Of a DNA stretch of 64,000 bases, positions 1-64,000 are shown piece after piece. Below the pieces are notes generated by a model. It worked only from the letters and a program-made list of their open reading frames with translations. It was not told the origin of the DNA and ran no database searches. Each line of letters begins with the position of its first letter. Positions within the stretch are counted from its first letter, which is position 1. The stretch is from Owenia fusiformis (lineage: Eukaryota). The translations under genes were made by a program, and so were the position numbers. The stretch lies in NCBI GenBank assembly GCA_903813345.2, contig CAIIXF020000001.1, forward strand, positions 29,822,001 through 29,886,000, written 5' to 3'.

Positions 1-33
1 GTTGATCAAAAGAGCAAGCCAGAAGATACCTAC

Positions 34-111
34 TTGTGCCAGTGGAGTGAATGTAGCCAGGCTATCGTGTAACATAGAATGTTCAGCCAGGCATATATTC
101 ACCAGCTCAGT
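34..111 (-). CDS. HPS3: HPS3 coding exon 13
   Basis: TELVNICLAEHSMLHDSLATFTPLAQ; tttag/gtaggt. Confidence 0.78.
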
Positions 112-3100
112 CTAAAATTTAAAATTGATACATTAAAGTTATTTGTAATATGTAATTTTTGTAATATATTGATTCAATCATGATAATGTTTTTTTAATAA
201 TAATTTACTAATTCTAATAAATCAAGATCGACACCTTTTCCCGAAATAACTAGATAACGGCAACTCCGCGGAGTAGCAAATCCCAACGAACAAAATATCA
301 ATTAGCGAATTCCAATCAATTATACTCATTACTTTGGTTAAAATTGAAAAAATTAGATTTTAGAATTGCGAATTCCTGCAAAGCAGCCATTTTGAATTTT
401 CTGAGATACAAATCTGAAAGATAATACCATAATTGTGATTTACTCCAAAATTCCTTCAATTTGAGTATAATATAGCCATACTTTGAAGGGATCGAAAAAT
501 TATTGCGAAATCGTACATTAGATGGCCATTTTGAATTTTACGAGGCTCGAATCAGAAAAAGATACAATATTTGCAATCTACTCTTAATTGCCTTTCATTT
601 GAGTATAATAAAGCTATACTTTAGAAAGATCTAAAAATTAGCGAAGATTTCTGTTTTCATGTCCCCCATACACGGCCCCTGTGGGTCAGGATGAAAAACA
701 CGGAATATATGTGAAATAGATAAATGTTGTGAATATACTACCAAAATTTCAAACAATAATATTAATAATTACTTTGGTTCAGAATGAAAAATTTATGATT
801 TTTGCGAGCGGCGGCCATCTTGAAAAATTTTTTTTTTGCGTAAAACTATTCACCAATATACATCTTTCCACTAAATATGAAGAAAATCCATCTACTAGTA
901 TTTGAGTTATCTTCCGGACAGACGGACGGACTGACTGACTGACTGACGGACGGACGGACAGATGGACGGAGGGCTTCACTATATCCCTACCGAACTTCGT
1001 TCGTTGGGATAATAAAATAATATAAACAGTGAGAGATGTTTTTGCTATAGTTTCCAAATCCTATTTTTGAATGGGATTAAACAGAGAGAATATACCTTAT
1101 ATCATATATAGTATTATTATTTATCCCACGATTAATGTGTTATCTGTACAATAACAGCTATCGATATTTCTGATATTATTGAAATCCGTGTGATATTTTC
1201 CAGAAAATCGTTTATCAAACTCATATGCGTGTGATATCGTTTATCTCACACATATCCGTGTGATATCACATCTGCATTTCGCGCCACAATATTGTTGGAA
1301 ATTAGGTCAGATAATTTATTCTCTTTTGAGAAAATTGGTCCGTTAATTTATTCTCTTTAAGTTTCATTGGTGTATTGAATTACGATTGTGTATATAATTT
1401 GATAAGAAGGCTGCTAACTAACGATTAAAAAATGGTATTTATGAAGAACAATAAAGTGTTTCAAATGATATTCTAATTTCTAGTTTATATTGTCTGCCAA
1501 TGCCCTGGAAATTGGATCAGAACTTCACAAGGTGATTGTAATCATGGGATAAACCCAATATCACATAACTTCTCGTGATATCATTTTATCACCTCGTAGA
1601 TATCAAATATCAACACTCAATCGCTTCGCTCACTCGTGTTGATATTTGCTATCAACTCGGCGATAAAAATGATATCACTCAAAATGATGTGATATTCTGT
1701 ATATATTATTACAGAGGTCATTAATATTATTATATATTAATATGATATATCATCTGAGAAATAAAATGACCAAATTATCAACTAACCACTGCAAATATAG
1801 AACCTCTTGTATATATAACCTTTATCTAACTAAATGTACCTTTGACATGGCAAAGATGCACATTGAGGCCTCATCCATGTCTCCTAGTGCCAGGTGCAGG
1901 TTGGCAAGACAGAGTAAGTCTAAGCTGGACCTTTTGGTAGACCCCTCATCAATGTAAATCTTCAGCACAGAGGCTGCTAATTCTGAAAGTATAATCATTA
2001 TAGTAACTTAATTAATCCTTGATTCATTTTGGATGGTTTCAGAGAACGAAAGTCCAAGAATTTTTCCATGAATATGTGTATCAACAAGTTTTATGGAAGA
2101 ATTGTATCAATGATATTGATGTATATATCATATACGTGTATTTAACTCATTTCTACTTTTGTCATATACATAATTTTGATCTTAGATTTTCATGATTTTT
2201 TGATTATTGTGATTAATTTTTGTACCTAAAATTAACTTGTTCTCAATAATGTAATTGCCAAACAGGTCAAAATTCAAAATACATGTAAAAGTGTCACATT
2301 TCATTTATGTTTGAGTGGAACAATCAAGGTCCTCGAGGTCACAAAAAGAAAGTAAACAATAGCGGAAATTTAGGACTTAGGTTTTTCCATTACCAAAAGC
2401 ACACAGCTTTCATTTTCTGAATCTTCATGACTAACAACTGACATTTAGTTATATTAGTTAAAATGGAATAGGCCTAGCATAGAACCTGGTTTATACAAGA
2501 TAAAGGCTAACATGCTTTAGAACACATGTATTTCAGAATGATAGGGGAAGCAGGGCAAGCAGGGCAAGCAGGGCAAGCAGTTCATTTGTTCTGTTGTACA
2601 GCAAATGACTCCTTATAGAGGAATAATGGGATTTTCTCACATCCACTTTGACCACAGGATCTAAATATGCATTTTCAAATAACAACTGCCTGAAGTGAAT
2701 TTTCTCCTAATGAGAGATTCTCACCTTGAGAGTATCCAGTTAGTCTTGAATGTAGTATGACATCAGAGAGGACCTCTGGTTCCTTGTTGCTATAGATACT
2801 GAGTATCTGGTCACATGTAGCCTATAACATAAATGATTATTTTGTATCTAATTATCACTTCTCCCAACGATTAAACTAGGAATGAAATGTAAATGCTGTC
2901 ATTAGTGTTATATCTTGGCAGTTTTATTAAAATGTTGGAAGGGTGGAATGTGAAAAATACAATGTATGTTTTGAAGGTTCTGGATGGGAGATAGGATAGT
3001 GGTGGATCCAGAGGCTAACAAGGGTGGGGCCCAAATTTTGAGTCAGTAAAAAATTTAAGCCCATTTTTTTAAATTTGGCCTAAAATTTTTTGAGGCCCTT

Positions 3101-6100
3101 CAAAATTTCTGGGCCAAAAATCCTTGGGACCCTAATATTTTTTTCTAGGCCTACAAAAGGGAGGGGTATAATGAAGTATAATGAAGTAATAAATAATGAA
3201 ACATGTAATAACAGTGTACTCACATTTGGCAGATTGAGTTTACTGCTGGTGTCCTGGAATATAAGATGGTTCAGGTAGTGAATGACTCCATCTCCATACC
3301 CCTCCTGTAACAAACAAACTACCATTCATTAAGATAGATCTGAAATGTTGCAGTGCAGTTTCTGTATTGAAGAATGTACCTAGGACAGATCTACTGAGCA
3401 AGATTAAAATTCAGACCAGTTGTCATGTTATCCTACGTATATGGTTAACAAACAAGTAAATTCCTTCTGTTTCAAAAAATTGATCCACTGTAAATCAAAG
3501 GCATCAAACCATGAATAGTACAAAGGCAGTGAACAGAATGACTATCATAGTTGCTACTGGGCCGATATATGTCTGACGTCACACATGACCGCATAATATC
3601 CCTAAGCAACGAGCAAAAAGCAAATTTCCAAAAGATGACATCATTTAACATCCGGGCTTTGTTCACTTGAGGGAAAAGTGAAACATAGAAGCAAGAAAAG
3701 AAATCTATGGTTTCTGTTTTTTCTTGCTAAAAATCAACCCTAGGTTTAGTTCTCCAGAATATAAAACCTGTTTTGAAAGTAACTTCCAAAATTGTGGTTG
3801 ATTTTGCAAAAAGGCTAATTTAATAAAACCTCAAAAATCTTTTAGGCTTACAATAACAAATGTTTTTTGGGTCCTCTTCTGGGGAGCCACCCCTTCCCAA
3901 GGCTCTCAATGAGTTACCTTTTGGTTTTCAAGTTTCATCTGCTGAAACTGTTCCATGATCTCTTCAACTGGTAGACTGGACATGTTATAGTAAGGCAAGG
4001 CTAGTTGACTCTCCTCTGCACTACCTCTGTAAAGAACAAAAAAATTTGTTTGACAAGAGTCGAGTGTTCAAATGGTCATTATATGAAGAGGAATAATTTC
4101 TAGTCATATGTGAGTTATTCACATTGCCCCTCAGCACAATGAATTCTAGCTTAAACACACGTGTTGTAGGCCTACATGTTGTAGTATCTATAATGATTGT
4201 TGTCAGATCAAATGCAACAAAAAATGAATACAAAATATATTTTGCCCTGAATTGACTTTAGCCTAACCTGAACTGAAGATGTCATCACAATATAAGTGGT
4301 ATACAAGGCATTAACATGACAAAATGTCACCACCTAGTTGCTCACAATATTATTAGTTCAAACTTAAGTCAGATTTGAATTTTGAGAACTCTGTAGATGA
4401 TTTTGAAAAAAATGTCAATTTGAAACAAGTTTTTGACCCTGAGAAGGTCATTGAAGGTGAAATCTCAAATCTAAAGTCAGATTTGTACTTCTGAGAACTT
4501 GAAGATGATTTTGAAAAAAGTCAATTTGATCATCGAATTGAAGCGAGTTGAAAAAACACTTTTTTGACCTTGAGAAGGTCATTGAAGGTCAAATCTTTTT
4601 TTACCTTGAAAATGTCGCTGAAGGTCAAATCTATATTCAGCTTTGAAATTTTGAGAACTTGTAGAAGATTTTGAAAAAATGGTCAATTTAAAGCAAAGCA
4701 AAGACCTTTTAATCTTTTTTGACCTTGAAAAGGTCACCGAAGGTCAAATCTTAATTCTAGAGTCAGATTTGAACTTCTGAAAACTTGTAGATGATTTTGA
4801 GAAAAATTGAAGTCAGTCTAAACAGTATTTTACTGGAAGTTGTAAAGACACCAATCGCCAACCGCCGCCAACTGCCGCCAACTGCCGACTGCCATCCAAA
4901 AAATTGAGATCATAACAATATGTCACCACTTTTTGATGGTGACATAAAAACTATGTTACAGAATTGAACAGTGTAGTTAGTCATCAAAAATCAGTCAATG
5001 TTTTCAAATAATGAACAGTAAATAACCAATCTGATTGGTTGAGAGTATTTAGCTATACTGTAGTTGAATATAATTGCATGGTGCTGGAAACTAGAGAAAC
5101 TAGAGAAACTAGAGAAACTGGAAACTTACTTGCAGTAACACTGGGCCAACAGAGAGCAAGATTCACAGAGTAGGGCATTAGCTGACGTGTCTCTGTTCTT
5201 GGTGAAGCTACAATGTGACCTGGCAACCAGGTGTGCCTCTTGTAGTAGGTGTAAGTAGGCAGGGGGACCTGTAGTCTTGTGTTGGCAACCAAACTCCAAC
5301 TTGAAAATCAGAGTGAATCAGATTATATTTAGAATAATGGAAGTCACAAAGTATTGAAAGCTTTCTATTGCTATGAGAACAGGCATGTTTTCGAGAGGGA
5401 GGTACATGCCTTTATTCAATGATGTTGGTAACCTTGCGATACAGACCTTTTTATACATTATCTATATCATGCTTGAATCATAGAATAACTTAATACCATG
5501 TACACCACTTAAGAACACTTAATTTGAGAATTTCAGGTCTTAAATAAGGTTACTAGAAAAATGAGACCTGTTTATGAGAGACTTGATGAATAAATATAAA
5601 TAATTAAGGACTCACAGCCCCTGTGCTCACACAGTGAACTGGAACGAAAATGTGACTTTTGATGTCAAAATTGCCAATTTTTTAATCCAAGAGGACTCAG
5701 AAAATGGTGGTGATCGGTCAAAATGAAAACAGAACTTCATTGGATTTGAAAACGCAGACAATTTTTTTGTGGAGATTAAAAGTGAACACCAAATTTATTT
5801 ATATAAAATGTGACTTTGATTTAAATTCCAGATTTATCAAAACTATGAAGACTGAGAAAATGGCAGTAACAGGTGAAATAGACACTGTAGATATAATACA
5901 CATAAAATCTAAATCCAAAATGAATAGTACATGTAATTTGCACTGCGAATGATGATAGAAGATGGATGAACGAACAGACTGGTGGTCAGATGGATGTACT
6001 TTCCTTAGGCTCATTTTAGGAGTCAACAAGAACTACATAATGTACTAATGAACATGTAGACAAAAATAATTATAAAATACCCACTAAAACATAACATGCT

Positions 6101-9100
6101 AATGAAAGTGGGTAGATATGCCAAGGCATCTGTCAATGAATGTAAATATGTACTTTCGAAGATTAGTAACATTTTGTTATAATACAAATGAATCCAACAT
6201 AGAAAATGTTTCCTTGACACTCTCAGGGACTTCTGATGTTTCATAAAAATTCTTTAGACTTGCTACGAGTCTTTTCGCCTCCTTTCAAACATCCCCATGC
6301 AAGGAGAAGTAGATGGGGGTCCAACGGTTTAATGTAACAAGAAAAATGATTACACAATTTAAAATTTAGCTAAGTTCATTTATCATCCATTCAGAAAATT
6401 TGGTTAATATTGTGCAAATGATCACACTACTATTCTTACATTTCCATATTCAGAACCTCCAAATCTCCCTTTCAAGGGCATACTTCCCGCTTTTAAACAA
6501 AACTTTGATAAGAAATGTGAAAAAAATATTTGAAAAATATGAAAAAATGTTGATTTTTAAAAAACTTTACTGAGTATACAGTCCCTCGGGTAGATATGCA
6601 TCATATCCCTCTGGATAAACCCCGTATCCAAAACCTCCCAGTACATAACTCTTATAGTATATCACATACCATATCTTGGTAGATTTGAGCTGGACTGCTG
6701 TTTCTAAGTGCATAGACACTCCAGTTACCTTCACTGGAATAGAACATATGAGAACTTCAGTTTCACAATAAATGAAATTATTTGTAATGACAAAATGTTC
6801 AAATGATTGAAATAAACAGTGGAATGGCAGCATTGTGTCTGTGCTTTGGTGAGGTTTTCTTCTGAACTACTACAAGCATAGACAAGGTACAAATCCATGT
6901 TTGTACTACATAACAATGCACAAAGGAGGATTTTTTAAAGGTTGTTATTGAAGGTGAATGGTGTTCATTTAGAGAAATCATTTTCTTCTTTCATATTTCT
7001 ATAAAATAAGGAAAAGAGGTCATGGGCATTTATAATAATAATTATTGTAACATTGATTTGCTCCAAGTTCTGAAAGGATCAAGCTAATAAATCAAACCCC
7101 TATTAACCATACAGGCTCACCTTTGAGAGTCCTCCATATCCTCAACCTTAGACATGAGCACCAGGTGTCTTCCTTTAACACACATGTCCTGGACACCTAT
7201 GAATGGCTGCATACCAATCAGGCAGATATCTAAGTCCATCTTTGGGATTGCCTGCAATGAAAGAGACAGCTGTCAAAATATGGCCAATCAAGTATACTTA
7301 CTAATTTCACCACCAGGTGGCTGCTTTGGGTTAATCAACATGGCAGATATATATGAAAGTTTCCTTAAACTTGAATATTATATATACGTATTAGTGTAAG
7401 TGGATCAATATTCATATAGGCTAATCATTATGTGTCTGATTTGATTATGCTAATGAATATATGTCCAGTAAAAGAAAATATTATCTGGCCAACACAAGAA
7501 AAAATATTTCATTTTTTTGTGATTTTGTAACATGGGTTCTATGGGAAATCCCCGACCTAGAAGTCACATTTTCAAAGAAGACTTTTCAAAGTTGGTAAAT
7601 ACTTTTTTAAACCATATTTCTAGATAGAATTTTACATGTAGCCTTCAAATATGATATCCCTTTAACTCATTTTGAATGTTTAATGAAGTAAATCAAGATT
7701 ATTTCTACTCGTATCTAGTATACTGCCAATATCTACAGTACAGTCCAGAGCAGCCATCACACCTCGGTGCGACGATCGATGCACCGAACGACGCGCCGAC
7801 TGGTGCAACGATCGATGCAACATTGGCGCGCCAAAGTGCATCTCGGTGCATTTCAAAGATGCACCGATCAGCACGTTTAATGCGCCGACCGACCCATTTC
7901 TCTATGCAACGTCCAATGTGCATCGGTGGATCGAGGAATGCATCGATCGATGATGTAACAATGGTTTTGGATCCAATTAATTGTAAATACTTCCTATTCA
8001 TTCTCGAGAATATTCATGTTTGTCAGAAGCTGCAACTGAGCATTCCTCTTATACATTTATAAGAACACTTACATTTGTGACATTGTCAACTACTTCAATA
8101 TTATGTAGGGCTGTAACATGACATCTAGTTGTGTAAGTCTCTATCCCTGTGTCAGTAATGGCATGTAGCAGTATGGGGCTGATCACAACCTGCAATAATA
8201 TGCAGAAAATAAGCGTTAATTAAAGGCATGATTCCAATAAGGTAATGCAATATGATTCTGAAATTCAGATAACTTTAGAAAAAGCAGCTCTGTAAAGTAT
8301 TTGTTTCAAACTTTAAAAGTATAATGGCTGGATCTCTTCTTTGAAAAAAATGTTACCCAAAGATCGTTATAGAAAACTACTCTCTAAATAGGAATGATCA
8401 TCTTATAGTTTGGGATTCAACCACTCAGGTAACACTTCGGGGCTACAGGATAATGCAATCCAGAACTATCTTAGAGGGGCTATATGTCGATTGGATCAGT
8501 GAGTTAAGAAATTTATGAGTTACGTGGAGTATGGGTCAATCGCTTTGACCATGGGCTTTCAACTATTCTTCACCTTTTTGCTGTTTGATGTGTATGGGTA
8601 CATAGAAAGCAGTTTCACATCTGAGCCTACTATGTTGTATAGGAATCCTTCTCTGTTGCTACTGATGAAACAGCTTAGGGACACTAGGTTGCCATGGCGA
8701 TCAGAATGGAATGGATTCTGGTCATTCGAGAGCTTGGCTGCCTTGGAACTCTTGGCTGAATAAATAAAGATACACATAGATTTTTAAATGTTCTAGCTAT
8801 TAAGATGGGAAATGCTGCACTGATTTATGATATGCGCAATTCATAACAGGAACATTTTGTACTAATTTTCCTTTTTTCATAAATTGAAAATTTTCTTCAC
8901 TAAAATGTGGGAAGTTATTAGTATTAGTATGGTAATGTATTGACAGACTGCACCTGAATACGTGTTATTACACAATGACATTTCTTTAAGGTTATTGTGA
9001 CCTCACAAACAGGTTAAAAGTTTAGTAAGAACATATTGATCTCTCTATTCATTATTGATTACATGGGATTGCCATGACAAAACATAAAGCCCTGCTAAAA

Positions 9101-12100
9101 TTAAATTCCATGAATAGACTATCGTAAATTGTTTGACCGCAATAGTTTATAGTCTACAGTCAGAGACAGGAGTGGCACCTGAGGTGGTGTGATAACTTCA
9201 ATAGGATATGGGGAATCCCCTTGTAAATCTGATGAAATATTAACTTTTGTACAACTGACTCACCCAAAGTATAAACAGGTACAAGTTGTAACGAGTGCAA
9301 ACTGGTATCCATTGGTGGAAACTTCCTATACAGATATGTCGTAACCTCTTCTTTTATCAACTTACAATCTGAAAATGATTAAATCTTTGTCTGATATGAG
9401 CATTATATTTGTTGTTAAAAGTTTAAGTCTCAAAAATCAACCTTGCTAATTAAAGAATGAATCATTTAATAGATCCATTTAAATCTTACAAAAAACTTAC
9501 AAGCCAACAAGATCATCAAGTTATCAAATAGTAACATATAACCTTCTAAATCAAGATAACCTTAAAAATAAAGATTATCCTGAATCATAAAGTTAGAACT
9601 GTTTGACTTCTTGATCTACCAATGTATTACATATAACTGGAGGAATATACTGGTTTAACAGTATGACTGTTTGACTTTTTAGAAAAATAGCATGACATGC
9701 CAACAAACAAATATTAAACTTAAAATTTTTTACCAAATCCATCAACTGGTATTTGATTTATCAAACATTACATTTCTTTAAAAAAATGGCGGCTATTTTG
9801 AAATGAGTGGCCATATAGAAAATGTGTCCTTAAGTACAGGTCCTTGCCCCATAAGATAAATTCCATAATTTGGTCCATAAGTGGTATATCTAGGTTATCA
9901 AAAGTTGGGCGGGACTCAAGACCAAAGCCAAAACCCACAAGTGAAAGGTTGTGTAGTGAATGTGGGGTAATTGAGGATGAGCTTCACTTTATCACAAGCT
10001 GTACGGAGAACTTTTAAAACACAGAGAACTTTTGTTTGAAACTTTTGTTTGATCTGAAACAGTGCAAATATCCAGATAAACTGTTTGAAACTATTATCTC
10101 TAGTAAAAGCTCTCATGTTAACTTACATTTAGCCAGTATATCACTCTTTTAAAAATTTGGAAAATGATTCAGATTATGTAAACATTTCTAAAAAACACAT
10201 GTATTATGGATACACCACACTGATATTCTGTTATCATACCCTGACATGTGAAACTGATGTAAAGTAGTTTTGTAATATGTAGTTGTAGTTTGTAGTTTTT
10301 TGTACACTGTAGTGACTGATATGTCATTTACATGACATGGTTTTTGAGTCAATAAAAGATATATAAAAAACATATATATTTGATCACTGCACTCATATAA
10401 AGGAATAGACGGATGAATGGATAAACAGACGGAAGACCTCTCTATATCTCTACAAGACGGCTGAAATGTAAAATTGTTAACTTCAGTGATCTCTACAGGA
10501 TTTTTTTTCAAGTGGGTGCAAAATTCGCATTTTCACAATTCTGTCCAAAATTGGTCAAAATATGCCCATTTTCATGATTTTTTCATTTCAAGTGGGTGCA
10601 AATGGATTTTCAGTTGGGTGCAAGCCTATTTTTAGAATCTCAGGTGGGTGCTGCGCCCACTTGCTTTACTGAACTATTCAGATGATACTTTTTAACTAAC
10701 CTCTGCACTCAGGGTAGCCACAAATTTGGTATTCCCTTTACCATGGTAATCTACTTATATTGTAGATCCTGAACAAAAATGACTTACGGGAATTCCAAGT
10801 CTACAAAAAAAGAGTCTAGAATAAAGAAATAGATTTAGCTTAGATTCCAAATCAACAGGACTTAATAGGACTCTGATGCAGTTATTTCATATTTATTAAG
10901 CAAAAGTGAGACAACAGACAAATCAATAGCATCAATTGAAAGGAGCATTCACTCAGAAACAACATAGACATACAATGGGTAAGTGCTTATGATCTTTTAA
11001 GCTTAAGTATAGTATAATCATGCACATTTCTTGTTCATTTGAAGAAAATGGTTTTATCTAAAAATTAGGGAATCAACATAGTCTGACAGAAAAACAGTGT
11101 AAAACATGAAAAGACCATATCATCAAATATGAGCAAGTACTGATCAGAAATCAGTATTAAAGGGGCATCAAGGCCTGTAGAGAGAAAATTTGAAAAAATT
11201 TACTTTTTCTGAGCTATCAGGGCAACATCTGGCTAAACATCTTTGGCATACCTATGAAACATCCAAACTTAAACATATTTTGACACTAGTCCATGATTGT
11301 GGAATAATGTGCTGATTGTTGTACCTTTAATTTTCACAAAATTCATTCAGACACAGAAACATTATCAATCTATAATACTGATAATACCTAATGATTTATC
11401 TTCATACATGTATCTAAATTCTTCTTTTTTAGACCTCCATAGAATGAAAATGCTGCATGGCTTCATAGCACTTACATTTACTGTAGCTCTCTGTAGCTCT
11501 TCTAGTATAACATGCAATGAGTATGATAAAAGATTTAGTCGCCCCGGGGAGGATAATGAGTTCTACTGCAGAGACATATGCACAAAACAATTCCAACACT
11601 ATGAAAAAGTCTGCTTAGCAGACCAAGGTGTAATGGATAACTGTGGTGGTAAGATTCTGATTCAATTTTAGGGTTAATTATACTTTAATTAAAATTTCTG
11701 ATATAAGCTGGGAAAGCCCTGAATAACTGAAGTATAGAATGATTATACAGTGTACATGTATTTAGTCTTCTAATATTTGTTTTTAAATCAAGTTAATAAT
11801 CATGTTGCCCTCATATAAAAGATATACATAGATTATCCTATATGAGGTTCAGGATATTGGGATTATCCCAAGGCCAATATAATATATTTGCCCGAGGGCC
11901 GCAGGTCCCGAGGGGAAATATATTATATTGGCCTCGGGATAATCCCAATATCCTGAACCGACTATAGGATAATATGTTTATCCCATACCAATCTTGGTCA
12001 TCTGGTTCACATTGTTCAATCGTGGAAATATTTTAGAATATTCATGTCCAGTTTTGTTTTCTTGGCTGTGGGCGGATTTTCCTCAAATATTCCCACATTT

Positions 12101-15100
12101 ATTTTCTCGAATTTCCCTTTTTTAAACCATCAAACAGATCCCGATTGTCTGTGTTTTCTCCATTGTCGTTTACAGTCATTACGCGAACGTTACAAATTAT
12201 GAACAAATATGCGAGCGGCGATTATGGTCACTGCCCACTGGAGCGGGACGTAAAGCTATATCTGCCCGCTGATGAAAATATAAGTTTTTACAAACCGGCT
12301 TTATGTACCTGTAACACGGGCTGTAACACGTCCAAGTATGGGATAAATATATTTTGAATTAAATATTTGTTTTATAATATCACTGTCATAACATCTTCTA
12401 TAATTAAACCAGAACAACGGCAACGCCAAAGCGTAGCGAATCCCATCGAACAGAAATGGCTGGCATTTTACAAACAAAATATATAGCAAACCCATAAGAA
12501 AACCCATAAGAAAGGCCACCATTTTCAAAATGGTTGCTCACTAGACAAGTTGTCATCAGCAGAAGTAATATGCTTTTAAGTAGCCACATATAAAATTTAA
12601 AAAAAATCGCCCATGCATACATGTAAATGCTGGCCATTTTATAAAATGGCCACCTACTACCCAAAATGTCATAAGACAGTATGCAATCCTTACCAGTATT
12701 CACATATCAAATATGAACAAAATCGCTCTATTACTTTTTGAATTATAATAAAAAATGTAAAATAACACACATAAAAATGGTGACCATTTTTCAAAATGGC
12801 CGACTACTCCCTAAAGTTTTATTTGACAATGTGCCATGCTTAAGTATTCACATATAAAATATGAACAATTTTCAATATGGCCGCCTTCTACCCAAAATGT
12901 CATTAGACATTAGGCCATGCTTAAAGTATTCACATACCAAATATGAACAAAATCGCTCCACTACTTTTTGACTTACAGTAAAAAATGTTATATAACACAC
13001 GTAAAAATGGCGGCCATTTTTCAAAATGGCCGCCTACTACCAAAAATGTCATCAGACATTGTGCCATGCTTAAAGTATTCACATACCAAATATGAACAAA
13101 ATCGCTCCACTACTTTTCAAGTTACAGCAAAAATCGTAAAAAGACGTGCAAAGGCAGCCATTTTTCAAGATGGCTGCCAGGTATTTCTTCTGTATTTACA
13201 TTTCTAGCTTAATCAATGTCCTATATAACTTTTTTTACATTTAAAACATATTGCTATTACAGTTTTATATGCAGTACCTAAATTACTGTAAAATCGGCAC
13301 TAAAATGGCCGCCATTTTTAAATGAGCGGCCATTTTGAAAATCAGTTTTCGAGCAGAACTTCTACCCCCATTGGGTATATGTGTACAAAATATGAACAAA
13401 ATCGGGCTAACGGTATTTGAGTTATTGCCCGGACGGACGGACAGACGGACGGACGGACGGACGGACGTACGTACGTACGTACGTACGTACGGACGGACGG
13501 ACGGACGGACGGACGGACGGAGGCGTTCCCTATATCCCTCCGAACTTCGTTCGATGGGATAATAAGTCATATGTTAACATTGAAATACATTTATATTTCT
13601 TGTAACAATATGACAATAAATACAATACATATCAACTAGCAAATTATTTAGTCAATAAATATCAACTCCCAAATTGTAATAAATTTTAATTTAAGGTTTC
13701 ATGTTAACATTATAATTAACTGTAACATTGCAATGGGTCAATGAAAATGGAACCATTGTGTTCATACTCATAGTATGTGGGAAACAGGGTTGGGAGTGTT
13801 TTTCAAATGTCCATTCTGAGATGACTCCTTGTTAGTACTGCCATTAACACTTGAATAATATGTATGTTTAAGTCATGACCGTTGAATATCATTTGATATT
13901 CACTGGAAGTCACGTGACTTCCGTTGAATATCGCTAGTTATTTTTTAGTCACGTGTAGGACATGGACCAATAAGAGAGTGAGGAATATGACAGTGATAAA
14001 ATAATCTAAAATATTTCCACGGTTGGTTGAACTTTCTGAACTGTGAGATGACCAAGATTGGTATGGGATAACAAGATCATCCTACAGTCGGTTCAGGATA
14101 TTAGGATTATCCCTTGGCCAATATAATATATCTACCCTTGGGACCTACGGCCCTCGGGCAGATATTTTATATTGGCTATAATCCCAGTATCCTGAACCTC
14201 ATATAGGATAATCTCTATACACAGCATTTTCCCAATTTGTTCATTTTTGGATATTCTCTCATTATAGTTCAAAATATCACTAGAGACCCCATGAACAATG
14301 AAACGAGCAGGTTATCATAGCTAAAATCATGCAAGTACAAAAGCAAAATATTACATTTATATCTTCAGCATATGTTGAGTGCATGCAAGGCCTAGAAACT
14401 ATGAAAGAAAAACTAGAAACTATGAAAGAAAATATGACAGAAAAATTAGAAACTATGAAAGAAAAACTAGAAACTACAAAAGAGAATATGAAAGAAAAAC
14501 TAAAAGCCGCATACATCGGACTATCATTAGTCATTGTTACTCTTTTAGTCATCATAGGTGCCATTGTCTGGCAACTTCTTAAGCAAAGACATCTTAAAAA
14601 TCCACATGAGAGAAATAAGTTACATAATGGTTTACAACCAGCACCTGAAGGTAAGACATTAGCACATATTATTCTAAGAGGGGGGGTTAAAGAATCCAGC
14701 TCTGCCTTGGTTTCAATGTGGCTATTTGGAGCATGTAACGTAAATGATCACAGCTCCTGAACCAGTTGACTGGTTGTATTGAGACTTTCAGGAACAAATT
14801 TCCATAGACCTTTCCTGGTGTGTGCAAAATTTCATTAATGTCACTTGTCTAGTTTAAGAGATATTACCTACTTCAATGGTCTCATTTTTTCTGGTCACCC
14901 TGTATATGCAAAATTCACATAATTATGAACATTTTAAAAAGCCCAGGTTACACTGGGAGCCTCTATATATGGTACTTCTTCATAACACAATCTGTTTATT
15001 CACCAGAATGCAAAATGATTGCCTGGACATATATACTGATGAACTTTTACACTTATATTTCCAGATGCTGTATCACTGACAAGCTCTGCCTAATGATGCC

Positions 15101-18100
15101 TCTGAAGATTGCTGCTGAAAATTAGCCCAAGAAGTTATGTGAATTAAATGTTGAATGTATATACTGTAGTATATTGATATATAATAATCTATGTATTCAC
15201 GGTTGAAAATCTGTCCACTAGTATTCAAGTTATCTATTGGACGGATGGACTTCTTGTAATATATAAATACACTGCCCAACATGTTTTGATTAAGAGCAAC
15301 AGAGAAGCATACACTCTTTACATATAGATAAATTCAGACTGACAGATGGATGGAGGCCCTTACTATATCCCTACAGAACTTTGTTGGGATAATTAAATCA
15401 ACACCAAAATTAGGCGCTAAATCATATGCTAGACTTTTGTTTAAATTTTTTTTAGCCAAAATATCATCTTGAAGAAAAACAAAGGCTATTATTTTTAGCT
15501 CTAAATCAGATGAAACATTTAAACTCAAACATAATTTGAGTAAATGTGGAAAATATTTTATTTTCGTGATCATTTCTCAAATGGAAATGTTGATATAGAA
15601 TGCACACTCAGGTCTCTGTAAAAGTGTATGCTGCATAATACAATATCAGTACGAACATTTGTTTTATCTGATTTCTCAAAATATATGCAAAATGTTAAAC
15701 ACATCATGTAGGGTAGTGATATCTACTATCGTATCACCAGAGTCAATATATTGTATATTGTACAGTAAAACATGCATTATTGAATACATCTCTCTCTTGA
15801 ACACCTATCAACAGTGAACATTTTTATACAGTAATAGTGTTATTTCATCAAAGTCTAGTACTTATTTGTATACTGTAGAAGTAGTGATATATACTATTCT
15901 AGTATCACTAAAGAGCCAATAGATTGTATATTGTACTGTAATTAAAACTACATGTATGAAATCATTAATTTGTTAAATAAAATAATTATATAAATTGTCT
16001 TAAAATGAAGATGTAATGCTAAATGATTTTTTATTTTGTATTCTTCAATAAATTATGATTAAAAAAAACAGATTCAAATACTAGAAAAACAACACCACAG
16101 AGTAGCAGATATCCCATCAAACAAAATAGGTTATACCAAAATCACCCATCATTTTGAACATTTCATGATACTGTAGTCTCTTTTTGGCAAAATCCACACC
16201 CATGACATTGACAATGACACCCTAGGACCTAATACCAATATGATATCAAACTTTAAAATGTGGAGTACATCTCATAAATGTTTTTTTAGTTATCATGAAT
16301 AATCATTATTATTTTTTCTAAAAAAATATAGCCATTTTAAATTGAGCAGCCATATTGGAAATTCCTTCTCAAACAATTAATTTTGAAAATTCTTTCTTCA
16401 ACAGAGGTCCTATGACCCTAAGACATAAGCATACAAGAACACAAATGTGTACAAAATGTCCCCACCAATGGGTGATCCCATCAAATGGTTATCCTGAAAA
16501 TGAGTAGACAAGACTTTACCAACACAATTTGAGGACGGAAAATCCAAAATGGCCACCTTAAAATTTACCCAGAATGCCAAAAATTTAGTCAGTTCTAGAT
16601 TTTCAAACTAAGAACCACCCCTGAAAATTTTTAATTGATCCGTCACACAGTTAACCAGAAAACATGTAAACAAGACTTTACAGACAAGATTTTAGGATGG
16701 AAAATCCAATATGGCTGCCTTGACATTTACCCAGAATGTCAAAAAACTAATCTGTTTCTAGATTTTCATACTAAGAATCATCCCTGAAAATATAACATTG
16801 ATCTACCAAATGATTCACCTGAAAACGCGTAGACAAGATTTTAGGACAGAAAATCCAAAATGGCTGCCTTGACATTTACACAGAATGCCAAAAACCAAAA
16901 AAACTGATCAGATGTAGATTGTCATACGAAGAATCATCCCTGAAAATTTGAAATTGATCTACCAAACGGTTCACCTAAAAACACATAGACAAGACTTTAC
17001 AGACAAGATTTTAGGACAGAAAATCCAAAATGGCTGCCTTGATATTTACTTAGAATGCCAAAAAACTAATCAGATCTAGATTTTTATACTAAGAATCATC
17101 CCTGAAAATTTGAAATTGATCTACAAAACGGTTCAACTGAAAACGCGTAGACAAGACTTTACAGACAAGATTTTAGGACAGAAAATCCAAAATGGCTGCC
17201 TTGACATTTACCCAGAATGCCAAAAAACTAATCAGATCTAGATTTTAATACTAAGAATCATCCCTGAAAATTTAGAATTGATCCACCAAACGGTTCACCT
17301 CAAAACATGTAGACAAGACTTCATAGACAAGATTTTAGGATGGAAAAATCCAAAATGGCCGACAATAAAAAAGTGATTATGAGTTTTTGCTGATTTCTTT
17401 TTACAAAATTATCACATATATCTACTGTTAACAATAACATAGGCTTTTACAACAAAGTACATCTGAAATTATTTATAAAGCTACTAAATAGTTAAAGTAT
17501 GAAAACTCAAAAAACACCATTCAATATGATACAAAGTATTATCGTGCGCTAACTTTTCTTAAGACATTCAAAATGGCTGACATGACTGAGCTAACAGGTC
17601 CAAAACCTAATCAGATGTAGAATGAAGTGAGCTGAACAAGATGTTAAAGTTTTAAAAGCAACTGTGAAGCTGTTTTTCTTAAAGTTTGCAGACAAGGATT
17701 TTAGCATTTGACTTCAAAATGGCCGACAGGAAGTAGGTATCGAGTTAAATTTTTTTCATCCACATCTGTATGCACTCATAAGTTATCCCTGAAAATTTGA
17801 AGGTGATATCTGTAGCGGTTTTGGAGAAAACTCCCGGATGTACAGACGGACGGACGGACGGACGGACGGACAGACGGACGGACAGACGGACGCCCCTAGG
17901 CCGACAATATGGCCCCACACTATGTGGTGGGGACATAATAAAGAGCCAAATAAACCTACTCGTATTTGAGAAATCAAAGATTTTTTTACTAAAAAACTGC
18001 AGCCATTTTCAATTGAGTCAGGCCATATTTGAAAGTTTTTTCTTGGGCAAAAATTCTATTCTCACAAAATGTCAGCCTATGAATTTGGACCAAATCTTTA

Positions 18101-21100
18101 TCATTTCCCCAAAAAATGGTGGACATTTGAAAGGATTGGTATCAATATGGAGAACTGAATTCAACAATGTTTTTCTCTTAAACCAATCATTGAAAACATT
18201 CTGTAAAAAACACGGTATTTTATGTAATGTTGACTGATTGACAGCAATTTAATGCGAAAATTATATAGAAATATTTTATATAACTGTTTTTGTTAACATT
18301 TTTGTTTTTTTAATGCAATTGTTTTTTGCTCCTTTGTATCAATTCTTGAGAATGAAATAAAATGTCTTTCCGAACCTTGTTGGAACAAAATAGCATATAC
18401 GACATGTTTTTAGACCTCTCTATATTATATACAAAGGAATTTTTGGTTGATTTTAAAAAAGTATTCAAAAAATTAAAACAAAATCCCCCCAAAATAGATA
18501 AAAATCAAGATAAACCTTTTATTTCATTGACAAGATACTTTTTTTAAATCAACCAAAATCTCCTTCGTTCATTAATATTGAGAGACCTAAACATGTTGTG
18601 TTTATGTTGTTTTGTTCCAATGAGGTTCGGAAAGATGTTTCATTTCACTCTAGAAACATGATACCAAGAACAAAACAAGTGTTTGATGTGTTTTCTAAAA
18701 CAATATAGATGAAAGTATAAATATATTTTTCAAATTATATTGTTACCATTCAAACATTCAAAAGATGACCATTAAATTGACAATGTGTAAAATTTTAAGA
18801 ATTTTTTGATGACTGGCTTAAGAGAAATGTGTGTTCAAAAAGTTTGCCATATCGATACCCATCCTTTGGCAGTCACCTTAAATTTCTTTTCTTGACAGAT
18901 TTCAGCCTTACAAATTTGAACCAAAATCAGACAACTGGTATTTGTTTTCAAAGATTACAAATTTACAAACAAAAATGGCAGCCATGTTGAAGTGAGTAGC
19001 CGTACTTGAAATTGCTTCTATATAAGAAGTCCTATTTCTATAAAGTATCAGCCTACAAAATTTGAACCAAATCTGATAATTAAGTTTAATTATCATCCAG
19101 ACAGACAAATGGACAGATTGGCAGCATCTCTATATCTCTCACAAACTATGTTCAATGGAATGAAAAAGAACCTAGAGATCATTATGTGCTTACATGTTGA
19201 ATTATTACCAGAATGTTTTTGACTTCAAAATCTCATGAACCAAAAAGACTCGGTAAATTGTAGACATGTCAAAACTAGAACAACTTTAATGAGCTATGAT
19301 TCATGAAGCTTTGAATTTTCGGAATATATTCTTGATGCCTATATGAACTTAAAGATGTAATAAAATGGCAGTCAGAATCTCTTATTAGCTTATACTTAGC
19401 ACAAATAACAACTCTTATCCTATATGCCAAGTAGAGTTTTAGGGAGATAAGTTGGTAAGATATATCCCGTATCCTGATTTTGAGGTTTCCATATCCTGAA
19501 CCTCCATATCTCCCGCCATATCTCCCGCTCCAGGGCATATCTTCCCGCTTCGAAAAAAATTTGAAAAAATACGAAAAAATTGAAAAAAAAGAAAAAATGT
19601 GAAAAAAAATTTGAAAAAAATAAAAAAAGAAAAAAATAGAAAAAAATTTAAAAAATTGAAAAAAATCAGAAAAATGTGAAAAAATTGGAAAAATAAAAAA
19701 AAAATGAAAAAATTGAAAGAAAATTAGAAAACTCTACTTGGTATAGGATAAAGCAGTTATGTACGGTCGGTCTGGATATTGGGTTCATCCCTCGTGAGTA
19801 ATGTACATCTACCTTCGGTCCCTACGGTCCCTCAGGTAGATATGCATATCTCCCTCTGGATAAACCCCATATCCAAAACCTCCCAGTACACAACCCTTAT
19901 TTATAATTTGAACTAAAAAGTAAGTAATATTTCCCCTAAAAACATGATTTATCAAGATGAAACTGTCAACCTCCAAAATGTTATTATTTTGGCGGACTTT
20001 TGAAGTCTCTACTGTACTGTGGTACAAAGTTATTCTGGCATCAAATCTAAAAGTGGAAAATGGATGGATGGAGGGACAGAAAGACAGATGCCTAGTTGAT
20101 CAAAAAGGCTCTCTATATGAGCCAAAAATAATATTTGTCTTTTGAAACAATTTTCAAATAAAAAATCAGTTTAACATCTGTACTTAATCTTACCAAACCT
20201 CCATAAATATGGGTTACCTGTCTCAATATGGATTGCATTCATATTTTTTATCAGTGGTATCCTATTTACATGCCATTTGGAATAACCTTATCCAAAATAT
20301 TAGAATGAAAAATTATCTTCCCTTTGGCAAAAAAGGACATATACAGATTTCTAGATTTCTGAAATTCCATATCTGAATATTTGAACAATTATGTGAAAGA
20401 GCATTTATTATAACAATTATAAAGGAAGGAAAAAGAAGACATGTAAGAAGATATATAATTATTTGAGACTCAACCTTTGCCTCACTATATCGAACAAAAC
20501 TTTTTGAGTATAAGAAATTAAATCAGCTCATTCAAAAATGATTCATAAAAAAATATTTATGAATGACTTAGGGATTATGATATTAAACCTTTCTTGAGTA
20601 GTCATTGAGATAAAATAAAACCATTCATAAAATTTCAAAGTAAAAGACAATGAATGATTCAGGAATTTTTGAAAAATTGATTTAAGCGTTTGTCTCGTCA
20701 GTTTAAATCTATGACTCATATAAAAAAAAATTAGTTGTAACTAAGAGGAGGGAAAACCCAAGATCTTAGAGATGACAGACAAAATTACATGTATATCTCT
20801 TCATTTACCACCTTCGTTTGTCCAATTTTCGATGGCTAGTTTTCGAATACCACATGTCGGTGTTATATTTAATCAATGGTAGCATATCTTTCTTCATCTT
20901 GTCAGAAATTAACATAATATTATCTAATATATATTTTTGAAGCGTTTCTAGGAAATTGTGAACCCGCCATTTTGTTTTCATCATTTGACCAATAATTTGT
21001 CTTTCTGAACTCTGGGGTATTCTGGGTATTCCCCCTCTTATATTAATTTACATGTACTGGTATGTCTAAATAAAATTACCAACTATTCAGTTTGAATTAA

Positions 21101-23076
21101 CAAGTGCAAGATAACATCCTATTTTTCTTCAGAGGTCTAGTACACATGTCATATATCTTTAATAAGATGTTTGTACTTGGGTATCCTGTAGTTGGAGAGT
21201 GACTTTTTTAGAGTCCATTGAGGCTCATGTTAAACTGGTAAAGATCCATCCTGGTAACAAATTAGCCCGCAAGTAGGTTGATTTGTACCCTTATACTTTA
21301 TCTGTACCTTTATGTGGATATAGTTACCACTGGTTTCTGAAAAGTTTTAGTTAAGACCAAAGTATATTCTTAGGTTACTAAACCAACCAATGAGAGGGGT
21401 CCCCTACCTCACCAATTGATCAGGGTTTCTTTTTCCACCTATCTACCACACAGGAACATCAACCATGGGGAAGATGTCTCCTTTTAGAATATGGAAAGGA
21501 ACAGTGAATTAGATGTATATGGTTTTCTTCATCTCATTTCAGAAATTGAATATTAGTCATACACATACTAAATTGGTTTCTCATAGGCTGGCATCAGCTG
21601 GAAGCAATGGTTTTAAAATGTTTTAAAATATTCTTTATAAATGTGTGTGACATAGAAATAAATTATATTAAACTTAACTAAAACTTTCTTACCTTTTAAG
21701 TAGACTGTAACAGTACATCCAGCCTTAGCGTCATTGACCCCAGGTCCAAGGAACTCAGATTTACTCTTCATTTCCTTCTCTTTGGCCCTTTGATGAGCCT
21801 GCTCTATACTTGCAATACAAAGTGTATTTCTGGGATGGTTGTTTGGTTTTGATCTTGATGGACTAAGCCCAATGCTAGGAAGAGTGTCCTTATCAGTGGC
21901 TTCATCAGTTTCAAATACCCAGTCAACATAGTGTTCATCCTCTACAATATATTTGTGACCATCCTTAGTATCTTTCATTGATGATCTATCTGAGCTACTG
22001 GGAGAAGGACTTGGGGTGTATGTCTCTCTGTTGGTTGATCGTAAATCTACATGACCTAATCCCACATCCACATTGAAATTCTCAACACCTTCCTGTCTCT
22101 GTTTGATATTTTGAAGAATGTATTTTGTTTCTTCAGATTGGGGTTGAGGAAGGGTATCTTCTATAGGTTTGATTGCACTATTAACATCTTCTGACTGTTC
22201 ACTACTATCAACATCCCCTTCCCATTCTAGCTTGATCACTTGTACAATCTGATGGTACGAACATGCAATGTAATCTTCACACATTGCAATCTCATGAATC
22301 GGAAAACTAAACCGTAGATCAATAAGATGTTTGACTTGTTTCTCAGAGGCTCCATTAGTCAAAGCATTAGCCCTTACAGAGTACACACTGACAGTTGCAT
22401 TGTAAGACACAGCAAGGTTGCCACTCTTATCACAGGAAGCAATATAAGATGGGGAATCTTTGGACGCAATCTCATACATGTCTTGTTCCCCATTTTCGTG
22501 TTCTGGACTGTCTTGATGGTTGGACTGTCTCAAAGGTCCAAGATTTTGAATGTCAGAGTTCCAGTATATACGAATGAAGACACAATCAGACTTCAACTTG
22601 GATTCTTCCAAAGTAGCAACATATCCTCCTGGAATGTCATAATATATTATGCATAATTTATTACTGCAGACATTACAGTATTGCACTGAAGCAAATTGCA
22701 ATCCAAGATGAAGGAAAATCTTTTATCCTAGAAGCAACCTTTGAACTCCCCTCCTCCAACATTAAAGTACCAATTAATATCACAATCCCAGACCATAACA
22801 CCAAGGGACATTTCATTCATACTGAAGTCATAACAATATAATACAATAAAAACATGTTTTACCTGCATCATTGTGAATGATACGCTTGACTGCATCTATT
22901 GTCTCTAAAGTGTAGACATAAGGGCAGCCAATGGTGGTCAATGAATGGACCTGTATCTTACAGTTTTCTGTTGCTACAAACACCAAGTCCTTAGATACAC
23001 ATACAGATACTGGCTTGTTCTCCGTAGTGAAGACATCCTGAGAGTTGAAGTGATGACAGGATAGCACTCTCACCAT
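34..23076 (-). CDS. HPS3: Hermansky-Pudlak syndrome 3 protein (BLOC-2 subunit) homolog; 13 coding exons in window, 3' end beyond the left edge
   Basis: Exons 22863-23076, 21693-22628, 9264-9368, 8574-8755, 8073-8189, 7121-7251, 6670-6733, 5130-5299, 3918-4026, 3224-3304, 2725-2821, 1840-1982 and 34-111 have GT-AG boundaries and join in phase into 809 open codons. Motifs MVRVLSCHHFNSQDV, YLYRKF..LHSLQLVPVY, GNWSVYALRNSSPAQIYQDM, HLLQEAHL and LALPYYNMS match recalled HPS3 motifs in the right order. Confidence 0.92.
248..1012 (+). mobile_element. Helentron/DINE-type non-autonomous element (HINE-like)
   Basis: 5' subTIR ATCCCAACGAAC, internal tandem units, (ACGG/ACTG)n, 3' stem CCGAACTTCGTTCG and subTIR GTTCGTTGGGAT. 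Confidence 0.75.
1085..1705. mobile_element. Non-autonomous element with a terminal ~140-bp hairpin
   Basis: Hairpin 1557-1696 with a CGCTTCGCTC loop; inner IR TTTATCCCACGATTA / TAATCATGGGATAAA. Confidence 0.55.
1840..1982 (-). CDS. HPS3: HPS3 coding exon 12
   Basis: ELAASVLKIYIDEG..LCLANLHLALGDMDEASMCIFAMSK; tttcag/gtacat. Confidence 0.8.
2725..2821 (-). CDS. HPS3: HPS3 coding exon 11
   Basis: ATCDQILSIYSNKEPEVLSDVILHSRLTGYSQ; tag/gtgag. Confidence 0.83.
3224..3304 (-). CDS. HPS3: HPS3 coding exon 10
   Basis: EGYGDGVIHYLNHLIFQDTSSKLNLPN; tacag/gtgagt. Confidence 0.83.
3918..4026 (-). CDS. HPS3: HPS3 coding exon 9
   Basis: GSAEESQLALPYYNMSSLPVEEIMEQ..; tacag/gtaact. Confidence 0.87.
4295..4948 (+). 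mobile_element. HINE-like element, second family
   Basis: TGTCACCAC..GATGGTGACAT end motifs, tandem TTTGACCTTGAGAAGGTCA units, (CCGCCAACTG)-like microsatellite. Confidence 0.5.
5130..5299 (-). CDS. HPS3: HPS3 coding exon 8
   Basis: LEFGCQHKTTGPPAYLHLLQEAHLVARS..CESCSLLAQCYC; aag acceptor, gtaagt donor. Confidence 0.85.
6670..6733 (-). CDS. HPS3: HPS3 coding exon 7
   Basis: (S)EGNWSVYALRNSSPAQIYQDM; ttccag/gtatgt. Confidence 0.82.
7121..7251 (-). CDS. HPS3: HPS3 coding exon 6
   Basis: AIPKMDLDICLIGMQPFIGVQDMCVKGRHLVLMSKVE..; cag/gtgag. Confidence 0.85.
8073..8189 (-). CDS. HPS3: HPS3 coding exon 5
   Basis: VVISPILLHAITDTGIETYTTRCHVTALHNIEVVDNVTN; cag/gtaagt. Confidence 0.85.
8574..8755 (-). 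CDS. HPS3: HPS3 coding exon 4
   Basis: ..LVSLSCFISSNREGFLYNIVGSDVKLLSMYPYTSNSKK; in phase with neighbours. Confidence 0.85.
9264..9368 (-). CDS. HPS3: HPS3 coding exon 3
   Basis: DCKLIKEEVTTYLYRKFPPMDTSLHSLQLVPVYTL; cag/gtgag boundaries. Confidence 0.88.
10788..10978 (+). promoter_or_regulatory. Putative promoter/first exon of the nested gene, with kB-like site
   Basis: GGGAATTCC at 10788-10796, ~190 bp upstream of ATGG|gtaagt. Confidence 0.45.
10975..15093 (+). CDS. Nested antisense gene: ~176-aa type I membrane protein with a Cys-rich ectodomain (Grindelwald/TNFR-like candidate)
   Basis: Exons 10975-10978 (ATGG|gtaagt), 11433-11648, 14369-14650 and 15065-15093 (ends TAA). All three introns are phase 1 and join in frame. 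Product: signal-like MKMLHGFIALTFTVALCSS, six Cys, LETMKEK repeats, TM AAYIGLSLVIVTLLVIIGAIVW and a short tail. The last exon is the least certain. Confidence 0.75.
11433..11648 (+). CDS. Nested gene exon 2: signal peptide + Cys-rich domain
   Basis: ttttttag|ACCTCC ... TGTGGTG|gtaag; within ORF 11297-11671. Confidence 0.78.
11825..14219. mobile_element. DNA element with ~180-bp TIRs that are themselves hairpins, in intron 2 of the nested gene
   Basis: 11825-12003 is the reverse complement of ~14047-14219; each arm folds around GGGCCG(C/T)AGGTCCC. Confidence 0.75.
12406..13562 (+). mobile_element. HINE-like element nested in the hairpin-TIR element
   Basis: ATCCCATCGAAC ... tandem AAAATGGCCGCC/CAAATATGAACAAAATCGCTC units ... 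(ACGG)n(ACGT)n(ACGG)n ... CCGAACTTCGTTCGATGGGAT. Confidence 0.8.
14369..14650 (+). CDS. Nested gene exon 3: coiled-coil stalk + TM + start of tail
   Basis: atcttcag|CATATG ... GAAG|gtaag; within ORF 14329-14760. Confidence 0.8.
16432..17939 (+). mobile_element. HINE-like element with a ~160-bp satellite-like array
   Basis: subTIRs TGTCCCCACCA / TGGTGGGGACA, ~5-6 units of ~160 bp at 16500-17360, (ACGG)n at 17845-17890. An inverted fragment lies at ~52400-52730. Confidence 0.7.
18120..18890. mobile_element. Degenerate foldback element
   Basis: CCGAACCTTGTTGGAACAAAA (18371) versus TTTTGTTCCAATGAGGTTCGG (~18610), plus outer diverged inverted arms. Confidence 0.5.
19430..19900. mobile_element. 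Hairpin-ended non-autonomous element (related end at 6580-6655)
   Basis: Shares GGTAGATATGCAT..CCCTCTGGATAAACCCC.TATCCAAAACCTCCCAGTACA with 6580-6655; A-rich core. Confidence 0.55.
21693..22628 (-). CDS. HPS3: HPS3 large coding exon 2
   Basis: Lies within ORF 21613-22701. Acceptor ttccag|GAGGATAT, donor AAAAG|gtaag, phase 1-1. Confidence 0.9.
22863..23076 (-). CDS. HPS3: HPS3 first coding exon
   Basis: MVRVLSCHHFNSQDVF...IIHNDA(G). Donor GT at 22862-22861. An upstream acceptor at 23121-23120 implies a separate 5' UTR exon. Confidence 0.88.
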
Positions 23077-23899
23077 GATTGTTGAATATCTTCAGTATTG
23101 AGTACACTTCAACATTGGTCTGCAAAAGAGATGTTTGATGATATTTGGCTCTCATCATTTGGATGAACTTTTTTTCAGTATGAGATGGTTAGATGGTTAG
23201 GTGAATAGATAAGATGAACAGAGACCAAAATTTAGGTACAGCTGGAAAATAACATTTTGGTAAAAAATTGCTATACCTGCACATGTTATTTTCTGGTACA
23301 TAATAAACTATGAAGGCATGTGTTAATTTCCTTGCTTTTTTCAGGAAAGTATCATTACATTGTCTTCTTTTAGTATATCTGGTAAGAGTTCAATGGGAAC
23401 TCCAGAAAATTCTGATATTTCACACTTTCTATTTTTCCAAATTTTTTTTCAAAGTTTCCAGACAACACAGGAGGTACCATTGACCTGTTTCCAAGTCAAG
23501 TGAATGTTTTTCTGCCAAATTTCAAAATGGCGTTTTCTGCTCGGACATTTTCGTAAATCTCTGGAGGTTGGCCAAACCTAACTCATTCTCAAAATTTATT
23601 TCATTCATTGTGTATCTCACTCCTAGCAAACCACCATATTGGAAATGGGTCGAAAAAACATTCACTCGAACAATTTACAAGTCTTGATTGAAAAAGAAGT
23701 ATTTCAGCACTCCAATACTTGCACGGATGGATGATACTGATGTAAGACACAGTTAGAGACCAAAAGTAAGACCAAAAGTAAGCCGCTGATCTCATTATTC
23801 ATGTTTTAAAGCTTTCGCAGGAAGTAAATCATGCATATTTCACGTCAAAATGACATACAGGTAACCTCTTTTTATTACCTGTTAACTTTCCCATTGACA

Positions 23900-24026
23900 T
23901 GGTTTCTCCCTTATTCCATCCTTGTTGAACTGCCTGTGTATTTGCAGCCATCTGGTACGCCTGTGCATACTGTACCAGATGGTTGCAAATACACAGGCAG
24001 TTCAACAAGGAATAAGGGAGAAACCA
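23900..24026. other. Near-perfect ~55-bp-stem hairpin
   Basis: CCTTGTTGAACTGCCTGTGTATTTGCAGCCATCTGGTAC, a 13-nt loop, then its reverse complement with one G-T pair; outer stem TGGTTTCTCCCTTATT / AATAAGGGAGAAACCA. Confidence 0.85.
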
Positions 24027-24601
24027 CCATCTACATGTATCTCTGCGTATAGAACAGTACCCAGACAGGCTCTCCTCAGAGCCACAGGTTGCATCCAATC
24101 TACAAGCAAGGAAACACTAGAAATTCTGACACACTGCACTCCTATTGACATACTGTTCAAATCCAGACAGGCTCAGGAATTTGCCAGATAATGATCTACA
24201 GTTGGAACTATTGGTCTGAATGAAAAGCTGCACGGAAAGTATGAATGGGTTGTCTGCTGTATTAATCTATTAATACAGTAAGACCTGTTCATGATGCTTT
24301 ATAATTTAGACCAAAGTATAGAAAAATACACGCATGTGTAAATTATAAAATCAACGAACAAACATTCAATTTTCACAAATGTTCAGTAATTTATCGTATT
24401 GAAACTTCCAGATCCTACTAGGAAATCATTAATTTTCACGGTCCATAAGTTACCTCTTGGATATTGTGCTAAATGCTCTATAGTTGACGCAACAAAGGTG
24501 ATATGGTTTCATTGAAATGTGTCTTCTAACCTCTAGAGGGTTTAAGCAAGGCTCCTAATCTTCAGGTAAATCTTATTATTCAAGTTCTACCGACGAATTC
24601 A

Positions 24602-26379
24602 CATAGCTGTCAAGTGTCCCGCGAATGGCGGGATTATCCCGCAAATTTGATCAAAATTTGGCTAATTCGCGTGTCCCGCAATGTCCCGCGAAGTCACGCT
24701 AATGTCGGCTTTGACCTCCGCGAATTTTCAAAATTGTAACAATCCCCGAGGCTAAATAATTGTGATTATCTTGTGATATAAGAAGCTAAGTTTTTGCGCT
24801 TTTGAGGAATAAAATTTGAAAAGTGCTGCCAAACTCCCAGTGCATCAGATCATCGTAGACTGCTTTTGAAAAGAGCATATAGTCCATTTATAAAACTGCG
24901 ATTTTGATCCAAATAACGCCATAGTTGGCTTCTCAAGTACCTAGTATGCCATTATTTGGTATCAAAATAAAGAGGAAAAGTGCAATTTTCATTTTAATTA
25001 CGAAAAATAGGGATGTTATGTCACGTTTAGTTCCAACGTTGACCTTTTTACTACGCGTGTCACGGCCTTCATCTAAGAACTGAGCAAATGTTAGCAAACG
25101 CGAGTTCCAATAAATGGACACTGATATCTCGAAAAGAAACCTGACTCCCTATAATTTGATTTAGATTAATCCAACCCCAATTTGAATAGGTACATTTTAA
25201 TATGTAACACTATGGGGGGGGGGTAAATGTTTCATAGTTGGTCACGAACACCATAAGTGCAAAGTATTGTTCAGAATTTTTGAATTTCGTGGATTACGGT
25301 ACTCACAACTAAAGCGTGGTTTTTTGATACAGGGTGGTCAAAAAATGATCATGGAAACCCTGCATTTTCCTTATATCTTTGTCACTTTAAGAAATTACTC
25401 CCTGATATTTCACACATTTGTACATCATTCAATTTTCTACCGCCCTACCATATTTCATAACCATCGGACTGATAGACACAATTTTACAGCACTTAGAATA
25501 ACATGCTTCAGATTTGGCCATTATCGCGCTGTAGGCAAAACAGCACAGTTGTCAATGAGCCGAATGGATTCCTCAGCAGGTATGGCCTGAATGACACAAA
25601 TGATCTCACTTTTGAGGTTTGCAATTGTCCTGAGGTCATTCATGTACTCTATCTCTGCCTATATCCCCACAGGTAGGGACATTTTAGACGAAGAGTCAAG
25701 TTTCCCCACAACCCAATAGTGGCCACTGGGCATGTTCTTTAGAGTACTGTAACATTGTGACTATCAATCTGATGGTCGTGAAATAAAATAGGCTGGAGGC
25801 AAATTCAATGATGTACAAAAGTGTAAAATATCAGGGAGTTATTTTTTAAAATGACAAAGATATGAGGAAAATGGTATTAGGGTTTCCATATTTTTGACCA
25901 CCCTGAAGTTTAATAATATTTCTATGCGTATTGTGTGGAATTGTGTTGACGTTTACTTAAGTTAAGTGCATTATATTTGATAAATCAGTATCTGAAAGTT
26001 TGATTTGAGAACTTTTCATTAAGCCCCAATCACGTAAATCCTTTTCAAGAATGTCCTGCGACATCCCACAAATTTAGGTGGATGTCCCACAAAATCCCGC
26101 GAATTTAGGGCACTTTGTCTAAAAAATCTGTCCCTCTATGAAGTCTTTGGTGGTAACCCTGTTACTGTCCCGCAATTAGCATGTTTGTCCCTCGAATGGT
26201 CCCGCGAAATCCCGTGAATTTGATCAAAATTTGACCTATTAGCGCAATCACGCAAATCCCTTAAATGTCCCGCGAAATCCCGCGAATTTAGGTGGATGTC
26301 CCGCGAAATCCCGCGAATTTTTGGCACTAGGTCTAAAAAATCTGTCCCGCGAGAAAATCTTTGGGGGTTGACAGTACTG
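24602..26379. mobile_element. hAT-like non-autonomous element with TCCCGCGAA subterminal repeats
   Basis: CATAGCTGTCAA / TTGACAGTACTG ends with clustered TCCCGCGAA motifs at both sides; TSD not clear. Confidence 0.5.
25330..25905. mobile_element. Tc1/mariner-type MITE
   Basis: TA|CAGGGTGGTCAAAAA ... TTTTTGACCACCCTG with long degenerate TIRs. Confidence 0.65.
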
Positions 26380-26611
26380 CAGTCAGGCCACGAAAAAGAC
26401 TCTAGATACTGTAGGCCTACCCCCTAAAATTTTTATATTTCATATTTTGTACTAGGCTTATTTAGCACAGTGAGCACCATCAATCTTCATTATTCAGTTA
26501 TTATGTTAGATATTAGATAGATGGTGCTGACTATGCTATAGACTCTCATCCACTGATGCAAATACACAGGCCGTCCAACTGTCCCGCAAGTTGCGTATTT
26601 GTCAAGCATTT

Positions 26612-26861
26612 CAGTGGCGGATCTGGGCCCAAAAAAATTAAGGCCCCAAAAAGTGGGCCTTTTTGGTCATTACTCTGCCTTCTTAGGCCTTATTTTTCAA
26701 TTTCATGCCAAAATTAGAAGAAAATGGGCCTCAAAATTTCTAAGTTTTGGCCCACTTTTCAGTTTTATGGGCCCAAAATTTTTTTTCGCGAAAGCACGGA
26801 CGTTTTTTTCCTCCGACTGGAAAATTTGGGCCCCCATTGTTGGTTCCTGGATCCGCCACTG
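26612..26861. mobile_element. hAT5-like MITE, TSD CATTT
   Basis: CAGTGGCGGATC / GATCCGCCACTG TIRs with a 5-bp TSD; relatives at 57569-57759 and ~3000-3160. Confidence 0.8.
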
Positions 26862-27242
26862 CATTTGCTTGAAAATTTGAAGTCACGCCAGTTAATTGCA
26901 TGACAGAATAATGTATGTCATGCAAATACGCATTTTACCTGATTATTGTCCACGGACCTCTGCCAGATTACTCCTCTGTGTCTAGGCTCAATAAAGCTAA
27001 CATAAAAATAGGGGCTGTATCCGGCTCCGGATCTGTGCACAGCTGGGGTCTATGTGGTAGAGCCCATGGTGCACACTGCACAGGAACCTGTATCAACACC
27101 TGACAGTTACAGTGACATCTATCGGTGACAGAACCCTGGGAATATATCTCTTATACAACATGTACATGTATGTATTTAAGAGGTAAAGTGATATTTCCGG
27201 GGTTCGGTCAAAAATAAATGTCACTGTCAGGTGTTGATACAG

Positions 27243-28573
27243 CACGGTGTATAACCCAAACGCTCCTACATGCACGATGGAGCGTTTCATTTACGCGGAA
27301 ACGCTCCGGAGCGAAATAAAATGGCGGCTAATGAAGATTCCACTATGACCGTCATTATTGTTTCTCTCGTTTCTCTTACATATCATATGTTATGGTGAAA
27401 TATTATGTACCATTCGATGGACAATACCGTGAGTAAAGATCTTATTTATTCAACTTCTGGTGGTAAACTGTTATTTGCTTGATCTAAGCTCCGTAGTGTA
27501 GATCGAACGAATCTGAAGATGACGATTTGACCACAAATTGCGAATTAAACTAGTATTTCTATGAAAACGTTAATCTTTCTGTTAAAATAGTAGATCACAA
27601 ACTCGTATATTCTCATTTCCTAAAATCCCAGTCCAAATCCATTACTTGTTCTTAAGAAATCGCTTGTTTTCCTCGAAACGCTCCGTCGATTTAGAACACA
27701 ATTTTAGAAACGCTCTTACCATTTTGTTTTGATATCATTTTCAGATTATTAGAGAAGAGTTCCGAATCGAATCTTTCTCTCAAAAACGTGTTGTACTTGT
27801 TAGGTAAATTGAAACATCTGAACCTGGTGGTGCCAAACCTGCAACTAGCTGATTTAAGCCTACATTAGATGATGTCATGCCTACATGTGTGCTAAATCAT
27901 AAAACTATAGAAAAAAACGAAAATCTATATGTGAATTAATCTTTCTTCTTTTGATGCCAAGGGGTATGATAGATCTTTTCTTTCTCTTCCAGAAAAGGAA
28001 AGGCAAGCTATATATTTCCTAAACAGATCTAGACTACCGGAGCGTTTCCAGTTCACTGTATTAACCAGATCGGAGCGTTTCTTGAATATGAGAATGTCAT
28101 CATTTTTAAGACTGGATTTTCGGTCATCAGATCACTATTACGATAATGTATGGTGCGTTGAAGCATTGGAAATTGACTAAAATATACATTGGTGCTCTAA
28201 TCTTTGCTCAAATAATCACTTGTATCGACCATGGGCTCTACCACCTCTGATAGAGCCCATGTATCGACAAAAGGGGTTTTGACCGGTAGAATGACAAATA
28301 CCTTTTTGGATTTTGATAACTATACTGCTTCGTATAGCTCTTCCTAATTGCTTCAAACGTCAACAGCCAGCCAATAACAACATGAATATCACACCCATCG
28401 AATGGTATACTCGAAATATGTAACTCATACCTCTTAATCCCATTATTGGGGAAATCGTCAGACGGCTCATCATTCCCGCCAGCCAGTTTTCCTACTCCGG
28501 AGCGTTTCTTTGTTTAATTTCAGTAATGAAACGCTCCGTCGTGTATGTAGGAGCGTTTGGGTTATACACCGTG
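27243..28573. mobile_element. Transib/RAG-like non-autonomous element, TSD TACAG
   Basis: ~50-bp TIR starting CACGGTGTATAACCCAAACGCTCC, 5-bp TSD at 27238-27242 and 28574-28578, internal AAACGCTCC repeats. Confidence 0.75.
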
Positions 28574-29044
28574 TACAGGTTCCTGTGGATCTGTGTGACT
28601 GTGTTATTGTCAAGGAAGCAAAAATATTCCTGTAAACCAAAGAGTGATCGCCGATACAGCACAAAACCGAACGCAGAAAAAAAACGAACGCATTTCGTTC
28701 GGACTTTTCGCGCGGATGCCATAATGTCACGCATTTTTCTCGAAATATTTCGTGTAAGGTGTTCCCAAGTTGACAGGCCTGAATCCTTGACTCATTTATT
28801 TACGTGTTTATGGTCCAAACTACTACCTAAATTAGCCTTCACAAATGAATCACGGACTTTCTGGTCCGTGCTGATGACTCGAACTCTGCTAGGCTGCTAG
28901 TCTTCACGGGAACTCGGAGAGCGCATCAATGGTATAGTTTTGATATGCTGGCTTATATGGACTCAATCCTAGTCTAATATAGGCCATAGAAACTCTGCAT
29001 CTAAGCATTATAGTACTTTACAAGTTTCTGTGCTACCGCCTAGT

Positions 29045-29195
29045 GGGAGTTTCGACTTCGAGACTATTCTTTTACGGGGAATCCCCTCCTTGAGATCAAT
29101 TATATATGTGTGAATTTACAAATTTCAACATTAGTTCATACTCCGCCACGCAACGCAACGTACGTCGAGCTTGATATTCTGGTTTCATTACAAAG
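29045..29195 (+). promoter_or_regulatory. Putative TRAF promoter and non-coding first exon
   Basis: kB site GGGGAATCCCC at 29076-29086, TATATA at 29101, Inr-like TTAGTT at 29131 (~30 bp later), donor CAAAG|gtacg at 29195. It would splice to the acceptor at 32273. Confidence 0.55.
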
Positions 29196-29311
29196 GTACG
29201 CATTTTTATATCATCTATTTCTAGGCTAATAAGGATTCGAGGCTCTTGGAAAATAACCTATTCATAAATGGTGGAAACCTTAGACTGGCAAAAAGGGGAA
29301 TACCACCTCTG

Positions 29312-29910
29312 CTTACTCACTTCGAGAGCCATGTTAGATTTTGAAACTTATGGCTCTCAAACGGAGAAGTGAACAGCTGATCAATAGTGACCTTTGAAAC
29401 TGAATTAAGTCGATCCGCGGCTTACTTTTGGTCTCTAACTGTGTCTTACATCAGTATCATCAATCCGTGTAAGTATTGGAGCGCTGGAGTACTTCTTTTT
29501 CGATCAAGACTTGTAAATTGTTCATCGAGTTAAAGTTTTACAGACCTATTTCCAATATGGCGGACTGCTAGGTGCGAGATACGCAACGAACGAAATGAAT
29601 TTTGAGAATTAGTTAGGTTCGGACAACCTCCGGAGATTTACGAAAATGTCCGAGCAGAAACCGCCATATTGGAATTTGGCAGTAAAACGATTCACTCGAC
29701 CTAACAATTACAAGTCTTGATCGAAAAAGAAGTACTCCAGCGCTCCAATACTTACACGGATTGATGATACTGATGTAAGACACAGTTAGAGACCAAAAGT
29801 AAGCCGCGGATCTACTTAATTCGATTTCAAAGGTCACGATCACTGAGCTGTCCAAATGCTCCGTGGGAAAGCTATTATATCAAAATCCAAATAGCTTTCG
29901 CAGGAAGTAA
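29312..29910. mobile_element. Foldback MITE (diverged copy at ~23500-23828)
   Basis: ~250-bp inverted arms (..CCGCGGCTTACTTTTGGTCTCTAACTGTGTC..) around a ~95-bp core. Confidence 0.8.
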
Positions 29911-30448
29911 ACCTCTGCCAGATTACCTCTTCTTGGTGTCTAGGCTCAGAAAATATACACATTTATTCTTTGAGCTTATTACCAATGTGGCTGGATCTGG
30001 CTCCGGATCTGTGGGAAATACCATAAGATCAGGGGTGTAGCAGAACTCTAAATAATTTGGGTATACAGTTTGGAACATAAATAAATGACAGCTGCTGAAG
30101 TGAGGATTTCCCATGTTAAAATAACAGAATTTTCAAGAGGCCATACATCAGTGGATGAGACTATATAAAACGTAAAATATATAAATTTTAAGGGATATGT
30201 ATCTAGACAATATTGGAAATTATGGGCTTTCACACGACCATGATTAGGAAATGTTGATACATTATAGACCTGTAATTTTGTTCCCAACTGTAGGTTGGTA
30301 AAATCAGACGACGAGGTTTGGGACAAATCACTCAAGAAGTGGATTTTGTAGTTAATATACCAATATTTCAGGAAATTTACTCCCTTTTATAAGTCTGAGA
30401 GGAAGTATACATGAAAACTTTCAATCTTGAGAGGAAATTAACGGCTTT

Positions 30449-30932
30449 AAAAACCTCCTACCTCATACCCACCTACCCACATACGTTGGACATGCTACAG
30501 TCTTTGAAGGGTTTAATTTTAAAGATCTTAGTTTATGATGAATTATATATGCATTTGTAATAACCCTTGATAGCAAGTTGCTACTATACAGCCCAGCTGG
30601 GTTCGATTCCCACTCGGGGCATCGAATTGAGCACACTTTCTTTCAATTTCTTTATCTGGCTTGTTGGACCTACTGTATGCTCGCTGTCGTTAGTTAGTTA
30701 TTCCCCTGGGGCGCCCTCCCGGGGCGCCCTCGGGTCATTAGACATTACAATGCACCCATATGCCTTTATTTATGGATCTTTCACCCGTCTAGTCATAAAA
30801 TAAACCCTGAATTGTAGAAATGTTAATAATTAGAGGTATTTCGAGATTTAAAAATCTTTAAAATTGAACCCTTCAATGACTGTATCATGTCCCACTTAGG
30901 TGGGTAGGTGGGTATGAGGTAGGAGGTTTTTT
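30449..30932. mobile_element. MITE with ~80-bp TIRs enclosing a tRNA-like B-box segment
   Basis: AAAACCTCCTACCTCATACCCACCTACCCAC and its reverse complement; internal GGGTTCGATTCCC at ~30599. Confidence 0.7.
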
Positions 30933-31465
30933 ATACAAAGCCGAAATTGACATGGAAAATGCTCAAAAAAAGGGGTCTTTGGCGCGGCACATAGGTATTA
31001 AGAGGTATATTGGAGTGAACCCCCCGGGGTTTTTACCAAGGGGGTTCTAGTTTTTCACCAACTGGGAGTTCATTAAATATTGATTTTTTTACCTAAACCA
31101 AAATACTAGCTCTACTTTGTTTATGGATGGCTATGGTCAGTGGGTAAAAATGCCAAGTTTCAACACAGGAACTTGTACCGACAATTATATTAGCGTGTCC
31201 ACACAGTGAAGTTTCCCGTACCGACAATTTATAGCCTTTACGTTTATAATAAGGGTCTCATTTTGAAGAAAAATCTTTCATCTGTAAGATAAATGTCACT
31301 GCATAACATGAAGACACCATTAAATAATAAATAATTGTTGTCTCTGATACCCATGCTTCAAAACTGGATCTCAATGACAGACTTCCAATTTTCAAACTCA
31401 CTTTCTTGATCTCCCTCTTAATATTTCATCAATCAACTCGATCCTGGTTTGCTCCTACACATATA

Positions 31466-31961
31466 CTGTAAAACGGGTATTGTTAGCGAGGGGTAATTGT
31501 TAGCGATTGTTAGCGATCGCTATAGTTTCGCTAAAAATTCAATTCGCTAAAATAAACTGGGGTTAAAGTAAACCGGGCGCTAAAATTTGCAAATTCCCGG
31601 GAAACTACATGAATAAAACTATAGTATTTAAGGAGCTTTTCGTTCAGTGCTCAACTTCCGGTTTGTAATTTGAAAAAGTTAAATATTATTAAATCGTATG
31701 TTTCTTTCAATATCTAAAGGATAAATAGCCATCCATCCAGTTTGGACCAATACCATGTGCGTTAGAAGTCTTACATTTTGATAATTCCTCTGTCATGTCC
31801 GTTATTCATTCTTCTGCCATAAATGATAAAATTTCTAATGCATTTGGCTAATTTGATGTTTTAAAGATTAATCTTCATTTCGCTAAAATTTCCCGCGTTA
31901 AAACCCCCTAAAATTGAAAAATCGCTAAAATTTCCCGGTGTCAAAATTACCCGTTTTACAG
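31466..31961. mobile_element. TA-flanked MITE (Tc1/mariner-type)
   Basis: TA|CTGTAAAACGGGTA ... TACCCGTTTTACAG|TA; TTAGCG/CGCTAA subterminal repeats. Confidence 0.75.
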
Positions 31962-32309
31962 TATTTCTTACCTCATTTGATTCTAAAAGTTGTGCCTGTC
32001 TCAAATTGCAGAGGTGTCACTTCAGTCTTTAATTAGCCAATATATTTCCAAATGTCTGCTAACTTCATGCAGGAATTATTTCTGAGTACATTACGAGCAT
32101 TACTGATAGAGGTTCGTCCAGTAACTGTATTTAATCTTATTTGGCAATGCTGGAAATGTACTCAGATCCTGAAGAAACCGGAAATCTATGTTTTTTATTT
32201 TCCCATTGTCTCTCTCATTTCTTGCCCAGTTGCTTGCATCCTATGAAGAGCTTTCCTTTTAACTATTTTCCAGCGACATTTTTAGCGCCCTTAAATACAT
32301 ATCAAGAGA

Positions 32310-32633
32310 ATGAGTACAAAACTTTTAGAAGATGCAAAAGGTACAGGAAAGAATAAAGAGGGTTCTGTACCAAAGAGACACTCTGCTGATGCCCATCCAC
32401 AAGGTGTTAGAGGGGAAGCCTCCAGTGATCCTCAGTTTGTCCATAAACTTGATCCAAAGAATGACATTTGTTGTGAATGCAATCATGTATTACAAGATAG
32501 TATACAGACAGCGTGTGGGCACAGGGTGTGCGAGAGACATATTAATGAAAGGCTAGAGAGAGGAGAAATATATACTTGTCCAGGGGGAGATCAAGAATGT
32601 GTTGAAGTTAATAAAGAAAACAGACACTTATTG
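32310..32633 (+). CDS. TRAF3: TRAF exon: N-terminus + RING
   Basis: CCECNHVLQDSIQTACGHRVCERH..CPGGDQEC; acceptor at 32272-32273, donor gtaagg at 32634. Confidence 0.88.
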
Positions 32634-35600
32634 GTAAGGAACTATGTTGCAATATAAAAATTGGCTTTTGAACATGTAGAAATAAAATGTTGAACATGTA
32701 GCAAAATCAATTTCAATAGTTGGGATTCAATATTGAGTCTAAAAGCATTATTCCCATCATCAAATCAAATTTTAATTCAGTGAATGATGCCATCTATAGT
32801 CCCAAGGGCCATTATCATTTAGATTATTTTTTTGCAAATACATGTATAATTGAAAAATGTCTAAATAAATAGTGAAGTCTGTCTCATAGCTAGCTAAAAC
32901 ACATCTAAGATGTATGTATGCCCAGTTTTAACCATAACCTCGTTATTTTTTCATAATTTGATTATTAATGTCTTTTAATCATTACTTAAATATCCTTTCA
33001 GGCCTTCCCAGATTATTTTGCAAGAAAACATATCTCAACTTTACTTGTGTACTGCCCCAATAAGGAACATGGCTGCCCAGAACAAATACCTTGGAAATCT
33101 TTACAAGTAAGTAACAAGCGTGATCTGACATTACATGAATTTATTTATATTTTTGGAAAAACCTGTTTTACATGTTCCCCATGAACCTAAGTTAAAATTC
33201 TGAAGATTTTCCAAGTTAGCCTTTATTATATGAGAGAGGAAGCGACACTCTTCATTTGATGCTACTGTACTCTTTGCACATGTATTTGAATTCAGATTGT
33301 TCACAGAATGCCTGGCCAAGCAATTATGATTTCATATTTATATTTTCAGGAACATATGGCAAAATGTGATTATATCAAGATTGAATGCAAAAATGAAGGA
33401 TGTAGTGAGCTTATTCTTGCTAAGAATATGGAGGAACATATGAAAAATCAGTGTATCTTTAGAATTGATAGCTGTCCGAAATGCAAAATGCCAACCCCAC
33501 ATGCACTTATTAATGTAAGTTTACATTATGTTCGTGTTAAAATACATTACAAGGAAGAAACAATCCTTTTCTTCAAAGTGATTGATTAATATCATGACAT
33601 TGTACAAATTGTTTTCCTAAAAGTAAAGAGTTTGTATTCACTATTCACTATGTTTATTCATATACATGTATAATAGTACTTTCTGTCTCTTAAGAAATTA
33701 ACAATATTTTCTGCATATGTAGCAATTATTTTATGATGTATTATTACAAGACCTATTCCTCTTCAATACATTCATATTTTTGGTGATAATGAAACTGCTT
33801 CTAATTCCCACCTTTTTATGCATTTCTTTGAATAAAATACAATGATTGACAGAATAGTTCCTTACATTCCAAGCAACATTTAGAGTATGACGAAACTCAC
33901 ATACATACCAAGTATTAGACTGTCGCCCACCCTGGTGTATGTATCAATGATGTATACCGATGTATAATTACTATATGAAATATATGTTTTGCTTATAGGA
34001 TCATTTATTAAATCATTGTGATGAAGAATTAATAAAATGCCCATATAAATGTGGATTGGAGTTTAAAAGAAGGGAAAAGGAAGCCCATGAGAAAACTTGT
34101 ACATCTAAACCTAAAGCCTGTGAATTAAGTTCATTGGGGTGTGATTTTAAGGTAAGAATTGCAGCATTAAAAAATATAGATCAATTAGAATACTTTATAT
34201 GTAATTTGTACACTTATAATAGTCAAATCAAGTACTATACCTCTGGAATAATTTTAAGATGATCTAGGATGAAGGAAAGATCTTGTTCTGTCATTTTGGA
34301 TGATATATGTGAGGTTTCACACAACAGGTTATATTGCTAAAACATATCTGCAACTGTGTTACATTTTAATTAACTACTATGCATAAATATAGTGAATGCG
34401 ATACAGATTTCAGATACGTTGGGCTAAAAACATTGAGCAAAACCTATCTAGCCCAATGTATTAAAAGACTACAGTACTTACAATGTATTATAAGTTATTG
34501 AATGATTTGAAGTGTAATACAGGATATATTCTGCTCGAGAAATTCTGTATTGGAACGAGACAAAGTGGAGTGCCAATACAAAATTTCGAGACAGAATATA
34601 TCCTGTATTGCACTTCAAATCATTCAATAGCGTTTTTATAGTGTGATCTTCTGTATTGCTACTGAGATTGTCCCCTCCGTACCAATATTGGTACAGCACA
34701 TGAACTGACCAATCAGAGGGCTTCATTTTACAGATCATACGATATTATATTTTTCAGTTGCATTCTCATTGTCATGATGCACTCACTGCAGACTTGCCAT
34801 CCTAAAATGAAAAATTTTTGGGGAGATTTAAAAAAAAATTGCGGTACTTTTATGGGAGTTTTTTCAAAATGTTTTTGCGGTAAATTTTGAAAAAAAAACC
34901 GGAGTTTTTACGGGAGATTTTGAAAAAACAGGAGTTTTTACGGGAGATTTTTTAAAAAAGGTATTTTTCGCGGTACATCTTAAAAAACGTGACTTTTTAC
35001 GGAAGATTTCAGAAAAAACGGGAGTTTTTGCGCTAGGTTCTGAAAAAACGGGAGTTTTTACGGGAGGTTTTGAAAATAAATCTTTGGTCTCATAGCTTGT
35101 AAACCATGTGCTGTAGTAAAGCGCTCTGATAATTGGACTACTTGATCAGCTGACACTGTATCATGTTCCCTTAAAAACATTCGCATTTCCCTACTACAAG
35201 CTGCCATGTACTGCTCTCGAAGTAGAAGATCTTTTAAGGCATCAAATGTTTTCTCTGTTTTTGCTAATTCCATCCATCTTGAAAGATATCTTTCTAATCT
35301 ACACATGAACTGGGTCGGTGACTCCTTCAGTTCAGGATGACTAGTGAAAAACTTTTTGCGGAAACCGCTTTCAGTCATTTGATAACATTTAAGGAGTGCT
35401 TCCTTGAGCTTTTCATAATCATCACCAACTAATTGATTTGTTCTATTGTAAACATTGAGTGCTTCACCAGATAAAAGGTTTCCCAAATACATACAATAGT
35501 TTTCCTGTGGCCAGTTTTGACTAATTGCATACCTTTCCATTCTTTCCAAATATGCATCCATACTATCTTTCTCCTCATTAAAAGGTGGCATTTTCGGTGC

Positions 35601-38600
35601 CTTGGGAATTTGTTTTGATTATTTCAAATAAAAAAACGGGAGTTTTTACGGTAGATTTCTGAAAAACGGGAGTTTTTACTTTAGATTTTGAAAAAAACGG
35701 GAGGTTTTACGGTAGATTTTGAAAGAACGGGAGTTTTTACAGTAGATTTCGGAAAAATGGGAGTTCTTAGGGTAGGTTTCTGAAAAAACGGGTGTTTTTG
35801 CGATAGATTTTGAAAAAAACATGAGTTTTTACGGTAGATTTCTGATCTGTTTAGATTATAGATACAACATTTTATTACTTTGGAAACGAATTGATCAAAG
35901 CTAAGTAAAATGTATACGTGGCAATCTGCGTGAGGTTCCATTTTTAGGTTTGGTTTTTCGCGCATGAGCATTAAATCCAGCGATTTAATTGGTTGAAATT
36001 ATTATGACGCATGCGCAGTTAATAAATTAATAAGAACTTATAATCTAAGATAGATGTCACTTACGTTCATTATTTCACAGCAGTCCCTTCCGATAATGCG
36101 CCTTATATTGCTGGAATATTTTGTTTAGCGCCACATAAAAACAAAATGTATTCTCCCGACAGAAGTATGACAGAATATGAACTGGCCCCCGTTTGTGGAC
36201 ATTTGGTGTGCAAACTTATACCGAACTGATCGCAGAAAAGCAATTTGAATCATGGGAATGAAGTACTTTTAAGTTATTTATAAAAGTATCGATTGTGAAC
36301 CATGAGAGCCAATCCTTCTTGGAGTAAAAGAAAGAAGCATGCCTGCAATAATCAAGGTCACAAATTTGTCTTTTAAATACGGTAGATTTCGACAGCAAAA
36401 ACGGAGATTTTACGGGAGTTATACCAAGAATACGGGAGATTTTACGGGAGTTATACCAAAAAACGGGAGATTTTACGGGAGTTATACCAAGAATACGGGA
36501 GATTTTACGGGAGTTATACCAGAATACGGGAGATTTTACGGGAGATTTCAGCAAAAATACGGGAGATTTTACGGGCACATTTTAAAAAAAAATTACGGGA
36601 GATTTTAGTAGAAATACGGTACGGGAGTTTACGGGAGTTTTTACGGGAGAAAACGGTACGGGAGTTTGGTATTTTTTACGGAAAAACAAAAAATTTACGG
36701 GAGATTCCCGTAAAAAAACGGGAGGTTGGCAAGTCTGCACTGTATTGTACAGCTGTATTATTTCTTATAACCAATAATTTTTCAGGGCTCACAAGAGGAC
36801 GTTGAAAAACATGAATCCCTGGATAACATTGAACACCTTGGTTTATTCGCTATTAAATTAGAAAATCAGTCACTTGAATCGAAGACGTTAGAAAGACGAC
36901 TTGAACAAATGCAAAATGAAAAGCAAATATATGAGAAGGAAATGAAGGACCTCGCTGACCATATGGGGAAATTAGTAAAACAATATAGTGCTATGAATTC
37001 TAAAGTTCAAAACATTTCGGTAAGTGTTTTACATCAATGAGCTTGATAATTATTAGGAATTTGTGTTTAAAAAAAGTAAATCTCATATCTGGCCTCTTTT
37101 GATTATTGAATGGTAATCAAAGGTCTGTTTTTTACATTTGCTGAGCTCTTTTTTTTTCATTAGGGAACACAGTCTCAGGGTTGAATGGTACTTTTTCATC
37201 GACTAATGCATGAAGCAAGAACTTGTTGATAGTGGTACTTTTATTGATGTAATTGGTCCATACGTCTTAAATATTTCCCATAGTTTATATAAAACAGAAA
37301 ACCATTTAAACAACATATATCTGAATATCATTGAAAATCATTATTAAAATATATTACCAAAGCTTCACAAAAACTGTAAGGAATACTAACTTCATGTATT
37401 TGTATTTTTAAATTTAGTTAGCAATGGCAAGTCATGCTGAGAAGGTAATATCATTAGAAGATAAATATACATCATTTAAAACTGAGACCGAATCATTGCG
37501 GATGGACTCAATGAACAGTATGGAACGAAGATTGGTCGCTATTGAGAACAAAGAAGACAGAAGTTATACTTCCACTAGTGGGGAAGGGGGAGCTTCCAAA
37601 GAGGCTGTAGGTAAGCATCATGACTGATCTTTGATTTATGGCACAAAAATAACCCATCATTAAAAATTGACCCAGGTCGTAATCTACCTTTGACCTTCAA
37701 AGTTTAGCCTTTTCTGACCTCTTCAGGTATGTGTAACATTTTGAAATTGTTTTATACTGTGTATTATTACTTGTTTAATTTGTCCAAAAGTACATACAGG
37801 TAATTGATCTTTTATTAGATCTCTCTAAAGGAGCTTCATTATTCTGAAATATAGTGACAAATGTCAACCTAAATGCCATTTCAATAACTTAATAAAGAAA
37901 TAATTTTCCCTTGTCCCAGTTAAAAACTCTATGTTGCCCTTTGAAATCATAACTATTGTCGTTTTCAAATATTGTTCAGGCCTTTTTAAGAAATATAATT
38001 CTCTCTATATTTTTTTTGATAACATGAATATTTTCATTTTATTTTAGATGGTTTGAAAACGCAAGTAAGACAACTTGATAGAATGGTAGGACTCCATGAT
38101 GTTCGTTTAGCTGAGGTAGACCTCAGGATGGACTGCAATGACATCACATCTTATGATGGACACATTATCTGGAAGATAACTGGAATTGAACAAAGGAAAC
38201 GTGATGCCGTGAGCAGAAAGACCCTTTCACTGTACAGTCCTCCATTCTACACTAGCAAGTATGGCTACAAAATGTGTGGACGTGTTTATCTCAATGGAGA
38301 TGGTATCGGCAAAGGCACTCATGTCTCCCTGTTCTTTGTTCTAATGAAGGGAGAATATGACAATGTACTTGAGTTCCCATTTCGCCAAAAGGTTTCCTTC
38401 ATGATTCTTGATCAGTCATCCGAGAGGCGTCACCTCCAGGATTCCTTCTACCCAGACCCTAGTAGCACGTCATTCAAGAAGCCAACTGCCAATATGAATG
38501 TGGCATCAGGCTGCCCCCTATTCGTGAGACAAGATGTCCTAGAGAACCAAGGCTATTTGAAAGATGACTGTATTTACATCAAAGTGTCTGCAGACCTCAA

Positions 38601-38625
38601 TGATCCACCTTTAGTACCTTTGTGA
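32310..38625 (+). CDS. TRAF3: TNF receptor-associated factor, TRAF3-like (RING, 5 zinc fingers, coiled coil, MATH); complete, ~583 aa
   Basis: Exons 32310-32633, 33002-33106, 33350-33514, 33999-34151, 36786-37019, 37418-37610 and 38048-38625 join in frame. MATH motifs SLYSPPFYT..GYKMC.RVYLNGDG.GKGTH.SLFFV and RRHL.D.F.PDP.S.SFKKPT..MNVASGCP resemble recalled TRAF3 more than TRAF2/6. The family call is secure; the paralog call is likely. Confidence 0.9.
33002..33106 (+). CDS. TRAF3: TRAF exon: zinc finger
   Basis: AFPDYFARKHISTLLVYCPNKEHGCPEQIPWKSLQ. Confidence 0.88.
33350..33514 (+). CDS. TRAF3: TRAF exon: zinc fingers
   Basis: EHMAKCDYIKIECKNEGC..HMKNQCIFRIDSCPKC.. Confidence 0.88.
33999..34151 (+). 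CDS. TRAF3: TRAF exon: zinc fingers
   Basis: DHLLNHCDEELIKCPYKCG..HEKTCTSKPKACELSSLGCDFK. Confidence 0.88.
34789..36737. mobile_element. hAT5-like element in a TRAF intron, TSD CACTG, carrying a gag fragment
   Basis: CAGACTTGCCA / TGGCAAGTCTG TIRs; ACGGGAG tandem arrays; a second, inverted copy at 49183-50769. Confidence 0.85.
35081..35625 (-). pseudogene. Gypsy/Gmr1-type gag (SCAN-like capsid) fragment
   Basis: PKMPPFNEEKDSMDAYLERMERYA..W..LLSGEAL.VY..DYEKLKEALLK.Y..FRKKF..ESPTQF..RL..YL.RW..LKDLLLREQY; no LTR, zinc knuckle or pol. Confidence 0.8.
36786..37019 (+). CDS. TRAF3: TRAF exon: coiled coil
   Basis: GSQEDVEKHESLDNIEHL..LERRLEQMQNEKQIYEKEMKDL..; ttcag/gtaagt. Confidence 0.85.
37418..37610 (+). 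CDS. TRAF3: TRAF exon: coiled coil
   Basis: LAMASHAEKVISLEDK..MERRLVAIENK..; tttag/gtaagc. Confidence 0.83.
38048..38625 (+). CDS. TRAF3: TRAF terminal exon: MATH/TRAF-C domain
   Basis: ORF 38053-38625 with canonical TRAF-C motifs; TGA stop. Confidence 0.95.
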
Positions 38626-38842
38626 TAAAGGGGCCTGGGAGCACCAAACGACTTTTGAAATGTAATTTCCAATTATGAAGTCTATTTGAGTAAATCCCAG
38701 GCAATCGGGCAATTTAGGAAAAAACTGAAATGCCAAAATATATGGACAATCTCGTGCCAAATTCAAAGAATGCTCATATTACATACTCAGGTGTCGTTTG
38801 GTCGCCCCTTTTACAGGCTGTCAAACATTGACATAGATATAA

Positions 38843-39536
38843 CATGGGTGTAGCCAGGAGGGGTGTGCTCACATGCCCCACCCCACTAAAAAAGAAAAAA
38901 GCAATTTTGTAAAATTTCTGAAAAAACATTAACAAATTATAGTTTGAAATGCTTAGAATGCACCATATTCAATGTAAATTTTAATTCCCACATAGCTAGG
39001 AAAGGTGTGTCCAATACCAGCCAATCAGAACACGCGTTTTCACGTAAATGCATTCCATTATATAACCAACCATTCACCCAAGGTCACTCCTTCTAGATCC
39101 TTTTGAAACCAATAAGTTCATATTTGAATAAAATTGAGTAACATAGCGAATGACAAGCTACATAGTAGGTCAAATGTTAAGTGTTGTATTGTTGTCATGG
39201 TGAAAATCCATGATACCGACTGACACAAACATAAAAGACCTTTACTAAAAGGTTTCCTTGAAAATATATTTTTGAGGTAATTTCATACATTTTAAAAGAT
39301 ATTGTATAAAATATTTTGCGATGTATGAAAAGAATTTAAGCCAAAGACTCAATGCATTGTGGAATGACCATTCTTTTCAGGTGTTATTTCCTAAAATTAA
39401 TACTCGTGCAAATTTTGGAAAGCAACACCTTGGAGGAATGGTCATTGCACTGAGTACAGGGCTTAAATCCTTCAAAAGTTTATACCCCAAATCGCAAAAA
39501 AGTGCACCCCCTTAACATTTGCTGGCTACGCCCCTG
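38843..39536. mobile_element. hAT5-like MITE downstream of the TRAF stop, TSD TATAA
   Basis: CATGGGTGTAGCCAG / CTGGCTACGCCCCTG ends with a 5-bp TSD. Confidence 0.65.
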
Positions 39537-40771
39537 TATAAGCTTCCGTTATTTTCAGCTTCATAGATGTAGGGACCGGGGGTTCAATAGGTTCATACGA
39601 ACCCCCGGTCAGGATTTCCAAAAAATGAATTTGCGGAAATAATCATAACATTTCTACCAGAAACATACTGTGCAATATAATAATGACCAGTAAATTCATA
39701 TTTGTTATGGTTAACACTACAGCCATTTTTGTTAAAAACATAGTATAGATACACTTCTCTCCAAAGGTTTGGCAACCTTAGGCACAGGGTTGAATCGTCT
39801 AATTTTGGGAAGACAAAGGAGCATGACATTTTACAAAGAAATTTCAGTAATTTCGGATAATTTATTTTTTAACTTCAAAGCTGCTTCTTCTCAGACAAAA
39901 TAAACCACCTCGGGCAATGGCTAAATTAATCAATCTTTTGTAGGAATTTGGTTTTAAGTCAGTTCTGGTGGTCCAATACGGAGCTATTGAAAACGACGCA
40001 GACATTCTATACTCCTAAAGATCGTTTTGCTGTAATAACTTTTTAGAACATTTACACGAAGACTTTTTGAAAATACCTGGAATCGTATTAAAACTGATGA
40101 AAACCCCTGTTCTTTCAAATATGTGCATCTCCATTTGTTTTATTTTAAAAATATTAAAAAATATTTCTTGGAAAATCCCCAATGCTGGTAATTAATATTT
40201 ATTAGTAAAAAATCATGCTCTAGGGTCTTCCCAAAATCAAACGATCCCACCACATGTTAGCTCCCCTTTGGACTTCATGTTAAAACCTCTTTATGTTTGA
40301 ATTTTTTGTTTATATAACCTGCAATGAAAATACTTATGATAAAGTTGGAGATGTACCTTAACTTTATTCCCCATACTGCCATACATCCACATTTTCTCTT
40401 AATTGTATAAATAGGTTAAAACTGATGACTTTGATGAATGTTTTAAAATCGCCGTTCACATGTAAACCAATGCAAAAAAGTGGTTTGAAGTTTGGGGCAA
40501 ATTAGATTTCAGGATATTTATTCTGTAAAAATTCACCACAAAAATATTTTTGCATAGAAAATTGCATTGTCTAAATTTTAAGCAAGTTTCGAAAAGTGTT
40601 TAATTTTTTTCTTTGTGAACATTAAAATTACAAAGCTTCAAAGTCACTTTTAGAAGTCATTTTCACCTCCTATGTTATTTCAACGGGAGAGCTTTCTTGA
40701 TAGTACATTGTATTTGGCTTTGGAGACTTATACGTTAGTTGAACGTAAGGAAAGACAGCAATTTTTGTTAA

Positions 40772-41451
40772 AGGCCCTGTACAAAGTTTGAAAGTTTTTG
40801 TAAAAAATTATTTCTGGAAAAAGTTTGTCAGCTTTTTCTTTCACAAATATTCAAATTTCCCACCATTTTTCAAACAAAAGTTGTACTTTTATTCACAAAC
40901 TTTTCACTATACAGTGCAAAATACAAATCTTTTGAACACCATTGCGATGACTGAACAAAGGACACATTATTTCAATAATAAAATCGAATGTGCCACTTAC
41001 ATATATGTTTTAAATGCATATTAAAAGAATGTCCCACCCTAAATGTCATGATTGTGATGTCACTTAGGATGCAAAGAGATTTCTGTGTCAGTCTCGTCAA
41101 ATATAAACCAATGTTGATTGTCCAACTAGGTTAAAAAGAAGAATGTTTGTTTTAAATATTATTACTGTACCATTGGTTTCTATGAGAACTAAGATTTTAA
41201 AATGGATTTTCTCTGAACCATTTTCATGCATGGATGAGTTACTAATTTTTTCGACAAACGCATTTGAGGATATTGCTATTCATTGTTGGGAACTATCGCT
41301 TATTAAAGATATGTGTGACCTTTGAAATTTAGTTTTAAATAATTCACGATTTTTCGAACAAAAGTCCTTCAAAAAACCCTTTTCACGTATCTCATCTTAA
41401 TAACACAGACTACAAAATAAACCAAAGTGGTTTAAACTTTATATGGGGCCT
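40772..41451. mobile_element. Kolobok-like MITE
   Basis: TTAA|AGGCCCTGTACAAAGTTT ... AAACTTTATATGGGGCCT|TTAG. Confidence 0.55.
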
Positions 41452-42289
41452 TTAGGTAAATTTCAAATTCAGAATTCAAATTCAATTGCGAGAAAAATGG
41501 ATATATTGCAAATGAGGTCATTTTGTTTTTTCAGCCCTAAAAATATTTTCTTGCAAATTAGAATTCAAGCATAAAGAGGCTTAAACATGTAATCCAATGG
41601 GCCGGTGGAGTTCAGGTGCTGGTGCTAAACTTTTGGAGATAGTGTAAATTGTGTGTATAAATTCAATTTGGTTCGTGTGAGGAACCCTAATGAAGATGGG
41701 GGGTTGTAAATAACATAATAAGGAGAACTCCTGGTCACCAAATCCTGGCAACGCCAGTGAGCTTAACCAACTCACGTATCTAAAACCTATTTTTGGGTTT
41801 GTATTGCTCTTTGTACAATTTTTTTCATTTTTATGTAGGCTAAATATGTTATTTCAAATTTTATTTGAACACATCAAAATATATCACATACCGTACATGT
41901 ATAACTTGTGGCCAGTACTATGAAACTCAGCATTATTTACTTTTGAAGTACTTTTTATAATGACATTCTTAAATTCATATTAATTGTGAGATATGTGATG
42001 ATATTATTGATATTGTTTGTCACTCTAGATCTTGTAAAATTAGTGTACATGTATTTGTTTTTTTATAGTAATTTTGCTGTGTATTATTTGCTTATCACAG
42101 CTTTATGTTAACACTTATAAATAATAAATAAATAAATAGCACTAGAAGGGATAGTCATGTTGAAAGTTTTGAATATTTTTTATGCATTCGTCATACCATG
42201 TCATGCATAGACCTATATGATAAAAGTCCAACACTTCTGACTTTATTTCAGGATATATTTTGTTGATTTTTAAGATACGCTGTTAAAAA

Positions 42290-43268
42290 ATCCCATCAAA
42301 TCCCATCGAACAGCCATGGCTGGCATTTTTACATAGTATATAGCAAAAATGGCAGCCATTTTTCAAAATGACCACCTTCTACCAAAAGTGTCATTAGACA
42401 GTGTGCCATGCCTATAGAATTCACATACCAAATATGAACAAAATCGCTCCACTACTTTTTGCGTTATAGTAAAAAAGGATGAAATGGCAGCCATTTTTCA
42501 AAATAGCCACCTTCTACCAAAAGTGTCTTTAGACAGTGTGCCATGCTTATCGTATTCACATACCAAATATGAACAAATTCGCTCCGCTACTTTTCGAGTT
42601 ATAGTAAAATAGGATAAAATGGCAGCCATTTTTCAAAATAGTGGCCATTTTTCAAAATAGTGGCCACCTTCTACCAAAGTTTCATTAGACAGTGTGACAT
42701 GCTTATAGCATTCACATACCAAATATGAACAAAATGGCTCCTCTACTTTTCGAGTTATAGTAAAATATGTTAAAATAAAAATGGCCGCCTTCTAACAAAA
42801 GTATCATTAGACGGTGTGCCATGCTTATACGAGTATACGTAGTATTAACATACAAAATATGAACAAAATCGCTCCACCATTCTTCGAGTTACAGCAAAAA
42901 TTCTAAAATAGCGAGTAAATGCCGCCATTTTTCAAGATGGCTGCCATGTGCTTCTACATTTACATTTCTACATCTACATTTCTAGCTTCATTAATGTCCT
43001 ATATAATTTTTTTACATTTAAAACATATTGCTATTAGTTTTACATATTGTACCTAAATTACTGTAAAATTGGCATTAAAATGGCCGCCATTTTTGAATGA
43101 GTGGCCATTTTGAAAATCGGCTTTCGAGCAGAACTTCTACCCCATAGGCCATATGTTTACAAAATATGAACAAAATCGGGCCAACACTATTTGAGTTATT
43201 GCCCAGATGGACGGACGTACAGACGGAGGCATTCCCTATATCCCTCCGAACTTCGTTCGATGGGATAA
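42290..43268 (+). mobile_element. HINE-like element (same family as 12406-13562)
   Basis: ATCCCATCGAAC ... tandem units ... CCGAACTTCGTTCGATGGGAT. Confidence 0.8.
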
Positions 43269-45096
43269 AAATATTCATTGAAACATATTACTCACACACT
43301 CGCTCAAATATGAAACAAAGTTGATTTGCTTTAATATTGAACCAAGAAAAAAAATAGCTCACGTAGAAAAAAGCATTTGTTCAGTGATCATTAGTAGTGC
43401 ACGCACATGCTAATCAAAGTGCATGTTTTTGAATTATTTTGAAATTACTTTTGATTTAAAAGATGGCAACACTTCTATAAAAATGAATGTATCATGTAAT
43501 TCAAACAACTTCACCATCTTTCAATGACATTGATAAGAACTTGATATATAAGGCGTGAAAGATCGAAAAGATTTTTTGATGATTATGTGGTCTGTTTGAG
43601 CTGTTGTTGGTGTCAAATGAAAGAAGTTCTTATCAATACTTGGATATTCTACAAAATTCAAATGTAAGTCTTTATTTTGCCCAAAATCATCGAAAATACG
43701 CAAAGTGGGCTCTTAAGTTTCTCACCTGGACAGATGCTTCTTTGACATTTACACTAGTATGTAATATCTTACATACCTCAGATCTTGAGACCTCTCTCCC
43801 AACAATAAGTGATGCCCCTTTATAATTGCTGATAGAATATCTTACACACCTTGTATATATCTGGAGATCATCTTATGGGCACAGTATTACCCTATTCTCA
43901 ATAGTTGAAAATCAACGGAACAACCAACTGTCAGAATTAACTCAATTTGAGCTTTCCGCCATCAAGGGGAATTCCCATCATGTGAATCTCACCTGTCACA
44001 TGACTTGAACCTAAGCAGCCAATCAGATTCAGAGCATTTTTTTTTAATTAATTTCTTCTTTCCAACTGACCCATCTTGCATTTCCAAGGTATGATGTCAG
44101 TGAATATCAGGCTGAAATTTCTGCCCAAATCCCTATTTATTTGTCATAGATTGAGGATTCTGATGAATGAGATATCATCTTATCCAGCCTACATTATGCT
44201 AGTTCTTATGTATTAGGTAAATAGAAGCTGAGCAATCAACCTCATTAGTAGTCAATTAATCTTATAGCTGGGTATTCTTAAAAATAAAACACAGTTCATT
44301 CTATTGTGTTGCTACCTAAGTGTGGTTTAAAAAGTTATACCATAGGGCAAGAGGATAGAATGACAACAATTTTGCTTGAAATGTTCAAATAATTCATAAA
44401 AATAGTAATGATGGCAACACACATGCTGATAAACAATGAATGGCTTTGCTGCATAAGAATACACCCTACCTAAGCTATTTGAGTTTCAAGAAATTCAATA
44501 ATTGATGGGAAATCAGCAGTATCTTCATAAAATAGTTCTGAGATAGATGAATTTAAGATTTTATTATCCCATTGTACAGAGTTTGGGAGATATACAGTAA
44601 AGAATGCCCCAGTCTGTCCATCCATCTGTACCTCAAATACCATTGGCCTGATATTGTATATCAATGCACATTCAGACATATACCCCCTATAATGTATTAG
44701 GAGTACAAGTTCAGCTCAAAAGCCAAATTTGAAATGGTCGCTCCAATTTAGTGATCATTTTGCAATATTTTTGTCACAAATTATAAACATGTAATTTGAA
44801 TATATTCAGCAAAAAAAGGTAATAAATGTCCTCAAATTATCAAATTATGACAAGCCTACCAAATGCAGTAAACAACATGACTACTAGTACTAATGTTTTT
44901 AGCAAGTCAATGTATATATTAAGTTATATATTATCTTTATTACATCATATTAATTCATACATAACACTCTTTCTTTACCTGACCGCCACTTAAAAATAAG
45001 ACTGTTGAAAAAACATATATTTTGAAAAACTGCTATTTAACATGTTTAATTCCGAGTGAACAAATTAACATAATTACATACTGTAAATTGCATTAA

Positions 45097-45822
45097 AGGT
45101 CCATGTGCAGTATGGCAAGTGATTTTAGACGGTCATATTTCACCATGAGTATTTTCTGGGCATAAATACAGTGGGTTTTATTAGAACAATATGTTTTCTT
45201 TCAATTGAAGTCCCCATAATGATAAAAATATCAATCAAACAATTCTGAAATTATAAATAGGGATCCCACGTCAACAATTGTTTCAAAATGTTGAACTTAT
45301 TTGCTCAAAAGAGGATCTTTTTCTGATTTTTATTGCTTAAAAAGATTATTCAACAAGGGGTCTAAAACATCTTCAAAAGAAGAATGGTATTGAAAGTCTA
45401 GTTTTGAAGATATCAATTTTCGATGACCAAAATCATGCTGAAAACAATGGATAGCATGAGTTTTCCCTATGGGAAAATAACATGAAAAATGTGGTTTTTA
45501 ACTTTATCACATTCCAATACCCATCCCCTTTTTAGAAGTTATTAATACTAATTGTACAGTGTAGAAGAGACTTTTGATATATTTAAATTTTGAAACAAGA
45601 TCCTCTTTTTTTGAAAATAAGCCTTACATTTTTAAAAAAGTGACAAGGTGGGGTCCTAATCCATATTTTTTCAGAGAGTTGGATTGATATTTTACTATCT
45701 TGGGGACTTCACTTTAAAGAAAAAATATTGTTTTAATAAAAACCACTGTATTTATACCCAGAAAGTACTTATGGTGAAAGATATGACTGTCTAAAATCAC
45801 TTGCCATATTGCACATGGACCT
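45097..45822. mobile_element. Kolobok-like foldback element
   Basis: TTAA|AGGTCCATGTGCAGTATGGCAAGTGATTTTAGAC ... GTCTAAAATCACTTGCCATATTGCACATGGACCT; diverged arms over most of its length. Confidence 0.7.
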
Positions 45823-47457
45823 TTTTGCACAAGCTTTAATTTAACCATTCACTAATTATCATAATTCTCTTCAATTATCACAATTCACAAAACAGTGATA
45901 GCACATTGTGGGATCCACAGCCTTTACTATCCTTTTGGAATAGTTCAGACTGTGGGTTACTGACTGTAATAAATGTTTCCTTTAACCCTAAAATGTACGG
46001 ACCAATCAAATTATTTACAGAGTTCTATTGACCATGAGTATCATGGGAAGGCATTACCTGCAGTTGCATGATTACATAAGCAGACAAAGCCTAATGAGTG
46101 TGACCAAACACAATGCCCTCCCAAATAATCTAAGTGTCGACATTTGTATGATAATTATTGTTTAAAATTCTAAATTGGAAAACAATAAGAAAAAAAGAAG
46201 TATGTCAACATTATCATAGTTATTAATTTTCAATATAAAAACAAGAACCACCAAGATAAATAAAAGTTTTCCACATAATGAATTCATTGAATTAAAGTTT
46301 ACAAAGGGGTAAACAGGACAGTACATTCTTAGGTACTAATTTATTCCTCCATATACACTGATTTACTTGGAGAATGCACTGGCTAGGAACATGTTCTGCC
46401 TCATGATATATCAGAGTCTCTCAGAAACATTAGGTAAAGAGGGACTCTGATAAATCAGAATGGTGATAGCACAATTTACATGTTTTAAATAAAATGGGTA
46501 AAAGAAAATTCTGTGAGATTTTTTCAAAATAAATGGCCTGGGCTACAAATATAAAGATGTCCAATTTTGAGAAAATCAAGAAATCGAGGCTGCTCAGGTA
46601 AAGCTACAATTAGTGTCTTAGTAATAGTAATTTGAGGCATGTTCTAAAAGGTGTGCTGGCTCCGATTTAGTGGACTCTGTGGCCTTATCCATTGTTTAGT
46701 CATTGTGTGGTTAAAATGACTAAAAGGTGGACTGATACAAAGGCCACTGTTTAGGTATTTTGATAGAAGAATGACTAAAAAGTGGCTTCAAACTGGAGTA
46801 TAAAGGGTTAAGTAAAAGGATGGTACTGAGTGATCCAACCCACCCAAGATGCATGCCTAATAGAATCATAAAACCTTGTCAAGTGATACAATCTGTACCT
46901 GACACCATCAACTATTGTATCTTAGTATCCCTTAAAAATTTTATATCATTTTGTCATTGTAACAATTATCACAAACAATGAAGCTCTGATTTCATAACTT
47001 TACATGACCCAAAACAGCCTCGAGACAGCTTAATGTTGAGAGGTGGGGGTAATCAATGCTAAAAAAATTAATTGCAAACTTTTCCGCAACTTGCAGTTGA
47101 TAAGGGTATATGTGTATCCCAATTGATATAGAATTTTCCCTATTAAATGATTATGTTGGAGGAGTTTGCAATCATTAGTTTTAAGCTGTGATTTGCAAAA
47201 AATAAAAGAACTAGATATAGTTGAATTCTATTGTTGATGAAAATTATGAAGTTACGTCATTTTTTGTAAATATATCAGAATCAATAGCATTCCATTGTAA
47301 GTTTAAAGCAGAGTAAATCTGGAAGAGCTGAATTACAAGGCTCTCATACTTCATCTCTAAAATCTAAAATTGACATGCTTTATAATTTTAATATGACCAC
47401 ACTTGTATAATATTTGCATAATTTGTCAAACTTAAATTATCCTTCACATTCTTTTCA

Positions 47458-48358
47458 CACGCGGTAGTATCTCTTCGGGACGTATCGAAACCACTCCGTC
47501 CCGAAAAACCGTTAATTTGAATTTAAAACCTACCCCAGTGTTTGAAAATCAAGGATTGTGAGTCTCACACTTCACCGTTTTTCTTCAAACTTGTTCCGTA
47601 CAAAGCTTCACAGAAATACCTTTCAGTCGATACATTGTTTTCGTGTACAAAGTACCTCGTTTTAGCGGCGTTTTGGTCCCCAGCTGCGAGATAAAGCAAA
47701 TTTTCATAACTTTCAACTGTAAGTCAAGTTATCTCGCCAGTCTTTTACCCAATCTCGCTCATAATTTCAGAATGGACTCCCATTACAACCTTCCATCGCT
47801 ACGTTTTGATTTTTGGGCATCAAACGCAGCAGTTTCTAAATCATCCACACATCTCTTAAAATTTGACTAATACGTCCCGTTAGAATGCAACTCTCCGTGT
47901 ATAGTGATAGACTCGGCGGGGCGTAGTGGAAGATGACGGGACGTATTGGTCAAATTTGAAGAGATGTGTGGATGATTTAGAAACTGCTGCGTTTGATGCC
48001 CAAAAATCAAGACGTAGCGATGGAAGGTTGTAATGGGAGTCCATTCTGAAATTATGGGCGAGAATGGGTAAAAGACTGGCGAGATAACTTAACTTACAGT
48101 TGAAAGTTATGAAAATTTGCTTTATCTCACAGCTGGGGACCAAAACGCCGCTATAACGAGGTACTTTGTACACGAAAACAATGTATCGACTGAAAGGTAT
48201 TTCTGTGAAGCTTTGTACGGAACAAGTTTGAAGAAAAACGGTGAAGTGTGAGACTCACAATCCTTGATTTTCAAACACTGGGGTAGGTTTTAAATTCAAA
48301 TTAACGGTTCTTCGGGACGGAGTGGTTTCGATACGTCCCGAAGAGATACTACCGCGTG
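47458..48358. mobile_element. Near-perfect 901-bp foldback element, CAC..GTG ends, TSD TTTCA (Transib/RAG-like)
   Basis: Arms 47458-47880 and 47936-48358 with a ~55-bp spacer; TTTCA at 47453-47457 and 48359-48363. Confidence 0.88.
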
Positions 48359-48853
48359 TTTCAATGGGGACAATCTAGCCGACAATCTACCTAACACTCA
48401 TCTGCACGTCACCTCAATATCTTTGTTGTTTCCCTGACAAATGTTGACTATATATTTTGAAAAGTGAAGCTACTCATGTTATAATGTTGAACCCCGGGGC
48501 TGGACAACCAACCTTAACTCAATTTAATTTGGAGAGGGGGGGGGGTAAAATGGTAAAACAATTGATTAAATTTACTTACTTTTTTTCAACAACTATCAAT
48601 TTGTAAGGACAGATGTGAATTCCAATTGATATAAAATGTTCCCTTACTGAAAATATCATAGAAGTTTGCAGTCAGTAGTTTAAATCCTTCAGTATATATT
48701 TCATGAAAATGAAAAAAAAACATGGCGTAGTGTTAAATTATATTTTTGTAAAATGACCAATATAATCCATTCATTTTTTTGTTTAGTAACTATATCAGAA
48801 TTATTTATCATTCCATTAAAAGGGTCGACTCTTAATGGCAGGGAGATATGGAG

Positions 48854-51441
48854 GGTAGACTGTAAATCTAGTAAATCTAGTAAATCTCGTAAATCTAGTA
48901 AACCTAGTAAATCTAGTAAAATCTTGTAAAATCTTGTAAACTTTTTAGGGACCATTCATTTGATATCAATGTCAGTCTCTATGTAAGGTGATTATGATTC
49001 CTTTTACAACATTAGAAAAATACCTTCTCTGCATTAAAATTCGGAGTCATTCCTTTCATCAAATAATCAATATACACATTTTTTAACAAAATTGTGAAAT
49101 ATTATTATAAAAAAGAATGTTTAAGGGGCTGATATGATATGGCTTTAAACTATTAATTACAAGGAATACAAGGGACATATCACAGACTTGCCAACCTCCC
49201 GTTTTTTTACGGGAATCTCCCGTAAATTTTTTGTTTTTCCGTAAAAAATACCAAACTCCCGTACCGTTTTCTCCCGTAAAAACTCCCGTACCCTATTTCT
49301 ACTAAAATCTCCTGTAATTTTTAAAATAAATTATGGACTTAAAATCTCCCGTATTCTGGTATAACTCCCGTAAAATCTCCCGTATTCTTGGTATAACTCC
49401 CGTAAAATCTCCCGTTTTCTGGTATAACTCCCGTAAAATCTCCCGTATTCTTGGTATAACTCCTGTAAAATCTCAGTTTTTTGCTGTCGAAATCTACCGT
49501 ATTTAAAAGGAATTTGACAAATTTGTGACCTTGATTATTGCAGGCACGCTTCTTTCTTTTACTCCAAGAAGGATTGGCTCCCATGGTTCACTATCAAAAC
49601 TTTCATAAATAACTTAAAAGTACTTCATTGCCATGATTCAAATTGCTTTTCTGCGATCAGTTCGGTATAAGTTTGCACACCAAATGTCCACAAACGGAGG
49701 CCAGTTCATATTCTGTCATCTGTCGGGAGAATACATTTTGTTTTTCTATGGCGCTAAACAAAATATTCCCGCAATATAAGGCGCATTATGGGTAGGGACT
49801 GCTGTGAAATAATGAACGTAAGTGACATCTATCTTAGATTATAAGTTCTAATTAATTTATTAACTGGGCATGAGTCATAATAATTTCAACCAATTAAATC
49901 GCTGGATTTAATGCTCATGCGCGAAAAACCGAATCAAAAAATGGAACCTCACGCAGATTGCCCTTAGCATATAGTGAACGACACATATACATTTTACTTA
50001 GCATTGATCAATTCGTTTCCTAAGTAATAAAAACTCCCGTTTTTCAAAATCTAAAGTATAAACTCGCGTTTTTTCAGAAATCTACCGTAAAAACTCCCGT
50101 TTTTCAAAATCTACCGTAAAAACTCCCGTTTTTTCAAAATCTACCGTAAAAACTCCCGTTTTTCAGAAATCTACCGTAAAAACTCCAGTTTTTCCAGAAT
50201 CTACCGTAAAAACTCCCGTTTTTCAAAATCTACCGTAAAAACTCCCGTTTTTTCAAAATCTACCGTAAAAACTCCCGTTTTTCAGAAATCTACCGTAAAA
50301 ACTCCAGTTTTTCCAGAATCTACCGTAAAAACTCCCATTTTTTCAGAAATCTACCGTTTAACCTCCCGTTTTTTCAGAAATCTACCTTATAAACTCCCGT
50401 TTTTTTAAAAATCTACCGCAAAAACTCCCGTTTTTTCAAAACGTACCGTAAAAACTCCGTAAAAAAGTCACGTTTTTTAAAATTTACCGCGAAAAATACC
50501 TTTTTAAAAAAATCTCCAGTAAAATCTTCCGTTTTTTTCAAAATCTCCCGTAAAAACTCCCGTTTTTTTTCAAAATTTACCGCAAAAACTCCCGTTTTTT
50601 TAAAATCCCCCGTAAAACTACAGTTTTTTCAAAAATCTCCCGTAAAAACTCCCGTTTTTTTCAAAAGTACTCCCGCAAAAACTACCGGATTTTGAAAAAA
50701 ACTCCCGTAAAAGTACCGCAATTTTTTTTAAATCTCCCAAAAAAATTTCATTTTAGGTTGGCAAGTCTGTATCATCATCAAAACGTAAATGGAAAGCATT
50801 GTAGAAATGCCATACTATACTTTATGTATAGGTAAAGCAAATAGATCAATCAGTAAGTTGTCTCACTAGATTGCCCTTACTACAGCATTTGATTGTTTTT
50901 TATTATTTTTTGGGGGTTGGCAAAAATCAATTTTGAAATTGCCATTTATCCATTTCTCTCACATTGGAACTTCTACAAATATTGTCAATTGAACAGCATC
51001 GCCAAAAAATAAGCAATAACTAAATTATCTGATAGGCTAAGCATTATAACATTTTGTGAGGGAAAAACAAGCCTGTGTCATTTAGATGGTACGCATTGTC
51101 CCCTCAGTCCTTAAATATGTAACTTAATTTGTTAATAGAGCATGCTTCTTGGGTGGGTTGTGTATGATGATAAAATGGGTGTACCATTTGATAACCATTT
51201 TGTTATCCAGTACTAACATATAGTTGTTTTGTAACTAAATATAATGAAATAAAAGGTAGAATTTTTTCTACATGTTCATTTTATTCATACAAAGACATTT
51301 TCAGTGCATTTTCGACATTTGCACTTTATATCTTAGACATTGAATAATCAAGTTTTTACAAGATTTTACAAGATTTTACTAGATTTACTAGATTTACTAG
51401 TTTTACTAGATTTACTAGATTTACTAGATTTACAGTCTACC
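48854..51441. mobile_element. MULE/Foldback-like element with modular 9-10-bp repeat TIRs, TSD GATATGGAG
   Basis: GGTAGACTGTAAATCTA(GTAAATCTA)n and its inverse; 9-bp TSD at 48845-48853 and 51442-51450. Confidence 0.85.
49183..50769. mobile_element. hAT5-like element, TSD TATCA, nested in the MULE-like element
   Basis: CAGACTTGCCAACC / GGTTGGCAAGTCTG; ~29-30-bp TACCGTAAAAACTCCCGTTTTTCAAAATC array at 50030-50720. Confidence 0.85.
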
Positions 51442-54138
51442 GATATGGAGGTAGGTCCGGAAAGTCACTTTTATTTGCTTTTCCAGCCCCATGTCATTTG
51501 AATGGTAGCTTTTATCAAAAATTGCCAAAAGTTTCACTGTTTTCCTTGAAGATGCTGATTTGAGTATTATCGTTAATGGCAATTATTTCTCCAGCACTTT
51601 TTTATCACTAACATTTTTTGTGGTTAAAATAGATAATAAAGATAATTATCAAAACTCTCACTAATTGTCATATTTTCACTAAATCAAGAAAGTTTGGACA
51701 AATGTTCATCTGATAATATCAGATAATATTAATAATTATCAAAACTATAACTAACAGTTATAAATTTAGTTAAATCAAAACTATCACTTTTATTGATAAC
51801 TATTTCTAGCAAATGTTTCATGGAAAAGGGCCCGTGTGAAATTAGCATTATCTGATAATTTATAAAAACAATTGATAATTATCAAATCTATTGCTAATTT
51901 TGGTAATTTAACTTTTATCAAAACTATCACTTTTATTTATTATATATTTTTTCAGGCTGGCTGGTAACAATGAAATTATATATTTTCACTTATTGATAAA
52001 AGTCAGTTTCCGCACCTAAATGAAAATCCATAAGTGTTGAATTGCATGTGGTGATAATACCTTTACATACTTTATCTCTAAAATCTCAAATTTACATGCT
52101 TCATAATATTTATGGAAATGACCACACTTGATATTCACACAATGGGTACATGGACATGATGAATATAGTTCAGTAGTTAGCATGTCTTTTCTGCTGCTGG
52201 ATTTAATGATATAGCGATAGGGATATAGCGATGCTCAAATGGATTATCTGGCATACATAGTATTACTGAGTTATACATGAACATACAGGGATCATAGACA
52301 TTCACTTGTTTGCTTCATAATTCGACTAGTGATCCAAATTATCACACTGAAACTTGGATAAATGCTGAACTTTAACATCTTTTAAAATTTGAAAATTTTT
52401 AAACTTTAAAATTTCAGGGATGATTTTAAGCATTCTGGGTAAATGATAAGGCGATCATTTTGGATCTTCCATCCTGAATCTTGTGTACAAAGACTTATCT
52501 ACACGTTTACAGATGAACCATTTGAAAGATCGAATTCAACTTTTCAGATGTGATTCTTTGTATGAAAATCTCAAACTGATTAGTTTTGGGGCATTCTGGC
52601 AGATGTTGCAATTTTGATTTTTTTACCTAAAATCTTGTATTTTCAACTGATTAAAGAATAGGGCATAGGGGATAAAAACTCGAGGACCATCCATTGGTAT
52701 GGACATATTGTACATGTTTGTGTTCTTGTTAATAAGTTAGAATGGAAGAAAAAACTGGATTAATTTAAATACCTGCCATCTGGAGATCAGTAGCATATTA
52801 ATGAGAGAACAAATATATTATATGAAACAATATCCCATTCCCATTGAGTGAATTGCTCACGGGTAACACAATCTCTCCATAGCCAGGGGGGTGTGATGGG
52901 TCGCATCCCCTCCATAACCAATAAAAATAGAACCATTAGATAGTGGAAGAAAAGAGCCTTAAAATACTTTTTTAAGCTTCTAGCTCAATTTTGAGCAAAA
53001 TTGCATCAATTTTTGTAAAATCCAAAACAGATCTTATTTTTTTGTTTTGCCTTGCTTATGCCACGATCATGCCACCCACTTGATTGAAACCCAAAAATTT
53101 GGCAATCGCACCGCTGACTACGCCCCTGCTCTCCAATCTACACTAAAATGCCTTCCTCTTGCATGTAACAAAGCTATATTTTAGATAAACACCGTCTACT
53201 CATCCCGCTAATCATGAAATGTGTGTCTGTGCTCGACCCTTGGTGGTTAAACCTTCTAAATTCCATCTTTTAATTTGAAAGGAAGATATTTAAAATTCCA
53301 CATATTTTTTCTTGTGCTTGGGAAAAGGAATTCACAAATGGAGGGCTTCGTGACATCCCTATCGAACTTCATTTGCTGGGATAATGATATTGATAAGTTA
53401 AATTCAATTTTAGATATGTATTGCTTGAGGCCATCTTTTAGTCAAATTACTTACAGAAAACCTAAAGTGTGGCCCATAATGGAGTATAGAGGGTTAAGTC
53501 CACTTTTTAGTAATTTTGTGAAGCAAATGTCTAAAAGATGGCCCAGAGTCCAGTCCATCTTTTCTTGGGGCCAGTCCACTGATTAGAACATGCCGTAATT
53601 TGAGACTTAGTTAGAATCATGCTGCTGGAGAACCAATCATTCCTGACACAGTTGCTTGATGTAAAGTGCAGAACACCACAGAACAGGTAGATTTGATCTG
53701 AAAGTACAGAAAAATATATTCATTGTATCATGGGACATCCCATACATTAAATCAATATAATTTATTTTTTTACAACTGCAGATTGTATTCTTCATCATTA
53801 CTTTACATGGTGACCAAAAAATACTTTTACCAAAAAACTGAACAATTTCATTAAAATCTGTGAAATCAACCCAATTTTTCAGGCAGAGAAATAATAACAA
53901 TCTATAGATGACAATACAGCATCACATTCATATTACACAATGCCCTTGGAACAAAATGATACACAACGTATTTAGGTCTCTCAATATTGTAATAGTACAT
54001 AAGAAAGTTTGGTTCATTTAAAAAAAGTATCTTGTTAATGAAATAAAGGTTCACTTTAATTTTATCTATTTTAGTTTTTGTTTTAATTTTTACATACTGT
54101 AGGCTTGAGAGCTGGATACATTGTGATCTAGTTAGCAC

Positions 54139-54500
54139 CTTATTGTGATATAGCTACTTCCTTGTAATTTGCTCATCTGTTCTTATCAAGCAGCTTATTG
54201 TGTAGTAGCCACTTCCTAGTAATTTGCTCATTCATTCTTATCTAGCAGCTTATTGTGCAGTAGCCACTTCCTTGTAATTTGCTCACTCGTTCTTATCTAG
54301 CAGCTTATTGTGTTGTAGCCACTTCCTTGTAATTTGCTCATTTGTTCTAATCTAGCAGCTTATTGTGTTGTAGCTACTTCCTTGTAATTTGCTCACCTGT
54401 TCTTATCAAGCAGCTTATTGTGTTGTAGCCACTTCCTTGTAATTTGCTCATTCATTGATTCTGATCTAGTGGCTTATTGTGATGTAGCCACTTCCTTGTG
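54139..54500. repeat. 55-bp minisatellite, ~6.5 copies
   Basis: Unit GCCACTTCCTTGTAATTTGCTCA..TTCTTATC.AGCAGCTTATTGTG..GTA; CT(T/A)GTAATTT recurs at 54161, 54216, 54271, 54326, 54381, 54436. Confidence 0.9.
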
Positions 54501-54599
54501 AGTTGGCTTTTCATTGTGATCCAGCTCTGCTCCTCATTGCGATCTTGCAACTAGCTTTTAACTTGGTCTTTAACATTCATGCTGCTGCAAATAGATAAA

Positions 54600-57371
54600 A
54601 GGCATTTTCACGAATAAGTGACACTTTTCAATATTTCAACAGCATCCTTACTTATTCAATTTAAGGTATAAAAGAAAAACAATGCTTTCTAGAAGTTGGT
54701 ACCATAATGTTCTTATATGCACATCATGAAAAAATACAATATGTTGTTGCTTATTTCAAAAATCAACAAGTAATGACCCAAAATATGCTGTTTTTTGGTG
54801 TAACAAACATTTCACTTAAATTGTGACCATGTTCACATGATCACAGAAGGGCTAATATCATAGATCTATAGACAATTCTAATACCAAGTGGTAGCTAAAT
54901 CATTTATCTTAAATATGTTTCTTAAATTGTTTCAAACACTGTCATATTGCCCAAGTTATAACCGTTTTTATGTCATGACTACTCTGTAACACTTTTTCAT
55001 TTTTTGGAGAGGTATTTAATGTTTTTTAACACAGAAAATCTGTAGCTGAATATTTCCCTTCATATATAATGATTTTGAATAGCTAACATATTCATATATA
55101 ACTTATAAAAAGCTTTTCACATGGAATTGATTAATGGACAAATAGCAAATAAAAGTTCTGAATCATTTTTTAGGAGTCACAAACCATGAGGTGTCCGTAA
55201 TGGCAAAGTTTCTACAATTTACACAGTACTTATATCTTAACTATTATTATTTTTTAATGAAATGAACATAACTTATCAATCAAATAATAATTTAACAGTG
55301 ATTGACCTCTTACTTTCTGATACAGAAGCAGATATGGTGTCTGAAATGTAGTGAGGTGTCCGTAATGCTACATAGTTTCTCAATTCAAATTGTAGAATTA
55401 GCTTACTTTATCCCCAAAATCACTGTTGAATACTTCCCAAGTATCTCTCTACACATGTTTATTAAATTTAAACTGGTATTGCCACTGAAAATATTGAAAA
55501 AAATGTTACCATAAGCTAAGGGGGTCCATTTTACAAACATATGTACTGATTAAAAATGAGGCAGAAATTAATTAAAATTGATTTAAAATTCAAAGTCTTT
55601 ACTGGACATATCGAGTCAAAACTAGATTTAACTTTTTGAAATAAATAGAAACAAATAAAAAGAATAAATAGTTTTTAAAAAACATTACGGACACCTCAAG
55701 CCTATTGATTTAATGTTTATAACAAAAATAACCCATTTTCAAAGTATTAATTAACCTTTATGAGTAAAAAATGGAGAAAACAAAGTATCCAGAGGAGGAA
55801 AAAGATATTAGGTTAAAAATACAAACCAACAAAAGAAAATAAGAGGAAACATGTACCAGAAAAAAAAGATTTAAAAATGTTGCACTTGAAAGGCAATTTA
55901 TCTAATAGTTATATTGTTCAAAGGTTTAAACGCATTGTTCTGAAATGAGTTTATGCTGAAAACACATTCTGAAACGACTCTTGGAGTATCAAAAAAGCAT
56001 TGCATCAAAAGCCATGATATTTGTAATTCATATAAACACACTTTACTTTACTTGTATAGTGGAGATGATGAGTTTTATTTTTTGTGACAACTAGACCAAA
56101 GAACAGGAAGTACCCAAAAACAGAGCAGCAAGGGTGCTTTGAGTTCATTTTGGTTAAATATATGAAAAGCATAATTTATTTTCAATTTTATATATCTATT
56201 TTAAATTGTTTGTGTCATTTGATATACTACACCTTTAAGTTTGAAGTGTAGTCAATTTTTTACCTTGCCTTGTTCTTTCCTTAAGCTTGTGTTCATTGAT
56301 TTGAATTGCCTAATTTGGCGGGTATGTGTCTTGAAGCAAGACTAATTTGTTGGACAAAACTAAAACAGTAATATGGTTCCAATAGAACGATATTACCACA
56401 TAACATTCTCGTCAAAACATACCTAATTGCAACACAAACAAGGGTATAGTAATCAGTGTAAACTGAGATATCCATAATGTTTGAGATAAATGACTACAAT
56501 TAATTGAATAATTAAATGGGACCATATCCAAGTGATTTCACTTCTTAAAATGTTCAATCCAGGTACAGATTGTTTTCCTCTTGTTATCTTGCTCAATGTT
56601 TAGTATATGCTGTTAAATCATACTTTTCTTTGTAAAATTCAATGTATGTCTACATATGTATTTTATAACTTGGCAAGTAGGCTAAATAAAGTTCATTAAG
56701 CATACATATTAAATTATTTTGATCAATAATTGTTATGAAAAGGTTTTTATACATATATATCTTCAAACAAAACTTACTTTTGCGACCTAAAACTGAAAAG
56801 AATTTAAAACAAGCAAATTTGAGGTGTCCGTAATGCTATCTCATCATCATTTAAACATAAATTGACAGATTTTGAAAAAAACACAGATAATTCAGTGGAT
56901 AGCAATTGAAAGACCATGGCATAATCCACAAAATTTGATACTTTTTTTGGGGCTGCAATGTGAATTTATCTAATTATGTGACTTTATTTTGTGACATCTA
57001 ATTCATTAGGTGATGAGGGAGACATGTTCAAAACAAATATTACTTTTTCTTCAAATTTTGCAGCCAATTGTTGTACAAAATGAGTTATCAATGATATAAG
57101 ACTTAAAAAAATATGTCAGAAACAAAAATATTCATGTTTTGAATGTTGGTTTGTAAGCATATTGAGAGTGAATTGTCCGTAATGCCAATTTCAGTACCTA
57201 TAAAGAGGACAGTTTTTTGTAAATTTGCAGATGCGGATACTTAGGAATTTTTACATCATCAGAAGCCCAACATATGAAAGTGTAAAAATCTTCATAAACA
57301 ATAAGGAAAACTTGAAAAAAAAAATTTGACATTTTGAAATGGAAAAGTGTCACTTATTCGTGAAAATGCCT
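54600..57371. mobile_element. 2.8-kb Kolobok-like non-autonomous element, TSD TAAA
   Basis: Perfect ~30-bp TIR AGGCATTTTCACGAATAAGTGACACTTTTC; GTGTCCGTAATG motif repeated internally; no coding capacity. Confidence 0.75.
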
Positions 57372-57568
57372 TAAATATAAAAGACAATATAATAAGAACT
57401 AAAATAAAATGAAATTAACAAAGGGGATGACATGCACACTTGTACAGATCCAATTTCTAAATCATTGGTCAAGATACAACAGTTAGATATTTGGGTGAAG
57501 TTACAAAAACAAGGAACTTAAAGAGAATTTTGCAATTTGGCAATCCTTCTGAAAGTACATACACTGCA

Positions 57569-57759
57569 CAGGGGTGGATCTGGGAACCAACAAGGGGGGG
57601 GGGGGCCAAATTTCAGGTCTGAGAAAAAAGAACAAAAATTGGGGCCCCTAAAACCAAAAAGTGGGCCTGAATTTTGAAATTTTGAGGCCCACTTTTTGGA
57701 GCCTTGTGGCCTTTTTTGGCCCAATATATTTTTTGGGTCACCCCCCAGACCCGCCAGTG
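57569..57759. mobile_element. hAT5-like MITE, TSD CTGCA
   Basis: Same family as 26612-26861, inverted. Confidence 0.7.
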
Positions 57760-58380
57760 CTGCATTGGCCATTAGAAACATTTTTGCCTCATGGACAGAA
57801 AGACTAAGAGATGTGTTATTTATGGTCACCACGCCATAATATTTTAATGCAAGGCTTCAAAGCATATTTTTTCAAATTAAAGAAAATTCCTGTTTTCATG
57901 ACCCCAATACAGGCTGGAAAACATGAAATGTTTGTGAAATATTGATTTAATTGTTTGTCATATATATTATAGTACAGGGTGACACAAAAAATGACACCCT
58001 CCTTACATTATATAACTTGTTTGTCTATAAATATAAAGACTTGCACTTTGGTACATTTAAAGTAGACATAATGCGAAAGCACCTCGAGAAATTTCAGATG
58101 TGTAGCTCAAGTGGGTCCATTGTTATGAGCGTTACAATATATGTTCCATAAGACATCCACTCCTTTGCAGGCAAACTTGAATTCTACGGGCAAAGTTGTT
58201 GATTACCCTTACACATTGAGATATGGCTCTGATCTTCCTTGTAATGTCTATCTTTAAGTCAGCTATGGTTTGGGGACTATTAATCATCATTTCTAATTAA
58301 CCTTTTGCGATCAGAATTCAGGTATTATTTTGTTTATGGATACTGTTGTCATGTATTTCGTCATATTGGTGTGACGTCAT

Positions 58381-58874
58381 CAGGGCTGTCAACTTGGGAC
58401 CACCTAATATGAGTGACTTACAAATGTTGGACACCGAAGTCCAAATCTGAACACTTTTGTCCAAATTTTGAACACCTTTGGCCAACTTTTAAACACCTTT
58501 GGCCAAAGTTTGAACACCTTTGCTAAACTTTTATCACCTCAAATTTTTCGCGCTCGCTACGCTCGCGATGTCGTGAACGGGGGGGGTGGGGGGGGGGGTA
58601 GGTACGAAAATTTCCAATGAACATGCGTGATATATACGGGATTCGCGTGACAAATCCGAACAAATTGCGTTCGTTTGTTTCCGACGTTCGTATTTTTACC
58701 GTATCATAAACATATTTTGAAAAATTTTTTACAGAAACATATTTGCGTGACAATTACCAGGTAAAATGCGTATTTGCGTGACATTTTGTGTCACGCAAAA
58801 AAAACTGGCGTGACTTCAAATTCTTCAGCAAATGCGTGACAAATACGCAAATTGCGGGACAGTTGACAGGCCTG
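58381..58874. mobile_element. hAT6-like MITE, TSD CGTCAT
   Basis: CAGGGCTGTCAACT / AGTTGACAGGCCTG with a 6-bp TSD. Confidence 0.8.
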
Positions 58875-59338
58875 CGTCATATAGAAATGATATTAGACAT
58901 GATGTCATGTAAAATACGCATTTTACCTGATTATTGTCCAGCAAAAATATTCCTGTAGAAAAACTTGCAAAAAATGATCGCCGATATAGCACAAAACTGA
59001 ACGCCGAAAAAAAACGAACGCATTTCCTTCGGACTTTTCACGCAGATACCGTATATGTCACGCATTTTCCTTGAAATATTTCATATATTTGGTAGGGATT
59101 TATCCATCATTTGCAGGTATGAAGCTTTGGATTCATTTATTGTGCTACTTAAAGTAAATGGGAATTATTTTTCTACCGCTTGGGAGAGTTTGAGACACGA
59201 AACTTAGAATTTAGCTCATTTTGACAACTTTTGAGGGTTGAGATTTATTTTTGTCCCCACTTTACATCTATACTCTAAAAAGTATGCTGTTCGACGATCG
59301 AAAAATCCATTTTCTGAAAAAGTTCATGTTTTCCTTCT

Positions 59339-60027
59339 AAACCAGAACAACGGCAACGCCAAAGTGTAGCGAATCCCATCGAACAGAAATGGCTGGCATT
59401 TTTACAAACGAAATATAGAGCAAATATCATAAAATAACATACATAATTTTCAAAATGGCCGCCTTCTGCCAAAGTGTTATTAGACAGTGTACCATGCTTA
59501 TGGTATTCACAAACCAAATAAGAATAAAATCGCTCCACTACTTTTTGAGTTATAGTAAAATATGTTAAAATGGCGGCTATTTTTCAAAATAGCAACCTCC
59601 TACTAAAAGTGTCATTAGACAGTGAGCCATATGTAGTATTCACATACCAAATATGAACAAAATCGCTCCACTACTTCTTGAGTTACAGCAAAAATCGTAA
59701 AATAACGAGTAAAGGCCGCCATTTTTCAAGACTGCTGCCATGTGCTTCTTTAACATCTACATTTCTAGCTTGATCAATGTCCTATATAATTTTTTACATT
59801 TAAAACATATATTGCTATTACAGTTTTACATATTGCACCTAAATTACTGTAAAATCGGCACTAAAATGGCCGCCATTTTTAAATGAGCGGCCATTTTGAA
59901 TATCGGCTTTCGAGCAGAACTTTTACTCCCATAGGGTATATGTGTACAAAATATGAACAAAATCGGGCCAATGGTATTTGAGTTATTGCCCGGACGGACG
60001 GACGGACGGAGGCGTTCCCTATATCCC
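59339..60027 (+). mobile_element. HINE-like element, 3'-truncated
   Basis: Same 5' end as the copy at 12406; stops after (ACGG)n..CCCTATATCCC. Confidence 0.75.
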
Positions 60028-60132
60028 AATCACATAGTTTTATGGCCAAGTGTTTTTATCCATTTCATAGCTAGGAACAGAAATACTCCAAAATCGATAC
60101 GAACTTTGAAAGAGAGGTCAGTCATTTTCTTC

Positions 60133-61075
60133 GGGTTTGTAGAAAAAACCGGGTACCGGGTACCGGGTAGTAAATCCTCCATGCTGGGTTCATACTTGGT
60201 ACCCGGTCAAAAAAACCGGGTACCCAAAAAACGAAAAATATGAATATACAACTAATTAGATCATTTGAAAACGTGTAAGATTTGTTTTGAATATACAAAA
60301 ATGTATGTAACTTCCCTCAAAATTGAGCCAGAAGCTTCAAATGAAAAGCATTTTAAGGCTCTTTTCTTCCTCTATCATCATGGTCATATTTTCATCGGTT
60401 ATTAGGCCTGTCAACTGTCCCGCAATTTGCGTATTTGTCACGCATTTGCTGAAGAATTTGAAGTCACGCCAGAAAATGTCACACAAATACGCATTTTACC
60501 TGGTAATTGTCAAGCAAAAATATATCTGTAGAAAAAATTTCGCCGATACAGCAAAAATACGAACACCAAAAAAACGTACGCAATCCGTTCGGACTTTTCA
60601 CGCGAATTTTTCGTCACCTGTAATTTCAATAGTTCGTATGTTGGTACGTGAAGTTCGTTACTTTAGCAGAGAGGTGACGTGTGTTAATTTACATGATGCA
60701 ACGTGTAAGATTTTGATTATTAATCATAATTTAAGTTATCCCAACGTCCACTGAAGTGTAAATTGTTACGTCTTACAATGTCATAGGCGATGGCACCCCA
60801 CCCCATAACCTATGAAAATATGACCATGATGATAGAGGAAGAAAAGAACCTTAAAATGCTTTTTATTTGAAGCTTCTAGCTCAATTTTGAAGGAAGTTAC
60901 ATACATTTTTGTATATTTAAAACAAATCTTACACGTTTTCTAATGATCTAAATATGTTATATAATCGTATTTTTCGTTTTTTGGGTACCCGGTTTTTTCG
61001 ACCGGGTACCGGGTACCAAGTTTGAACCCAGCATGGAGGATTTACTACCCGGTACCCGGTTTTTTCTACAAACCC
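60133..61075. mobile_element. MULE-like element (~270-bp TIRs), 9-bp TSD ATTTTCTTC
   Basis: GGGTTTGTAGAAAAAACCGGGTACC.. and its inverse; internal captured hAT6-like fragment. Confidence 0.85.
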
Positions 61076-61310
61076 ATTTTCTTCACAAAAATTCTCATTG
61101 CCCTGTGTTTGAGTGAAGTCAGATTTCAAAATATTGGGCGAGTTTATCTAACAGGGGTGAAAAATTACATTTATTTTGACTTAGTTCAGTCATCTCCTCG
61201 AGAGCCCGGTGAAGATGTACGACCAAGTCTGATAATTTCTTCTACCACATAAAGTGAGGAGCTATACTTGTAACTCCCTATTGTAAAGAAAGATGGCAGT
61301 GTTTGATACA

Positions 61311-61563
61311 CCAGCGGATCTAGACGGGGCGTGGGGGGCGCACGCCCCCTAAAAAGCCTTGGTTTGGAATTTAATTATTAAATAAAGCAGATTTATTTAA
61401 AAATCAAATTGTAATTGTAATTGTAATTCATGCATTTAGACCATCGCTTGTGTTACATTGACATAATTTGTGTTTTGCCTCATCGCTTTTTTCAAAATTT
61501 GACTCTTCGCCCACAGTTATTATCACACGGCCCCCCTTACACAAAATCCTGGATCTGCCCCTG
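61311..61563. mobile_element. hAT-like MITE (CAG(G/T)GGCGGATC family)
   Basis: CCAGCGGATCTAG..GGGGCGCACGCCCCC ... CCTGGATCTGCCCCTG. Confidence 0.5.
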
Positions 61564-61845
61564 TAATATATACATACCTTGTCCCCTACTTTTCGACGAG
61601 TCCATTTTTCAATGACGTCATGTTTCTTAGAATCTCTAATTCCATGTTGGAATTTGAGACGAATGCGAGGGAGAAATGATTTGCGTGATATGAGAGAAGG
61701 GGGATTTCTATTCAATTTCCTGTGATTAACTGACAAAAGGTAGGTGGCGCTAGTTAAGGCATCGGCCAAACTTATGTGGAGGGAATACTAAGGCCAACTG
61801 AGCGAATAAATGGATTTTTTGATTGTCGAACACCAGGGTTTTTAG

Positions 61846-62216
61846 AAGAGGTGTCACGGATACCCGATTTCGTTCCGATCCGCGGAATTATGCCCTCGCA
61901 ACGGTACACAAATTGAGAATTTCGGTTCGGTTCCGGAACGAGAACATTTTAGCCTTTCACAACTTTTGGCCCTAAATCGCCACAAAACAGCATTTTTATT
62001 TCAATTTTTGCACCAAAAGAGGTTCATTCTTTTCACTCCTTCTCATTGAAGAGTTTTGAAGAGCTTTTCGCTACCACTATAGACCTAGATGATCAACTTA
62101 TTCTGATCTTATACACGCAGTCACTCTGTTCCGAACCGTTTCGAAATTGTTCCGTTCCGAGGCAAAATGTTCCGAACCAAACTGTTCCGATTTTTTTTTG
62201 TTCCGTGACATCCATA
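61846..62216. mobile_element. hAT-like MITE with GTTCCG subterminal repeats
   Basis: AGAGGTGTCACGGA / TCCGTGACATCCATA ends. Confidence 0.55.
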
Positions 62217-62265
62217 GGCTAAGGGAAAAGTAATAGTAAGCTGTATATTAGAAGATACAGTGTCT

Positions 62266-63288
62266 GGGTTTGTAGAAAAAAACGGGTACCGGGTAGTAAA
62301 TCCTCCATGCTGGGTTCAAACTTGGTACCCGGCACCCGGTCGAAAAAACCGGGTACCCAAAAAACGAAAAATACGATTATATAACATATTTAGATCATTA
62401 GAAAACGTGTAAGATTTGTTTTGAATATACAAAAATGTATGTAACTTCCTTCAAAATTGAGCTAGAAGCTTCAAATAAAAAGCATTTTAAGGTTCGTTCC
62501 TCTATCATCATGGTCATATTTTCATAGGTTATGGGGTGGGGTGCGATCGCCTATGACATTGTAAGACGTAACAATTTACACTTCAGTGGACGTTTCGTCG
62601 AAAATTGGGATAACTTAAATTATGATTAATAATCAAAATCTTACACGTTGCATCATGTAAATTAACACACGTCACCTCTCTGCTAAAGTAACGATAGCTA
62701 TTTACAGATTTAAATCATGATCAAAACTGTTCACGTACCAACATACGAACTATTGAAATTAGAGGTGACGAAAAATTTCGAACGGAATGCGTGACATATA
62801 CGTGATTCACGTGAAAAGTCCGAACGGATTGCGTACGTTTTTTTTGGTGTTCGTATTTTTGCTGTATCGGCGAACTGTTTTAGAATTTTTTCTACAGAAA
62901 TATTTTTGCTTGACAATACCAGGTAAAATGCGTATTTGCGTGACATTTTCTGGCGTGACTTCAAATTCTTCAGCAAATGCGTGACAAATACGCAAATTGC
63001 GGGACAGTTGACAGGCCTAATAACCGATGAAAATATGACCATGATGATAGAGGAAGAAAAGAGCCTTAAAATGCTTTTTATTTGAAGCTTCTGGCTCAAT
63101 TTTGAGGGAAGTTGCATACATTTTTGTATATTCAAAACAAATCTTACACGTTTTCTAATGATCTAATTATGTTGTATATTAGTATTTTTCGTTTTTTGGG
63201 TACCCGGTTTTTGACCGGGTACCGGGTACCAAGTATGAACCCAGCATGGAGGATTTACTACCCGGTACCCGGTTTTTTCTACAAACCC
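62266..63288. mobile_element. MULE-like element, second copy inverted, 10-bp TSD TACAGTGTCT
   Basis: Same TIRs and cargo as 60133-61075, opposite orientation. Confidence 0.85.
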
Positions 63289-64000
63289 TACAGTGTCTTC
63301 TATATACAGCTTACTATTTATCCTGTTCCCGGACTATGGTACGGGATAACTTACTACCCTTGGCCTATGGTGACATCTCTAGTTTTTAGAGGACTTACAT
63401 TTAGCAGGATTGCATTCACAGCTGTAGTCCGTCAGTATGCATAGGCTAATATAGGTGCATTCATGCGCCTCTGGGCCTTTATATATATATCTGAGATTTG
63501 TCATGGCCCCAGACCCTATCAAAACTCCGATAGTCAAATAAGTCACTAGAGCCGTGGATCCACGTCTAAGGCTAATAAAAACCTAAAAGTGATCAATCAG
63601 CAAATCACAGGGCCATCTTGGATTTATAGTCTCGAATAATACTGTGATAACTCACCTGAAATGAAACCAAATGCTTTATCCTAATGTGAGATAACTCTGT
63701 ATAAAACAAATATCATATGTAACATTACATTGTTTTTTTCTCTATAAAAAACAAAACGTTGTCACAAATACAAAAAGATCCTGAAAATATCTTTATATTT
63801 CAATTAGCACTACTTTCATATTATCTAGGTCAAATTATTCCGCTAATACATACTGTCCAAATCCTTAGAATTGAAATATTAAATCATGGTATTCCTCATA
63901 CATTAGTATAACCCTAACAATAAAACACGCTTTACGTTACTTTTATTTGTAACATCGATGTACCTCGAATATTTACCATTGTACTGCTCAGCGAATTATA

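Follow-up and report, generated by a model that had tools for sequence, protein, structure and literature searches.

The window analysed here, a 64-kb stretch of DNA from the annelid Owenia fusiformis, carries on its minus strand the HPS3 gene, to which the Owenia HPS3 protein (1177 aa) maps by tblastn. The 12.2-kb intron 2 of HPS3 houses, in antisense orientation, a small gene encoding the protein CAH1774217.1; the nesting in an HPS3 intron, which had been proposed from the letters of the sequence, was confirmed by the flanking minus-strand exons at 22647-21583 and 9369-9256. A TRAF3-like gene (~32.3-38.6 kb) lies on the same strand as the CAH1774217.1 gene, ~17 kb downstream of it. The features are the following, with the evidence for each in brackets:

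21583-22647, minus strand: HPS3 exon 2, upstream flank of the host intron (Pfam HPS3_N, 7e-10; tblastn, residues 66-416)
10879-10978, plus strand: exon 1, with a 5' UTR reaching back at least to 10879, the ATG (10975-10977) and the first base of codon 2 (contig X4 record 9, 10879-10977, resuming at 11432)
10979-11432, plus strand: intron 1, GT..AG, phase 1 (splice sites; spliced contig X4 record 9)
11433-11648, plus strand: exon 2, with the signal peptide, ending at ~11506, and residues 27-74 at 11507-11648, the greater part of the six-Cys head (translation; contig X6 record 15, 11432-11627; paralog tblastn, E 1e-13)
11649-14368, plus strand: intron 2, GT..AG, phase 1, mostly repeat element (splice sites; the junction rests on the public protein model)
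14369-14650, plus strand: exon 3, first parts, the end of the head with its last Cys (14369-14382) and the helical stalk (14383-14505, residues 79-119) (translation; contigs X4 records 13 and 14, X6 record 20)
14369-14650, plus strand: exon 3, later parts, the TM helix (residues 120-141, at 14506-14571), then the tail as far as residue 167 (hydropathy; AF2 model)
14393-14499, plus strand: 54-bp tandem duplication of the stalk (Tandem Repeats Finder)
14651-15064, plus strand: intron 3, GT..AG, phase 1 (spliced contigs X4 record 14 and X6 record 20; X1 records 6 and 7 unspliced)
15065-15176, plus strand: exon 4, with the final 9 codons, a stop ending at 15093 and the 3' UTR (contigs ending at 15160, X4 record 14, and at 15176, X6 record 20)
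9256-9369, minus strand: HPS3 exon 3, downstream flank of the host intron (tblastn, residues 384-421, 95% identity)

Gene model and transcript evidence

Joined on the plus strand, the four exons of the CAH1774217.1 gene give a 531-nt frame of 176 codons and a stop, to which exon 1 contributes 10975-10978 and exon 4 contributes 15065-15093; each of the three introns is GT..AG, in phase 1, with a polypyrimidine tract ahead of the AG. The start codon at 10975 is the first ATG of the known 5' UTR (none occurs in 10879-10974), it stands in a good context (ACAATGG) and is preceded by an in-frame stop at 10927. At the other end, an ATTAAA at 15143-15148 lies shortly before the contig ends at 15160 and 15176.

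The spliced translation is identical, letter for letter, to CAH1774217.1 (UniProt A0A8J1U6Y0, 176 aa), which bears at NCBI the title 'unnamed protein product [Owenia fusiformis]'; the gene model is therefore already public, though uncharacterised. The original prediction of four exons with strong splice sites and all-phase-1 introns on the plus strand thus reproduced the public model exactly. It had also called the gene hidden, which holds for the ORF track, where stop-to-stop ORFs carry only fragments of it (11297-11671 and 14302-14760), but not for the public annotation, in which the gene is present as an unnamed protein, so that the term undescribed had to be dropped. We know of no printed description of CAH1774217.1. 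No paper was found on Owenia fusiformis and TNF receptors; supplements, including that of the preprint on grnd-like receptors discussed below, could list this protein.

Of 14 sequencing runs, 4 were compared with the locus; 10 runs hold part of the stretch, and the RNA nature of all of them is a guess. The joint of intron 1 (10977|11432) was present in contig X4 record 9, and that of intron 3 (14648|15063) in contigs X4 record 14 and X6 record 20, from two studies, the offsets of 1-2 nt being due to alignment ambiguity. Hence, among the junctions that had been proposed for checking, 10978/11433 and 14650/15065 were recovered in contigs, whereas 11648/14369 was absent among the joints listed, and the splicing of intron 2 rests on the public gene model. 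This intron is mostly taken up by a repeat element with inverted-repeat borders (~11824-14219) that carries tandem units of 81 bp as well as a (CGGA)23 microsatellite (13430-13521); a depth of thousands over it in all runs indicates a high-copy repeat. On the exons, the word depth in the contigs (from runs presumed to be RNA) was 3-16, intron 3 was read through unspliced in X1 records 6 and 7, and the raw RNA run X13, of which ~12 in 100 were read, gave zero depth. The contigs differed within exon 3 by one synonymous change, by A120V, V134I, H148N and P152L, and by two insertions of 3 nt each within the TM; these indels keep the frame, and the variants were read as coding constraint. The gene is genuine, expressed and protein-coding, and the evidence for its expression is thin.

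Protein architecture and the paralog

CAH1774217.1 consists of a signal peptide, a ~50-aa head with six Cys, a helical stalk, one TM helix and a 35-aa tail. For the leader, visual inspection and the -3/-1 rule were used. The mature Cys are found at 29, 47, 51, 62, 72 and 78, that is C-x17-C-x3-C-x10-C-x9-C-x5-C. In the 19-residue Kyte-Doolittle analysis, windows above 1.6 cover residues 117-146, and K145, R147 and K150 come after; the hydrophobic leader, the one TM helix and the basic residues following it are those of a type I single-pass protein. The receptor-like type I layout that had been predicted was supported in each of its elements: signal peptide, small Cys-rich head, helical stalk, TM and short tail.

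The stalk is encoded by a 54-bp tandem repeat (2.0 copies, 92% matches, with 21-bp sub-repeats; Tandem Repeats Finder), which translates into an 18-residue repeat and arose through recent tandem duplication; its helix displays a hydrophobic Leu/Met seam with 3-4-4-3-4 spacing. Coiled-coil-type Pfam matches on the stalk (Apolipoprotein, Prefoldin and others) fell far under the cut-offs and were read as composition noise. The AF2 model, built with two sequences in the input, reached a pLDDT of 87-93 over residues 30-90 and comprises a hairpin (35-37/44-46), two short helices (47-50 and 58-63) and a single continuous helix from 66 to 150.

A phmmer search with exon 2 against 1,835,955,588 representatives returned 2 proteins at E ≤ 0.001, CAH1774217.1 itself and CAH1788109.1 (6e-9), and a profile built from both recovered only these 2 among 1051 candidates. 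The latter (A0A8J1UMB5, 177 aa), also from Owenia fusiformis, is the sole relative found among 1.84 billion representatives and is encoded on another chromosome, in a different 39.8-Mb contig. The search for paralogs suggested at the outset thus yielded one by protein search, but no further copy within the 64-kb window by tblastn with CAH1774217.1 and CAH1788109.1. The sequences at hand point to a two-member family, known so far from Owenia only.

The paralogs share their size and their plan (leader, six-Cys head, stalk, one TM, short tail). By region, the identities are 27/52 in the head, 5/22 in the leader, 3/22 (plus 19 gapped) in the stalk, 7/22 in the TM and 7/35 in the tail, and all six mature Cys are invariant, as is the block F-Y-C-R-D-I-C-T; judged by sequence, the six-Cys head is the only well-conserved part. 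By contrast, the stalk of CAH1788109.1 is Pro/Thr/Ser-rich and mucin-like, where that of CAH1774217.1 is a helical repeat, and its unrelated tail ends in D-D-L rather than S-S-A. The model of CAH1788109.1 has a mean pLDDT of 50 and shows strands where that of CAH1774217.1 has helices (47-63), which leaves the fold of the head uncertain. Two sets of matches of CAH1788109.1 were rejected: the 56 Foldseek rows obtained with its model, all unrelated and with E ≥ 2, were counted as meaningless, and the Pfam family STL11_N (E 0.027) scored 14.9 bits, short of its cut-off of 27, with no relevant STL11 literature found.

Comparison with TNF receptors and other small type I proteins

The protein had been proposed to be a Grindelwald/TNFR-like receptor. 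In its full form, this reading makes it a highly divergent single-CRD TNFR of the Grindelwald/BCMA/TACI/Fn14 class, with a hairpin-plus-helices head to which a trimeric TNF-homology ligand would bind, a helical stalk that would pre-assemble the receptor and a tail acting as docking site for a TRAF, perhaps the TRAF3-like one whose gene lies downstream; we regard it as improbable. Kinship of the head with such CRDs failed on every testable sequence-defined feature, namely Cys signature, eight-Cys pattern, Pfam and PDB. According to a preprint (10.1101/2024.07.27.603686), grnd-like CRDs have the signature CxxCxxxC (or CxxCxxC), which is absent from both paralogs: they have C-x3-C alone, and three residues before it stands E in CAH1774217.1 and D in CAH1788109.1. 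The Grindelwald CRD, as described in PMC8024323, combines an X2 hairpin with two intercalated disulfides and a C2 helix-loop-helix, C-x3-C-x11-C-x3-C, for a total of eight Cys. This pattern is missing from the head of CAH1774217.1, which has six; since one Cys alone lies N-terminal of the hairpin, the head is not an X2 module and, since the last two Cys are x5 and not x3 apart, it does not follow the C2 consensus either. By hmmscan, neither exon 2, exon 3 nor the two paralogs gave a match at E ≤ 10 to the Pfam TNFR families (TNFR_c6, stn_TNFRSF12A, BCMA-Tall_bind, TACI-CRD2, BaffR-Tall_bind), a search in which the HMMER filters drop most matches above ~E 0.1 (TNFR CRDs are short); among PDB sequences, 0 of 177,635 matched at E ≤ 10.

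In favour of a TNFR stands a likeness in general plan. Drosophila Grindelwald (6zt0) is also a small type I protein with one small disulfide-rich head, predicted as such in our case, and the same paper (PMC8024323) gives its ectodomain an N-terminal hairpin and two antiparallel helices, in a topology resembling Fn14, BCMA and TACI CRD2; the beta-hairpin predicted for CAH1774217.1, with helices bearing C-x3-C after it, corresponds to this arrangement. Foldseek with the CAH1774217.1 model placed 6zt0 at rank 2 of 4 weak rows (E 6.0, prob 0.08, TM 0.39 by target, rmsd 3.0 over 31 columns). The preprint (10.1101/2024.07.27.603686), moreover, reports an expansion of grnd-like receptors in annelids, one species having 12; the annelid named there is Capitella teleta.

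Fn14 (PF12191), BCMA (PF09257), TACI CRD2 (PF09305) and BAFF-R are likewise similar in size class and topology, but CAH1774217.1 has no Pfam match to them at E ≤ 10 and lacks the cysteine signature. The Atlas language-model features gave 0.79 for an Fn14 cluster, 0.75 for a cluster from molluscs, 15-18% of whose members have TACI/BCMA domains, and, with residues 27-84 alone, 0.75 for a TACI-CRD2 cluster, all below the bar of 0.9, in a measure that gives one shuffled protein in three a score of 0.8 or more and for which the guidance on 4 of the 10 best matches in one family reads 'that family is probably wrong'. The top named Atlas matches were to PRIMA1 (PF16101; 0.80), which is also a small type I protein, of ~160 aa and with a short extracellular part; CAH1774217.1, however, has neither a Pfam match to it nor a proline-rich attachment domain, and the match most likely reflects shared architecture only. 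The Atlas structure search returned bacterial models only (TM 0.21-0.42) and was set aside.

As for the tail, TRAF-binding sites follow the consensus (P/S/A/T)x(Q/E)E or PxQxxD, and class I PDZ ligands end in (S/T)-x-hydrophobic-COOH. The segment APED, which had been considered close to the TRAF2/3 motif, matches a loosened form that occurs in ~10% of random 35-mers, but misses the strict (P/S/A/T)x(Q/E)E and is not kept in CAH1788109.1, whose tail has instead a TRAF6-like P-x-E-x-x-acidic. Similarly, the final S-S-A fits the loose form of the class I PDZ ligand suggested for it, such [S/T]-x-hydrophobic ends being found in 3.5-5% of random 35-mers, but CAH1788109.1 ends in D-D-L. More favourable to a TNFR is the resemblance of P-A-P-E-D to PVPAT, given as the TRAF3 motif of BAFF-R in PMC2989778; against it, P152L, present in one contig, hits the only conserved juxtamembrane P-x-E. 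With 35 aa, there is no room for a death domain. The TRAF3-like gene on the same strand would suit a TRAF-recruiting receptor, although gene neighbourhood weighs little in animals, and a complex prediction that paired its MATH domain (translation of 38023-38622, residues 30-198) with tail residues 142-176, run without controls, scored 0.02 against a mark of 0.34, which speaks neither for nor against.

A probable lineage-restricted receptor-like surface protein

We consider it likely that the locus holds an expressed, annotated Owenia gene, antisense in HPS3 intron 2, which encodes a receptor-like 176-aa type I protein of a two-member Owenia family. The best reading of CAH1774217.1 is that of a lineage-restricted receptor-like surface protein, which has no place in any named family, the TNFR superfamily included; sequence, Pfam and PDB searches found no function-bearing homology. 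In our proposal, the leader would be cleaved around Ser26 and the six Cys would pair as three disulfides in a compact ~50-aa head. From the architecture, this head may be the working module, binding an extracellular partner. The stalk would be a mere spacer, which in CAH1774217.1 takes the form of an amphipathic helix with a Leu/Met seam that continues directly into the TM helix and probably brings the protein together as a dimer or trimer, and in CAH1788109.1 that of a mucin-like Pro/Thr/Ser rod; the short, fast-evolving tail would act through linear motifs only. A conserved head, a spacer stalk and a short tail suggest that the protein functions in the manner of a small receptor or recognition molecule at the cell surface.

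The weak pointers to TNFR-type CRDs mean that the family could be not truly orphan. In the boldest version, which we hold to be less probable still than the divergent receptor discussed above, the two Owenia proteins would be a new, lineage-specific single-CRD TNFR offshoot with a remodelled six-Cys CRD, carried in CAH1774217.1 on a helical stalk self-associating for a trimeric TNF ligand, with signalling via P-A-P-E-D through the TRAF3-like adaptor of the gene ~17 kb away. Least probable of all is that the transcript is young and restricted to this lineage and codes for a protein with little or no function, from either a de novo or rapidly decaying gene or an annotation of low-level intronic transcription: the lack of relatives outside Owenia, the low exon depth with zero X13 reads, the unspliced X1 contigs, the repeat-derived stalk and the non-conservative H148N and P152L are in line with it, but CAH1788109.1, though diverged elsewhere, retains all six Cys and a head identity of 52%, a pattern of selection on a folded domain, and the canonical splice sites, first-ATG start and polyA signal are intact, the indels preserve the frame and AF2 is confident on the head even from two sequences.

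As it stands, a lineage-restricted receptor-like protein of this kind matters little: it is an uncharacterised small membrane protein, predicted rightly from raw sequence and already annotated. The paralog pair offers, nevertheless, a tidy case of one conserved head carried on two unrelated spacers, a helical repeat and a mucin-like rod. The finding would gain in weight if the head turned out to be a TNFR CRD in remodelled form: with six Cys and a coiled coil as its stalk, it would extend the range of CRD modules known and would provide a naturally pre-oligomerised TNFR to study.

A nested gene in an intron of HPS3

The plus-strand gene had been predicted from sequence as four exons with strong splice sites and phase-1 introns, of which the ORF track displayed only fragments. 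Both points proved accurate: all the introns are phase 1, the joined exons form a 531-nt reading frame, and stop-to-stop ORFs give two fragments of the gene.

Coding exons of the nested gene (GT..AG borders, polypyrimidine tracts)
10975-10978, plus strand, first coding exon
11433-11648, plus strand, second coding exon
14369-14650, plus strand, third coding exon
15065-15093, plus strand, fourth coding exon

The translation, P0001 (176 aa), is letter-for-letter the public protein CAH1774217.1 / UniRef100_A0A8J1U6Y0, an 'unnamed protein product [Owenia fusiformis]' from a 62.2-Mb contig, which makes the window DNA of an annelid. The gene is thus hidden, as originally described, for a stop-to-stop ORF track, but not for the public databases, and it is confirmed as real and already annotated. 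No ATG precedes the start codon at 10975 in the known 5' UTR, which reaches back to at least 10879 and has an in-frame stop at 10927; at the other end, an ATTAAA at 15143 lies upstream of contig ends at 15160 and 15176.

The host gene was mapped by tblastn of the Owenia HPS3 protein (P0003, 1177 aa).

Pieces of HPS3 found by tblastn of P0003
23076-22861, minus strand, exon 1
22647-21583, minus strand, exon 2
9369-9256, minus strand, exon 3
reaching 111-31, minus strand, ten further pieces

Intron 2 of HPS3 (12.2 kb) contains the whole nested gene, which has the opposite orientation, in agreement with the antisense placement first proposed; two minus-strand ORFs, 22831-23091 and 21616-22722, match Pfam HPS3_N. 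The 13 tblastn pieces (23076-31, minus strand) correspond to P0003 residues 1-810, and HPS3 continues past the window start. The identity of exon 2 was 91% by tblastn and 95% over 90% of the ORF in a word-index search. Residues 384-416 are matched twice, at the end of the exon 2 stretch and in exon 3; therefore, the public exon 2/exon 3 boundary is unlike the plain ORF reading.

Transcripts, variants and the intron 2 repeat

Transcript contigs were compared over 10800-15400 in 4 of 14 sequencing runs, three of which (X1, X4 and X6) are presumed, as a guess, to be RNA. Two of the three predicted junctions were found in spliced contigs, within 1-2 nt of alignment ambiguity: 10977 is joined to 11432 (intron 1) in X4 record 9, and 14648 to 15063 (intron 3) in X4 record 14 and X6 record 20, which come from different studies. 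The intron 2 junction was absent among the contig pieces listed for the four runs, and was taken from the public gene model. Against splicing, X1 contigs pass intron 3 unspliced and, against expression, no read fell on the exons of the nested gene in X13, a run of raw RNA reads of which about 12% was read, and exon word depths were only 3-16.

The contig variants, namely one synonymous change, A120V, V134I, H148N, P152L and two in-frame 3-nt insertions in the membrane helix, fit a coding sequence. The five substitutions are spread across X1, X4 and X6 contigs, and both insertions (window 14527-14536) occur in one X1 contig, where they lengthen the helix by two hydrophobic residues. These variants are probably allelic and, therefore, suggest high heterozygosity at this locus.

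Intron 2 is occupied by an element of about 2.4 kb (11824-14219) with inverted-repeat borders, inside which 81-bp units are repeated in tandem and a (CGGA)23 microsatellite occupies 13430-13521.

Inverted-repeat arms of the intron 2 element (131 nt, 89% complementary)
11873-12003, first arm
14046-14176, second arm

In each run, word depths over this element range from thousands up to hundreds of thousands, so it belongs to a repeat family that is transcribed and present in many copies. Units like these were seen by eye, in ORF translations, near 42.4-43.3 kb and 59.3-60.0 kb.

Relatives and the TNF receptor question

When exon 2 was compared by phmmer with 1,835,955,588 representatives, two proteins were found at E <= 0.001, P0001 itself and the Owenia paralog P0002 (CAH1788109.1 / A0A8J1UMB5, 177 aa; 6e-9), encoded on a separate 39.8-Mb contig. 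A word-indexed search gave one protein out of 3 candidates, and a profile of the two paralogs recovered only P0001 and P0002 among 1051 candidates.

P0001 had been proposed to be a minimal Grindelwald/TNFR-like receptor. At E <= 10, with exon 2, exon 3 or either full-length paralog, Pfam gave no TNFR family and no family over its cut-off, and the paralog profile matched none of 177,635 PDB sequences. The Grindelwald ectodomain is described, in PMC8024323, as an X2 hairpin whose two disulfides are intercalated, followed by a C2 module C-x3-C-x11-C-x3-C, for a total of eight Cys; by comparison, the head of P0001 has six (C-x17-C-x3-C-x10-C-x9-C-x5-C), with a single Cys ahead of the hairpin. At the first Cys of CxxCxxxC, the grnd-like CRD signature given in a preprint (10.1101/2024.07.27.603686), the two paralogs have E or D.

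Foldseek with the P0001 model gave four matches, all at E > 5, one of them to Grindelwald in 6zt0 (E 6.0 and prob 0.08; rmsd 3.0 across 31 columns; TM 0.39 by target), and a wide structure search was dominated by matches to the long helix and not to the head. The P0002 model was weak (pLDDT 50) and unlike that of P0001 in the 47-63 region; its Foldseek matches were dismissed as noise. Language-model features approached an Fn14 cluster (0.79) and a mollusc cluster bearing TACI/BCMA (0.75), as did residues 27-84 alone with TACI-CRD2 (0.75), all below the 0.9 bar, and the search tool labels the family 'probably wrong'. The structural and feature searches are two weak leads in agreement, against several defining features that fail. 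Descent of the head from a TNFR CRD is unlikely and, judged by sequence-defined features, P0001 would not be assigned to the TNFR superfamily; by its fold, it may be a candidate.

The strict TRAF2/3 consensus is (P/S/A/T)x(Q/E)E. The tail APED, read originally as close to this motif, falls outside it, and about 10% of 35-mers, shuffled or random, contain a loosened form. The C-terminal S-S-A fits a loose form of the PDZ-type [S/T]-x-hydrophobic pattern, an ending found in 3.5-5% of 35-mers, and about 0.5% carry both; since the patterns were picked after viewing the sequence, all these figures overstate significance. None of the P0001 tail motifs is kept in P0002, whose tail has instead a TRAF6-like P-x-E-x-x-acidic; the sole common element, a juxtamembrane P-x-E, is affected by P152L in one contig. 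Read in a different register, the tail has P-A-P-E-D, similar to PVPAT, the TRAF3 site of BAFF-R (PMC2989778).

The plus strand also carries, at about 32.3-38.6 kb (window 32295-38625), a TRAF gene that looks complete.

Exons of the TRAF gene
32295-32657, plus strand, putative RING exon, Cys/His-rich by eye, no Pfam match
33290-33589, plus strand, Pfam zf-TRAF
33999-34262, plus strand, Pfam zf-TRAF
38023-38622, plus strand, MATH, best PDB match human TRAF3 (1.8e-77)

The MATH exon scored 1.8e-77 with TRAF3, versus 2.6e-58 with TRAF2 and 7e-20 with TRAF6. This TRAF3-like gene, whose start is some 17 kb downstream of the nested one, points away from the HPS3 start; its position is suggestive for the TNFR reading, though gene linkage in animals carries little meaning. 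Within a TRAF intron, a 186-aa open frame (35058-35618, minus strand) matches the SCAN domain (1.7e-09), a fold derived from retroviral capsid, and probably represents what is left of a retroelement Gag.

Architecture of the protein and its paralog

The hydrophobic leader of P0001 probably ends at a Ser run (residues 23-26), and the mature head spans about residues 27-78, with Cys at 29, 47, 51, 62, 72 and 78. The stalk (79-119) consists of an 18-residue repeat, in which Leu/Met spaced 3-4-4-3-4 would form a straight hydrophobic seam on a helix; its DNA is a tandem duplication of 54 bp, with 2.0 copies and 92% matches. Next come one hydrophobic segment (windows of 19 residues score >1.6 across residues 117-146) and the 35-aa tail, K/R-rich at its start. 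The AlphaFold2 model, built on a two-sequence alignment, has pLDDT 87-93 over residues 30-90, with a hairpin (35-37/44-46) and short helices (47-50 and 58-63) in the head, and an unbroken helix, 66-150, running from the last two Cys via the stalk through the membrane.

P0002 has the same plan, but its own stalk, rich in Pro/Thr/Ser, and another tail.

Identity between P0001 and P0002 by region
Leader, 5/22 identical
Head, 27/52 identical, all six Cys and F-Y-C-R-D-I-C-T invariant
Stalk, 3/22 identical, 19 more positions gapped
Membrane helix, 7/22 identical
Tail, 7/35 identical

As the head is conserved and the other regions have diverged, the comparison says that the head would be the selected, working part and the stalk an interchangeable spacer. 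P0001 is a type I membrane protein of small size and receptor-like build, restricted to its lineage, in which the head would presumably act as a binding module, carried by a stalk that may be a self-associating helix.
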